Shown here: piece after piece, positions 1-43,791 of the stretch
Layout: every line of letters starts with the position of its first letter
Position numbering within the stretch: the stretch's first letter is position 1
IMG/VR virus record: IMGVR_UViG_648861009_000009
Source: a virus
Lineage: Duplodnaviria > Heunggongvirae > Uroviricota > Caudoviricetes
Reading direction: 5' to 3' (one strand)
Length of the DNA: 43,791 bases
Made by a program: the position numbers and the translations under genes
Notes under the pieces: model-generated
Databases searched by the model: none
Told to the model about the DNA's origin: nothing
Seen by the model: the letters and a program-made list of their open reading frames with translations, nothing else

Positions 1-933
1 ATGGACAACGACAAAATTGATCAACACAGCGACGAAATTGAAGTTGAGAGCGAAGAAAAAGAGCGCGGCAAAAAAATAGAAATAGATGAAGATCGACTCC
101 CCTCCCGGGCGATGGCAATTCATGAGCATATCCGCCAGGATGGTGAAAAAGAGCTGGAACGCGACGCAATGGCACTACTGTGGTCAGCCATTGCGGCGGG
201 TCTGTCGATGGGCGCTTCATTACTGGCAAAAGGGATATTTCATGTCGAACTGGAAGGTGTGCCGGGCAGCTTCTTGCTGGAGAATCTCGGTTATACCTTT
301 GGTTTTATTATCGTCATTATGGCCCGCCAGCAATTATTTACCGAAAACACCGTGACTGCGGTACTACCCGTCATGCAAAAACCGACAATGAGCAACGTTG
401 GCTTACTTATGCGGTTATGGGGCGTCGTGCTGCTGGGTAATATTCTCGGGACAGGTATTGCGGCGTGGGCATTTGAATATATGCCAATCTTCAATGAAGA
501 AACTCGCGATGCATTTGTCAAAATCGGCATGGATGTGATGAAGAACACCCCCAGCGAGATGTTTGCCAACGCGATCATTTCCGGCTGGCTGATCGCCACT
601 ATGGTATGGATGTTTCCTGCAGCGGGTGCGGCAAAGATTGTGGTGATTATATTGATGACCTGGCTTATTGCCCTGGGTGACACCACTCACATCGTTGTCG
701 GTTCTGTTGAAATCCTCTATCTGGTGTTTAACGGTACGCTGCACTGGAGCGATTTCATCTGGCCCTTCGCACTACCTACTTTAGCGGGGAACATCTGCGG
801 CGGCACCTTTATCTTCGCGTTAATGAGTCATGCACAGATTCGTAACGACATGAGCAACAAGCGCAAAGCAGAAGCACGCCAAAAAGCAGAACGTGCGGAA
901 AACATTAAGAAAAATGATAAAAACCCGGCATAA
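1..933 (+). CDS. yfdC: Formate/nitrite-transporter-family inner membrane protein YfdC (host gene)
   Basis: 310-aa ORF, multi-TM, matches remembered E. coli YfdC; lies immediately upstream of argW as in K-12. Confidence 0.85.
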   Translation: MDNDKIDQHSDEIEVESEEKERGKKIEIDEDRLPSRAMAIHEHIRQDGEKELERDAMALLWSAIAAGLSMGASLLAKGIFHVELEGVPGSFLLENLGYTFGFIIVIMARQQLFTENTVTAVLPVMQKPTMSNVGLLMRLWGVVLLGNILGTGIAAWAFEYMPIFNEETRDAFVKIGMDVMKNTPSEMFANAIISGWLIATMVWMFPAAGAAKIVVIILMTWLIALGDTTHIVVGSVEILYLVFNGTLHWSDFIWPFALPTLAGNICGGTFIFALMSHAQIRNDMSNKRKAEARQKAERAENIKKNDKNPA

Positions 934-1008
934 ATGGCGAGGGTTTAAGCAATCGAGCGGCAGCGTACTTACCCCGCAGTCCATTAGCGGGTATACTCAT
1001 GCCGCATT

Positions 1009-1083
1009 GTCCTCTTAGTTAAATGGATATAACGAGCCCCTCCTAAGGGCTAATTGCAGGTTCGATTCCTGCAGGGGACACCA
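1009..1083 (+). tRNA. argW: tRNA-Arg (anticodon CCU)
   Basis: 75-nt sequence GTCCTCTTAGTTAAATGGATATAACGAGCCCCTCCTAAGGGCTAATTGCAGGTTCGATTCCTGCAGGGGACACCA; cloverleaf, CCT anticodon, 3' CCA. Confidence 0.9.
1069..1083. repeat. attL core (15-bp direct repeat, 3' end of argW)
   Basis: ctgcaggggacacca repeated exactly at 42088-42102. Confidence 0.75.
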
Positions 1084-1244
1084 TTTATCAGTTCGCTCCC
1101 ATCCGTACCAGTCCGCAAAATCCCCTGAATATCAAGCCTTCCGTAGATTCACAGTTCGTCATGGTTCGCGTCAGATCGTTGACAGCCGCACTCCATGACG
1201 GGTAAAAAGTGGATAAAATAATTTTACCCACCGGATTTTTACCC

Positions 1245-2402
1245 ATGCTCACCGTTAAGCAGATTGAAGCAGCAAAGCCGAAAGAAAAACCATACCGCCT
1301 TCTCGATGGTAATGGCCTGTACCTTTATGTCCCTGTGTCAGGGAAAAAGGTATGGCAGCTTCGCTACAAGATTGACGGTAAGGAGAAAATCCTGACCGTC
1401 GGGAAATATCCGCTTATGAGTTTGCAGGAGGCAAGGGATAAAGCATGGACCGCGAGGAAAGACATCTCGGTTGGCATCGATCCGGTAAAAGCGAAAAAGG
1501 CTTCGTCTAACAACAATTCCTTTAGCGCCATTTACAAGGAATGGTACGAGCACAAGAAGCAAGTATGGTCAGTAGGGTATGCGACTGAACTTGCAAAAAT
1601 GTTTGATGACGACATTTTACCTATCATCGGCGGCCTTGAAATTCAGGATATTGAGCCGATAAAACTGCTGGAAGTAATCCGCAGATTTGAAGATCGCGGT
1701 GCAATGGAGCGAGCCAACAAAGCCCGCAGAAGATGCGGAGAGGTTTTCCGTTACGCTATTGTCACTGGTAGGGCTAAATATAACCCGGCACCTGACCTTG
1801 CTGACGCCATGAAGGGATACCGCAAGAAGAACTTCCCGTTTCTCCCAGCAGACCAGATCCCTGCATTCAACAAAGCACTGGCAACATTTTCAGGAAGCAT
1901 CATATCGCTCATTGCGACCAAAGTTTTACGCTACACAGCCCTAAGAACGAAAGAGCTTCGCTCCATGCAATGGAAGAACGTCGATTTTGAAAACAGGATT
2001 ATCACTATCGACGCCAGTGTGATGAAGGGCCGCAAAATTCATGTGGTCCCGATGTCAGACCAGGTGGTTGAACTTCTCACTACGCTAAGCTCAATCACCA
2101 AACCAGTCTCAGAGTTTGTTTTTGCCGGGCGCAACGATAAGAAGAAGCCAATCTGCGAGAACGCGGTTCTACTTGTGATCAAACAAATCGGCTATGAGGG
2201 TCTGGAAAGCGGTCACGGATTCAGGCATGAATTCAGCACGATTATGAACGAGCACGAATGGCCTGCTGACGCTATTGAAGTGCAACTTGCACATGCCAAC
2301 GGCGGATCTGTGCGTGGAATTTACAACCATGCTCAGTATCTCGATAAGCGCAGAGAAATGATGCAGTGGTGGGCGGACTGGATTGATGAAAAGGTGGGCT
2401 AA
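1245..2402 (+). CDS. intS: Tyrosine integrase IntS-type
   Basis: ORF 1209-2402 (GTG at 1209); ATG at 1245 gives MLTVKQIEAAKPKEKPYRLLDGNGLYLYVP matching remembered K-12 IntS; adjacent to argW. Confidence 0.88.
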   Translation: MLTVKQIEAAKPKEKPYRLLDGNGLYLYVPVSGKKVWQLRYKIDGKEKILTVGKYPLMSLQEARDKAWTARKDISVGIDPVKAKKASSNNNSFSAIYKEWYEHKKQVWSVGYATELAKMFDDDILPIIGGLEIQDIEPIKLLEVIRRFEDRGAMERANKARRRCGEVFRYAIVTGRAKYNPAPDLADAMKGYRKKNFPFLPADQIPAFNKALATFSGSIISLIATKVLRYTALRTKELRSMQWKNVDFENRIITIDASVMKGRKIHVVPMSDQVVELLTTLSSITKPVSEFVFAGRNDKKKPICENAVLLVIKQIGYEGLESGHGFRHEFSTIMNEHEWPADAIEVQLAHANGGSVRGIYNHAQYLDKRREMMQWWADWIDEKVG

Positions 2403-2423
2403 CCAACGCTATATCTCAGATAG

Positions 2424-2457
2424 CACAAAGCCTTGCAATCCAGTGCAAAGCTTTGTG
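2424..2457. repeat. Imperfect 14-bp-arm inverted repeat between convergent int and late operon (possible bidirectional terminator)
   Basis: cacaaagccttgca / tgcaaagctttgtg with 6-nt loop; no clear U-tract. Confidence 0.3.
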
Positions 2458-2493
2458 TGTCTCAGTTTTGCCTCATAGGTAACTCTGTGTTAA

Positions 2494-2793
2494 CTACGAT
2501 GCAAGAATCCATACCAATAAGCATCCGATAATTGGGAAAGAAAAATCCAACAAACTTCCCACATCCCACACGCGTGGATCAAAACCTCCCCACCACGGCA
2601 TGTTGACACGTTTCCCTTTCCCAAACTTTTCTATCCAGCGATATTCTGCCTGGGTGTGTTCACGCGCAATGAAGAACGTACAACCGGCTATCGCACCGTA
2701 AGCCCAGTTTCCGGTAAAAATACCAACCAGTACCTGAGCCGCAAAAGCGCAAAGCGAGTGAAGAAATGGAGTGACATCAATGCTCTTAATCAT
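2494..2793 (-). CDS. Small 3-TM membrane protein at the lysogenic-conversion locus (moron, function unknown)
   Basis: 99-aa ORF; start overlaps tailspike stop (ATGA); hydrophobic segments; occupies the slot between tailspike and int where gtrABC/oac lie in relatives. Confidence 0.55.
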   Translation of the reverse strand: MIKSIDVTPFLHSLCAFAAQVLVGIFTGNWAYGAIAGCTFFIAREHTQAEYRWIEKFGKGKRVNMPWWGGFDPRVWDVGSLLDFSFPIIGCLLVWILAS

Positions 2794-4930
2794 GAAACTT
2801 CCCCATTGGTTGAAAATATGGCTCCTCCAACTCCAAGTGTATTTCGTGTTGTGCTCAACCTAAGAGGGCTGGAGTCAGAATTAGAATATCCTGTAGCAGA
2901 AATAAAAGATCCTCCACTAATAGTCAACTGCGGAACATCGGCTATATCTGAATAAGTTCTGTCAGCAACAGTATTATTTATAGCCACATGTGATCCAAAA
3001 AAACTTCTTATTGTTTGGTTTTTAACTTTACTTCCTTCAATGGTTATCCTACTACCACAGTCAGCAATAAATCCTGAATCTGCATCCAGCGTTGCATTCA
3101 TAAAAGAAGCTTCAGATCTCTCTACATCAATCCATCTAATATCTTTTGTGGGATTTGCACCAAATACATGACAAATATTAGAGTTAAACCTTACACCATC
3201 TTGGAGGTGCATTAATTTTTTTATATCTGTACCCCATAGCCTTGGAAAATTAACAGATGCTCCTGCATGGCAATCAAATCCCAACTCAGCCCCTGAGATA
3301 TCTACAGCCTTTCCTGAAATAACAGCACCAGTGTCTGCATTAACGGCTGTTCCACAATTGCGCATATCATTACCAGCAATATCAACACAACTCGCACCAT
3401 CAATACGCACACCAAGTGCACATCCATAAAAACCTTTTTCAATATTTGGTTCAAGGACTTTACCACTTGTTTCTGCATCACTTTCTTCAACGTCATGTCG
3501 TCTTGCATCAACATATGCTGTATGAATGCAGGTTAATCCACGATATGAGCAATGTATAGTTTTATGGTCGCGTATATTAACATTTNNNNNNNNNNNNNNN
3601 NNNNNNNNNNNNNNNNNNNNNNNNNNNNNNNNNNNNNNNNNNNNNNNNNNNNNNNNNNNNNNNNNNNNNAACCATCTCTTACATTCCATCCTATATAACA
3701 ATAGCTTGCACTTGACCCCTGAAAATCTGCTTTAACATTATAAATACAATTAACTGACGCAACCGTACTCTCTGTGCACCGTTCAAACTTGCTTACAGGC
3801 ATTGATGCCTTGACATTATTTACCAGTTGCAGGGAAGAGTATCTGCTATAAGAAAAATCACATACGTAATACCCTTCTGGCATATATGCAGCAACACTTT
3901 CCTCATCAGGAGCACATCCGGTATGATATGCACTAATTTTTGCACCAAAGCTACCATGAATTCCAACGTAGAACTTTCGAGCACCTGAATACGGATAGAA
4001 ATTAAGTTCAGCTTTTTGAGTTACAATAAATGCACAAACATCGCTATCATCTCTATTTTCTTCAATCTGAATAGCAAATACAGGACTTTTTGCTGCATCG
4101 CAAATGTAAAATAAATATTTGTATTCGTAATACGTCCTAACAGTTTTAGTAAACAAACTGGTATCAGAGAAAACCACTGAGTCTTCTGATATTATTTTAA
4201 TCCATGATAAGTCACATCCTGCTGAAATTTCTATTTGCTCATTGAGCACAAAACCGGAAAGAATTTTAATTATGCAAAAGTCAATGCCATTTTTCCATAG
4301 TGGACGCAGTGCAACAGCCGAGTTTAGAGCATCACTAATAGATTTAAAATTACCATATTCCCCAACTGTTATTGTGAATGCATACCTGGAATTAAATACT
4401 GCGGCACTCTCTCCAGAGTTAATAGCTGCAGATATCATGTCATAATTTGATATAAAATCATTTGGCGTGATTATTTCTGCGTTTTTATTGTGCTGTGTTC
4501 TAAGTTTTGAATTTACATGAACACTTTTAACTGCAATACGGGAGTCGTCAACAAGTATTTCATTACCCTCTGTTGCTAACTCTTGTCTTAACTGATCCGG
4601 GTCATACTTCAGCACATTCGGAAAATTGAACTGCTGTGCACCATACGCATCATAAACAGCCATAGAATGGCCTTGCTCAGTTACGAATTTGGCAATCTGT
4701 CCGTTATATACAGGGTAACCAGCAGCGTTAATGATGATTGGTTGCGATACAGGAACGTGAGAACCGTCTTCATTCTCCACATAAACCTGAATCTGGTTTT
4801 CAGGATTTACAGGGTCAGTGTCAATTTTTCCGATATAAATTTTGCCATTGGCAACCGCTTTAAAAGAACGTGCCATAGTGAAGAGTTGCGAAGGCATCGA
4901 TACGATCACATTGGCTGTAATGTCTGTCAT
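2790..4930 (-). CDS. Tailspike protein, P22 gp9-type N-terminal head-binding domain plus distinct receptor-binding domain; interrupted by assembly gap
   Basis: N-terminus [43 protein letters not shown] matches P22 tailspike; ORF spans N-run 3586-3669. Confidence 0.85.
3586..3669. other. Assembly gap (84 N) inside tailspike gene
   Basis: Run of N. Confidence 0.95.
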
Positions 4931-4996
4931 TTAATTTGCTCCAGATACAATGAATCGCCGCAGCGTGGCTACGGTTGGTATTTGTTTTGTTTTTGA

Positions 4997-5015
4997 ACTA
5001 CGAAAATTTCGTAGT
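4997..5015. repeat. Perfect palindrome ACTACGAAA-A-TTTCGTAGT upstream of tailspike
   Basis: 9+1+9 inverted repeat read directly. Confidence 0.5.
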
Positions 5016-5065
5016 GCTATCCATCAAGGCCATCGCCGCTTAGTTGCTGCGGTGAATTTTGGGCA

Positions 5066-5089
5066 TAAAAAAACCCAGCCGAAGCTGGG
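5066..5089 (-). terminator. Rho-independent terminator downstream of ant
   Basis: Minus-strand CCCAGC-TTCG-GCTGGG followed by T7 tract. Confidence 0.65.
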
Positions 5090-5108
5090 TCGTTGCGTTG
5101 GTTATCTG

Positions 5109-6032
5109 TCAGTAGTTATGTACTGAAGGAGGTAATTCTTTATTCTTAAGTCTCATCCATGCTGAAAGATTCGTTGGTCCGTCTGGCTCATTAATATCAA
5201 CATCTCGTGTATGGTTGATTAAAACATCTCTCGCCATATCGATAATACGGGAGAACTCATAACCGCAGTCATGACATCTGCCGGAATAGTTCGATTGAAT
5301 TTGTTTTAATGCCGGATACAGTTCGCGGAATAATGCCTGTGAGCGGTTGGCATAATCCCATAACCATACAAGGCTGTTTGCTTCTTTTGCAGAAAGCTCG
5401 TTTGCTTTCTTCTCTTGTTTGCCAATGAACTCACCTTCAAGTGGAACTCGAGCTGCAAGTGACAGTGCTTCTGTAAACTGCTCCTCACTGATTTCTTTGT
5501 ACGAACATCCAAAATGGGATTTCAGTGACGACCACATGGTGATCATCGCCTTAGCCTGTTTTTCTTTTGGCAGAGACTGACCGCGACTCATGACGAGTTG
5601 TTTAATGGCTTCCTGCTGTTCAGTGGTAATTTTACCCGGCAACGCCTTTTTAGCTTTGCGTGGGTTAACTACATGGCCTTTAGTCCAGTACTCGTATAGC
5701 ACATCGTCACACTCTTCCTGATACTGGATTACCTTGTCGCGGATTTCAGGACGGACTTTGTTTGGTTGAATACTTGAAAGCCAAGCCGCAAATTTACGAA
5801 AGGCAAGACATGTCATTAACTGTTTACCGCCAGCAGAAGGTATTTCGATTTCCGAAATACCTTTGGCAAACCTCTGTTTTAACTTAACAAATTGAGCTGC
5901 CCAAACCATCCCCATGCCTTCAACAACAGGCTTCATAGGAACATAAGGCTCATTGTTAATTCCAACCAAAAAAAGATTTGTTCCGTGGAATGGAACATTG
6001 ATTGTGCGATCTGCAATTGCTAAACTAGTCAT
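5109..6032 (-). CDS. ant: Antirepressor Ant (AntA N-domain type)
   Basis: 307-aa ORF at the immI position adjacent to tailspike, downstream of arc-like gene; RBS AGGAA. Confidence 0.75.
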   Translation of the reverse strand: MTSLAIADRTINVPFHGTNLFLVGINNEPYVPMKPVVEGMGMVWAAQFVKLKQRFAKGISEIEIPSAGGKQLMTCLAFRKFAAWLSSIQPNKVRPEIRDKVIQYQEECDDVLYEYWTKGHVVNPRKAKKALPGKITTEQQEAIKQLVMSRGQSLPKEKQAKAMITMWSSLKSHFGCSYKEISEEQFTEALSLAARVPLEGEFIGKQEKKANELSAKEANSLVWLWDYANRSQALFRELYPALKQIQSNYSGRCHDCGYEFSRIIDMARDVLINHTRDVDINEPDGPTNLSAWMRLKNKELPPSVHNY

Positions 6033-6033
6033 G

Positions 6034-6110
6034 TCGTTAATTCCTATGCGTGGTTTTACGATACCGAAGCCCTGACTGTTCCTGCAGTTGGGGCTTCACT
6101 GTTTTGATTT
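6034..6110 (+). ncRNA. Candidate sar-like antisense RNA complementary to the ant RBS/start
   Basis: Plus-strand -35 TTGATT (5998-6003), 17-bp spacer, -10 TAAACT (6021-6026); hairpin 6066-6097 then U-rich tract; ~75 nt. Confidence 0.35.
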
Positions 6111-6265
6111 CTTTGCCGCATCAAGCATCACTTCTGAAAACGTGCGCTTGCCACTGAATACTCTTTCTCTTCTCAATTTTTCGTTCGCGCCAAATGATTC
6201 GCCATGAACAAAATTTGGTCTCAAAATGGTAAGCACAATCTCTTTGACTACTGCATCCAAGCAAA

Positions 6266-6406
6266 TCACACTGTTACCCCCTCCCTCTTCAGGCTGTCCA
6301 GCACCCGTTTAATTACTTCTGCACTGAATGAGCGACACTCTTCCTTTGCTTTTTCTTCAAGAATTTTTTCTAGCTTCTCTGGCATACGCAGTGTTTTAAC
6401 CTTCAT
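6266..6406 (-). CDS. arc: Arc-like ribbon-helix-helix repressor
   Basis: 46-aa ORF MKVKTLRMPEKLEKILEEKAKEECRSFSAEVIKRVLDSLKREGVTV; RHH pattern like P22 Arc; RBS GGAGGA; upstream of ant; below ORF-track cutoff. Confidence 0.6.
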   Translation of the reverse strand: MKVKTLRMPEKLEKILEEKAKEECRSFSAEVIKRVLDSLKREGVTV

Positions 6407-6511
6407 TGTATCCTCCGTTGTATGTGGTACGCATACATAGTATTTAGGTACGCATTGATAGTCAATAGATACCTACATATCCTGTGGTAAAAAATTATTC
6501 AGGATGCGCCG
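6407..6511. promoter_or_regulatory. immI divergent promoter/operator region
   Basis: Direct repeats GGTACGCAT at 6426-6434 and 6447-6455 (21-bp spacing); TGTGGTA at 6423-6429 and 6483-6489. Confidence 0.4.
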
Positions 6512-6676
6512 ATGTCTGATCGTAAGTACAAAAACCCTCAAGTGAATCTGAGGCTTCCTGTAGAGATAAAGGAACGTCTTATTGAACTGGCTGAGGCTAA
6601 TTCTCGTTCATTAAATGCTGAGATGGTCGCGGCACTTGAAGCGTGGACCGAAAAAATAAACACATTCAAGCACTAG
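6512..6676 (+). CDS. mnt: Mnt-like RHH repressor, apparently truncated (C-terminal domain in -1 frame to 6759)
   Basis: 54-aa ORF MSDRKYKNPQVNLRLPVEIKERLIELAEANSRSLNAEMVAALEAWTEKINTFKH divergent from arc; downstream frame encodes LATIASRLIDLEHDVETLKTMYGKDK. Confidence 0.55.
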   Translation: MSDRKYKNPQVNLRLPVEIKERLIELAEANSRSLNAEMVAALEAWTEKINTFKH

Positions 6677-6761
6677 ACCTTGCAACTATAGCATCACGAT
6701 TGATAGATCTTGAACACGATGTTGAGACGCTAAAGACCATGTATGGTAAGGATAAATAAAT

Positions 6762-7040
6762 ATGACAGATACCAAAGTGAACTTCAGAGAAACCATCTTC
6801 AAGGACTCAAGTGATGCTGTAAATGAGTATGCTGATGGATTTGCTTACTCGTCTTTTGGGGATGTCGGAGCAAGATTTGGTTCAATAGCATTTTTTAAGC
6901 ATGTTTCAGACTGGGTTAATAATGAGGAGATTCAGCCAGTTAGATACCAAATTGCCAACATTCGCATGAGTGAAAATCAACTTCTTGAACTGGCTAAGTA
7001 TATAGTTTCTCAACACGAAGAATCAAAAAAATTAAGCTGA
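6762..7040 (+). CDS. Hypothetical soluble protein, first gene of sieA-position cassette
   Basis: 92-aa ORF, RBS AAGGA, no TM. Confidence 0.5.
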   Translation: MTDTKVNFRETIFKDSSDAVNEYADGFAYSSFGDVGARFGSIAFFKHVSDWVNNEEIQPVRYQIANIRMSENQLLELAKYIVSQHEESKKLS

Positions 7041-7047
7041 CAGAGCC

Positions 7048-7608
7048 ATGATTACTTTTCCTGCCGTAAATGCTGATCATGCAGCGGAGAAAAAGAGAAC
7101 TCTTGGTCGTATGGGGTCGACAGGTGGCATAGGAGAAAAGTCCAATGCTTCGCCTCCAGTTACCAAGAATGATATAACCAAAAACAATAATATCGCTTAT
7201 CTTGGAAAACAATACACTGAGGAGCATGCTATGGGCAGCCCATCAAGAGAAGAGATTGACGCGAAGCTTGGTCAAAACAAAGCAGAAATTGAGTTAATAT
7301 CTGCTAACATGCGCGCTGAAATTTCAGCTTTCAGAGAATTCCAATCTAAGCAATTTACAGCTATGAATCAGTCCCTTAATGAAATTAAGGGACAGATATT
7401 CGCTAGCAATGGCGAAGTTGCAGGGCTCAAAGGTCAAATTGATGGCATTAAAACATCCATGACCGCGACCCAATGGCTCGTTGGTGCGGTTCTCGCTATG
7501 CTTGCGGTAATCATAACGCTTCCGCAGATTCAATCTTACTTCAAGGTTTCTGAGCCGACTGCGAAGGAAGCCGCTAGTGAAACCCATGATACCAAAATAA
7601 AGCAGTGA
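7048..7608 (+). CDS. Coiled-coil protein with C-terminal TM anchor (start may be 7231)
   Basis: 186-aa ORF; strong RBS GAGGAG before internal ATG at 7231; C-terminal WLVGAVLAMLAVIITLP. Confidence 0.5.
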   Translation: MITFPAVNADHAAEKKRTLGRMGSTGGIGEKSNASPPVTKNDITKNNNIAYLGKQYTEEHAMGSPSREEIDAKLGQNKAEIELISANMRAEISAFREFQSKQFTAMNQSLNEIKGQIFASNGEVAGLKGQIDGIKTSMTATQWLVGAVLAMLAVIITLPQIQSYFKVSEPTAKEAASETHDTKIKQ

Positions 7609-7636
7609 TCTTACCAATAAAACCTGGGAGGACAAC

Positions 7637-7864
7637 ATGAAGCAATGGCTCATCATAATTGCTGTTTTTTTGCTCATTTACACTGTTTTCCCAACATTAA
7701 AAGCACCAATGCAAATAATTTCACTGGCAATAATTGCGATTGGTGCTTTCATTGCTGTAGCCGTACTTGTGTTTAAGGTTTTAAAGTTTTTAGTTTGGCT
7801 ATCAAAAGATGATGGATGCAAAGTTCATCAAGAAAAAGAAGGCAAAATAACCAAAGTTGACTAA
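7637..7864 (+). CDS. Small 2-TM membrane protein
   Basis: 75-aa ORF, RBS GGGAGG, two hydrophobic helices, charged C-terminus. Confidence 0.5.
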   Translation: MKQWLIIIAVFLLIYTVFPTLKAPMQIISLAIIAIGAFIAVAVLVFKVLKFLVWLSKDDGCKVHQEKEGKITKVD

Positions 7865-19595: not shown

Positions 19596-21008
19596 TTACC
19601 AACCGGAGGATGAGGGAACGTATATTTCTGTTTCTTCGCGGACCAATGCCGGGCAATGCATACACATCATCAGCGCATCAGCCAGGTTAGGAGATGGAAT
19701 ACCGAGCTTCTGTTTCATTTCGACCTTAGTCATAAGCTCCAGCTTCCCGTTATTATTGAATTTGCGCTGAATCTGCGTCAGTTCTGCAAACAGCTTCTCC
19801 AGCATCTTCTCGCCTATCGCTTCTTTGTCGAAACTCAGCATGTCGTCGGGGTCTGCATACTCACCGTGGACAACCGCCCGATATGTCAGATACAGCCTGT
19901 CAGCTAGCGCGTAATAGAATTGCGCTCGCTTATTGCGGAATACATCGCCAATAGTGCGAACGTTGTCGCCCTGCACGACTTCATCAGCCCATGCTCCCGC
20001 CTGATATGGTGCATCTTCATCAAATGGCGATTCGCTGCCCTTGAACATCGTAGCGGTGATTTTCTTGCCGGAGAACGCTTCCGTTGTCTGTCTGCGTAGC
20101 CCGGCACCAACACCATCACCATCCCACAGGTAGTGGTCAGAGCCGTCTTCAATCGCCAGCGAAGTAGCCCAGTCAGCACCCTCGTTGATGTCCATCAGCA
20201 GACCTTCGGCAATGCGCTTAACTACCGAACCGTGACGCGATGCATAACCTTTAGCATCTGGCCCTGTATCTGACGGGTCATGCGCAGAGACAACAGCGCC
20301 TTTCGCTTTCCATCCGAGTTTCTTGTGCGCATCGGTAGCAGCTTCAAGCCATTCACGTTTGAAGATTGCCATATCACTTGCGCTTACTGGCTCACCAAGC
20401 CAGATGTGACGATACAGTGTCGGATTTCTGCGTTTACACTCTTCCATCTCCAGACGGAGAACTTCAGGAAAGTGCGGATTGTCGGTGTAGTTCACCGTCA
20501 GCAGACAAATATCATCGGGAGGATTTACGACGAATCGCTGATAGGTATCGTCGAGGATGTTCTTCGGGTTAAAGCTCACCCATATTTCAGAGAACGGCTT
20601 GCGGATGGTTGGTATCAGGATATCCCACGATTCCTTTGTTACCGCTTCCGCTTCTTCCACCCAGCAGATATCAATGCCTTCGAGCGATTTAATCTTCGTC
20701 GGGTTGTTTTTGATGCCGTAGAACATGAACTCAGCATTCGTTCCGAGATGACGAATCATGGAACGCTGAATTTCAAACTCAGCCGAATACCCCTCCCGCT
20801 CTATGGTGTCTTCAAGCAACCGGATTACTGAATCGCTGATACTGTTTTGCAGTTCACGAGCGCAGAGAATACGCACAGGCTGCCGACGCGCCGCTTCAAC
20901 AAGCAGCCTCGCAATTGCCCATGACTTACCGCTACCTCGACCGCCTTTGGCGACTTTGTAGCGATGCGCCTCAATGAACGGTTCAAAGATAGGATTAATC
21001 GAGGTCAT
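19596..21008 (-). CDS. Terminase large subunit
   Basis: 470 aa; Walker A GGRGSGKS near N-terminus; ATGA overlap with upstream gene. Confidence 0.85.
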   Translation of the reverse strand: MTSINPIFEPFIEAHRYKVAKGGRGSGKSWAIARLLVEAARRQPVRILCARELQNSISDSVIRLLEDTIEREGYSAEFEIQRSMIRHLGTNAEFMFYGIKNNPTKIKSLEGIDICWVEEAEAVTKESWDILIPTIRKPFSEIWVSFNPKNILDDTYQRFVVNPPDDICLLTVNYTDNPHFPEVLRLEMEECKRRNPTLYRHIWLGEPVSASDMAIFKREWLEAATDAHKKLGWKAKGAVVSAHDPSDTGPDAKGYASRHGSVVKRIAEGLLMDINEGADWATSLAIEDGSDHYLWDGDGVGAGLRRQTTEAFSGKKITATMFKGSESPFDEDAPYQAGAWADEVVQGDNVRTIGDVFRNKRAQFYYALADRLYLTYRAVVHGEYADPDDMLSFDKEAIGEKMLEKLFAELTQIQRKFNNNGKLELMTKVEMKQKLGIPSPNLADALMMCMHCPALVREETEIYVPSSSGW

Positions 21009-21430
21009 TTTCCGAATAGAGTGCTCATCGGTGATGTTTCAATCTGGATTGCGCCGCCGTCCTTACCGACAAGCTCGTTAGTTACCTTGTCGCCATACTT
21101 ACGGGGATTCATTCTGGCCAGCGCCCATTTGCGGGTATCAACGCGAAGTCTTGCCTTTGCCACTTCAGCAGCATCTGGAATCGCAGTGTCAGCAATTTCG
21201 AATATCTCTTCGAAAATAGAATCAGCTCGTGCCTCAGTTGCCTTCGCGTACTTGTCTCTAAATTCTTCATGCTCTGACAGCCAGCGAAATACAGTAGCCT
21301 TTGCTGGCATGCCGGGGCGCTTGCAAACCTTAACCAGACTTTCCCCGGAGGCAAGCAGCGCACAGATATCATCAGCCACCTCCGGCAGGTAATCCGAAGG
21401 GCGACCGACATTCTTTTTCTCAGTCGCCAT
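21005..21430 (-). CDS. Terminase small subunit
   Basis: 141-aa ORF immediately upstream of and overlapping large terminase. Confidence 0.6.
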   Translation of the reverse strand: MATEKKNVGRPSDYLPEVADDICALLASGESLVKVCKRPGMPAKATVFRWLSEHEEFRDKYAKATEARADSIFEEIFEIADTAIPDAAEVAKARLRVDTRKWALARMNPRKYGDKVTNELVGKDGGAIQIETSPMSTLFGK

Positions 21431-21524
21431 ATTGATTATTTCCCTTCTGTTTGCTTATCCCACTCTTCGCGGAATTTGGATGGGTTGTCGAAGCCCTGAG
21501 AGCATGAACAAACTTTGATTACCA

Positions 21525-21719
21525 TTACTTAGCTCCTTCCTGCTTGCCTGTGTTTGATGTCGTTTCAGCAGCAGCCCCGGAGCAATTAACGCTACCCGCA
21601 ACACCATATCCATAACCAGTCTTGAAGAAATTGTTGCCAGTAAATTGGTTAACAATCTTCCCGCAGCACGGGCAGCGTTGGCATTGGCAATAAGGGGATT
21701 GATTATTCCAGTGATACAT
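21525..21719 (-). CDS. Small Cys-rich protein (CQCQRCPCC)
   Basis: Internal ATG at 21719 with RBS AGGAGA; 64 aa. Confidence 0.45.
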   Translation of the reverse strand: MYHWNNQSPYCQCQRCPCCGKIVNQFTGNNFFKTGYGYGVAGSVNCSGAAAETTSNTGKQEGAK

Positions 21720-22092
21720 CTTGTTTCTCCTGAATGAATGGCAGGAAGTGATTAACCATCCTGTCCAGCATGTAACAGTACGTCTCGTTGGCATCTTCAG
21801 GCCTTGTCGTCACGCCGACATCAGAGCAAACGTAAAAGCAGACGTGGGCGCACTCATGAACGAGCGTAGCGATCTGCTGATCGAATACTCCAATCAGATA
21901 GCATCGCTCACCCGTATCAGTGTTTTCATAGTTGCTTGCAAGCCCAAGATTGAATGGCTTCTCATCCCCGCTGCCGCCAAGGAATTTATCAGCGTGCTGA
22001 AACTGTTCTCTGGTTGTTGCGAGGTAGACGTGTGCACTTTGAAACAGCGGAATGGTGAACGCCGGGAGTTTGTGCCATTTGGCCTTAGCCAT
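21703..22092 (-). CDS. Hypothetical protein with HExxH motif (possible zinc metallopeptidase)
   Basis: 129-aa ORF; LVHECAHV; RBS GGAG; start overlaps upstream stop. Confidence 0.5.
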   Translation of the reverse strand: MAKAKWHKLPAFTIPLFQSAHVYLATTREQFQHADKFLGGSGDEKPFNLGLASNYENTDTGERCYLIGVFDQQIATLVHECAHVCFYVCSDVGVTTRPEDANETYCYMLDRMVNHFLPFIQEKQDVSLE

Positions 22093-22093
22093 A

Positions 22094-22336
22094 TCACACT
22101 CCAGCGGTGAACAGGTCTAACGCTTCCTTCGATTTACGCACCGCTTCGATAGTGCGGGTCGTGATATCCGAATTAGCGCCGCCTGACTGGAAGTGAATTT
22201 TGAATAGCTCAAGCTTCAGCTCGTCAGTGCCAATGAACTGAAATGCTTCTTCTGCGGCTGCGTTCTGGTTCATGACCAGTTTGTAAATCTCTAACTGGAA
22301 TTTCTGTTCTTCAGTCATGGGAATAATCTCTGCCAT
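22094..22336 (-). CDS. Hypothetical protein
   Basis: 80-aa ORF, first gene of 3-gene cluster. Confidence 0.45.
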   Translation of the reverse strand: MAEIIPMTEEQKFQLEIYKLVMNQNAAAEEAFQFIGTDELKLELFKIHFQSGGANSDITTRTIEAVRKSKEALDLFTAGV

Positions 22337-22443
22337 TGTTGGCTCCGTTTATCCGTTAAAAGGGATATCAGTTAAGTTATCCCGTGTAGGGTATAAGCCA
22401 TTATCAAAGCCACTCTGTAGGGAATGGCTTTTGTGATGGCAAT

Positions 22444-22466
22444 AAAAAAGGCCGCCTGAGCGACCT
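22444..22466 (-). terminator. Rho-independent terminator
   Basis: Minus-strand AGGTCGC-TCAG-GCGGCCT then TTTTTT. Confidence 0.55.
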
Positions 22467-22483
22467 TTCATTTTTCATCCGTT

Positions 22484-22702
22484 TTAATCATCTGGGTAAT
22501 TAAGCGGCATCCAGTGTGTAACCTTGCTTGCTCCTGAATCGATGAATGCCTTGGTTCTCTGCCAGTAAGAGCCCATACATGATAGTTTGAACACGTCACC
22601 AGTATCAGTAATAGCTATAACCTCTTTAGACCACATCCCTTCTTTGCTTTCTGGTAGCCGGTGTTCAACATTGACCCATTGGTTTCCGTTATCATCCATC
22701 AC
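22484..22702 (-). CDS. DUF551-like phage protein
   Basis: 72 aa; W...LP......THWMPL pattern. Confidence 0.55.
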   Translation of the reverse strand: MMDDNGNQWVNVEHRLPESKEGMWSKEVIAITDTGDVFKLSCMGSYWQRTKAFIDSGASKVTHWMPLNYPDD

Positions 22703-22986
22703 AACCTCGTCTAGTTGTTCGCCATAGATTCAGTGGCAGGCGGTGACGAGTCCGCTTTTCGGGAGCTACCCTAGCCACTGCTTGATTCTATCCGATGTCT
22801 TTCCATCAGTCCGCCACCACAAAGAATCTTTTTTGCCATAAGGCTGGAGGTTCATCTTTCAGTGGCTGCCAGTGTTATTTCCCCACTTTCTGGCTTGGGT
22901 TGTTTCGCTGTACTGCCGCAACTGGTTGCCCAGAATAAATTCCGGTTTCATTATCAAGCCCACCCGTAGATAGGCTTTGTAATGAC

Positions 22987-23175
22987 TTACCCCAGCTTTG
23001 CTCGCACCAGCGCATCTTTAGCTTCGAGCAGCTTGCGGAGACCTGCTGACTTTTCAGCACTGTCCGGCAGTGATTCATCCATCAGTGTCGCAAGGTCACC
23101 GATTGGCTTACTTATTTCCTGCAGATGCGCAGGGAGGTGTTGATAAGCGAAATACTTCATGATTGGAGATGACAT
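22987..23175 (-). CDS. Hypothetical protein downstream of Rz
   Basis: 62-aa ORF. Confidence 0.4.
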   Translation of the reverse strand: MSSPIMKYFAYQHLPAHLQEISKPIGDLATLMDESLPDSAEKSAGLRKLLEAKDALVRAKLG

Positions 23176-23225
23176 TATTTACCCTCGGTTAGTAAAAAGC
23201 CTCGCTATTACGAGGCTATGATTGT

Positions 23226-23693
23226 TCATTTCAGGCACTGCGTGTTGATGTATTCCTGCAGCGCTCTCAGTGATGTTTGGTCGCTGATGATTCCGGATCT
23301 GATACTGAGAACGTTTCGTCCAGCAACTGGAGAGAGTTCGACGGTGGCATCATTGCCCATGCCGGAGGTGCGGGAGGTTTCGGTTGAGGCTGGCACTTGA
23401 CACTTTCCTTTGACGAGCACCCTGCCACCATTATCAAGCTTGCGCCGAAGAGCATCATTTTCAGCTTTCGCATCAGCTAACTCCTTCGTGTATTTTGCAT
23501 CGAGCGCAGCAACATCACGCTGACGCTGCTGCATGTCAGAGATGGTGGCGGTCGCCTGCTTCAGCTCACTGACTTTTTTATCGCGCTGCTCTTTGTAGGC
23601 GATTGCGTTATCACGGTAATGATTAACAGCCCATGACAGACAGACGATGATGCAGATAACCAGAGCGGAGATAATCGCGGTTACTCTGCTCAT
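23226..23693 (-). CDS. Rz: Spanin inner-membrane subunit Rz
   Basis: [31 protein letters not shown] near-identical to lambda Rz. Confidence 0.9.
23267..23473 (-). CDS. Rz1: Spanin outer-membrane lipoprotein Rz1 (embedded in Rz)
   Basis: +1-frame ORF inside Rz; lipobox VAGC; Pro-rich. Confidence 0.75.
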
Positions 23694-24166
23694 ACCTCAA
23701 TCTCTCTGACCGTTCCGCCAGCTTCTTTGAATTTTGCAATCAGGTTGTCAGCCTTATGCTCGAACTGACCATAACCAGCGCCCGGCAGTGAAGCCCAGAT
23801 ATTGCTGCAACGGTCGATTGCCTGACGAATATCACCGCGATCAATCATCGGTAAAGCGCCACGCTCTTTAATCTGCTGCAGCGCAACAGCGTCCTGGCTT
23901 TTGGGAGAGAAGTCTTTCAGGCCAAGCTGCTTACGATAGGCATCCCACCAACGGGAAAGAAGCTGATAGCGCCCGGCTGCTGTTGATTTGAGTTTTGGGT
24001 TTAGCGTGACAAGTTTGCGAGGGTGATCGGAGTAATCGGTAAATAGCTCTCCGCCTACAATGACGTCATAACCATGATTTCTGGTTTTCTGACGTCCATT
24101 ATCAGTTCCCTCTGACCACGCCAGCATATCGAGGAACGCCTTACGTTGATTATTGATTTCCACCAT
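23690..24166 (-). CDS. R: Endolysin R (lytic transglycosylase)
   Basis: 158 aa; [39 protein letters not shown] near-identical to lambda R. Confidence 0.95.
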
Positions 24167-24473
24167 CTTCTACTCCGGCTTTTTTAGCAGCGAAGCGTTT
24201 GATAAGCGACCCAATCGAGTCAGTACCGATGTAGCCGATGAACACGCTCGTTATATAAGCGAGATTGCTACTTAGTCCTGCGAAGTCGAGAAGGTCACGA
24301 ATGAACCAGGCGATAATGGCGCACATCGTTGCGTCGATTACTGTTTTTGTAAACGCACCGCCATTATATCTGCCGCGAAGGTACGCCATTGCAAACGCAA
24401 GGATTGCCCCGATGCCTTGTTCCTTTGCCGCGAGAATGGCGGCTAACAGGTCATGTTTTTCTGGCATCTTCAT
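24150..24473 (-). CDS. S: Holin S (dual-start S107/S105)
   Basis: 107 aa; [34 protein letters not shown] near-identical to lambda S. Confidence 0.95.
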
Positions 24474-24771
24474 GTCTTACCCCCAATAAGGGGATTTGCT
24501 CTATTTAATTAGGAATAAGGTCGATTACTGATAGAACAAATCCAGGCTACTGTGTTTAGTAATCAGATTTGTTCGTGACCGATATGCACGGGCAAAACGG
24601 CAGGAGGTTGTTAGCGCAACCTCATGCCACCCGCTTTCACGAAGCCAGCCATTGCGCTGGTTTTCTTTTATGCAAAGCACACCGCACCGTAGCCACAGCG
24701 GATAAGGTGATTATTTTTGTCTGTCTGGTATTTGGTTTGATGCGCTTTCAGAAAGGTCGTGCTTAAAACGC

Positions 24772-24800
24772 AAAAAGCCCCGAGCTATTAACTCAGGGCT
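24772..24800 (-). terminator. tR'-like terminator ~40-60 nt downstream of pR'
   Basis: Minus-strand AGCCCTGAG-TTAATAG-CTCGGGGCT followed by TTTTT. Confidence 0.7.
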
Positions 24801-24835
24801 TTATTTAACGAGTGCATTTATCCATCGTTGAGTCA

Positions 24836-24864
24836 AATTTACCCAACTTTATTCAAAAAGTCAA
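24836..24864 (-). promoter_or_regulatory. Late promoter pR' (Q target, qut region)
   Basis: Minus-strand TTGACT-17 bp-TAAATT then TGACTCAACGATGG as in lambda pR'. Confidence 0.75.
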
Positions 24865-24906
24865 TATTATGCCGTTAATATGTTGCCATCCGTGGCAATC
24901 ATGCTG

Positions 24907-25530
24907 CTAACGTGTGACCGCATTCAAAATGTTGTCTGCGATTGACTCTTCTTTGTGGCATTGCACCACCAGAGCGTCATACAGCGGCTTAACAGTGCGT
25001 GACCAGGTGGGTTGAGTAAGGTTTGGGATTAGCATCGTTACAGCGCGATATGCGGCGCTTGCTGGCATTCTTGAATAGCCGACACCTTTGCATCTTCCGC
25101 ACTCTTTCTCAACAACTCTCCCCCACTGCTCCGTTTTGGCTATATCAACCGCCCGACCTGTACCGTGGCAATCTCTGCATCTTGCGCCCGGCGTCGCGGC
25201 ACTACGGCAATAATCCGCATAAGCGAATGTTGCGAGCACTTGCAGTACCTTTGCCTTAGTATTTCCTTCAAGCTTTGCCACACCACGGTATTTCCCCGAT
25301 ACCTTGTGTGCAAATTGCATCAGATAGTTGATAGCCTTTTGTTTGTCGTTCTGGCTGAGTTCGTGCTTACCGCAGAATGCAGCCATACCGAATCCGGCTT
25401 GTGATTGCGCCATCCCCATAGCAGCCATCACATCAGTACCGGAAAGAGAGTCAGAAGCCGTGGCCCGTGGTGAGTCGCTCATCATCGGGCTTTTTGGCGA
25501 GTGAAATTTAGCTACGCTTTCGAGTCTCAT
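24907..25530 (-). CDS. Q: Late antiterminator Q (lambda type)
   Basis: 207 aa; matches remembered lambda Q including Cys-rich zinc-binding region. Confidence 0.92.
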   Translation of the reverse strand: MRLESVAKFHSPKSPMMSDSPRATASDSLSGTDVMAAMGMAQSQAGFGMAAFCGKHELSQNDKQKAINYLMQFAHKVSGKYRGVAKLEGNTKAKVLQVLATFAYADYCRSAATPGARCRDCHGTGRAVDIAKTEQWGRVVEKECGRCKGVGYSRMPASAAYRAVTMLIPNLTQPTWSRTVKPLYDALVVQCHKEESIADNILNAVTR

Positions 25531-25715
25531 GGTCTTCCCCTCTTGCCCTGTTTGACCATCAGGACGCCGTTAACTATTACGTGACGCTCGCCTTTGCTGT
25601 CTCGGTTGTACTTGAGCACTGTTCCTCTTGCGCAGGAAAGCATCCTCGCCACTTCGGTCTGATTGCCTCGTGTCTGGATAAGAAGCTCTGGTATCGTTTG
25701 AATTATGGCGTTCAT
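25527..25715 (-). CDS. ninH: NinH
   Basis: 62 aa; GNQTEVARMLSCARGTVLKY...HVIVNGVLMV matches lambda NinH. Confidence 0.8.
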   Translation of the reverse strand: MNAIIQTIPELLIQTRGNQTEVARMLSCARGTVLKYNRDSKGERHVIVNGVLMVKQGKRGRP

Positions 25716-26074
25716 GCGTTCTCCAGTTCGGTTATTTTTATTCCAAGCCTTCCGCCTGGTACTTTCACGCCACGAATTACGCGAATGTCATCGAATTGCT
25801 CGTCGTCTTCCGCAAATCCAGCGTGGATAAGGGAGTCGAGTAAACCTTTCAGGATGTTGTCGAGGTCGCGGCGGCGGGAGTCTGGAACGTCTGCGATGAC
25901 TTTGATACGGAGTCGTGATTTGGTGAAAATGTCTAACTTGAGTTGGCGGATGATTTTCTGAACGTCTTTTCTGTATTTCTGGCCTTTATCGCTAATGTAA
26001 TATTGGCTTCCTCGTCTTCGCCAGTAGGTATTCACCGACGGTGGGTATGGAAGCACAAACTGATATTCGTTCAT
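25712..26074 (-). CDS. rusA: Holliday junction resolvase RusA
   Basis: 120 aa; RRRDLDNILKGLLDSLIHAGF and GGRLGIKITELE match RusA. Confidence 0.85.
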   Translation of the reverse strand: MNEYQFVLPYPPSVNTYWRRRGSQYYISDKGQKYRKDVQKIIRQLKLDIFTKSRLRIKVIADVPDSRRRDLDNILKGLLDSLIHAGFAEDDEQFDDIRVIRGVKVPGGRLGIKITELENA

Positions 26075-26361
26075 GACTTAATCTTCCCCTCCTTCAGCAG
26101 TATCGCCTGCGTCCTGATCACGCCTTCGAGGTGGTAAAGTCTGGCGTCTTTGTTGTCGAGGTTATGGGTGCGTCGGTCGATTTCATCGTGACACGCGCTA
26201 CAAGCCCATGCTCCGATCAGGTCGTCAGGTTTCATTCCCGTTCCGCAAATTCCAGCCATCCGGTAATGTGCCAGAACTGTAGTTTCAGGATTACCATTGC
26301 ATACGCCGTAAATACGTACCTGGCATTCTCTTCCGCGCGCTTCTTTGCGTAGGTTAGCCAT
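26071..26361 (-). CDS. YbcO-like (DUF1364) protein
   Basis: 96 aa; ARGRECQVRIYGVCNGNPETTVLAHYR...CSACHDEIDRRTH. Confidence 0.7.
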   Translation of the reverse strand: MANLRKEARGRECQVRIYGVCNGNPETTVLAHYRMAGICGTGMKPDDLIGAWACSACHDEIDRRTHNLDNKDARLYHLEGVIRTQAILLKEGKIKS

Positions 26362-26566
26362 TTACCTTCCCTCGCAATTGAAGAATTGACTGAAGGTCTT
26401 TTTTAATAAATATGCGAGTGCGAATTGAGCAGTAGTTTTCCTTCATTCTGGCGTAGTAATAGTCCTTTCGTTGTTTAAGCTTGTTGGCATCCGCTGTCAT
26501 CCAGTCTTTTACAGCAAACTTAATTAACCAGCGGTGGCAGAGATACCATTTCAGGTAATCATTCAT
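26354..26566 (-). CDS. Hypothetical protein
   Basis: 70-aa ORF in nin region. Confidence 0.4.
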   Translation of the reverse strand: MNDYLKWYLCHRWLIKFAVKDWMTADANKLKQRKDYYYARMKENYCSIRTRIFIKKDLQSILQLRGKVNG

Positions 26567-26735
26567 CGTCTTCTTCCTCGTACATTGAGCTATTCGGATC
26601 GCTCATCAGTTCTGCGCAGCAGTGCTCACACACGTGAACTTCCAGCACATGCAGCTTCTGGCCGCAGTTAGCGCACGTTAAAGCTCGCTCGACGCTTTCT
26701 TTCTGGTATTGAAGGGATTGGGATGGGCTAAGCAT
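26559..26735 (-). CDS. ninF: NinF
   Basis: Internal start gives [46 protein letters not shown] matching lambda NinF. Confidence 0.7.
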   Translation of the reverse strand: MLSPSQSLQYQKESVERALTCANCGQKLHVLEVHVCEHCCAELMSDPNSSMYEEEDDE

Positions 26736-27135
26736 GGCTTTCACCATTAAAAAGTCGCTTGTAAGCATCAATGTCTCGTTTTGCTTCACCAAGCTTTCGT
26801 CTTAATTCCATGTTTTCTGATTCAAGCTTTTCCATGTCTTGTTGGTATCGATCGCGGTGTTCTTTCCATGCTTTTTGATACGCCTTCATGTATGTCATGT
26901 TGGCCTTTCTCTTTGCCTGACGAACTGCGTGGTGGTTTTTCACAAACCAGTCAGGGTCGTTAAATGCTGCTCTGGCGCATGTATACCAATAATTTGTTGC
27001 CTCCCTGTTTAGCCAATAAATACTGATAAATGGCAACCGGATAGACACCATTTTTCGTTGTGACTCTTTCTCGCCAAACATGTGGCCTTTTTTGATGCTA
27101 AGTCCAAATCCAGGTTGAATTAAAAGCATTGTCAT
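26728..27135 (-). CDS. Hypothetical protein with C-terminal coiled coil (inserted between ninE and ninF)
   Basis: ORF 26728-27171; ATG at 27135 overlaps ninE stop (ATGA). Confidence 0.45.
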
Positions 27136-27308
27136 TTCCTCGCGCGATGTCTTAGCCACCGGATATCCCACAGGTGAGCCGTGTAGTTGAAGGTTTTTAC
27201 GTCAGATTCTTTTGGGATTGGCTTGCGTTTATTTCTGGAGAGTTTCGTTGGAAGGTATTTGCAGTTTTCGCAGATGATGTCGGTGATACTTCGTCGCTGT
27301 CGCCTCAT
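27132..27308 (-). CDS. ninE: NinE
   Basis: Internal start gives [22 protein letters not shown]...[14 protein letters not shown] matching lambda NinE. Confidence 0.75.
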
Positions 27309-28309
27309 GCCGCCCTCCTGACGCCCTGCCCGATCGCCATCAATGCCGCTTTGGATACGGTAGTAAACATCCGTCGAGGACTGATGAACGGTCGCCAAAT
27401 CAGCAGCATGGAGCCTTTGCTGTTTCCCTTCTTCTCTAGCCCCGTCGATGGTTCGATAAAATTAATCCGTCCATCAGTGATAATACGAACTTCGTCAACA
27501 CTCTCCAGAGCCTTGCTGAACCATCCGACTGACATATCCTCTGGCACAAGCATAACTACCGTCTGTCGCTGTTGTATGCACTGCTCAGCGGCTTTTTCCA
27601 CCCACGGCCTGATATTGCTGTACGGTGGGTTATTCCAGATTGCACCGTGGCTTACCCACTCAGAATTGAGCGCGTCGTCGGCCTCAGTTAGCCAGTGAGC
27701 GCACAGAGCATTTTTGNNNNNNNNNNNNNNNNNNNNNNNNNNNNNNNNNNNNNNNNNNNNNNNNNNNNNNNNNNNNNNNNNNNNNNNNNNNNNNNNNNNN
27801 NNNNNNNNNNNNNNNNNNNNNNNNNNNNNNNNNNNNNNNNNNNNNNNNNNNNNNNNNNNNNNNNNNNNNNNNNNNNNNNNNNNNNNNNNNNNNNNNNNNN
27901 NNNNNNNNNNNNNNNNNNNNNNNNNNNNNNNNNNNNNNNNNNNNNNNNNNNNNNNNNNNNNNNNNNNNNNNNNNNNNNNNNNNNAGCCTTGCTGAACCAT
28001 CCGACTGACATTATCCTCTGGCACAAGCATAACTACCGTCTGTCGCTGTTGTATGCACTGCTCAGCGGCTTTTTCCACCCACGGCCTGATATTGCTGTAC
28101 GGTGGGTTATTCCAGATTGCACCGTGGCTTACCCACTCAGAATTGAGCGCGTCGTCGGCCTCAGTTAGCCAGTGAGCGCACAGAGCATTTTTGTCGCTCG
28201 CTGCCGAATCCAGCCAGAATCCAAACTCAATATCCAGTGCATCAAAAAGCCAAAGCGGCGTTTGCCAGCAGTCCTTGTCGTGTGCTGGCGTATTTGATTT
28301 GATAGTCAT
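27305..28309 (-). CDS. Phage N6-adenine DNA methyltransferase (Dam-like), reading frame spans assembly gap and duplicated flank
   Basis: [19 protein letters not shown]...AIWNNPPYS (NPPY motif IV); gap 27717-27984; true gene probably ~180 codons. Confidence 0.7.
27717..27984. other. Assembly gap (268 N) flanked by ~200-bp duplicated sequence
   Basis: 27510-27716 repeats at 27985-28190 with a 1-nt indel. Confidence 0.9.
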
Positions 28310-28752
28310 GCAGCCTTCCCTTTTCGTTGTGACCATTCATACTCTCGCCGGGAGTCATCACTCCACCGCACGTTGCGCTCTGAGCCGAACCAGAACATGA
28401 TTTCGATAAGCTCAGTCATGCTGGCCTTTCGCATTTTGCTGGTACGCACGCCAAGCATAACAACGCCACCGTCGATACCAGGCGCACTTCGTTGCTCCAG
28501 TTTTTTGGTCTTAAGCCACAGGGCAGTGAACAGATCTTTCCAGTCCTCCGGCGCAAGTCTCTCTCCATGCCAGAGCACCTGACGCGATACGTCCTGCAAT
28601 AACGCCCACATAAGGCGGTTTTGAGGATTGCTCCGCTTTGGTTCTTTAATGTGGACTTCGTGAGGTGACTTGTCGTCGATCGGAAGTGAGAGTATTGCGT
28701 CTATGGCGTTGTTTCTGATTGCTTCGTTGCGAAGCATGTATATTTGCTTCAT
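28306..28752 (-). CDS. ninB: NinB (recombination mediator)
   Basis: SNPQNRLMWALLQDVSRQVLWHGERLAPEDWKDLFTA and C-terminal WS...EW match lambda NinB; start at MKQIYML. Confidence 0.8.
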   Translation of the reverse strand: MKQIYMLRNEAIRNNAIDAILSLPIDDKSPHEVHIKEPKRSNPQNRLMWALLQDVSRQVLWHGERLAPEDWKDLFTALWLKTKKLEQRSAPGIDGGVVMLGVRTSKMRKASMTELIEIMFWFGSERNVRWSDDSRREYEWSQRKGKAA

Positions 28753-28759
28753 CGTTACC

Positions 28760-28966
28760 TCAACTAACAAAACGCCACGCCATTTTTGCTACAGCGACAG
28801 GCATAACACCGATAATCACCCAGACAAATGCAGCGCCAAACAACGTATACCATGGGTCTTTACCGTCATTCACAAGACGAATGTAGCTATGCAGAACAAT
28901 AAATAACGTCAGAAGAATCCATCCAACGCCAACGCATTTGAATGCGACGAGCATAAACTCAGCCAC
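28760..28966 (-). CDS. Small membrane protein (ren position)
   Basis: 68-aa hydrophobic ORF between replication gene and ninB. Confidence 0.4.
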   Translation of the reverse strand: MAEFMLVAFKCVGVGWILLTLFIVLHSYIRLVNDGKDPWYTLFGAAFVWVIIGVMPVAVAKMAWRFVS

Positions 28967-28983
28967 GATTTACTCTCCCCCAA

Positions 28984-29013
28984 ATAAAAAGGCCTGCGAT
29001 TACCAGCAGGCCT
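28984..29013 (-). terminator. Rho-independent terminator after replication gene
   Basis: Minus-strand AGGCCTGC-loop-GCAGGCCT then TTTTTAT. Confidence 0.6.
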
Positions 29014-29042
29014 GTTACAAGCTCAGTGATGTAGATGGTCAT

Positions 29043-30923
29043 TTAATACTCCGTCACGTTTTCCTGTCGCCACGCCTCGTCATATTCCGATTTCGGCATA
29101 TTGGCGATGTAGCTATATGGCGATCCTGATTCAAGTTGCAGGAACTGGTGCGATTGCTCGTCAAGGAACAACGGGACGCCACCTTCCCAACCTTCGCCGT
29201 TACGTTGTTTTTCAAGCATCAAAACAGATGCCGGAGACGCCAGTACCTGTTCGTCCTTCTCTGACATCTTTTCACCACTCTGAACTCTCTGTAACGCTCT
29301 CTCGCGAGCCTTGTTACGCCAGATGATGAAAAGGTTGTCTGTCAGGTCTGTTATCGCTCCAGAGCCTTTTACGTCCATTTTCCCGGTTGGTTTTTCTTCG
29401 CTGTCTCCTTTTCGCGAGTGAGTAACGAGAATGACGTGGGAGTTTGTTTTGTTTTTGAAGTCGCAAATCGAGTCAACAAACGCCTTCTGCCCGTTATAGT
29501 CATCGTCGCCTATGCCACATTTCATCAGGCTGTCGATGATGAATAACTGGATCCCGTATCGGCGGCGAGCGTAGTCGAATATTTCGATCAGCCTGTCGGC
29601 TTTCGCCGTTCCGGTCAGGCCAAACACCCAAAGTCTTTCGTCATAAAATTTAAATGCAGAGTCAATTTCCAGCACTGGCGGCATCTTGCAGCACGTCGCC
29701 TGACGGGTAAGGCGCTTAAGGAGAATACCAGGCTTCAGCTCAAGTGACGCGATGCACGTCTTCACACCCTGACGCATTGCCTCAAGTGCCATATGCCCGA
29801 CAACCTCCGTTTTTCCGTGACCGTTCACACCATTGACCAGCGTCAACTCGGCCTCACGGAACTGGAATTTATCTGCCAGAGATTCCCACGGTGGATTAAA
29901 CAGATACTGCTGCTTGCCGTAGAAAGCGTTGATAGTGTCCTGGTAAAACTCTCGCGCGCTGTAGAGTTCTTCAGGATCGAAGTAGGATGCCGTGCCGATG
30001 TACTGCCAGATTTCATCCTCGGTAACACCGTTCATCAGGCATTCGTTGATGTCTTTGTACGGCAGAGTAACAAGACGGCAACGATGTTCACCGAGTCGGC
30101 TTGCGATTTCCCTTGCGGCCTCACGACCAACATCATCAACGTCCATCGAGATGAATATTTCCTCAAACCTGTCGAGGTTGTGATACTCAAACTCAATCCA
30201 CTGTTGCTTAGCACCTTTCCCGCCACCAAACGGCACGGATAACGCCGAGATGCCGTATTGCGCATAGCTCATACAATCAATTTCGCCTTCGCAAAGTACA
30301 ACCGCCCTCACGCCAGCGTCCAGAGCCTGCCATCCGAACAGACAAGGTTCGCAATCACCTTCTGCCATAATGACTTTCTTCCCGTCCGGGCGCTCAGTGC
30401 TGATTCGCTTGACCTGCAACAACTCACCATCGCGTTTGTACGGAAGCACCAGTGCATCAAGTTCTCGTTCTCCATTCCACACCTTGCCGCTGACAACCTC
30501 GTAGCGCTTTACGACTTCTGGCGATATGCCACGCGATTGCAGGTACTCAAGATGGGATTCTGTTCTGGTAACGTAGCGGGCGATTTTCTTGCGGTCAGGT
30601 CTGGAGAATTTCTTCTCACGTCTGGCATCGAAATGGTGATCGTCATCCTTGATACCGAGAAATGCTTTCGCTTCCTGCATAGCCTGATGCAGGTTAATTC
30701 CACGACATGCCATCCACAAATCAAGCATGTCACCGCCGTCTCCCTCAGCGAAATCAGCCCATTTTTTCTTGCCGCTAAGGTTGACCTTAAGGCTGTTTCC
30801 CTTGTCACCGTTGACGTTACCGGCAACCCACTCATGCCCCTCTTTCTTGCCGTTTGGCAACAGGTGCGGAGCCACCCTGTCAACCTGCGCCCAAAGCAGG
30901 TCGCTAAGTTCACTTGGCGTCAT
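29043..30923 (-). CDS. Primase-helicase (toprim primase N-domain + DnaB-like helicase C-domain)
   Basis: 626 aa; Walker A NGVNGHGKT; occupies P/helicase slot downstream of O-like gene. Confidence 0.75.
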   Translation of the reverse strand: MTPSELSDLLWAQVDRVAPHLLPNGKKEGHEWVAGNVNGDKGNSLKVNLSGKKKWADFAEGDGGDMLDLWMACRGINLHQAMQEAKAFLGIKDDDHHFDARREKKFSRPDRKKIARYVTRTESHLEYLQSRGISPEVVKRYEVVSGKVWNGERELDALVLPYKRDGELLQVKRISTERPDGKKVIMAEGDCEPCLFGWQALDAGVRAVVLCEGEIDCMSYAQYGISALSVPFGGGKGAKQQWIEFEYHNLDRFEEIFISMDVDDVGREAAREIASRLGEHRCRLVTLPYKDINECLMNGVTEDEIWQYIGTASYFDPEELYSAREFYQDTINAFYGKQQYLFNPPWESLADKFQFREAELTLVNGVNGHGKTEVVGHMALEAMRQGVKTCIASLELKPGILLKRLTRQATCCKMPPVLEIDSAFKFYDERLWVFGLTGTAKADRLIEIFDYARRRYGIQLFIIDSLMKCGIGDDDYNGQKAFVDSICDFKNKTNSHVILVTHSRKGDSEEKPTGKMDVKGSGAITDLTDNLFIIWRNKARERALQRVQSGEKMSEKDEQVLASPASVLMLEKQRNGEGWEGGVPLFLDEQSHQFLQLESGSPYSYIANMPKSEYDEAWRQENVTEY

Positions 30924-31030
30924 GATTCCCTCAGATTGAGATTTTTAAACCAGAAATCGACAAACGAAATACTTAACCAGCCGTGGTTATAACCAGCGAC
31001 TAGTAGCGATTTGATTTTTGATTTCATGGT

Positions 31031-31891
31031 TCACCTGTCGAAAAACACGTAGCCAGTTTTCGATACGGTGATTGCGGATGATGGTTTGGATTGTGGTTGA
31101 ATGGTTTCTGGCTTTTCGTCGTTCCAGCGTTGACCGTTCAGGTAGCTCGATGGTAACAACCTGTCGAATCCGAACTGCTTACCATTCCTGCATGCGATGT
31201 CTTCTGCCAACATCGTGGCAAACTCGCTTGCCGTACCCCTGGTAGTTTTACGCCATTCCCTGAACTGTGTTCTAAATGCCGAAGCTGCGTTTTTTTTCCC
31301 GGCTTTCCGCATGCCTGCACACCAGAATATTTCCTCGAATGCCTTGTCGGTTTCTTCGTGACGGTCAGGTGATTTTTCACACTCCGTCCGAACACTTTCG
31401 GACATAGTGTTTTTATTATTTCTTTTTTCTTTTGTAATAGTTTCTTTTGTGTGTCCCTGTTTTGGTGACAGCGCTGTCACCGTTTTGGTGACACTTTTTG
31501 TCACCAATGCAGTGACATTATCACCAGAGTAGTGACACCCTTCGATTTGCCATTCCTCGATGTTCTTGTTAGGCCCGATTTGCTGGCCTTCGCGAAGGAT
31601 AACCTTCATCGCGATAAGCTCATTCTTGGCCTTGTTTACCTTCTGTCTTGGCAGCCTGGTAATTTGAGCTAACTGACTATCAGAGATGCGATCCATCTTT
31701 TTACCGTAGCCGTATGTTTTACGGCATATGGCGTGGGCAACCTTGCTCTGATTTTTCGTTAAATCTGCGCCGATAAGCTCTTCATACAGGGCATTTGCAA
31801 GACGGGTATAACCATCTTCAACTTCTGCCACACGACGCTCCACAGGCCGTTGTGAAGGCCTTAAATGTGTTACGGTTGCAAGATTACTCAT
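31031..31891 (-). CDS. Replication initiator, lambda O-like N-terminal domain
   Basis: 286 aa; [53 protein letters not shown] resembles lambda O; iterons inside. Confidence 0.8.
31405..31540. repeat. Origin of replication: iteron-like repeats with adjacent AT-rich tract
   Basis: GGTGACAGCGCTGTCACC, GGTGACACTTTTTGTCACC, AGTGACATTATCACC, AGTGACACCC at ~20-24-bp period; AT-rich 31405-31450; inside O-like gene. Confidence 0.6.
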
Positions 31892-32030
31892 GACCTTTCT
31901 CCTTCTGCATCAGCTTCACTTTTTCCAACTCAGCCCGGAATCGACCAGGCTGCTTGAAGCTGGACAGGAAGCGATCACGTAGTATGTGTTTGTGAATTTT
32001 GTCCTGGTAAGGACTGAGTTGTTTTGTCAT
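31884..32030 (-). CDS. Small hypothetical protein between cII and O
   Basis: 48-aa [24 protein letters not shown]..., RBS GGGAG, stop overlaps O start; below ORF-track cutoff. Confidence 0.4.
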
Positions 32031-32064
32031 AATTACTCCCGTGGATTGATCCAGTCTTTCTACA

Positions 32065-32343
32065 TTAGGCCTCGAAGAATTCGCCGTTCTTCGGGGCTTT
32101 TTCTTTTGTCAGCATTCTGGCTACTTGCTTAGCCAGTTCCGCCAACTCCTCGTCTTCAACACCCCATTCAAGAACAGCCAGAAGCATTCCCATTTTGGGG
32201 ATGAAGCTGTCTTTCCATCGCGAAATTTGCGATTCATTAACCCCTAACGCGTCGGCAACCTTTCGCTGACCACGTACAGCAATTCGATTCAGGATGTTGC
32301 TTGTAATTGCATTCGCTTTCTTGCGAGTACTTGTAAGTTGCAT
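32065..32343 (-). CDS. cII: CII transcriptional activator
   Basis: 92 aa; [25 protein letters not shown] matches lambda CII. Confidence 0.9.
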
Positions 32344-32401
32344 ATGTAAGTATTTCCTTAACTAATAAGAAGTTATGCGCATCAACTTATGCGCGTTGTA
32401 T

Positions 32402-32444
32402 TCCCGCATTTCGGCGGGAATGAGGACCATGACTGTTAAAGAGC
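32402..32444 (-). promoter_or_regulatory. nutR (boxA + boxB)
   Basis: Minus-strand GCTCTTTAACAGTC then TCCCGCCGAAATGCGGGA hairpin, between cro and cII. Confidence 0.7.
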
Positions 32445-32451
32445 GGTGTTA

Positions 32452-32646
32452 CTATTTGTTTTTCTTGTTGCTTGGGAAAGGACGAACTTCCTCTCCAATC
32501 ACACTGCCATCAGGCTTTACCGTAACCATGATGTTACGGCCTGCCAGAATGGCCTTGCTGATAGCGCACTGGATTACACCAAAGTCACTGGCTGCTTTAG
32601 CCTGTCCATGGATTTTGGCGTAATCGGCAAGTGTCATTCGAATCAT
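32452..32646 (-). CDS. cro: Cro repressor
   Basis: [33 protein letters not shown]...FPSNKK resembles lambda Cro; ATG 32646 with RBS GGAG. Confidence 0.85.
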
Positions 32647-32675
32647 ATGCACTCTCCGTTATTAACCATGAACAA

Positions 32676-32739
32676 AGAATACTACAGGTATTCAAAGCAA
32701 TCAATACTCAGGGTATTTTTAGTTTAAGTACCTTAGCTA
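32676..32739. promoter_or_regulatory. OR region: three operators overlapping pR and pRM
   Basis: Half-site palindromes ATACTacaGGTAT (32679-32691), ATACTcagGGTAT (32704-32716), GTACCttaGCTAT (32727-32739); pR -35 TTGATT / -10 TATTCT on minus strand. Confidence 0.5.
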
Positions 32740-32752
32740 TTAGAATTAAGCT

Positions 32753-33469
32753 ATGGAAAATAAAAAATCACTGACGACAGAACAGCTGGAAGACGCTAAG
32801 CGGCTTAAGGCTTTGTATGAGTCAAAAAAGAAAGAATTGGGAATAACCCAATACTCAATCGCTGATGAACTGGGTATCACCCAAGGAGCGGTAGGGCATT
32901 ATCTTAATGGCAGAAATGCGCTAAACGTTGAGGTTGCATCTGGTTTTGCACGATTGTTGCAAGTCTCAATTGCTGATTTTAGCCAGTCAATTGCTGCCAA
33001 GGTTGCAGAACAGGCAGAAAGCCTTAAGAGCGATGCCAACGTAAGGTATGCAGGGGAATACAGAGCAGGAAAGAGGTATCCGGTGTTAAGCAGTATCCAG
33101 GCTGGCTCGTGGTGTGAAGCATGCGAACCATACACCATTAAAGACATAGATGTTTGGCTTGAGTCTGACGCGCATATTCAAGGTAATGCGTTCTGGCTTA
33201 AAGTGGAAGGTGATTCAATGACGGCACCGGTTGGGTTAAGCATTCCAGAGGGAACATTCGTTCTTTTCGATACCGGAAGGGAGGCGATCAACGGCAGCTT
33301 GGTCATAGCAAAACTTTCTGACTCTAACGAAGCAACATTCAAGAAGCTGATAATCGACGGCGGAAATAAATACCTCAAGGGACTTAATCCTGCATGGCCT
33401 CTCGTGCCAATCAATGGAAACTGCAAGATTATAGGCGTTGCAATTGAGACAAAACTCAGACTGGTTTGA
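32753..33469 (+). CDS. cI: CI repressor (HTH + LexA-like peptidase domain)
   Basis: 238 aa; LTTEQLEDAKRLKALYESKKKELGITQ and FWLKVEGDSMTAP...TFKKLI resemble lambda CI. Confidence 0.9.
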   Translation: MENKKSLTTEQLEDAKRLKALYESKKKELGITQYSIADELGITQGAVGHYLNGRNALNVEVASGFARLLQVSIADFSQSIAAKVAEQAESLKSDANVRYAGEYRAGKRYPVLSSIQAGSWCEACEPYTIKDIDVWLESDAHIQGNAFWLKVEGDSMTAPVGLSIPEGTFVLFDTGREAINGSLVIAKLSDSNEATFKKLIIDGGNKYLKGLNPAWPLVPINGNCKIIGVAIETKLRLV

Positions 33470-33487
33470 TCACGCAAGGGGGCGCTT

Positions 33488-33856
33488 ATGGTTGGAACCG
33501 CTATAGCAAGCTTTTTGGGGATGTTGGCAATCTCAACAATTTACGGCTTAGCGCATGCTTTTATTGCGAAATCTCTATCAGAAAAAATAAGCCAGGCTTG
33601 GGCGCATAGATCAGCTCGTTTCATGATTCTAGTGATCATAGCAATACAAGGGATATCTGCATTTATCCTCTATGGATCAAGCTTATACCTATTGTATCAA
33701 GGCGCGACATTTACGCCTTACACCAGTGATTACGGAACCCTATACGATGGTAGTGAAGACATCTCTATGGCTTGGATCGTCTTTGGTTTATCTATGGCCG
33801 TGTCTGTTGTAGCAGACATCATTAAGGTAATTCTCGTCTTAACCTTCGCTGACTAA
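33488..33856 (+). CDS. Membrane protein at rex position (3-4 TM), function unknown
   Basis: 122-aa ORF, RBS AAGGGGG, 19 bp after cI stop on same strand, upstream of pL. Confidence 0.55.
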   Translation: MVGTAIASFLGMLAISTIYGLAHAFIAKSLSEKISQAWAHRSARFMILVIIAIQGISAFILYGSSLYLLYQGATFTPYTSDYGTLYDGSEDISMAWIVFGLSMAVSVVADIIKVILVLTFAD

Positions 33857-33989
33857 CCCATAATCCCGGCAGCAATAGCTATCGGGATCCACTTCACATA
33901 TCCCGCATAAAAAGCACTGAACAAGCAGACACCGAAAAAAATAAATATCCTTTGTATTCATTTATTTATCATTATTTCATCAAAAATAA

Positions 33990-34030
33990 ATACCTTGGGT
34001 ATTTACACAATAAAATACCTACAGTATTCT
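33990..34030 (+). promoter_or_regulatory. OL operators and pL promoter
   Basis: ATACCttgGGTAT (33990-34002), ATACCtacAGTAT (34015-34027); -35 TTTACA (34002-34007), -10 TATTCT (34025-34030), 17-bp spacer. Confidence 0.5.
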
Positions 34031-34076
34031 TTAGCCATCAGCAGGACGCTGGAAGCCAAACGGAAAAGATTGGCAG

Positions 34077-34117
34077 GCTCTTTAACATTGATGGGATTGT
34101 CCCGCCGAAATGCGGGA
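34077..34117 (+). promoter_or_regulatory. nutL (boxA + boxB)
   Basis: GCTCTTTAACA then TCCCGCCGAAATGCGGGA, same elements as nutR. Confidence 0.7.
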
Positions 34118-34224
34118 ACCAAAGAGTAGTTGGCTTTGGGGTGGCGTGAAGTGCAGCTGCACGACGGCAACCGGAAGATAAGCACCCGGCGCGTCACCGC
34201 CAAAGTCAATCATCGGAGGTCAAC

Positions 34225-34530
34225 ATGACAGTAGTCATTACATATCTGGCTGACGATAACGCCAGAAATCGCCGCAGAGCACGCAGACAGGCTCAACGTG
34301 AGCAGGCAATGCAAGAACAGCGACTGGCGCGAAAAATTGCGCTAAAGCTCTCTGGTTGCGTCAGAGCAGACAAAGCAGCATCACTCGGAAGCCTTCTCTG
34401 CAAGAAGGCAGATGAAGTCGAGCGTAAACAGAACCGTATTTACTACCGCAAGCCACGCTGTGAAATGGGTGTGACTTGCTCAGGCCGCCAGAAGCAACGC
34501 GGAAAATCAATTCCAGCTTATTACGATTGA
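34225..34530 (+). CDS. N: N antiterminator (arginine-rich motif)
   Basis: 101 aa; N-terminal NARNRRRARRQAQ; C-terminal GVTCSGRQKQRGKSIP resembles lambda N. Confidence 0.85.
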   Translation: MTVVITYLADDNARNRRRARRQAQREQAMQEQRLARKIALKLSGCVRADKAASLGSLLCKKADEVERKQNRIYYRKPRCEMGVTCSGRQKQRGKSIPAYYD

Positions 34531-34538
34531 GGTGAGCC

Positions 34539-34676
34539 ATGCTCAAGAAAGTCAAACGCCGACTTTACAAAGAAGGTAGATATTCATGCCAGTTGCCAAA
34601 ATGCGACACGACAAAATGGAGTGTCGATGATTGGTGTAACTGGATAGATAGATACGGAACTTGGTGGGATAAATAA
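34539..34676 (+). CDS. Small Cys/Trp-rich hypothetical protein
   Basis: 45-aa ORF with RBS GAGGTGA; below ORF-track cutoff. Confidence 0.3.
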   Translation: MLKKVKRRLYKEGRYSCQLPKCDTTKWSVDDWCNWIDRYGTWWDK

Positions 34677-34800
34677 CAGGTAACTTAAGCGGATTTATTT
34701 TCGCAGCAAACCACTTATTTGAGGTGAGATATGGAAGAAGAATTTGAAGAGTTCGAAGAGCATCCCCAGGATGTGATGGAACAATACCAGGACTATCCTT

Positions 34801-35001
34801 ATGACTACGACTATTGATAAAAATCAATGGTGTGGACAATTCAAGCGATGCAATGGATGCAAGCTGCAATCGGAATGCATGGTTAAGCCTGAAGAAATGT
34901 TTCCTGTAATGGAAGATGGGAAATATGTCGATAAATGGGCAATACGAACGACGGCAATGATTGCCAGAGAACTTGGTAAACAGAATAACAAGGCTGCCTG
35001 A
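34801..35001 (+). CDS. ral: Restriction-alleviation protein Ral-like
   Basis: 66 aa MTTTIDKNQWCGQFKRCNGCKLQSECMVKPEEMF...; position after N; identification from memory. Confidence 0.5.
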   Translation: MTTTIDKNQWCGQFKRCNGCKLQSECMVKPEEMFPVMEDGKYVDKWAIRTTAMIARELGKQNNKAA

Positions 35002-35016
35002 TGGTGGCCTTTATTT

Positions 35017-35331
35017 TTGGCACTAACAACAGAGGCTAACATGGAATTTAAAGGTACTGAAGGTAAGTGGGAAATAATAATGGATGGCGATGAGATTAAA
35101 ATCATCCAGGCAGACTCACTTGAAAATGGCGCAGGCTGGCGTTCGTATATTGCAATCTGTGAGGAAGTTCAATGTATTGAAGATGCCAATCTAATAGCGG
35201 CAGCACCTGACCTTTTAAATGCCCTGAAAGCGATGCTAAACAAGGCATACAAGCAAAACTGGAATGACCATTATCCTGATGAAGTATCGAAAGCACAGTC
35301 AGCAATTAGCAAAGCTCTTGGGGAAGAATGA
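35017..35331 (+). CDS. Hypothetical protein
   Basis: 104-aa ORF (may start at MEFKG, 35041). Confidence 0.45.
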   Translation: MALTTEANMEFKGTEGKWEIIMDGDEIKIIQADSLENGAGWRSYIAICEEVQCIEDANLIAAAPDLLNALKAMLNKAYKQNWNDHYPDEVSKAQSAISKALGEE

Positions 35332-35491
35332 TGAATAAGAAATACATTGTTGAAGTTATAGAGCGAGAAACGAAAGAAGTAATTAAACATTTCGAATTTG
35401 ATAATTATAGAAAAGCTGACCGCGTCGAAGAAGGATTGTTGCGACAAAGTAATCTCGAAAAATTTGATGTTGTCATGCGATGCGAATAAGC
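35330..35491 (+). CDS. Small hypothetical protein
   Basis: 53-aa ORF overlapping upstream stop; below ORF-track cutoff. Confidence 0.3.
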
Positions 35492-35582
35492 GCCTATAGC
35501 AGATTTACGAGTCTGCTATGTGAGCAATGTCGCTCGTAACTAAACAGGAGCCGACTTGTTCTGATTATTGGAAATCTTCTTT

Positions 35583-35608
35583 GCCCTCCAGTGTGAGGGC
35601 GATTTTTT
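35583..35608 (+). terminator. Rho-independent terminator
   Basis: GCCCTC-CAGTGT-GAGGGC followed by GATTTTTTA. Confidence 0.65.
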
Positions 35609-35628
35609 ATCTATGAGGATATGAATAG

Positions 35629-35997
35629 ATGTCAAACATCAAAAAATACATCATTGATTACGACTGGAAAGCATCAATAGAAATTGAAATCGACCATGAC
35701 GTAATGACAGAGGAAAAACTTCACCAGATTAATAATTTCTGGTCAGACTCTAAATACCGACTCAATAAACACGGCGCTGTATTAAATGCTGTATTAATCA
35801 TGCTGGCGCAACATGCTCTGCTTATAGCAATTTCGAAAGACTTAAATGCATATGGTGTTGTTTGTGAGTTCGACTGGGATGATGGAAATGGTCAGGAAGG
35901 ATGGCCTCCAATGGATGGTAGCGAAGGAATAAGAATTACCGATATCGACACATCAGGAATATTTGATTCAGATGATATGACTATCAAAGCCGCCTGA
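35629..35997 (+). CDS. Hypothetical acidic protein (terminator-bracketed moron)
   Basis: 122-aa ORF with RBS GAGGA just after terminator. Confidence 0.5.
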   Translation: MSNIKKYIIDYDWKASIEIEIDHDVMTEEKLHQINNFWSDSKYRLNKHGAVLNAVLIMLAQHALLIAISKDLNAYGVVCEFDWDDGNGQEGWPPMDGSEGIRITDIDTSGIFDSDDMTIKAA

Positions 35998-36031
35998 GAG
36001 CGTTTTTAAAGAATACAACGAAGGAGGATAT

Positions 36032-36886
36032 ATGAGTGAAGTAACAGATTTAGTTGTTATTGAAAAAGCAAATGCAATGACTGTATTTCAGTCTGCCGAC
36101 CAGATTGAAGAAATCCTTCAAAAGGTTGAACGTGAAGTTATGTCCTTTGTGCCTGATATCACAACGGCAAAGGGCAGAAAGGAGATCGCTTCTCTGGCGT
36201 ATAAAGTTGCGCAGACGAAAACATATCTCGATGGTCTTGGCAAAGACCTTGTTGCTGAACTGAAGGAAATTCCAAAGCTAATTGATGCCAACCGCAAGAC
36301 AGTGCGCGATCGCCTTGATGAACTGAAAGCCAAGGCGCGCCAGCCTCTTACTGATTATGAGGAAGAACAGGCGCGGATTAAAGCCGAAGAAGAAGCTAAG
36401 GCAGCAGCTGAAGCTCTCGCAAAGCAAATTGAGTCTGACCATGAAATAGCGATTTTGATGGATCGCGAATTTGACCGCCAAAGAGAAGAGGCAAGACTCA
36501 AAGCGGAGCAGGAAAAGCGAGAGCATGAAGAACGATTAAAAAGAGAAGCTGAAGAGAAAGCCAGAGCAGAAGCCGAAGCAAAGGCAAAAGCCGAAATTGA
36601 AGCAGCAGCAAGGCGAGAAGCAGAAGCTAAGGCCGCAGCGGAACGTGCAGAGCGTGAACGCATTGAAGCCGAGCAACGAGCACAGCGCGAAGCAAAAGAG
36701 GCAGCAGAACGAGCTGAAAGAGAAAAGCAGGCAGCAATTGAAGCAGAACGCAGAAAAGCACAGGAGGAGGCTGAACGAATCCGTCGCGAGGCTGAAGCAA
36801 AAGAGCAAGCCAGAATAGCAGAAGAAAAAGAATCAAGGACGAAGAAGAGCGCAGAGCAAAGGATAAAGCTCACCGGAAAGAAGTAA
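36032..36886 (+). CDS. Coiled-coil protein with long E/A/K/R-rich low-complexity region; possible frameshifted C-terminus to 36999
   Basis: 284-aa ORF, RBS AAGGAGGA; stop-free downstream frame encodes ...NNKILADLIKVGASEDVAKNIITAIVKGEVFATKITY. Confidence 0.55.
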   Translation: MSEVTDLVVIEKANAMTVFQSADQIEEILQKVEREVMSFVPDITTAKGRKEIASLAYKVAQTKTYLDGLGKDLVAELKEIPKLIDANRKTVRDRLDELKAKARQPLTDYEEEQARIKAEEEAKAAAEALAKQIESDHEIAILMDREFDRQREEARLKAEQEKREHEERLKREAEEKARAEAEAKAKAEIEAAARREAEAKAAAERAERERIEAEQRAQREAKEAAERAEREKQAAIEAERRKAQEEAERIRREAEAKEQARIAEEKESRTKKSAEQRIKLTGKK

Positions 36887-37022
36887 ATAACAAAATACTT
36901 GCTGACCTTATCAAGGTTGGCGCATCAGAAGATGTTGCTAAAAATATCATAACAGCCATCGTAAAAGGCGAAGTATTCGCAACAAAAATAACCTACTAAT
37001 AAACCAACATAAGGAACCACCC

Positions 37023-37154
37023 ATGATTTACGCAATCGCGGGAGGCGCTCGCATGGGTGCCTTCCAACTAAATGAATCTTTACTTGAACGAATCACCCGT
37101 AAATTACGTGACGGATGGAAAAGAGTTGAGGTCTTATTATGCGCAATGAAATAG
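37023..37154 (+). CDS. cIII: CIII (FtsH inhibitor)
   Basis: 43 aa; ESLLERITRKLRDGWKR matches lambda CIII core; RBS AAGGAA. Confidence 0.75.
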   Translation: MIYAIAGGARMGAFQLNESLLERITRKLRDGWKRVEVLLCAMK

Positions 37155-37291
37155 CCATCAATCACCAGATGCTTCGTGCTGCACAGAACAAAGCAGTAAT
37201 AGCCAGATTTATTGGTGATTCAAAAATGTGGCTTGAAGCAAATAAAGCGATGAAATCAGCTATCAACCTTCCGTGGTATCGCAGGAAATGA
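37139..37291 (+). CDS. Kil-like small protein
   Basis: 50-aa ORF overlapping cIII 3' end; IARFIGDSKMW resembles remembered lambda Kil motif. Confidence 0.45.
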   Translation: MRNEIAINHQMLRAAQNKAVIARFIGDSKMWLEANKAMKSAINLPWYRRK

Positions 37292-37366
37292 GTTTTACAG
37301 ATAACTGGTCAGACGAAGAATCCATTCGTCAGATGAAAGAATTAATCGGTAACGAAGGAGATATTC

Positions 37367-37537
37367 ATGTCACTTGCAACCACAGTGAAGGAGAGCAAGT
37401 TACAGAGACGCATGTACACGCAGCAGGCGTTAATGTATCGCCAGAAGGGAGATCGTGAAGGTGTTCGCGTATTTTTAAATGCGGCAAAGACTGAAGTATT
37501 AAATCAGCGTTATTTCCTTGGGCCATGTCCATTCTGA
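37367..37537 (+). CDS. Small protein immediately upstream of erf (Arf-like position)
   Basis: 56-aa ORF with RBS GGAG; alternative overlapping frame 37288-37458 also possible. Confidence 0.35.
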   Translation: MSLATTVKESKLQRRMYTQQALMYRQKGDREGVRVFLNAAKTEVLNQRYFLGPCPF

Positions 37538-37547
37538 GAACAATCAT

Positions 37548-38153
37548 ATGAGCAAAGAATTTTACGCAAGACTGGCAGCTATTCAGGAGAATCTGAACGC
37601 GCCAAAGAATCAGTACAACTCATTCGGCAAATATAAATACAGAAGCTGCGAAGATATTCTTGAAGGCGTTAAGCCGTTACTGAATGGTCTGTTTTTATCA
37701 ATCAGCGATGAAGTTGTGTTGATTGGTGATCGGTATTACGTGAAAGCCACGGCAACTATTACCGATGGCGAAAACAGTCATACAGCAACCGCTCTTGCAC
37801 GAGAGGAAGAAAGCAAGAAAGGAATGGATTCTGCACAAGTTACGGGAGCTACAAGCTCTTATGCACGCAAGTATTGCCTCAATGGTTTGTTCGGCATTGA
37901 TGATGCGAAAGATGCAGATACCGACGAGCATAAACATCAGCAGGACGCAGCAGCAAAGCAATCAAAACCATCACCTACACCTGAACAGGTTCTAAAAGCA
38001 TTCACTGACGCAGCATTGCAGAAAAACACCGTAGAAGAGCTTAAACAGGCGTTCGCCAAAGCGTGGAAGATGCTCGAAGGCACACCGGAGCAGCACAAAG
38101 CGCAGGACGTTTACAACATCAGACGAGACGAATTAGAAGGAGCGGCTGCTTAA
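37548..38153 (+). CDS. erf: Single-strand annealing protein Erf
   Basis: MSKEFYARLAAIQENLNAPKNQYNSFGKYKYRSCEDILEGVKPLL matches P22 Erf. Confidence 0.85.
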   Translation: MSKEFYARLAAIQENLNAPKNQYNSFGKYKYRSCEDILEGVKPLLNGLFLSISDEVVLIGDRYYVKATATITDGENSHTATALAREEESKKGMDSAQVTGATSSYARKYCLNGLFGIDDAKDADTDEHKHQQDAAAKQSKPSPTPEQVLKAFTDAALQKNTVEELKQAFAKAWKMLEGTPEQHKAQDVYNIRRDELEGAAA

Positions 38154-38536
38154 TGGCACATTCGATTACTGTAAGACTAAACAAGCCCGCAAGAGAGTTT
38201 CAGGCCGGGGAAAATATCGGATTCAACATCCGTGCTGGAGTTCAGTATTACGATCGCCAGACAAAAAAGAAAGAATGGACAAACTACAGCGCCGTTGTAT
38301 TTGCCAAGCCGGGAGCGCAAGCGGATTACTACCGTAGTGTTCTTGTTGAAGGTGGCATTGTTGAAATTACCGGAGAAAACATCAGGGTTGATGTTTATCA
38401 GGGGCAAAATGGTCAATCAATCACTCTTGAATTACTGAATGCAAAGATTGGATTTGCAACTTCAGGAAATAGCCAACAGCAGCAAAGTAGCAATCATCAA
38501 AATCATCCTGAATACGACGATTCAATTCCCTTCTAA
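38153..38536 (+). CDS. ssb: Single-stranded DNA-binding protein
   Basis: ATG overlaps erf stop (TAATG); Gln-rich linker; acidic C-terminal tail DDSIPF as in SSB. Confidence 0.75.
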   Translation: MAHSITVRLNKPAREFQAGENIGFNIRAGVQYYDRQTKKKEWTNYSAVVFAKPGAQADYYRSVLVEGGIVEITGENIRVDVYQGQNGQSITLELLNAKIGFATSGNSQQQQSSNHQNHPEYDDSIPF

Positions 38537-38559
38537 AGTAGCAACATAAGGATTCCATT

Positions 38560-38853
38560 ATGCCAGCGCCTATGTATGGTGCGGATGACCCGCGCCGCTG
38601 TTCCGGCAATTCCGTATCGGAGGTGCTGGATAAATTCAGAAAAAACTACGACCTGATAATGTCTCTACCGCAGGAAACGAAAGAGGAAAAGGAATTTCGC
38701 CACTGTATATGGCTTGCAGAGAAAGAAGAACGCGAGCGAATTTACCAGACATCAATCCGACCATTCCGCAAAGCCACATATACCCACTTCCCTGAAATTG
38801 ACCCGCGCCTGCGTAATTACCGCTCACGCTATGGCGCTATCAGTAATGACTGA
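38560..38853 (+). CDS. Hypothetical protein
   Basis: 97-aa ORF. Confidence 0.4.
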
Positions 38854-39027
38854 GGAATTTACCATGAGAGGACTTGCATACAATCCCGGCATTCTTCCGG
38901 CAGAAATGATTATTCGCCAACGCGTAAAGCCAATGCCATCGAGAGAGGAATTGCTTAAGAGAAATTCTTTTCCTTCAGTGAATCAAAACAAATATCTGAA
39001 TGCGATGTGGCGTAAAGGAGGCAAGCA

Positions 39028-39327
39028 GTGAGTGTATATCTTATTGATAAACGTCGACGTGGGCAACAAATACCACCTGTAGGAATTCCGAATCACACAT
39101 GGTTTTGCGTACTTGATATCGATGGTATGGATGCGTTGGTTGACACTCGTCATTACTGCGATACCGCAACAGCTACTCCGGCGAAAGCAAAGAAAATGGC
39201 TGCTCTGATAGAAAACTGGACTCCACCTGATGGTTGGTGCAATGGGAATGATCGAGATTGGCATGAAAAAATGAAGGGCTATATCTGCGATTTCTTACGT
39301 AAATGCAACGGATTCAGGGTGATGTGA
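39028..39327 (+). CDS. Hypothetical protein
   Basis: 99-aa ORF. Confidence 0.4.
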
Positions 39328-39328
39328 C

Positions 39329-40144
39329 ATGAACAAGATTGACTATCAGGCACTGCGTGCTAAGGCAGAAAAAGCAACGTGTGGTGAGTGGTCGCTCGAA
39401 TATGGAGAGGAGAGATTTGATGCTGGTGATGCGCTAATTCATCGTGAAGTTGTTGGATATCTTCCCATTTGCAGAATTGAAGGAGCGCATCCTGAAAGCG
39501 GTTTCGATGAAGATTTCCAGATGGAACAGCAGGCCAATGCTGAATTTATTGCTGCCTTTAATCCAAAGGTTGCTTTGGCACTACTGGATGAACGGGAAAG
39601 AAACCAGCAATACATCAAACGCCGTGACCAGGAGAACGAGGATATTGCTCTTACGGTTGGGAAGCTGAGAGTTGAGCTTGAGGAAGTAAAACAACACGCT
39701 GAAGAATTATCCGAAACCAAGGCTGTTCGTAACCAATGGCGGCCAGATATTTGCCCAATAACCGGACGTGCATTTTTCATGTGGATTGAGCATCCAACAT
39801 TGGGGAATGTGCCGACATATGGTGGCCCATTAGATAGTTACACCATTCCAACAAAGGACGGTGACGGTGAGTTTTCATGTGAGCGTTACGATCATGATTT
39901 TGGCGGTTGGGTAGAAAGCGAATGTCTTGGGTTATATCTGATTGATGATAGAGAACAATGCAGGGTCTACGAACTGGAGGAACGCGTTAAGGAACTGGAT
40001 GCTCGGGAAATATCGCTCCCGGAACGTAGCAGCATGCTTCATCGAACAGATTTTCACGATGATTACCAAACGGTAATGGCATACAAAGTTTCTGAAGTCA
40101 TCGCTGCAATCCGCGCCGCTGGCATTCGCATCAAAGGAGAGTGA
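39329..40144 (+). CDS. Ead/Ea22-like protein
   Basis: 271 aa; N-terminus MNKIDYQALRAKAEKATCGEW typical of Ead/Ea22-like prophage proteins. Confidence 0.65.
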   Translation: MNKIDYQALRAKAEKATCGEWSLEYGEERFDAGDALIHREVVGYLPICRIEGAHPESGFDEDFQMEQQANAEFIAAFNPKVALALLDERERNQQYIKRRDQENEDIALTVGKLRVELEEVKQHAEELSETKAVRNQWRPDICPITGRAFFMWIEHPTLGNVPTYGGPLDSYTIPTKDGDGEFSCERYDHDFGGWVESECLGLYLIDDREQCRVYELEERVKELDAREISLPERSSMLHRTDFHDDYQTVMAYKVSEVIAAIRAAGIRIKGE

Positions 40145-40145
40145 T

Positions 40146-40742
40146 ATGAGCGCTATAACCAAAGAACGTATCAAATTATTCATTAAAAATCCGCTTGATA
40201 ACGGACTTACTCGTGGCGAACAAATGGAACTGGCACGAATTGCACTGGCATCACTGGAACGCGAACAGATTCGCCACGAGCATGCCAAATGGTCTGACTC
40301 CACATTTGGCTGCGTTGGCCCCATTGGTCCGCTGAAACATCTCTCAAAAGAGGCACTGGAAGCCGCAGCCGAACCAGACGATCTTAGCGAGTGGGCTGAT
40401 ATGCAGTTTCTGTTGTGGGATGCACAGCGCCGTGCTGGCATCAGCGATGCTGAAATTACCGCTGCTATGGAAGATAAATTGAAGATCAACATGGAGCGCC
40501 AGTGGCCTGAGCCAAAAGATGGTGAGCCTCGCTTGCACATTAAAGAACCCGGCAACTCTCCGGTAATTCCGGATGGTTGGGTTATGGTGCCGAAGGAGTT
40601 AACCCCGGAAATGATGAGAGCCGTTCAGATTAGAAGTGAGCTTGGAGGGTATGCCACTTCCAATCTATCTGGTGCATACAATATGTTTTCTGAGTTCTGG
40701 AATGTTGCTGTCTCAGCTGCGCCTAAGGTGGATGATTTATGA
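40146..40742 (+). CDS. Hypothetical protein
   Basis: 198-aa ORF, ATGA-type overlap with upstream gene. Confidence 0.45.
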   Translation: MSAITKERIKLFIKNPLDNGLTRGEQMELARIALASLEREQIRHEHAKWSDSTFGCVGPIGPLKHLSKEALEAAAEPDDLSEWADMQFLLWDAQRRAGISDAEITAAMEDKLKINMERQWPEPKDGEPRLHIKEPGNSPVIPDGWVMVPKELTPEMMRAVQIRSELGGYATSNLSGAYNMFSEFWNVAVSAAPKVDDL

Positions 40743-41041
40743 ATCTATATCGCTGCCCATTCTGTGGTTCCACTGTGCTTAACATCGGATACTCATTCAG
40801 TATCAGAGGGAAAATGCGCTATGTGTCATGCAAATGTGGTGCCCAAGGACCAGAAAAACGAACTAAATCTGAAGCGATTTCTTCATGGAATAGTCGAATG
40901 AAAGTATGGGTTTATGATCCAGAAACCATATTAAACGCTGAAGAGCGCAGGAGAACGGAAGTCTATATTCATAACCTTAATGAAGATGGATTTACACCAG
41001 TGCTTGTAAAGGCTACTCCGCAGGAGGTTAACCATGGCTAA
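40739..41041 (+). CDS. Lar-family restriction-alleviation-like zinc-finger protein
   Basis: 100 aa; LYRCPFCGS ... YVSCKCGAQGP Cys pairs. Confidence 0.55.
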   Translation: MNLYRCPFCGSTVLNIGYSFSIRGKMRYVSCKCGAQGPEKRTKSEAISSWNSRMKVWVYDPETILNAEERRRTEVYIHNLNEDGFTPVLVKATPQEVNHG

Positions 41042-41071
41042 CCTGCAACTTGCCGTCAAAGGTGAATAACA

Positions 41072-41128
41072 ATCCTCGCACTCGCGGGGATTTATTTTAT
41101 CTGAACTCGCTACGGCGAGTTTTGTTTT
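41072..41128 (+). terminator. Tandem rho-independent terminators
   Basis: ATCCTCGC-ACTC-GCGGGGAT + TTTATTTTAT; AACTCGC-TACG-GCGAGTT + TTTGTTTT. Confidence 0.6.
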
Positions 41129-41141
41129 ATGGAGATGATAA

Positions 41142-41309
41142 ATGCACTTCCGAGTCACAGGTGAATGGAATGGAGAACCATTCAACAGAGTTATCGAAGC
41201 AGAGAACATCAATGACTGCTATGACCACTGGATGATATGGGCGCAGATAGCACATGCAGAAGTAACCAATATTCGAATTGAAGAACTGAAAGAACACCAA
41301 GCCGCCTGA
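41142..41309 (+). CDS. Small hypothetical protein between terminators
   Basis: 55-aa ORF with RBS GGAG; followed by hairpin GCCGCC-TGAT-GGCGGT + T6; below ORF-track cutoff. Confidence 0.35.
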   Translation: MHFRVTGEWNGEPFNRVIEAENINDCYDHWMIWAQIAHAEVTNIRIEELKEHQAA

Positions 41310-41335
41310 TGGCGGTTTTTTATTGGAGACAAGAA

Positions 41336-41680
41336 ATGTCAGATTTGGCTATGAAGGTTTTGAAATGGCAATCAACTGGCGATGTCGGCATCAGTAGCGC
41401 AACTCTTGCCTCAATCGCATGCGGCCTGAAAAAGAATATCTATGGTCATCACTTCGGCGCTCCCCATGACGCAGCAGACTTTCGGCGATGCGTTGCACTT
41501 GTTGAGCAGATTCCAGAAATCAGAGATTCATTCGACAAGGTTGCAAAGCGCGTTCCGGCATTCAAAGGAATCCTCAACGAATGGGATTCACTCGTTGCTC
41601 TGTTGAAGTCTGAAATGAAGACGTACGGGAACAAAGCACCAGAGACTTACAGTAGAATTAGCGAGTTACGCAAGGACTAA
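41336..41680 (+). CDS. Hypothetical protein
   Basis: ORF 41309-41680; preferred start MSDLAMKVLKW at 41336 with RBS GGAG. Confidence 0.45.
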   Translation: MSDLAMKVLKWQSTGDVGISSATLASIACGLKKNIYGHHFGAPHDAADFRRCVALVEQIPEIRDSFDKVAKRVPAFKGILNEWDSLVALLKSEMKTYGNKAPETYSRISELRKD

Positions 41681-41813
41681 CCATAAAATAACACGCCTCA
41701 CACTCGATGAGGCATGTTCATTGCTCAAGATATCCAGACCTATCATCGCCGCATCAATGCGTTTTTTTATTGCCTGATTTGCAGGTTCGATTCCCTATTC
41801 GGAGATAGCACTC

Positions 41814-42014
41814 ATGCAACACGAACTACAGCCTGATTCACTGGTTGATTTGAAATTCATCATGGCCGATACTGGCTTCGGTAAAACCTTCATCTATGAC
41901 CGGATTAAGTCCGGCGACCTGCCAAAAGCCAAAGTTATCCACGGGCGAGCAAGATGGTTATATCGTGACCATTGTGAATTCAAAAATAAGCTCTTAAGCC
42001 GCGCCAATGGGTAA
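41814..42014 (+). CDS. torI: Excisionase TorI/AlpA family
   Basis: 66 aa MQHELQPDSLVDLKFIMADTGFGKTFIYDRIKSGDLPKAKVIHGRARWLY; winged-helix excisionase pattern matching remembered KplE1 TorI; adjacent to attR. Confidence 0.8.
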   Translation: MQHELQPDSLVDLKFIMADTGFGKTFIYDRIKSGDLPKAKVIHGRARWLYRDHCEFKNKLLSRANG

Positions 42015-42087
42015 AATAGCGGGTAAAATATTTCTCACATCTAAAAAACATCATTCTAATCAATCCCCTGTCACGTCAAGTAGATGT

Positions 42088-42102
42088 CTGCAGGGGACAC
42101 CA
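42088..42102. repeat. attR core (15-bp direct repeat of argW 3' end)
   Basis: ctgcaggggacacca identical to 1069-1083. Confidence 0.75.
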
Positions 42103-42543
42103 GATACCCTTCTAACAATATCTACCTTCACCCCGTAAAAGATGGGTTTGGCAGCACACTTGCCCTATATCTACTCATTTTTACTGCAACAGGTTGAAAT
42201 CTCAGCACTGTCAGAAAGCGCTGATGACTAAACAGCCCTGGGCCGGGCGATGTAACCATCATACAGAATCCTGATAGCGAAATATGGCGTGACTCGATAC
42301 TTCACTCTGCAATGCGTTCCTTGATGAATTCGCAGGCCCGTGATACACGGGACAAGTCGCTGAATGACGACAATGTCCTGGAAATCAGCGAACCGCGTAT
42401 CCGGAGTACATTTGAGCGACTGTACCAGAACATGAATGAGGCGTTTGGATTAGGTGATTATTAGTTGGGCTAAGCATTTTTGTATTATTATTTTCCGGTT
42501 GAGGGATATGGAGATATCGACAACAACCGGAAAAAGTTTACGT

Positions 42544-43791
42544 CTATATTGCTGAAGGTACAGGCGTTTCCATAACTATTTGCTCGCGTTTTTTACTCAG
42601 GAAGAAAATGCCAAATAGCAACATCAGGCAGACAATACCCGAAATTGCGAAGAAAACTGTCTGGTAGCCTGCGTGGTCAAAGAGTATCCCAGTCGGCGTT
42701 GAAAGCAGCACAATCCCAAGCGAACTGGCAATTTGAAAACCAATCAGAAAGATCGTCGACGACAGGCGCTTATCAAAGTTTGCCACGCTGTATTTGAAGA
42801 CGGATATGACACAAAGTGGAACCTCAATGGCATGTAACAGCTTCACTAATGAAATAATCCAGGGGTTAACGAACAACGCGCAGGAAAGGATACGCAACGC
42901 CATAATCACAACACCGATAAGTAATGCATTTTTTGGCCCTACCCGATTCACAAAGAAAGGAATAATCGCCATGCACAGCGCTTCGAGTACCACCTGGAAT
43001 GAGTTGAGATAACCATACAGGCGCGTTCCTACATCGTGTGATTCGAATAAACCTGCATAAAAGACAGGAAAGAGTTGTTGATCAAAAATGTTATAGAAAG
43101 ACCACGTCCCCACAATAAATATGACAAAAACCCAGAAGTTTCGATCCTTGAAAACTGCGATAAAATCCTCTTTTTTTACCCCTCCCGCATCCGCCGCTAC
43201 ACACTGGTGACCCTTATCTTTAAAACGCATGTTGATCATCATAAATACAGCGCCAAATAGCGAGACCAGCCAGAAGTTGATATGGGGACTGATACTAAAA
43301 AATATGCCGGCAAAGAACGCGCCAATAGCATAGCCAAAAGATCCCCAGGCGCGCGCTGTTCCATATTCGAAATGAAAATTTCGCGCCATTTTTTCAGTGA
43401 AGCTGTCAAGCAAACCACATCCCGCCAGATACCCCAGGCCAAAAAAGAGCGCCCCCAGAATTAGACCTACAGAAAAATTGCTTTGCAGTAACGGTTCATA
43501 AACGTAAATCATAAACGGTCCGGTCAAGACCAGAATGAAACTCATACACCAGATGAGCGGTTTCTTCAGACCGAGTTTATCCTGAACGATGCCGTAGAAC
43601 ATCATAAATAGAATGCTGGTAAACTGGTTGACCGAATAAAGTGTACCTAATTCCGTCCCTGTTAATCCTAGATGTCCTTTCAGCCAAATAGCGTATAACG
43701 ACCACCACAGCGACCAGGAAATAAAAAAGAGAAATGAGTAACTGGATGCAAAACGATAGTACGCATTTCTGAATGGAATATTCAGTGCCAT
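42544..43791 (-). CDS. cscB: Sucrose:H+ symporter CscB (LacY-family MFS)
   Basis: 415 aa, 12-TM, matches remembered E. coli CscB; csc locus is known to lie near argW in sucrose-positive strains. Confidence 0.85.
   Translation of the reverse strand: MALNIPFRNAYYRFASSYSFLFFISWSLWWSLYAIWLKGHLGLTGTELGTLYSVNQFTSILFMMFYGIVQDKLGLKKPLIWCMSFILVLTGPFMIYVYEPLLQSNFSVGLILGALFFGLGYLAGCGLLDSFTEKMARNFHFEYGTARAWGSFGYAIGAFFAGIFFSISPHINFWLVSLFGAVFMMINMRFKDKGHQCVAADAGGVKKEDFIAVFKDRNFWVFVIFIVGTWSFYNIFDQQLFPVFYAGLFESHDVGTRLYGYLNSFQVVLEALCMAIIPFFVNRVGPKNALLIGVVIMALRILSCALFVNPWIISLVKLLHAIEVPLCVISVFKYSVANFDKRLSSTIFLIGFQIASSLGIVLLSTPTGILFDHAGYQTVFFAISGIVCLMLLFGIFFLSKKREQIVMETPVPSAI

What the first reader, a model, noticed from the sequence alone, without database searches (positions are those of the whole stretch)
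33488..33856. Uncharacterised multi-TM protein in the rexAB position directly after cI
A 122-aa protein with 3-4 predicted TM helices starts 19 bp after the cI stop on the same strand with a strong RBS, upstream of OL/pL. This is where lambda carries rexA-rexB, so it should be made from pRM in the lysogen. It does not resemble RexB as I remember it and there is no RexA-like partner. A single membrane protein here is a plausible stand-alone exclusion or abortive-infection effector.
Basis: partly seen in the sequence, partly recalled or inferred. Interest (0 to 1): 0.6.

Follow-up and report, generated by a model that had tools for sequence, protein, structure and literature searches.

The report
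HkaS: orphan membrane protein behind cI
The ORF is real: it is hkaS of phage HK620, a conserved three-helix inner-membrane protein co-transcribed with the prophage repressor at a known anti-phage hotspot, with no detectable relatives and no tested function, so it is a reasonable but unproven exclusion candidate.

Summary
ORF 33488-33856 (+), 122 aa, starts 18 nt after the cI stop behind an AAGGGGG ribosome-binding site. It ends 86 nt before OL3/OL2/OL1-pL-nutL-N.

It is not new as a sequence. It is hkaS ("unknown") of coliphage HK620, equal to phrog_6534, and every source calls it hypothetical.

It is a real protein:
- dN/dS is 0.15-0.2.
- All 81 fetched loci carry an intact 122-codon ORF.
- The AlphaFold model has pLDDT 91.6 and shows three long helices plus a periplasmic beta-hairpin (three TM helices, not four; predicted N-out/C-in).

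The family is tiny, limited to Escherichia, Salmonella, Hafnia-like and Buttiauxella prophages. It always sits directly after one cI lineage and has co-diverged with it.

No similarity was found to RexB, P22 SieA, Pfam, NCBIfam, PADLOC, PDB sequences or any solved or viral fold. No RexA-like partner is present. Sister immunity modules carry other cargo, or none, at this site.

Function is inferred only. My best guess is a lysogen-expressed inner-membrane superinfection-exclusion factor (about 0.35). The rivals are a Rex-like abortive-infection effector, and a lysogeny or host-physiology modulator.

Interest is moderate: the candidate is easy to test but unsurprising.

The parts
32452..32652 (-). 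cro of the HK620-type immunity module
   Evidence: The ORF is listed. It corresponds to the annotated cro of HK620, and the related loci carry Pfam Cro. It is 79-82% identical in the Salmonella and Hafnia-like modules that also carry hkaS.
32677..32742 (.). OR1-OR3 operator-like sites (32677-32693, 32702-32718, 32726-32742)
   Evidence: Found by a consensus scan with AAATACCNNNGGTATTT, scoring 11-12 of 14. They correspond to the OR1-3 annotation of HK620.
32753..33469 (+). cI repressor (HTH_3 + Peptidase_S24), first gene of the operon
   Evidence: Pfam hits with E = 5e-24 and 8e-10 and phrog_4. It is 98% identical at the DNA level to the HK620 immunity region.
33476..33482 (+). Shine-Dalgarno sequence AAGGGGG of hkaS
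   Evidence: Read directly from the sequence. SD-like sequences at the same spacing occur in HK620, Salmonella, Hafnia-like and Buttiauxella loci.
33488..33856 (+). hkaS: 122-aa three-helix inner-membrane protein (the finding)
33581..33586 (+). A6 tract in codons 32-34 (cytoplasmic loop), where frameshifted and deleted alleles map
   Evidence: HF4s has A5 here. The fragments and variants P0013, P0005, P0008, P0009, P0004 and P0007 all map to this loop.
33863..33888 (+). Stem-loop just after the hkaS stop, with no U-run
   Evidence: It is the main element of the RNA fold. It is kept in the Hafnia-like locus. A different hairpin sits at the same place in Salmonella. A canonical terminator sits there in Buttiauxella.
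33943..34029 (.). OL3 (33943-33959), OL2 (33988-34004) and OL1 (34013-34029) operator-like sites
   Evidence: Found. They are conserved across divergent loci. The HK620 annotation gives OL1 and OL2 at the same places and OL3 about 20 nt further right.
34002..34030 (+). pL-like promoter (TTTACA-17-TATTCT)
   Evidence: Found by the promoter scan. It coincides with the annotated pL of HK620.
34225..34530 (+). N antiterminator homologue, first gene of the pL operon
   Evidence: phrog_271 with E = 8e-35. This region is shared with heteroimmune phages, which marks the right-hand end of the immunity module at about 34030.

Best explanation
hkaS is the second and last gene of the cI operon of an HK620-type immunity module inside a complete P22-like prophage. 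It is transcribed from pRM in the lysogen, and from pRE during establishment. It is translated from its own strong ribosome-binding site. The product inserts into the cytoplasmic membrane as a three-helix bundle.

The predicted layout is:
- the N-terminus in the periplasm;
- a basic cytoplasmic loop (28-44);
- an acidic, tyrosine-rich periplasmic beta-hairpin (75-88);
- a C-terminus at the cytoplasmic face.

My most likely function is a lysogen-expressed superinfection-exclusion factor. It would act at the inner membrane against heteroimmune phages, by interfering with the membrane step of genome delivery.

What is shown: the gene, its operon anatomy, purifying selection, the confident helical-bundle model, the narrow distribution and the strict linkage to one cI lineage. 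The membrane topology (N-out/C-in, with the hairpin periplasmic) is predicted from hydropathy and charge bias.

What is inferred: expression from pRM, inner-membrane location, and above all the anti-phage role and the step it acts on.
For: Anatomy:
- The cI-hkaS gap is 17-20 nt in 80 of 80 loci with upstream sequence.
- The SD sequence is conserved.
- No promoter- or terminator-like site lies between the two genes.
- A terminator or hairpin follows hkaS.

Real protein:
- dN/dS is 0.15-0.2, with dS equal to that of cI.
- 81 of 81 ORFs are intact.
- pLDDT is 91.6.

Membrane topology:
- There are three hydrophobic stretches.
- K28, K33, R41 and R44 lie in loop 1.
- D81, D87, E90 and D91, with no K or R, lie in loop 2.
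- Invariant residues lie on both faces, including the hairpin Y82, G83, Y86 and G88, and D110, K113 and the C-terminal VLTFAD.

Accessory character:
- HF4s, a phage reported to lysogenise, carries a frameshifted copy.
- P22-type immunity modules have no gene here.
- Sister modules carry different cargo.
- dN is about four times that of cI.

Position: the cI-N interval is a recognised hotspot carrying rexAB and bstA (PMC8585504).

[quoted passage not shown] A protein that is almost all membrane helices has little room for a cytoplasmic sensor. That favours action on something in the membrane or periplasm (inference).
Against: - There is no experimental datum of any kind for HkaS.
- There is no homology to any known exclusion or defence protein.
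- Fold searches return only generic helical bundles.
- The gene travels with the immunity region, not with a virion type. It occurs in podoviruses, lambda-like siphoviruses and Stx phages. A target tied to one ejection apparatus is therefore not implied.
- Known defence cargo such as bstA and rexAB is spread across many repressor types and genera. HkaS has stayed with a single cI lineage while synonymous sites saturated. That would fit a role tied to the immunity module itself equally well.
Confidence: 0.35

Rival explanations
1. HkaS is an abortive-infection membrane effector that works like Rex but without RexA. It sits harmlessly in the lysogen's membrane. On infection by another phage it opens or oligomerises, collapses membrane potential and aborts the infection.
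For: It occupies the same operon slot as rexAB. It is a small polytopic membrane protein with invariant polar and charged residues inside the helices: Q54, D110 and K113. Its three-TM, predicted N-out/C-in layout resembles class I holins (own knowledge).
Against: No sensor partner is present, and only about 17 cytoplasmic loop residues are available for sensing. There is no homology to RexB, to holins or to any PADLOC effector. It lacks the charged C-terminal tail typical of holins.
Confidence: 0.15
2. HkaS is a membrane protein that serves the prophage or host without excluding phages. One version modulates the lysis-lysogeny switch or induction, as has been reported for lambda RexA/RexB (own knowledge). 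Another changes host envelope physiology as a fitness 'moron'.
For: In complete E. coli genomes cI and hkaS each give 146 genomes and 147 places. In IMG/VR loci whose cI is at least 87% identical, all 64 with downstream DNA have hkaS. hkaS is retained with this cI lineage in E. coli, Salmonella, Hafnia-like and Buttiauxella prophages, and its dS against the Salmonella and Hafnia-like copies equals that of cI. As a control, lambda-like cI is full length in 618 genomes but rexAB is present in only 99. The cytoplasmic face is conserved (K33, Q36, W38, H40, R44, F45 and the invariant C-terminus) and could bind a cytoplasmic partner.
Against: Linkage is also expected simply because the gene is trapped between OL and OR. 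The E. coli clade is nearly clonal (cI at least 99% identical in 138 of 146 records). HF4s lysogenises despite a frameshifted copy. No domain links the protein to regulation or transport.
Confidence: 0.3
3. hkaS is a hitch-hiking or decaying ORF with no current function, kept only by linkage to cI.
For: Frameshifted or internally deleted alleles exist around the A6 tract. The taxonomic range is very narrow.
Against: dN/dS is 0.15-0.2 across lineages with saturated dS. The length is exactly 122 codons in all divergent members. 45 columns are invariant at 54-60% identity. 81 of 81 ORFs are intact. The structure model is confident.
Confidence: 0.04

Closest known systems
HK620 HkaS / phrog_6534 (identity of the gene)
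   Same: 97% identical protein with a full-length profile match at E = 1e-78. The neighbours are the same: cro, OR, cI, hkaS, tIMM, OL, pL, nutL and N.
   Different: Nothing material differs. The window allele differs from HK620's at 4 residues. The function is listed as 'unknown' in every record.
Lambda RexB (with RexA)
   Same: It lies in the same operon position after cI and before OL. It is a small polytopic inner-membrane protein presumed to be made in the lysogen.
   Different: There is no sequence relation (hhalign probability 0.3%). It has 3 rather than 4 TM helices. There is no RexA partner. RexAB is only loosely linked to lambda-like cI, whereas hkaS is strictly linked to its cI.
P22 SieA
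   Same: SieA is a prophage-expressed inner-membrane protein, predicted to have three TM helices, from the same phage group (P22-like). It blocks DNA delivery through the ejection proteins (PMC10883804).
   Different: There is no sequence relation. SieA is 162-164 aa and is encoded next to ejection gene 16 with its own promoter. hkaS belongs to the immunity module and also occurs in siphoviruses and Stx phages.
BstA of prophage BTP1
   Same: The gene lies directly downstream of cI and presumably shares the repressor's promoter. It is highly expressed in lysogens and is a phage-defence function (PMC8585504).
   Different: [quoted passage not shown] HkaS is a 122-aa membrane protein confined to one cI lineage.
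Class I holins (lambda S105, P22 gp13)
   Same: They have three TM helices, an N-out/C-in topology and about 100-120 aa (own knowledge).
   Different: There is no Pfam holin hit. There is no charged C-terminal tail. The gene is not in the lysis cassette, and it is expressed from the repressor operon rather than late.

Membership tests
HkaS / phrog_6534 | Full-length sequence match to the family profile | tested here: met
   phrog_6534 matches at E = 1.1e-78 over residues 1-122 of 122. The protein is 97% identical to HK620 HkaS.
HkaS / phrog_6534 | Gene located directly after an HK620-type cI and before OL | tested here: met
   See (80 of 80 loci).
Lambda RexB | Sequence or profile homology to RexB | tested here: not met
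   hhalign probability is 0.3%. No Pfam hit appears at E <= 1, and the exhaustive HMM search found no outside relatives.
Lambda RexB | Four transmembrane helices | tested here: not met
   Hydropathy and AlphaFold give three helices. That RexB has four is from my own knowledge.
Lambda RexB | Adjacent RexA sensor partner | tested here: not met
   No other conserved ORF lies between cI and OL.
Lambda RexB | Encoded after cI in the pRM operon | tested here: met
   The position and strand match. Transcription itself was not measured.
Lambda RexB | Excludes T4 rII and depolarises the membrane on infection | not testable with these tools
   This needs plating and membrane-potential assays.
P22 SieA | Sequence homology to one of the SieA types | tested here: not met
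   hhalign probability against P22 SieA is 0.25%. The other two SieA types were not compared.
P22 SieA | Three-TM inner-membrane protein | tested here: inconclusive
   Three TM helices are predicted. Membrane location has not been shown.
P22 SieA | Blocks DNA delivery; escape mutations map to the ejection proteins | not testable with these tools
   This needs infection assays (criteria from PMC10883804).
Class I holin | Pfam holin domain, charged C-terminal tail and a location in the lysis cassette | tested here: not met
   No holin hit was found. The C-terminus ends in the hydrophobic VLTFAD. The gene lies in the immunity region.
Known anti-phage defence systems (PADLOC-DB v2) | Match to any defence-protein model | tested here: not met
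   There are 0 families at E <= 10.
Housekeeping or other curated families (Pfam, NCBIfam, PDB) | Match above the curated threshold | tested here: not met
   The only hit is sub-threshold: Cation_ATPase_C at 19.2 bits against a cut-off of 27.3, seen in 2 of 6 members. NCBIfam gives nothing meaningful. PDB sequences give 0 hits.

The most novel reading that the evidence does not exclude
HkaS is a self-contained membrane device that needs no partner. One version is a single-protein sensor-effector. It would detect the insertion of a foreign ejection conduit or holin through its invariant periplasmic tyrosine hairpin, and answer by collapsing the membrane potential. The other version is a membrane factor functionally coupled to its own cI or Cro that tunes the genetic switch. 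That would explain why it has never separated from this repressor lineage.
Probability: 0.12. Interest if true: 0.7.

Novelty: new member of a known kind. Interest (0 to 1): 0.35.

Why it matters
The slot after the prophage repressor is among the most strongly expressed places in a lysogen. It has already yielded two classic defence systems, RexAB and BstA. HkaS is carried by about 2.7% of complete E. coli genomes (146 of 5,426) and by laboratory phages: HK620, HK630, HK140 and mEpX2. It has had no assigned function since the HK620 genome record (AF335538).

Showing what a 122-aa, partner-less membrane protein does there would add a new family to the short list of inner-membrane exclusion proteins. 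If instead it affects the switch, it would show that repressor operons carry membrane regulators. Either result would help interpret phage-host range data for strains carrying HK620-immunity prophages, including Stx2c phages.

Tried and rejected
1. Homology to RexB and SieA by profile-profile comparison was negative.
2. Pfam, NCBIfam and PADLOC scans gave nothing above threshold. The Cation_ATPase_C hit (19 bits) appears in only 2 of 6 members and was rejected as hydrophobic bias.
3. An exhaustive profile search of 1.84 billion representatives found only the family itself and a fragment. It also returned a 5,949-aa protein whose score is the sum of nine identical ~7-bit matches to a 27-residue stretch. 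That hit was rejected as a repeat artefact.
5. The 40-aa antisense ORF at 33839-33961 was considered as a partner gene and rejected. Its conserved 5' end is the OL3 operator, and the rest diverges with indels.
6. An internal promoter for hkaS, analogous to lambda pLIT, was not found by the consensus scan.
7. Literature searches for hkaS, for HK620-immunity phages and for cI-downstream exclusion genes found no study of this protein. The HK97 gp15 paper could not be read.
8. GC content gave no clear foreign-DNA signature: hkaS 0.42, cI 0.45, prophage 0.46.

Full report
**1. The observation**

The ORF exists as described. It runs from ATG 33488 to the stop at 33854-33856 and encodes 122 aa on the + strand. 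The preceding gene (32753-33469) is a 238-aa cI-type repressor with HTH_3 and Peptidase_S24 domains. Eighteen nucleotides separate the two genes. An AAGGGGG Shine-Dalgarno sequence sits 5 nt before the ATG.

A simple scan finds no promoter- or terminator-like site between the genes. It finds a pL-like promoter at 34002-34030. Operator-like sites flank the module:
- OR sites at 32677-32742.
- OL sites at 33943-33959, 33988-34004 and 34013-34029.

An N homologue follows at 34225-34530 (phrog_271). In lambda the same interval holds rexA and rexB.

Hydropathy gives three hydrophobic blocks. The AlphaFold model gives helices 2-29, 41-74 and 89-121, a short helix at 31-38 and a beta-hairpin at 78-86. 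Its mean pLDDT is 91.6 and pTM is 0.78, from only 6 sequences.

**2. What the window is**

The window is a complete P22-like (Lederbergvirus, HK620-like) prophage in an E. coli chromosome. The integrase lies at 1209-2402. Host transporter genes lie at both ends. The virion genes are 95-97% identical to HK620 and related phages.

The immunity region is 98% identical to that of HK620. There the ORF is annotated as hkaS, product "unknown". The cI-transcript terminator tIMM is placed after it.

The same module occurs in several phage types:
- the lambda-like phage HK630;
- HK140 and mEpX2;
- Stx2c-converting phages;
- vB_EcoP phages.

The gene therefore travels with the immunity module, not with a virion type. 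Similarity to heteroimmune phages (N7, CUS-3, ECP1 and others) starts only at about 34030. OL1 thus marks the right-hand boundary of the module.

**3. It is a real, selected protein**

The protein matches phrog_6534 over its full length, with E = 1e-78. Divergent homologues all have exactly 122 residues and share 45 invariant columns:
- Hafnia-like, 82% identical.
- Salmonella, 60%.
- Other clusters, 54-59%.
- Buttiauxella, 55%.

Nei-Gojobori estimates give dN/dS of 0.15 (window versus Hafnia-like) and about 0.2 (Hafnia-like versus Salmonella). dS equals that of the neighbouring cI (0.66 versus 0.73). dN is about four times higher than for cI (0.099 versus 0.024, and 0.335 versus 0.085). The two genes therefore share one history. 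hkaS is under purifying selection but is less constrained than cI.

All 81 additional loci fetched carry an intact ORF. A few database alleles are damaged, and all the damage maps near an A6 tract in codons 32-34:
- HF4s has A5 there, which shifts the frame.
- Several fragments (P0013, P0005, P0008, P0009) map to the same place.
- Two variants (P0004, P0007) have in-frame deletions in the same loop.

HF4s is reported to lysogenise. If its frameshift is not a sequencing error, hkaS is dispensable for the basic life cycle.

**4. Distribution and linkage**

The family is tiny. The word-indexed search of 5.8 billion proteins found 11 clusters. A full HMMER profile scan of 1.84 billion representatives found one full-length cluster and one fragment. 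It also returned one artefact, made of nine identical 7-bit repeat matches in a 5,949-aa protein. Only one of 185,579 species-representative genomes, a Buttiauxella, carries it.

In complete E. coli genomes, hkaS and this cI each occur in 146 genomes at 147 places, all chromosomal. In 80 of 80 loci with upstream sequence, cI sits 17-20 nt upstream. In a reverse search starting from cI, every locus with cI at least 87% identical and with downstream DNA (64 of 64) has hkaS.

Sister modules behave differently. Their cI C-terminal domain is 86-90% identical but the DNA-binding domain is only 62-73% identical, and they lack hkaS. Nine of them instead carry a 128-aa signal-peptide protein on the opposite strand (phrog_2651). 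L163 has no close ORF there.

P22-type immunity modules have no gene at this position. As a control, full-length lambda-like cI is found in 618 E. coli genomes but rexAB in only 99.

The slot is therefore a variable cargo site, as published (PMC8585504, citing Degnan 2007). hkaS is unusually faithful to one repressor lineage. Part of that fidelity is trivial:
- The gene lies between OL and OR, so recombination that removes it tends to break the immunity module.
- The E. coli clade is nearly clonal.

**5. What it is not**

- Profile-profile comparison with lambda RexB gives 0.3% probability. Comparison with P22 SieA gives 0.25%.
- Pfam gives only a sub-threshold Cation_ATPase_C hit, seen in 2 of 6 members.
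- NCBIfam, PADLOC and PDB sequences give nothing.
- There is no RexA-like gene. The antisense 40-aa ORF that overlaps the stop is not conserved, and its conserved start coincides with OL3.
- All public sources call the protein hypothetical or "HkaS protein".
- No paper in the searchable library treats it.

**6. Anatomy relevant to mechanism**

Charge distribution gives a clear orientation:
- Loop 1 (28-44) carries K28, K33, R41 and R44.
- Loop 2 (71-92) carries D81, D87, E90 and D91 and no basic residue.

The predicted topology is therefore N-out, loop 1 in the cytoplasm, loop 2 in the periplasm, and C-in. Invariant residues cluster in four places:
- One face of TM1, built from small residues: G3, A5, S8, G11, S16 and Y19.
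- The cytoplasmic juxtamembrane segment: K33, Q36, W38, H40, R44 and F45.
- The periplasmic end of TM2 and the hairpin: Y67, L69, Y70, G72, T74, Y82, G83, Y86 and G88.
- TM3 with intramembrane D110 and K113, plus the invariant C-terminus VLTFAD.

Both faces of the membrane therefore carry conserved features. The protein has almost no soluble mass.

**7. Most likely function**

Shown:
- A lysogen-operon gene.
- A selected membrane protein of accessory character, sitting in a variable cargo slot.

Inferred: what it does.
- I rate exclusion at the inner-membrane step of genome entry as most likely, at about 0.35. To my knowledge (own knowledge), the characterised small, partner-less, phage-encoded inner-membrane proteins of this kind (T4 Imm, P22 SieA, HK97 gp15) act at that step. 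[quoted passage not shown] A protein of this size has no room for a cytoplasmic sensor.
- A Rex-like abortive effector is possible but lacks a sensor (about 0.15).
- A non-defence role gets about 0.3, either tuning the switch or induction, or acting on host envelope physiology. The reason is the exceptional fidelity to one cI lineage and the conserved cytoplasmic face.
- A functionless hitch-hiker is unlikely, at about 0.04, given dN/dS.

**8. Novelty and interest**

The sequence is already catalogued as HK620 hkaS and phrog_6534. Its position in the rex slot can be read from the published annotation. What is new here is descriptive:
- The purifying selection.
- The strict co-divergence with cI.
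- The confident three-helix-plus-hairpin model.
- The demonstration that it has no detectable relatives by sequence or fold.
- The alternative cargo in sister modules.

If it proves to be an exclusion protein, it would be a new family of a known kind. A specialist would not be surprised. The phages and hosts exist, so the test is easy. Interest is 0.35.

Noticed in passing
window 7048-7608 (+): A 186-aa ORF with a coiled-coil region and a single C-terminal TM helix (phrog_5820, unknown function). It lies on the opposite strand next to the gene-16 ejection-protein homologue (7861-9984, -). That is the place where P22 carries sieA. It shows no similarity to P22 SieA.
   Followed up: partly
window 33943-33959: The best third operator-like site left of OL2 is AAATATCCTTTGTATTC. 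It is conserved in the Salmonella and Hafnia-like loci. The HK620 record annotates OL3 about 20 nt further right, on a much poorer match. OL2-OL3 spacing would then be 45 bp centre to centre.
   Followed up: partly
L003 about 6720-6925 (E. coli CFSAN064035); also HK140 and Stx2c phages Stx2_EH1904 and Stx2_5044: An insertion of about 206 bp lies between nutL and the N start, relative to the window and HK620. PGAP annotates a 138-aa minus-strand CDS across OL/nutL in that strain, which looks spurious.
   Followed up: no
window 33581-33586 (A6 tract, hkaS codons 32-34): Frameshifted or internally deleted hkaS alleles in databases cluster here. They are HF4s (A5), P0013, P0005, P0008 and P0009, plus the in-frame deletions P0004 and P0007. 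They could be sequencing errors at a homopolymer or real slippage.
   Followed up: partly
L165-L167, L169-L172, L176, L177 (e.g. L166 2251-2634, -): Sister immunity modules have a conserved cI C-terminal domain and a divergent DNA-binding domain. In place of hkaS they carry a 128-aa signal-peptide protein (phrog_2651, unknown function) on the opposite strand directly after cI.
   Followed up: partly
E. coli complete genomes: Full-length lambda-like cI is present in 618 of 5,426 genomes, but rexAB in only 99. Most lambda-cI-like modules therefore lack Rex.
   Followed up: no
L015 about 3390-3420 (Buttiauxella): A canonical intrinsic terminator (CCCGGA...TCCGGG followed by a T-run) directly follows the hkaS homologue. 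The E. coli version has a hairpin without a U-run, plus the weak AT-rich tIMM hairpin.
   Followed up: partly
window 34801-35001 (+) and the pL operon: ral (restriction alleviation) follows N. None of the pL-operon ORFs I scanned (window 34555-36883) matched a superinfection-exclusion PHROG, whereas HK620 carries a putative superinfection-exclusion gene (hkaP) there. The pL-operon cargo therefore differs from HK620 beyond N.
   Followed up: no

Follow-up and report, generated by a model that had tools for sequence, protein, structure and literature searches.

The only activity recorded for the phage gene family discussed here comes from the GenBank annotation of phi80, according to which Agt/Mog neutralizes the toxicity of GamL, an inhibitor of RecBCD and SbcCD. 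The phi80 record describes the product of agt (PHI80_40, AFV29176.1), a protein of 322 residues, as "anti-toxin for Gam; Mog (modifier of Gam)" and puts the gene immediately before gamL ("toxic without Mog"), recT, and exo. Literature searches on Agt, Gam toxicity, Sf6 gene 33, and TolA/Erf returned nothing relevant, and a 2025 survey that covers recombination modules of the lambdoid type names GamL but not Agt. A second described member is gp33 of phage Sf6 (NP_958209), an intact protein that matches phrog_1376, a family of unknown function, over its full length. D3-like Pseudomonas phages (D3 Orf53) have the N-terminal domain in common with these proteins, at ~54% identity.

The locus analyzed here lies in a viral DNA sequence of 43,791 nucleotides, referred to below as the window, which is overall a P22-like (Lederbergvirus) prophage adjoining tRNA-Arg(CCT). 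Its positions 36032-36999 very probably constitute one gene, an orthologue of Sf6 gene 33 and phi80 agt/mog, which is a frameshifted and dispensable accessory gene of the pL operon and is recurrently lost in prophages. Sf6 gene 33 is the direct orthologue, with 98.6% DNA identity and the same neighbors (cIII, kil, erf, and ssb), but it is intact, unlike the window copy. The gene order in the window is DUF2528, agt', cIII, kil, erf, ssb, and abc2, with the recombination module at 37548..38853 (Table 1). The intact form of the gene resembles phi80 agt/mog in its length of 322 residues, its three-part architecture, and its place in the pL operon upstream of recombination genes. However, agt directly precedes gamL-recT-exo in phi80, whereas the window has cIII-kil-erf-ssb-abc2, no gamL, and a frameshifted copy of the gene.

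Table 1. Features of the agt/mog-family locus and its neighbors, in window positions.
Feature	Position	Strand	Basis or remark
DUF2528 protein, upstream neighbor	35629..35997	+	Pfam PF10800, E 1e-45
Shine-Dalgarno AAGGAGG	36021-36027	+	4 nt upstream of ATG; direct sequence reading
Truncated agt/mog-family ORF (Sf6 gp33 orthologue), 284 aa + TAA	36032..36886	+	ORF list
Conserved N-terminal helical domain, aa 1-115	36032..36376	+	Homologue clusters, AlphaFold
E/A/K/R-rich long-helix region, aa 108-266, purine-rich T-poor DNA	36353..36829	+	Composition, AlphaFold
A5 run, frameshift site (A6 in intact homologues)	36825..36829	+	DNA alignments
Out-of-frame tail ESRTKKSAEQRIKLTGKK + stop	36830..36886	+	Without counterpart in any homologue
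Displaced native C-terminal coding segment R267..Y322 + TAA, -1 frame	36829..36999	+	Homology
Intergenic A3 (A4 in most relatives), just past native stop	37001..37003	+	DNA alignments
cIII	37023-37154	+	Pfam Lambda_CIII, E 4e-15
kil	37139-37291	+	Pfam Lambda_Kil, E 2e-20
erf	37548-38153	+	Pfam ERF, E 6e-44
ssb-like gene	38153-38536	+	Position and similarity to post-recombinase ssb genes annotated in Sf6 and E. coli GN04171
abc2, anti-RecBCD	38560-38853	+	Pfam Anti-RecBCD_p2, E 1e-64

The family member in the window is broken by the loss of a single nucleotide. Megablast hits to the segment, at 95-99% identity, come from 231 phage records and from 1,769 E. coli records representing 1,753 genomes; the matches consistently exceed the query length by 2 nt. 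The segment is a single CDS of 969 nt, encoding 322 residues, in Sf6, APC_JM3.2, E. coli GN04171, mEp043, HF4s, and MS6192. The homologues collected in PHROG 1376, Sf6 gp33, and more than 100 E. coli prophage copies likewise represent one 969-nt gene, and the length of 322 residues recurs in E. coli, Enterobacter, Citrobacter, Cronobacter, and Salmonella. DNA alignment with Sf6, APC_JM3.2, and GN04171 reveals that one A is missing from the window in GAAGAAAAA(A)GAATC. Single-base differences occur at two A runs in this alignment: five residues in the window versus six in the relatives (A5 versus A6), and, past the native stop codon, three versus four (A3 versus A4). Insertion of one A at the first site yields an ORF of 322 residues with the architecture of the family, ending in ...HRKEVNNKILADLIKVGASEDVAKNIITAIVKGEVFATKITY. 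The initial annotation of this DNA had proposed that an indel detached the true C terminus from the ORF, and these alignments bear that proposal out.

As a consequence of the deletion, the reading frame shifts past Lys266, and 18 unrelated residues (ESRTKKSAEQRIKLTGKK) are added before the stop codon at 36884-36886. The last 56 codons of the native gene now lie in the -1 frame and lack a start codon. What remains of the product is the N-terminal domain together with the long ER/K helix; the conserved tail is lost. In protein alignments, this tail (HRKEVNNKIL...ITY) is fused to the helix in all close and distant homologues, and its motif, HR..IN..L...G..E..AK....AI..G.I....I.Y, is kept in members down to 36% identity. 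None of the homologues ends where the window ORF does; they run on in frame through the peptide encoded at 36886-36999, as the initial annotation had suspected. An in-frame C-terminal tail, which characterizes the family, is missing from the window copy, where the tail is still encoded but in the -1 frame. The window copy is a disrupted family member by descent and not a non-member.

The deletion from A6 to A5 probably arose by replication slippage, of which it would be a typical product. The indel had been placed within the repetitive DNA; the indel itself is confirmed, but its site is an A homopolymer where the E/A/K/R-rich region ends on the 3' side. The lesion lies outside the repeat units and corresponds to a homopolymer slip instead of a rearrangement of repetitive DNA. 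Repetitive DNA of this gene does gain and lose units, as seen from in-frame length variants of the helix in other members (P0003-P0018 and P0099), with total lengths of 245, 275, 290, 300, 306, 309, and 333 residues. The variation is confined to the helix region, and frame and tail are kept in all of these variants. Because the tail is conserved across the family, the function of the tail-less protein would be expected to be lost or strongly reduced. A rare -1 slip of tRNA-Lys, from AAA at 36827-29 to AAA at 36826-28 with AGA as the next codon, would yield the exact wild-type protein, and the A5 allele may therefore be slightly leaky.

Composition sets the remaining ORF apart. Residues 108-266 of the 284-residue ORF consist to 80% of E, A, K, and R, a proportion that reaches 88% for residues 160-266, in agreement with an earlier reading that put the E/A/K/R-rich part at ~150 residues. 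The DNA of this region has a weak 6-nt periodicity, and T accounts for only 8.4% of the coding strand between 36380 and 36880. Spurious ORFs had been anticipated in several frames and do occur (for example, 36355..36873 on the minus strand, 172 aa, and 36597..36818 on the plus strand, 73 aa); they result from the T-poor, purine-rich character of the strand. Up to codon 266, the ORF is 99% identical to an E. coli protein (P0001), and phrog_1376 and phrog_17211 match it with E values of 4e-80 (residues 1-276) and 2e-75, respectively. No database record was found for the exact 284-residue product.

The second frame opens past a TGA at 36793, is stop-free from 36796, and ends at the TAA at 36997-36999. 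It had been described as non-repetitive and without an ATG, which is accurate, and GTG, TTG, and CTG are also absent from 36796-36996. Given the base composition, the chance of 37 stop-free codons past 36886 is P ~0.07, which is weakly significant alone. The significance of this frame comes instead from its homology to the tail: the 37 residues encoded at 36886-36999 match the final 37 positions of phrog_1376 (E 2e-11) and phrog_21365 (E 9e-20). In principle, the two frames could be two genes, one for the 284-residue protein and one for a separately translated small C-terminal peptide, and the annotation of phage CUS-3 does list two ORFs at this place. This arrangement is the least probable of those considered here, since the open frame has neither any of the four start codons nor a ribosome-binding site, the tail is fused in every intact family member down to 36% identity, and the two CUS-3 ORFs result from a +1 frameshift at another site.

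Programmed recoding would offer another way of joining the frames. The A run would then be a deliberate site of -1 ribosomal or transcriptional slippage giving both a 284- and a 322-residue product, and the tRNA-Lys slip described above, which restores the exact wild-type sequence, would suit such a role. Nevertheless, recoding is very improbable. The gene is simply in frame with A6 in 94 of 98 copies, and IMG/VR holds the A6 form in 108 contigs and the A5 form in 1; other copies are inactivated by unrelated lesions. In addition, the zero frame contains no canonical X XXY YYZ heptamer, and no obvious stimulator is seen. A run of five A residues is below the length of known efficient slippage tracts. 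A programmed -1 frameshift of the dnaX type was rejected on similar grounds, as the conserved out-of-frame arrangement with a slippery heptamer is absent.

The loss of one A from a homopolymer is also what a sequencing or assembly artefact would look like. In that event, the true sequence would be A6, the gene would be intact with 322 residues, and the assembler would have under-called the homopolymer. Single-nucleotide homopolymer changes are the commonest sequencing error. Several observations favor an artefact in addition to the nature of the lesion: a second 1-nt difference in an A run lies 176 nt downstream; E. coli ET151, which has both differences, contains another gene marked "frameshifted" 1 kb away; and one IMG/VR contig (L014) has A5 although its haplotype differs in nothing else from that of six A6 contigs. 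Because of this last case, the A run is seen to change recurrently, or to be miscalled recurrently, independently of the allele discussed next.

In an alignment of 98 full-length gene copies, this A is absent only from the window, ET151, the avian pathogenic strain APEC IMT5155, and L014. A 64-nt probe over the site matched exactly in 1 of 508 E. coli complete-genome records (ET151) and in 0 of 34 phage records. The copies in the window, ET151, and IMT5155 are mutual nearest neighbors among the 98, being 3 SNPs apart, and occupy different prophage backgrounds. That A5 is common to the three most closely related haplotypes, which come from independent projects, argues against an artefact. Furthermore, IMT5155 carries an additional nonsense substitution (Q30, CAA to TAA) that cannot be a homopolymer error. 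The A3 variant, located between the native stop codon and the cIII ribosome-binding site, is a common polymorphism found in 12 of the 98 copies. The window has no other isolated homopolymer indels relative to all its relatives; an indel census against seven of them disclosed no general excess of such indels, which rules out general homopolymer noise in the window. An artefact is accordingly considered unlikely, and the three-copy pattern speaks for an inherited allele in which decay has set in. RefSeq annotates the genes of both closest relatives as "frameshifted", so A5 in the window is probably an inherited mutation and not a read error.

The same allele is thus already marked by RefSeq in two E. 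coli genomes. What the window contains is an unremarkable pseudogene, a frameshifted copy from a phage gene family that is known but poorly characterized, and a single-base frameshift in a prophage accessory gene matters little as a finding. Further apparent frameshifts were encountered in other genes of related elements. In ET151, the second "frameshifted" gene (L008 3859-4241) is ~1 kb downstream of the agt pseudogene, beside erf, which suggests that the prophage is decaying or else that the assembly is error-prone. In the ssb-like gene of HF4s, an A run is one nucleotide shorter than in the window (window 38263-38268; L006 ~24259-24654); the gene appears frameshifted there, and the HF4s record splits it into two CDSs. 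In phi80, the methylase gene damL (L013 4495-5380) is annotated as a pseudogene with a frameshift and potential slipped-strand synthesis, which adds one more homopolymer-type lesion among lambdoid accessory genes.

Disruption of the agt-like gene itself is recurrent. Across the loci compared (L001-L122 plus the window), 17 of the 98 copies are disrupted, with lesions of six kinds: a Q20 amber mutation (in two haplotype groups), a 14-nt deletion, a Q30 ochre mutation, a +1 change at 36367, the change from A6 to A5, and a -1 change at 36927. Several lineages carry two hits, and 16 E. coli complete-genome records contain the Q20 amber allele. At the same loci, flanking genes are disrupted in 2 of 352 copies (abc2, 1/89; ssb, 1/15; cIII, 0/97; kil, 0/95; erf, 0/48; DUF2528, 0/8). 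Counted as independent events, the excess is weak (~7-8 versus 2) and only suggestive. It fits a gene that is dispensable and repeatedly lost.

Annotation has followed one of these lesions. Phage CUS-3 (L123 313-1282) has the +1 allele, and its annotation gives one ORF of 116 residues and another of 214. Two PHROG families, phrog_17211 (116 aa) and phrog_21365 (214 aa), appear to derive from split halves of the gene of PHROG 1376, and they probably stand as separate families because of a +1 split of the CUS-3 type.

Frequent independent breakage beside intact recombination genes hints that the gene is either dispensable or counter-selected in lysogens. A stronger reading, in which inactivation in E. 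coli prophages preferentially hits the agt/mog-family gene, so that the gene is more than a neutral casualty, is doubtful. Selection could remove the gene in lysogens if it were costly or toxic when leaky, or if it were sensed by a host defense system. Alternatively, the tail-less 284-residue form may have an altered activity on the anti-RecBCD/recombination module, for example a dominant-negative one.

The HF4s record led to phi80 Agt as a relative, and phi80 Agt shares 49% identity with the intact E. coli orthologue over 322 residues (E 3e-35), including both terminal domains. The N-terminal domain defines a very large family, matching 4,996 representative clusters (50% identity) at E<=1e-3. 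Both this domain and the tail motif are conserved in 52 diverse representatives with identities as low as 36%, and the invariant residues T45, R49, G70, K78, D85, R88, L95, P105, and E110 are all present in the window ORF. AlphaFold predicts an all-helical N-terminal domain with a mean pLDDT of 83. For the intact orthologue, the predicted model has one uninterrupted helix at 107-295, with pLDDT >90 for 120-230, and a short C-terminal helix. The initial annotation had called the protein a coiled coil; a long single helix of the ER/K type is the better description. In the model, this helix looks like a spacer between two small conserved ends.

Searches beyond the family returned little. Neither the intact nor the truncated protein matched anything in Pfam, NCBIfam, or PADLOC (defense systems), and a profile search of PDB sequences gave compositional coiled-coil hits only. 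Foldseek detected no solved relative of the N-terminal domain model (best E 4.6), and in BFVD it returned only the family itself. PGAP and many records name the protein "cell envelope biogenesis protein TolA", a likeness limited to the E/A/K-rich helix composition of TolA domain II. Identity with TolA was rejected: no TolA model in Pfam or NCBIfam matches even at E<=10, and both ends of the protein are those of a family specific to phages. The name is an artefact of low sequence complexity. This misnaming affects thousands of database entries, while the real family, with its ~5,000 clusters (50% identity), has no Pfam model and no solved structure.

Gene neighborhood gives some indication of what the family does. 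The agt-like gene accompanies recombination modules of more than one type, occurring with Erf and an exonuclease in a D3-like Pseudomonas phage, with GamL, Bet, and Exo in Klebsiella phage Mulock, and with ERF and SSB in Vibrio phage V039C. A place in the early-left operon beside a recombination or anti-nuclease module is common to these three phages, phi80, and the window. Together with the phi80 annotation, this neighborhood suggests that the family may modulate phage anti-nuclease or recombination functions. As the window has abc2 but no gamL, the role of a Gam antitoxin cannot be the general function of the family.

Some further features of the region deserve mention. A terminator-like hairpin followed by a T run is located at 35581-35602, upstream of the DUF2528 gene; in Sf6, the annotated terminator tL2A has a comparable place in the early-left operon, just upstream of gene 33. 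The gap between kil and erf (37273-37537) contains two small overlapping ORFs, 37273-37458 and 37367-37537, for which Pfam gives no match, and the C termini of the first differ among relatives in 57 of 87 copies. A Pfam scan of the ssb-like gene was likewise without a match. When large window segments served as queries, coverage by any single phage record or complete E. coli genome stayed below 80%. The window looks like a complete P22-like prophage. At one end (1-2402), a host gene is accompanied by tRNA-Arg(CCT) at 1009-1083 and by an ORF of integrase size at 1209-2402, and the other end (42544-43791) has an MFS transporter gene, a layout that agrees with the annotated loci of vB_EcoP-611R6 and MS6192.

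What the first reader, a model, noticed from the sequence alone, without database searches (positions are those of the whole stretch)
41779..41794. 16-bp argW T-arm-like segment immediately upstream of torI
ttgcaggttcgattcc, identical to argW positions 46-61, lies 20 bp upstream of the torI start, about 300 bp inside the prophage from the attR core. It diverges from the tRNA after the T-loop, so it is not a second att core. It could be a relic of an ancestral attP that carried a longer tRNA 3' segment, or a recombination-protein binding context.
Basis: seen in the sequence. Interest (0 to 1): 0.35.

Follow-up and report, generated by a model that had tools for sequence, protein, structure and literature searches.

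The report
Conserved tRNA T-arm copy before torI
Just upstream of the excision-factor gene torI, this argW prophage carries a short exact copy of part of the tRNA gene it integrates into; the copy is kept almost unchanged in related phages of many enterobacterial genera, so it is probably a control site, though its function has not been tested.

Summary
TTGCAGGTTCGATTCC at 41779-41794 equals argW positions 46-61, lies 19 nt before the torI ATG and 293 bp before the attR core, and has no other copy in the window.

It is neither chance nor a decaying relic. Of 55 distinct torI-upstream contexts, 32 carry GGTTCGATT(C/T)C and 5 a near-variant. These come from Escherichia, Enterobacter, Citrobacter, Serratia, Pantoea and Edwardsiella, and from Erwinia phages. 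The conserved block is 13 nt, CAGGTTCGATT(C/T)C (tRNA 49-61; window 41782-41794). Pairwise identity is 0.91 in the block, 0.34 in its 5' flank and 0.60 at torI third codon positions. TTG is specific to the E. coli lineage, where TTGC is the second half of a lambda-PI-like cII box.

It is not a second att core. It lies outside the 135-bp attR that works in vitro, and attP keeps its own degenerate T-loop beside the core.

No tRNA, Rfam family, sigma-70 promoter or covarying RNA structure is present.

Best guess (about 0.4): an operator for the module's own recombination proteins, controlling torI expression. It contains the TorI box pentamer GTTCG. It also equals the tRNA segment immediately left of the att identity block, a possible IntS B half-site. 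Binding is untested.

The parts
41779..41794 (+). The reported 16-mer TTGCAGGTTCGATTCC, identical to argW positions 46-61
   Evidence: D16
41782..41794 (+). Conserved core CAGGTTCGATT(C/T)C, equal to argW T-arm positions 49-61; it contains the TorI-box pentamer GTTCG at 41785-41789
   Evidence: 32 of 55 contexts exact and 5 near-variants; pairwise identity 0.91 against 0.34 in the 5' flank
41770..41782 (+). TTGCctgatTTGC, a lambda-PI-like cII box with an N5 spacer. Its second TTGC supplies the first 4 nt of the 16-mer. HK620 annotates it as a cII site of a 'phage integration' promoter (about 41769-41807 in window coordinates)
   Evidence: HK022 has TTGCgtgtaaTTGC at the homologous place
41802..41805 (+). 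GGAG Shine-Dalgarno of torI, 4-7 nt after the conserved block in nearly all lineages
41814..42014 (+). torI (66 aa recombination directionality factor; 100% identical to HK620 HkaC and Sf6 gp18)
41695..41769 (+). Terminator-like hairpin (41695-41713) and a second short hairpin with a T-run (about 41750-41769). Different upstream phage modules are joined to the torI module at this T-run
42009..42029 (+). Two direct GGGTAAAAT repeats (42009-42017, 42021-42029), taken as the IntS arm-type P sites
   Evidence: sequence; conserved in all relatives; TAAA motif of arm sites per PMC2951348
42058..42070 (+). AATCAATCCCCTG, an IHF-consensus-like site in the P arm
   Evidence: conserved; match to the consensus WATCAANNNNTTR is from my own knowledge
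42088..42102 (+). attR core CTGCAGGGGACACCA
   Evidence: (D10)
1009..1083 (+). argW tRNA-Arg(CCT); T-arm original of the 16-mer at 1054-1069; attL core at 1069-1083
1089..1180 (+). Five TorI boxes of attL, with pentamers at 1091-1095, 1111-1115, 1154-1158, 1164-1168 and 1174-1178
   Evidence: sequence; K-12 coordinates and GTTCG/GTCCG/GATCG motifs from PMC2951348; register uncertain by 1 nt
1245..2402 (+). intS integrase gene
   Evidence: sequence; same length as HK620 int

Best explanation
The 16-mer is the E. coli-lineage form of a conserved 13-bp element, CAGGTTCGATT(C/T)C, in the leader of the RDF gene torI. The element is an exact copy of the argW T-arm (tRNA 49-61). That is the part of the tRNA gene immediately to the left of the att identity block, which is present in attB and attL but replaced in attP and attR.

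It belongs to the torI-attP-intS recombination module and travels with it between unrelated phage backbones. It is kept by purifying selection.

The mechanism I consider most likely is that it is a DNA operator for the module's own recombination proteins. TorI is one candidate, because its boxes have the core GTTCG. IntS is the other, through its core-binding domains recognising a B-type half-site, possibly bridged from the P1/P2 arm sites at the 3' end of torI. Either would give feedback control of torI expression, by blocking read-through or pI-type transcription, or translation initiation about 19 nt downstream.

Shown: identity, position, conservation, absence of a core, and absence of a known RNA family or promoter. 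Inferred: protein binding and its regulatory effect.
For: - Exact match, unique in the window.
- The element is present 16-19 nt before the ATG (25 nt in Serratia) in 32 of 55 distinct contexts, plus 5 near-variants. Hosts include Escherichia, Enterobacter, Citrobacter, Serratia, Pantoea and Edwardsiella, and Erwinia phages.
- In 14 lineages, pairwise identity is 0.91 for the 13-mer, 0.34 for the 5' flank and 0.60 for torI third codon positions. The invariant run GTTCGATT (8 nt) exceeds the longest invariant run in the torI CDS (7 nt).
- Tandem second copies occur in the Erwinia-type phages L003, L129, L130 and L133, and degenerate second copies in L126 and L008.
- TorI boxes have cores GTTCG/GATCG/GTCCG, and TorI and IntS are already known to repress PintS by binding att sites (PMC2951348).
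- One lineage (L127/L128) has CAGTTCGA, which matches the canonical TorI box up to its last conserved base.
- The att identity block starts at tRNA position 61/62 in all lineages, exactly where the 13-mer ends.
- The host T-arm is the same in an Edwardsiella-type attL whose acceptor stem differs (L243).
- The module-intrinsic nature of the element fits a module-encoded binder: at least three upstream modules are joined just 5' of it in E. coli phages, and only the element, the SD and torI are shared between genera.
- PtorI is described as non-characterised in PMC2951348.
Against: - No binding data exist.
- The base after GTTCG is A in every lineage, whereas it is C or T in all 36 TorI boxes from 7 distinct P' arms.
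- The element is single in most lineages. Where duplicated, the spacing is 13 or 16 bp, not the 10-bp phasing of TorI boxes I3-I5.
- Core-type integrase binding without an adjacent overlap region or arm sites is usually weak (general knowledge of lambda Int).
- The element is dispensable for excision in vitro: the 135-bp attR substrate starts at 41991 (PMC3509656).
- It is absent from 18 of 55 contexts, including functional phages (Klebsiella Chronis, Erwinia EhrS_49), so it is not essential to the module.
- Co-variation with a different tRNA could not be tested, because all relatives found use argW-type cores.
Confidence: 0.4

Rival explanations
1. RNA-level leader element. In read-through transcripts the motif acts in the torI mRNA, for example as an anti-SD partner (UUCC or UUCG pairing with CGGAG), as an RNase processing site, or as a T-loop mimic (it fits GUUCNANNC) that sets torI translation.
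For: The distance to the SD and ATG is fixed. The element lies directly after a terminator, and no sigma-70 promoter is predicted between the two, so torI is probably expressed by read-through. That agrees with Rho-controlled torI expression (Menouni 2013, from memory; paper not held). The UUCG/CGGA or UUCC/GGAG pairing is possible in about 80% of cells, and C-to-U changes keep G-U pairs. The E. coli MFE and centroid structures contain the UUCGA/UCGGA helix.
Against: The alifold consensus is only -0.7 kcal/mol, with 4 pairs and no compensatory change. Slid controls pair almost as well, 66% at +1. Fold z-scores are 0.07 and -1.27. A 4-bp helix does not explain 13 conserved nucleotides. The T-stem 3' half is missing, so no T-arm hairpin forms in most lineages. 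There is no Rfam hit.
Confidence: 0.2
2. It is simply the spacer of a cII/C1-activated PI-type promoter, as annotated in HK620 and Sf6. The resemblance to the tRNA would be incidental.
For: HK620 annotates a promoter and cII site here, and Sf6 annotates pI. HK022 and lambda have TTGC-N6-TTGC at the homologous position just before xis. The 13 nt after the second TTGC are almost exactly the conserved block, followed by TATTCG at the expected -10 position (read from the sequence).
Against: The box spacer is N5, not N6. The TTGC boxes and the putative -10 are not conserved in the Edwardsiella, Pantoea, Serratia and Erwinia-phage lineages, which keep the 13-mer. Spacer sequences of cII-dependent promoters are not normally conserved. 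The consensus scan finds no + strand promoter. The chance that a conserved 13-mer equals the T-arm of the very tRNA targeted is about 1e-6.
Confidence: 0.12
3. Non-functional relic of tRNA-derived DNA: an ancestral longer attP identity block, a decayed second core, or a captured piece of attL.
For: The 13-mer abuts, in tRNA coordinates, the start of the att identity block. Serratia and Pantoea lineages extend the identity 3'-ward (CAGGTTCGATTCCTG, 15 nt) while E. coli extends it 5'-ward (TTG), as if sampling a longer ancestor. A tRNA origin of the sequence is likely whatever its present role.
Against: Flanks are randomised while the block is near-invariant. The tail region is no more tRNA-like than control leaders. 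attP has its own contiguous T-loop remnant. No simple recombination scenario puts a T-arm 5' half upstream of torI without a core.
Confidence: 0.1
4. Chance match.
For: Exact 15-mers recur by chance in this window (D18 and D19).
Against: Shuffles expect 0.02. The location and strand are specific. The element is conserved in many genera.
Confidence: 0.02

Closest known systems
KplE1 (CPS-53) / HK620 / Sf6 argW recombination module: intS, torI, attL and attR (Panis, Ansaldi et al.; PMC2951348, PMC3509656)
   Same: The window carries this module. TorI is 100% identical. It has the same 15-bp core, the same five GTTCG-type TorI boxes and GGGTAAAA arm sites, and the same torI-attP-intS order.
   Different: The described binding sites lie in attL and in a 135-bp attR. 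The T-arm copy 19 nt upstream of torI is outside both, and it is not mentioned in the two held papers or in the five full-text searches I ran. PtorI is called non-characterised. The 2007 JBC and 2010 Virology footprinting papers could not be read.
TorI (RDF) operator boxes that repress PintS (I4 and I5 on attL)
   Same: Same pentamer GTTCG. I4 is tGGTTCGc and the element is aGGTTCGa. There is precedent for TorI acting as a transcriptional repressor.
   Different: A follows the pentamer instead of C or T (0 of 36 boxes). The element is a single site, not a 10-bp-phased array. Five further conserved bases (ATTCC) are not a feature of TorI boxes.
Lambda/HK022 PI promoter with cII box TTGC-N6-TTGC overlapping the start of xis
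   Same: Homologous position after the same terminator/T-run. A TTGC repeat is present in the E. coli lineage. HK620 and Sf6 annotate it as pI.
   Different: The spacer is N5. Relative to HK022, about 18 extra nucleotides (the T-arm copy plus CTATTC) sit between the second TTGC and GGAGA. The boxes are not conserved where the 13-mer is.
RDFs that double as transcriptional regulators with operators away from att (coliphage 186 Apl, P2 Cox, P4 Vis), from my own knowledge
   Same: A small winged-helix or HTH RDF with direct-repeat boxes both at att and at a promoter; feedback on the lysis-lysogeny and excision genes.
   Different: No binding has been shown here, and in those systems the operator does not mimic the host tRNA gene.
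tRNA-gene attachment sites (phage supplies the tRNA 3' end; Williams 2002, from my own knowledge)
   Same: The sequence is tRNA-derived and from the targeted tRNA.
   Different: It covers the 5' T-stem, the T-loop and 2 nt of the 3' stem only. It does not reach the 3' end, is not at the crossover, and is a second copy in addition to the attP-internal T-loop remnant.

Membership tests
Second att core / attachment site of the IntS module | Identity with the tRNA 3' end through the acceptor strand and CCA (the part the phage must supply, containing the crossover) | tested here: not met
   Identity stops at tRNA position 61. The leader between the motif and the ATG scores no better against TGCAGGGGACACCA than 20 control SD leaders.
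Second att core / attachment site of the IntS module | Flanked by IntS arm-type sites (GGGTAAAA) and an IHF site | tested here: not met
   The nearest GGGTAAAAT repeats are at 42009-42029 and the IHF-like site is at 42058-42070, both belonging to the real attR.
Second att core / attachment site of the IntS module | Needed for recombination | tested here: not met
   The published in vitro attR substrate (135 bp) starts with a primer that maps to 41991-42010, so it excludes the element (PMC3509656; sequence).
TorI (RDF) binding box | Pentamer G(T/A)(T/C)CG | tested here: met
   GTTCG at 41785-41789; the motif is defined in PMC2951348.
TorI (RDF) binding box | Pyrimidine directly after the pentamer | tested here: not met
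   23 C and 13 T in 36 boxes from 7 P' arms, never A. The element has A in all lineages.
TorI (RDF) binding box | Arrays of boxes phased about 10 or 20 bp apart | tested here: not met
   The element is single in E. coli and most lineages. Duplicates are 16 or 13 bp apart.
TorI (RDF) binding box | Specific binding by TorI | not testable with these tools
   Needs EMSA or footprinting.
IntS core-type (B) half-site | Same sequence as the tRNA segment adjoining the att identity block in attB | tested here: met
   The 13-mer covers tRNA 49-61, and the identity block starts at 61/62 in all lineages.
IntS core-type (B) half-site | Adjacent overlap (cleavage) region and a partner half-site | tested here: not met
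   It is followed by CTATTC or variable sequence, with no TGCAGGG.
Lambda-type cII-dependent PI promoter | TTGC-N6-TTGC straddling the -35 region | tested here: not met
   The window has TTGC-N5-TTGC (41770-41782). HK022 has N6 at the homologous place.
Lambda-type cII-dependent PI promoter | Boxes and -10 retained wherever the element is retained | tested here: not met
   They are absent in the Edwardsiella, Serratia, Pantoea and Erwinia-phage lineages that keep the 13-mer.
tRNA gene or tRNA-like RNA | Cloverleaf, or at least a closed T-arm hairpin, detectable by tRNA or RNA-family models | tested here: not met
   ARAGORN finds only argW. Rfam gives no match at E<=1. The 3' T-stem is absent (CCCTA instead of CCTGC).

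The most novel reading that the evidence does not exclude
The phage keeps, next to its excision-factor gene, an exact copy of the host-only half of its integration site (the attB B-arm, which is the argW T-arm). The integrase would read this copy with its core-binding domain while its N-terminal domain holds the P1/P2 arm sites at the other end of torI. The 200-bp torI gene would then be looped and silenced in the lysogen. In this reading, core-type site recognition is re-used for gene regulation by means of an 'attB mimic'.
Probability: 0.15. Interest if true: 0.65.

Novelty: new variant of a known kind. Interest (0 to 1): 0.4.

Why it matters
Excision of KplE1/HK620/Sf6-type prophages is thought to be controlled mainly through the RDF gene torI, whose promoter and control region are uncharacterised (PMC2951348). 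These prophages are present in about a quarter of complete E. coli genomes. A 13-bp element that is as conserved as the protein-coding core, sits 19 nt from the start codon and copies the target tRNA's T-arm is a concrete, cheaply testable candidate for that control. If it binds TorI or IntS, it would show a recombination module using a mimic of its own attB for feedback regulation. If it does not, it is at least a useful signature of this module's left boundary.

Tried and rejected
1. Split-tRNA idea: the 16-mer plus the core would be a contiguous tRNA 46-75 interrupted by torI. Rejected, because attP in most lineages has its own T-loop remnant next to the core.

2. Decayed second core: the SD GGAGAT would derive from the acceptor GGGGAC. 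Alignment scores are no better than those of control SD leaders.

3. Conserved RNA structure. RNAalifold, explicit pair counting and single-sequence folds gave nothing significant.

4. Known RNA family or tRNA. None found.

5. Sigma-70 promoter on the + strand. None in the scan. Inspection by eye for sigma-54, sigma-E and sigma-28 elements was also negative.

6. Co-variation with another tRNA.
- Distant TorI homologues (45-60% identity, L217-L225) still use argW-type cores and lack the element.
- A scan for torI-like genes preceded by other T-loop variants found 0 of 112.
- The Edwardsiella-type host T-arm is identical.
The test was therefore not possible.

7. Reading the original footprinting papers (JBC 2007, Virology 2010) and the Rho paper (PNAS 2013). 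They are not held.

8. A boundary or linker sequence for module exchange. The mosaic junction in E. coli phages is at the terminator T-run 5' of the element, and other integrase modules such as HK022 lack the element.

Full report
**Observation**

The window holds tRNA-Arg(CCT), argW, at 1009-1083. TTGCAGGTTCGATTCC occurs exactly twice: at 1054-1069 (tRNA positions 46-61) and at 41779-41794, on the same strand. No further hit appears even with up to 2 mismatches. Shuffles expect 0.02 hits.

The prophage is bounded by the direct repeat CTGCAGGGGACACCA at 1069-1083 (attL, the tRNA 3' end) and 42088-42102 (attR). torI is 41814-42014 and intS is 1245-2402.

A repeated 16-mer alone would be weak evidence, since 15-mers recur by chance in this window (D18 and D19). 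The location and the comparative data below make chance untenable.

**Context**

This is the well-studied KplE1 (CPS-53) / HK620 / Sf6 recombination module.
- The torI region is found in 1407 of 5426 complete E. coli genomes, including K-12 MG1655.
- It is also found in HK620, Sf6, IME10, Kapi1 and other phages.
- The literature places five TorI boxes (cores GTTCG/GTCCG/GATCG) and the IntS arm sites (TAAA motif) on attL, overlapping PintS. It calls PtorI non-characterised (PMC2951348).
- In the window the TorI boxes are at about 1089-1117 and 1152-1180.
- Two GGGTAAAAT arm repeats lie at 42009-42029 and an IHF-like site at 42058-42070.
- The attR fragment that recombines in vitro is 135 bp. 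Its primer maps to 41991-42010, so the 16-mer is not part of the minimal attR (PMC3509656).

**Mosaic position**

- HK022, HK97, 434 and Stx phages share the upstream ORF and terminators only up to about 41767-41776.
- HK620-type and Sf6-type phages share sequence from 41748 or 41759 onward.
- Among 80 IMG/VR loci with identical TorI, the last 52 nt or so before the ATG are nearly invariant, while at least three different upstream modules are joined at the terminator T-run.
- HK022 has the lambda PI cII box TTGCgtgtaaTTGC at the homologous place.
- The window has TTGCctgatTTGC (41770-41782). HK620 annotates this as a cII site of a 'phage integration' promoter, and Sf6 annotates it as pI.
- So the first four bases of the 16-mer belong to a lambda-like box.

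**Comparative result**

torI homologues came from one genome per species, from viral contigs and from phage records. They gave 55 distinct upstream contexts.
- 32 contain GGTTCGATT(C/T)C and 5 contain a variant with 1-2 mismatches. The motif ends 16-19 nt before the ATG (25 nt in Serratia).
- These contexts come from lineages whose TorI is only 74-89% identical and whose flanks cannot be aligned: Enterobacter, Citrobacter, Serratia, Pantoea, Edwardsiella and Erwinia phages.
- The conserved block is CAGGTTCGATT(C/T)C, equal to tRNA 49-61. G48 is specific to the E. coli lineage. The TT at positions 46-47 lies in T-rich context. The next base is C in 11 of 15 lineages, where the tRNA has T.
- In 14 lineages the mean pairwise identity is 0.91 for the block, 0.34 for the 13 nt 5' of it, 0.60 for torI third codon positions and 0.86 for first and second positions. 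The invariant run GTTCGATT is longer than any invariant run in the torI CDS.
- Erwinia-type phages carry two tandem copies 16 bp apart. L126 and L008 carry a degenerate second copy.
- Serratia has CAGGTTCGATTCCTG, a 15-nt identity shifted 3'-ward.
- The element is missing in 18 contexts. These include Klebsiella phage Chronis, where xis overlaps the upstream gene; Erwinia phage EhrS_49; and a Dryocola prophage in which it is precisely deleted.

The element is therefore selected but not indispensable.

**What it is not**

- *Not a second core.* Identity ends at tRNA position 61. The leader is no more similar to TGCAGGGGACACCA than control SD leaders are.
- *Not the detached half of a split tRNA fragment.* In most lineages the P side of attP reads aTTCGATGTa|TGCAGGGGACACCA. 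That is a contiguous degenerate T-loop with a conserved 3-nt difference from the tRNA.
- *Not a tRNA or a known RNA*.
- *No conserved RNA structure.* Alifold gives -0.7 kcal/mol with four pairs and no compensatory change. Explicit counting of a UUCGA/UCGGA helix gives 80% paired cells against 66% for a slid control. Fold z-scores are 0.07 and -1.27.
- *No sigma-70 promoter on the + strand*.

**What it most likely is**

It is a copy of the targeted tRNA's T-arm. It travels with the module on unrelated backbones, sits at a fixed distance from the RDF start codon, and is under purifying selection. This points to a cis-regulatory site read by something that is always present. That could be the module's own proteins or a universal host factor.

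Two module proteins are candidates.
- *TorI.* The element contains the box pentamer GTTCG and resembles box I4. One lineage has CAGTTCGA. TorI already represses PintS. Against TorI: the base after the pentamer is A everywhere, whereas it is C or T in all 36 boxes from 7 P' arms. The extra conserved ATTCC is also not a feature of TorI boxes.
- *IntS.* The 13-mer is exactly the tRNA segment abutting the att identity block, which starts at tRNA position 61/62 in every lineage. That is where a B-type core half-site would be expected if cleavage occurs at the left edge of the identity. Against IntS: there is no adjacent overlap region, and core-type binding is generally weak.

I commit to 'operator for TorI and/or IntS giving feedback on torI expression' at about 0.4. 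The rivals are:
- an RNA-level leader element, 0.2;
- the spacer of a cII-dependent pI promoter, 0.12;
- a functionless relic, 0.1;
- chance, 0.02.

The host T-arm is identical in an Edwardsiella-type attL whose acceptor stem differs. All distant homologues still target argW-type ends. No torI-like gene follows another T-loop variant. The decisive co-variation test therefore could not be made.

**Comparison with the known, and novelty**

The module, its proteins and its att sites are known. The region is annotated in HK620 and Sf6 only as a putative pI promoter. I found no mention of the T-arm copy in the held papers or in the full-text searches I ran. The 2007 and 2010 footprinting papers could not be read, so prior description cannot be excluded.

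I rate it a new variant of a known kind: a regulatory site of a recombination module, here mimicking the attB half-site. Interest is moderate (0.4). It would mildly surprise specialists, and it gives a concrete handle on the uncharacterised control of torI, but its function remains inferred.

Noticed in passing
window 3586-3669 and 27717-27984: Two runs of N (84 and 268 bases). The second is flanked by an exact duplicate of about 209 nt (27509-27716 and 27985-28193) inside a DNA-methylase-like ORF (27305-28336, - strand). It looks like a scaffolding gap artefact, not a biological repeat.
   Followed up: partly
L003 2296-2318, L008-L013 and others (attP/attR P side); window 42079-42087: In most non-E. 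coli lineages the attP sequence left of the core is aTTCGATGT(a/t/c)|TGCAGG. It keeps the T-loop TTCGAT but has a conserved 3-nt difference (GTa against the tRNA's TCC). The E. coli lineage has GTAGATGTC. A conserved difference next to the crossover may mark the IntS C half-site or the edge of the overlap.
   Followed up: partly
window 42065-42071 and 42090-42096: Inverted repeat CCCCTG(T/C) ... GCAGGGG, about 19 bp apart in the P arm. It overlaps the IHF-like site and is conserved in all lineages. Its function is unknown.
   Followed up: no
window 42103-43791: The right flank differs from K-12 directly after the core (GATACCC... against TCCTTGTG... in L004). It leads into a cscB sucrose-permease-like gene (42544-43791, - strand; identified from memory of the CscB sequence), so the host is a csc-positive, non-K-12 E. 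coli.
   Followed up: no
window 42007-42138: A 43-aa ORF overlaps the torI stop and runs across the attR core. It is the counterpart of HK620 hkaB and Sf6 gene 17. Its C-terminus changes on integration, so it is probably not a real gene.
   Followed up: no
L012 (Dryocola sp.), about 25 nt upstream of torI: The T-arm element is precisely missing (TTATTGCCTG|GAGGAAAGC ATG) compared with L009 (TTATTGCCTG[GCTTCCAGGTTCGATTCCCAAACTG]GAGATAAAACC). It looks like a deletion between short CTG repeats.
   Followed up: no
L222/L224 (TorI homologue P0094, 60% identity), P' arm: The RDF-box positions carry TTCCG/ATCCG instead of GTTCG, with the same 10-bp phasing before TTGACAGCC. L220 and L221 have different arm repeats (GTGGGCA, TTGGGGGT). 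These are examples of co-evolving RDF and Int site specificities on the same argW core.
   Followed up: no
L009 (MAG 'Actinomycetes bacterium') and L026 (MAG 'Parachlamydiaceae bacterium'): Short MAG contigs carry enterobacterial-type torI modules with the T-arm element. This is most likely mis-binned or contaminating enterobacterial phage DNA.
   Followed up: no
window 36386-36823: A degenerate GAAGC(A/T)GAAGC... repeat family (D2 and D3) lies inside a coding region, giving a Glu/Ala/Lys-rich low-complexity protein segment.
   Followed up: no
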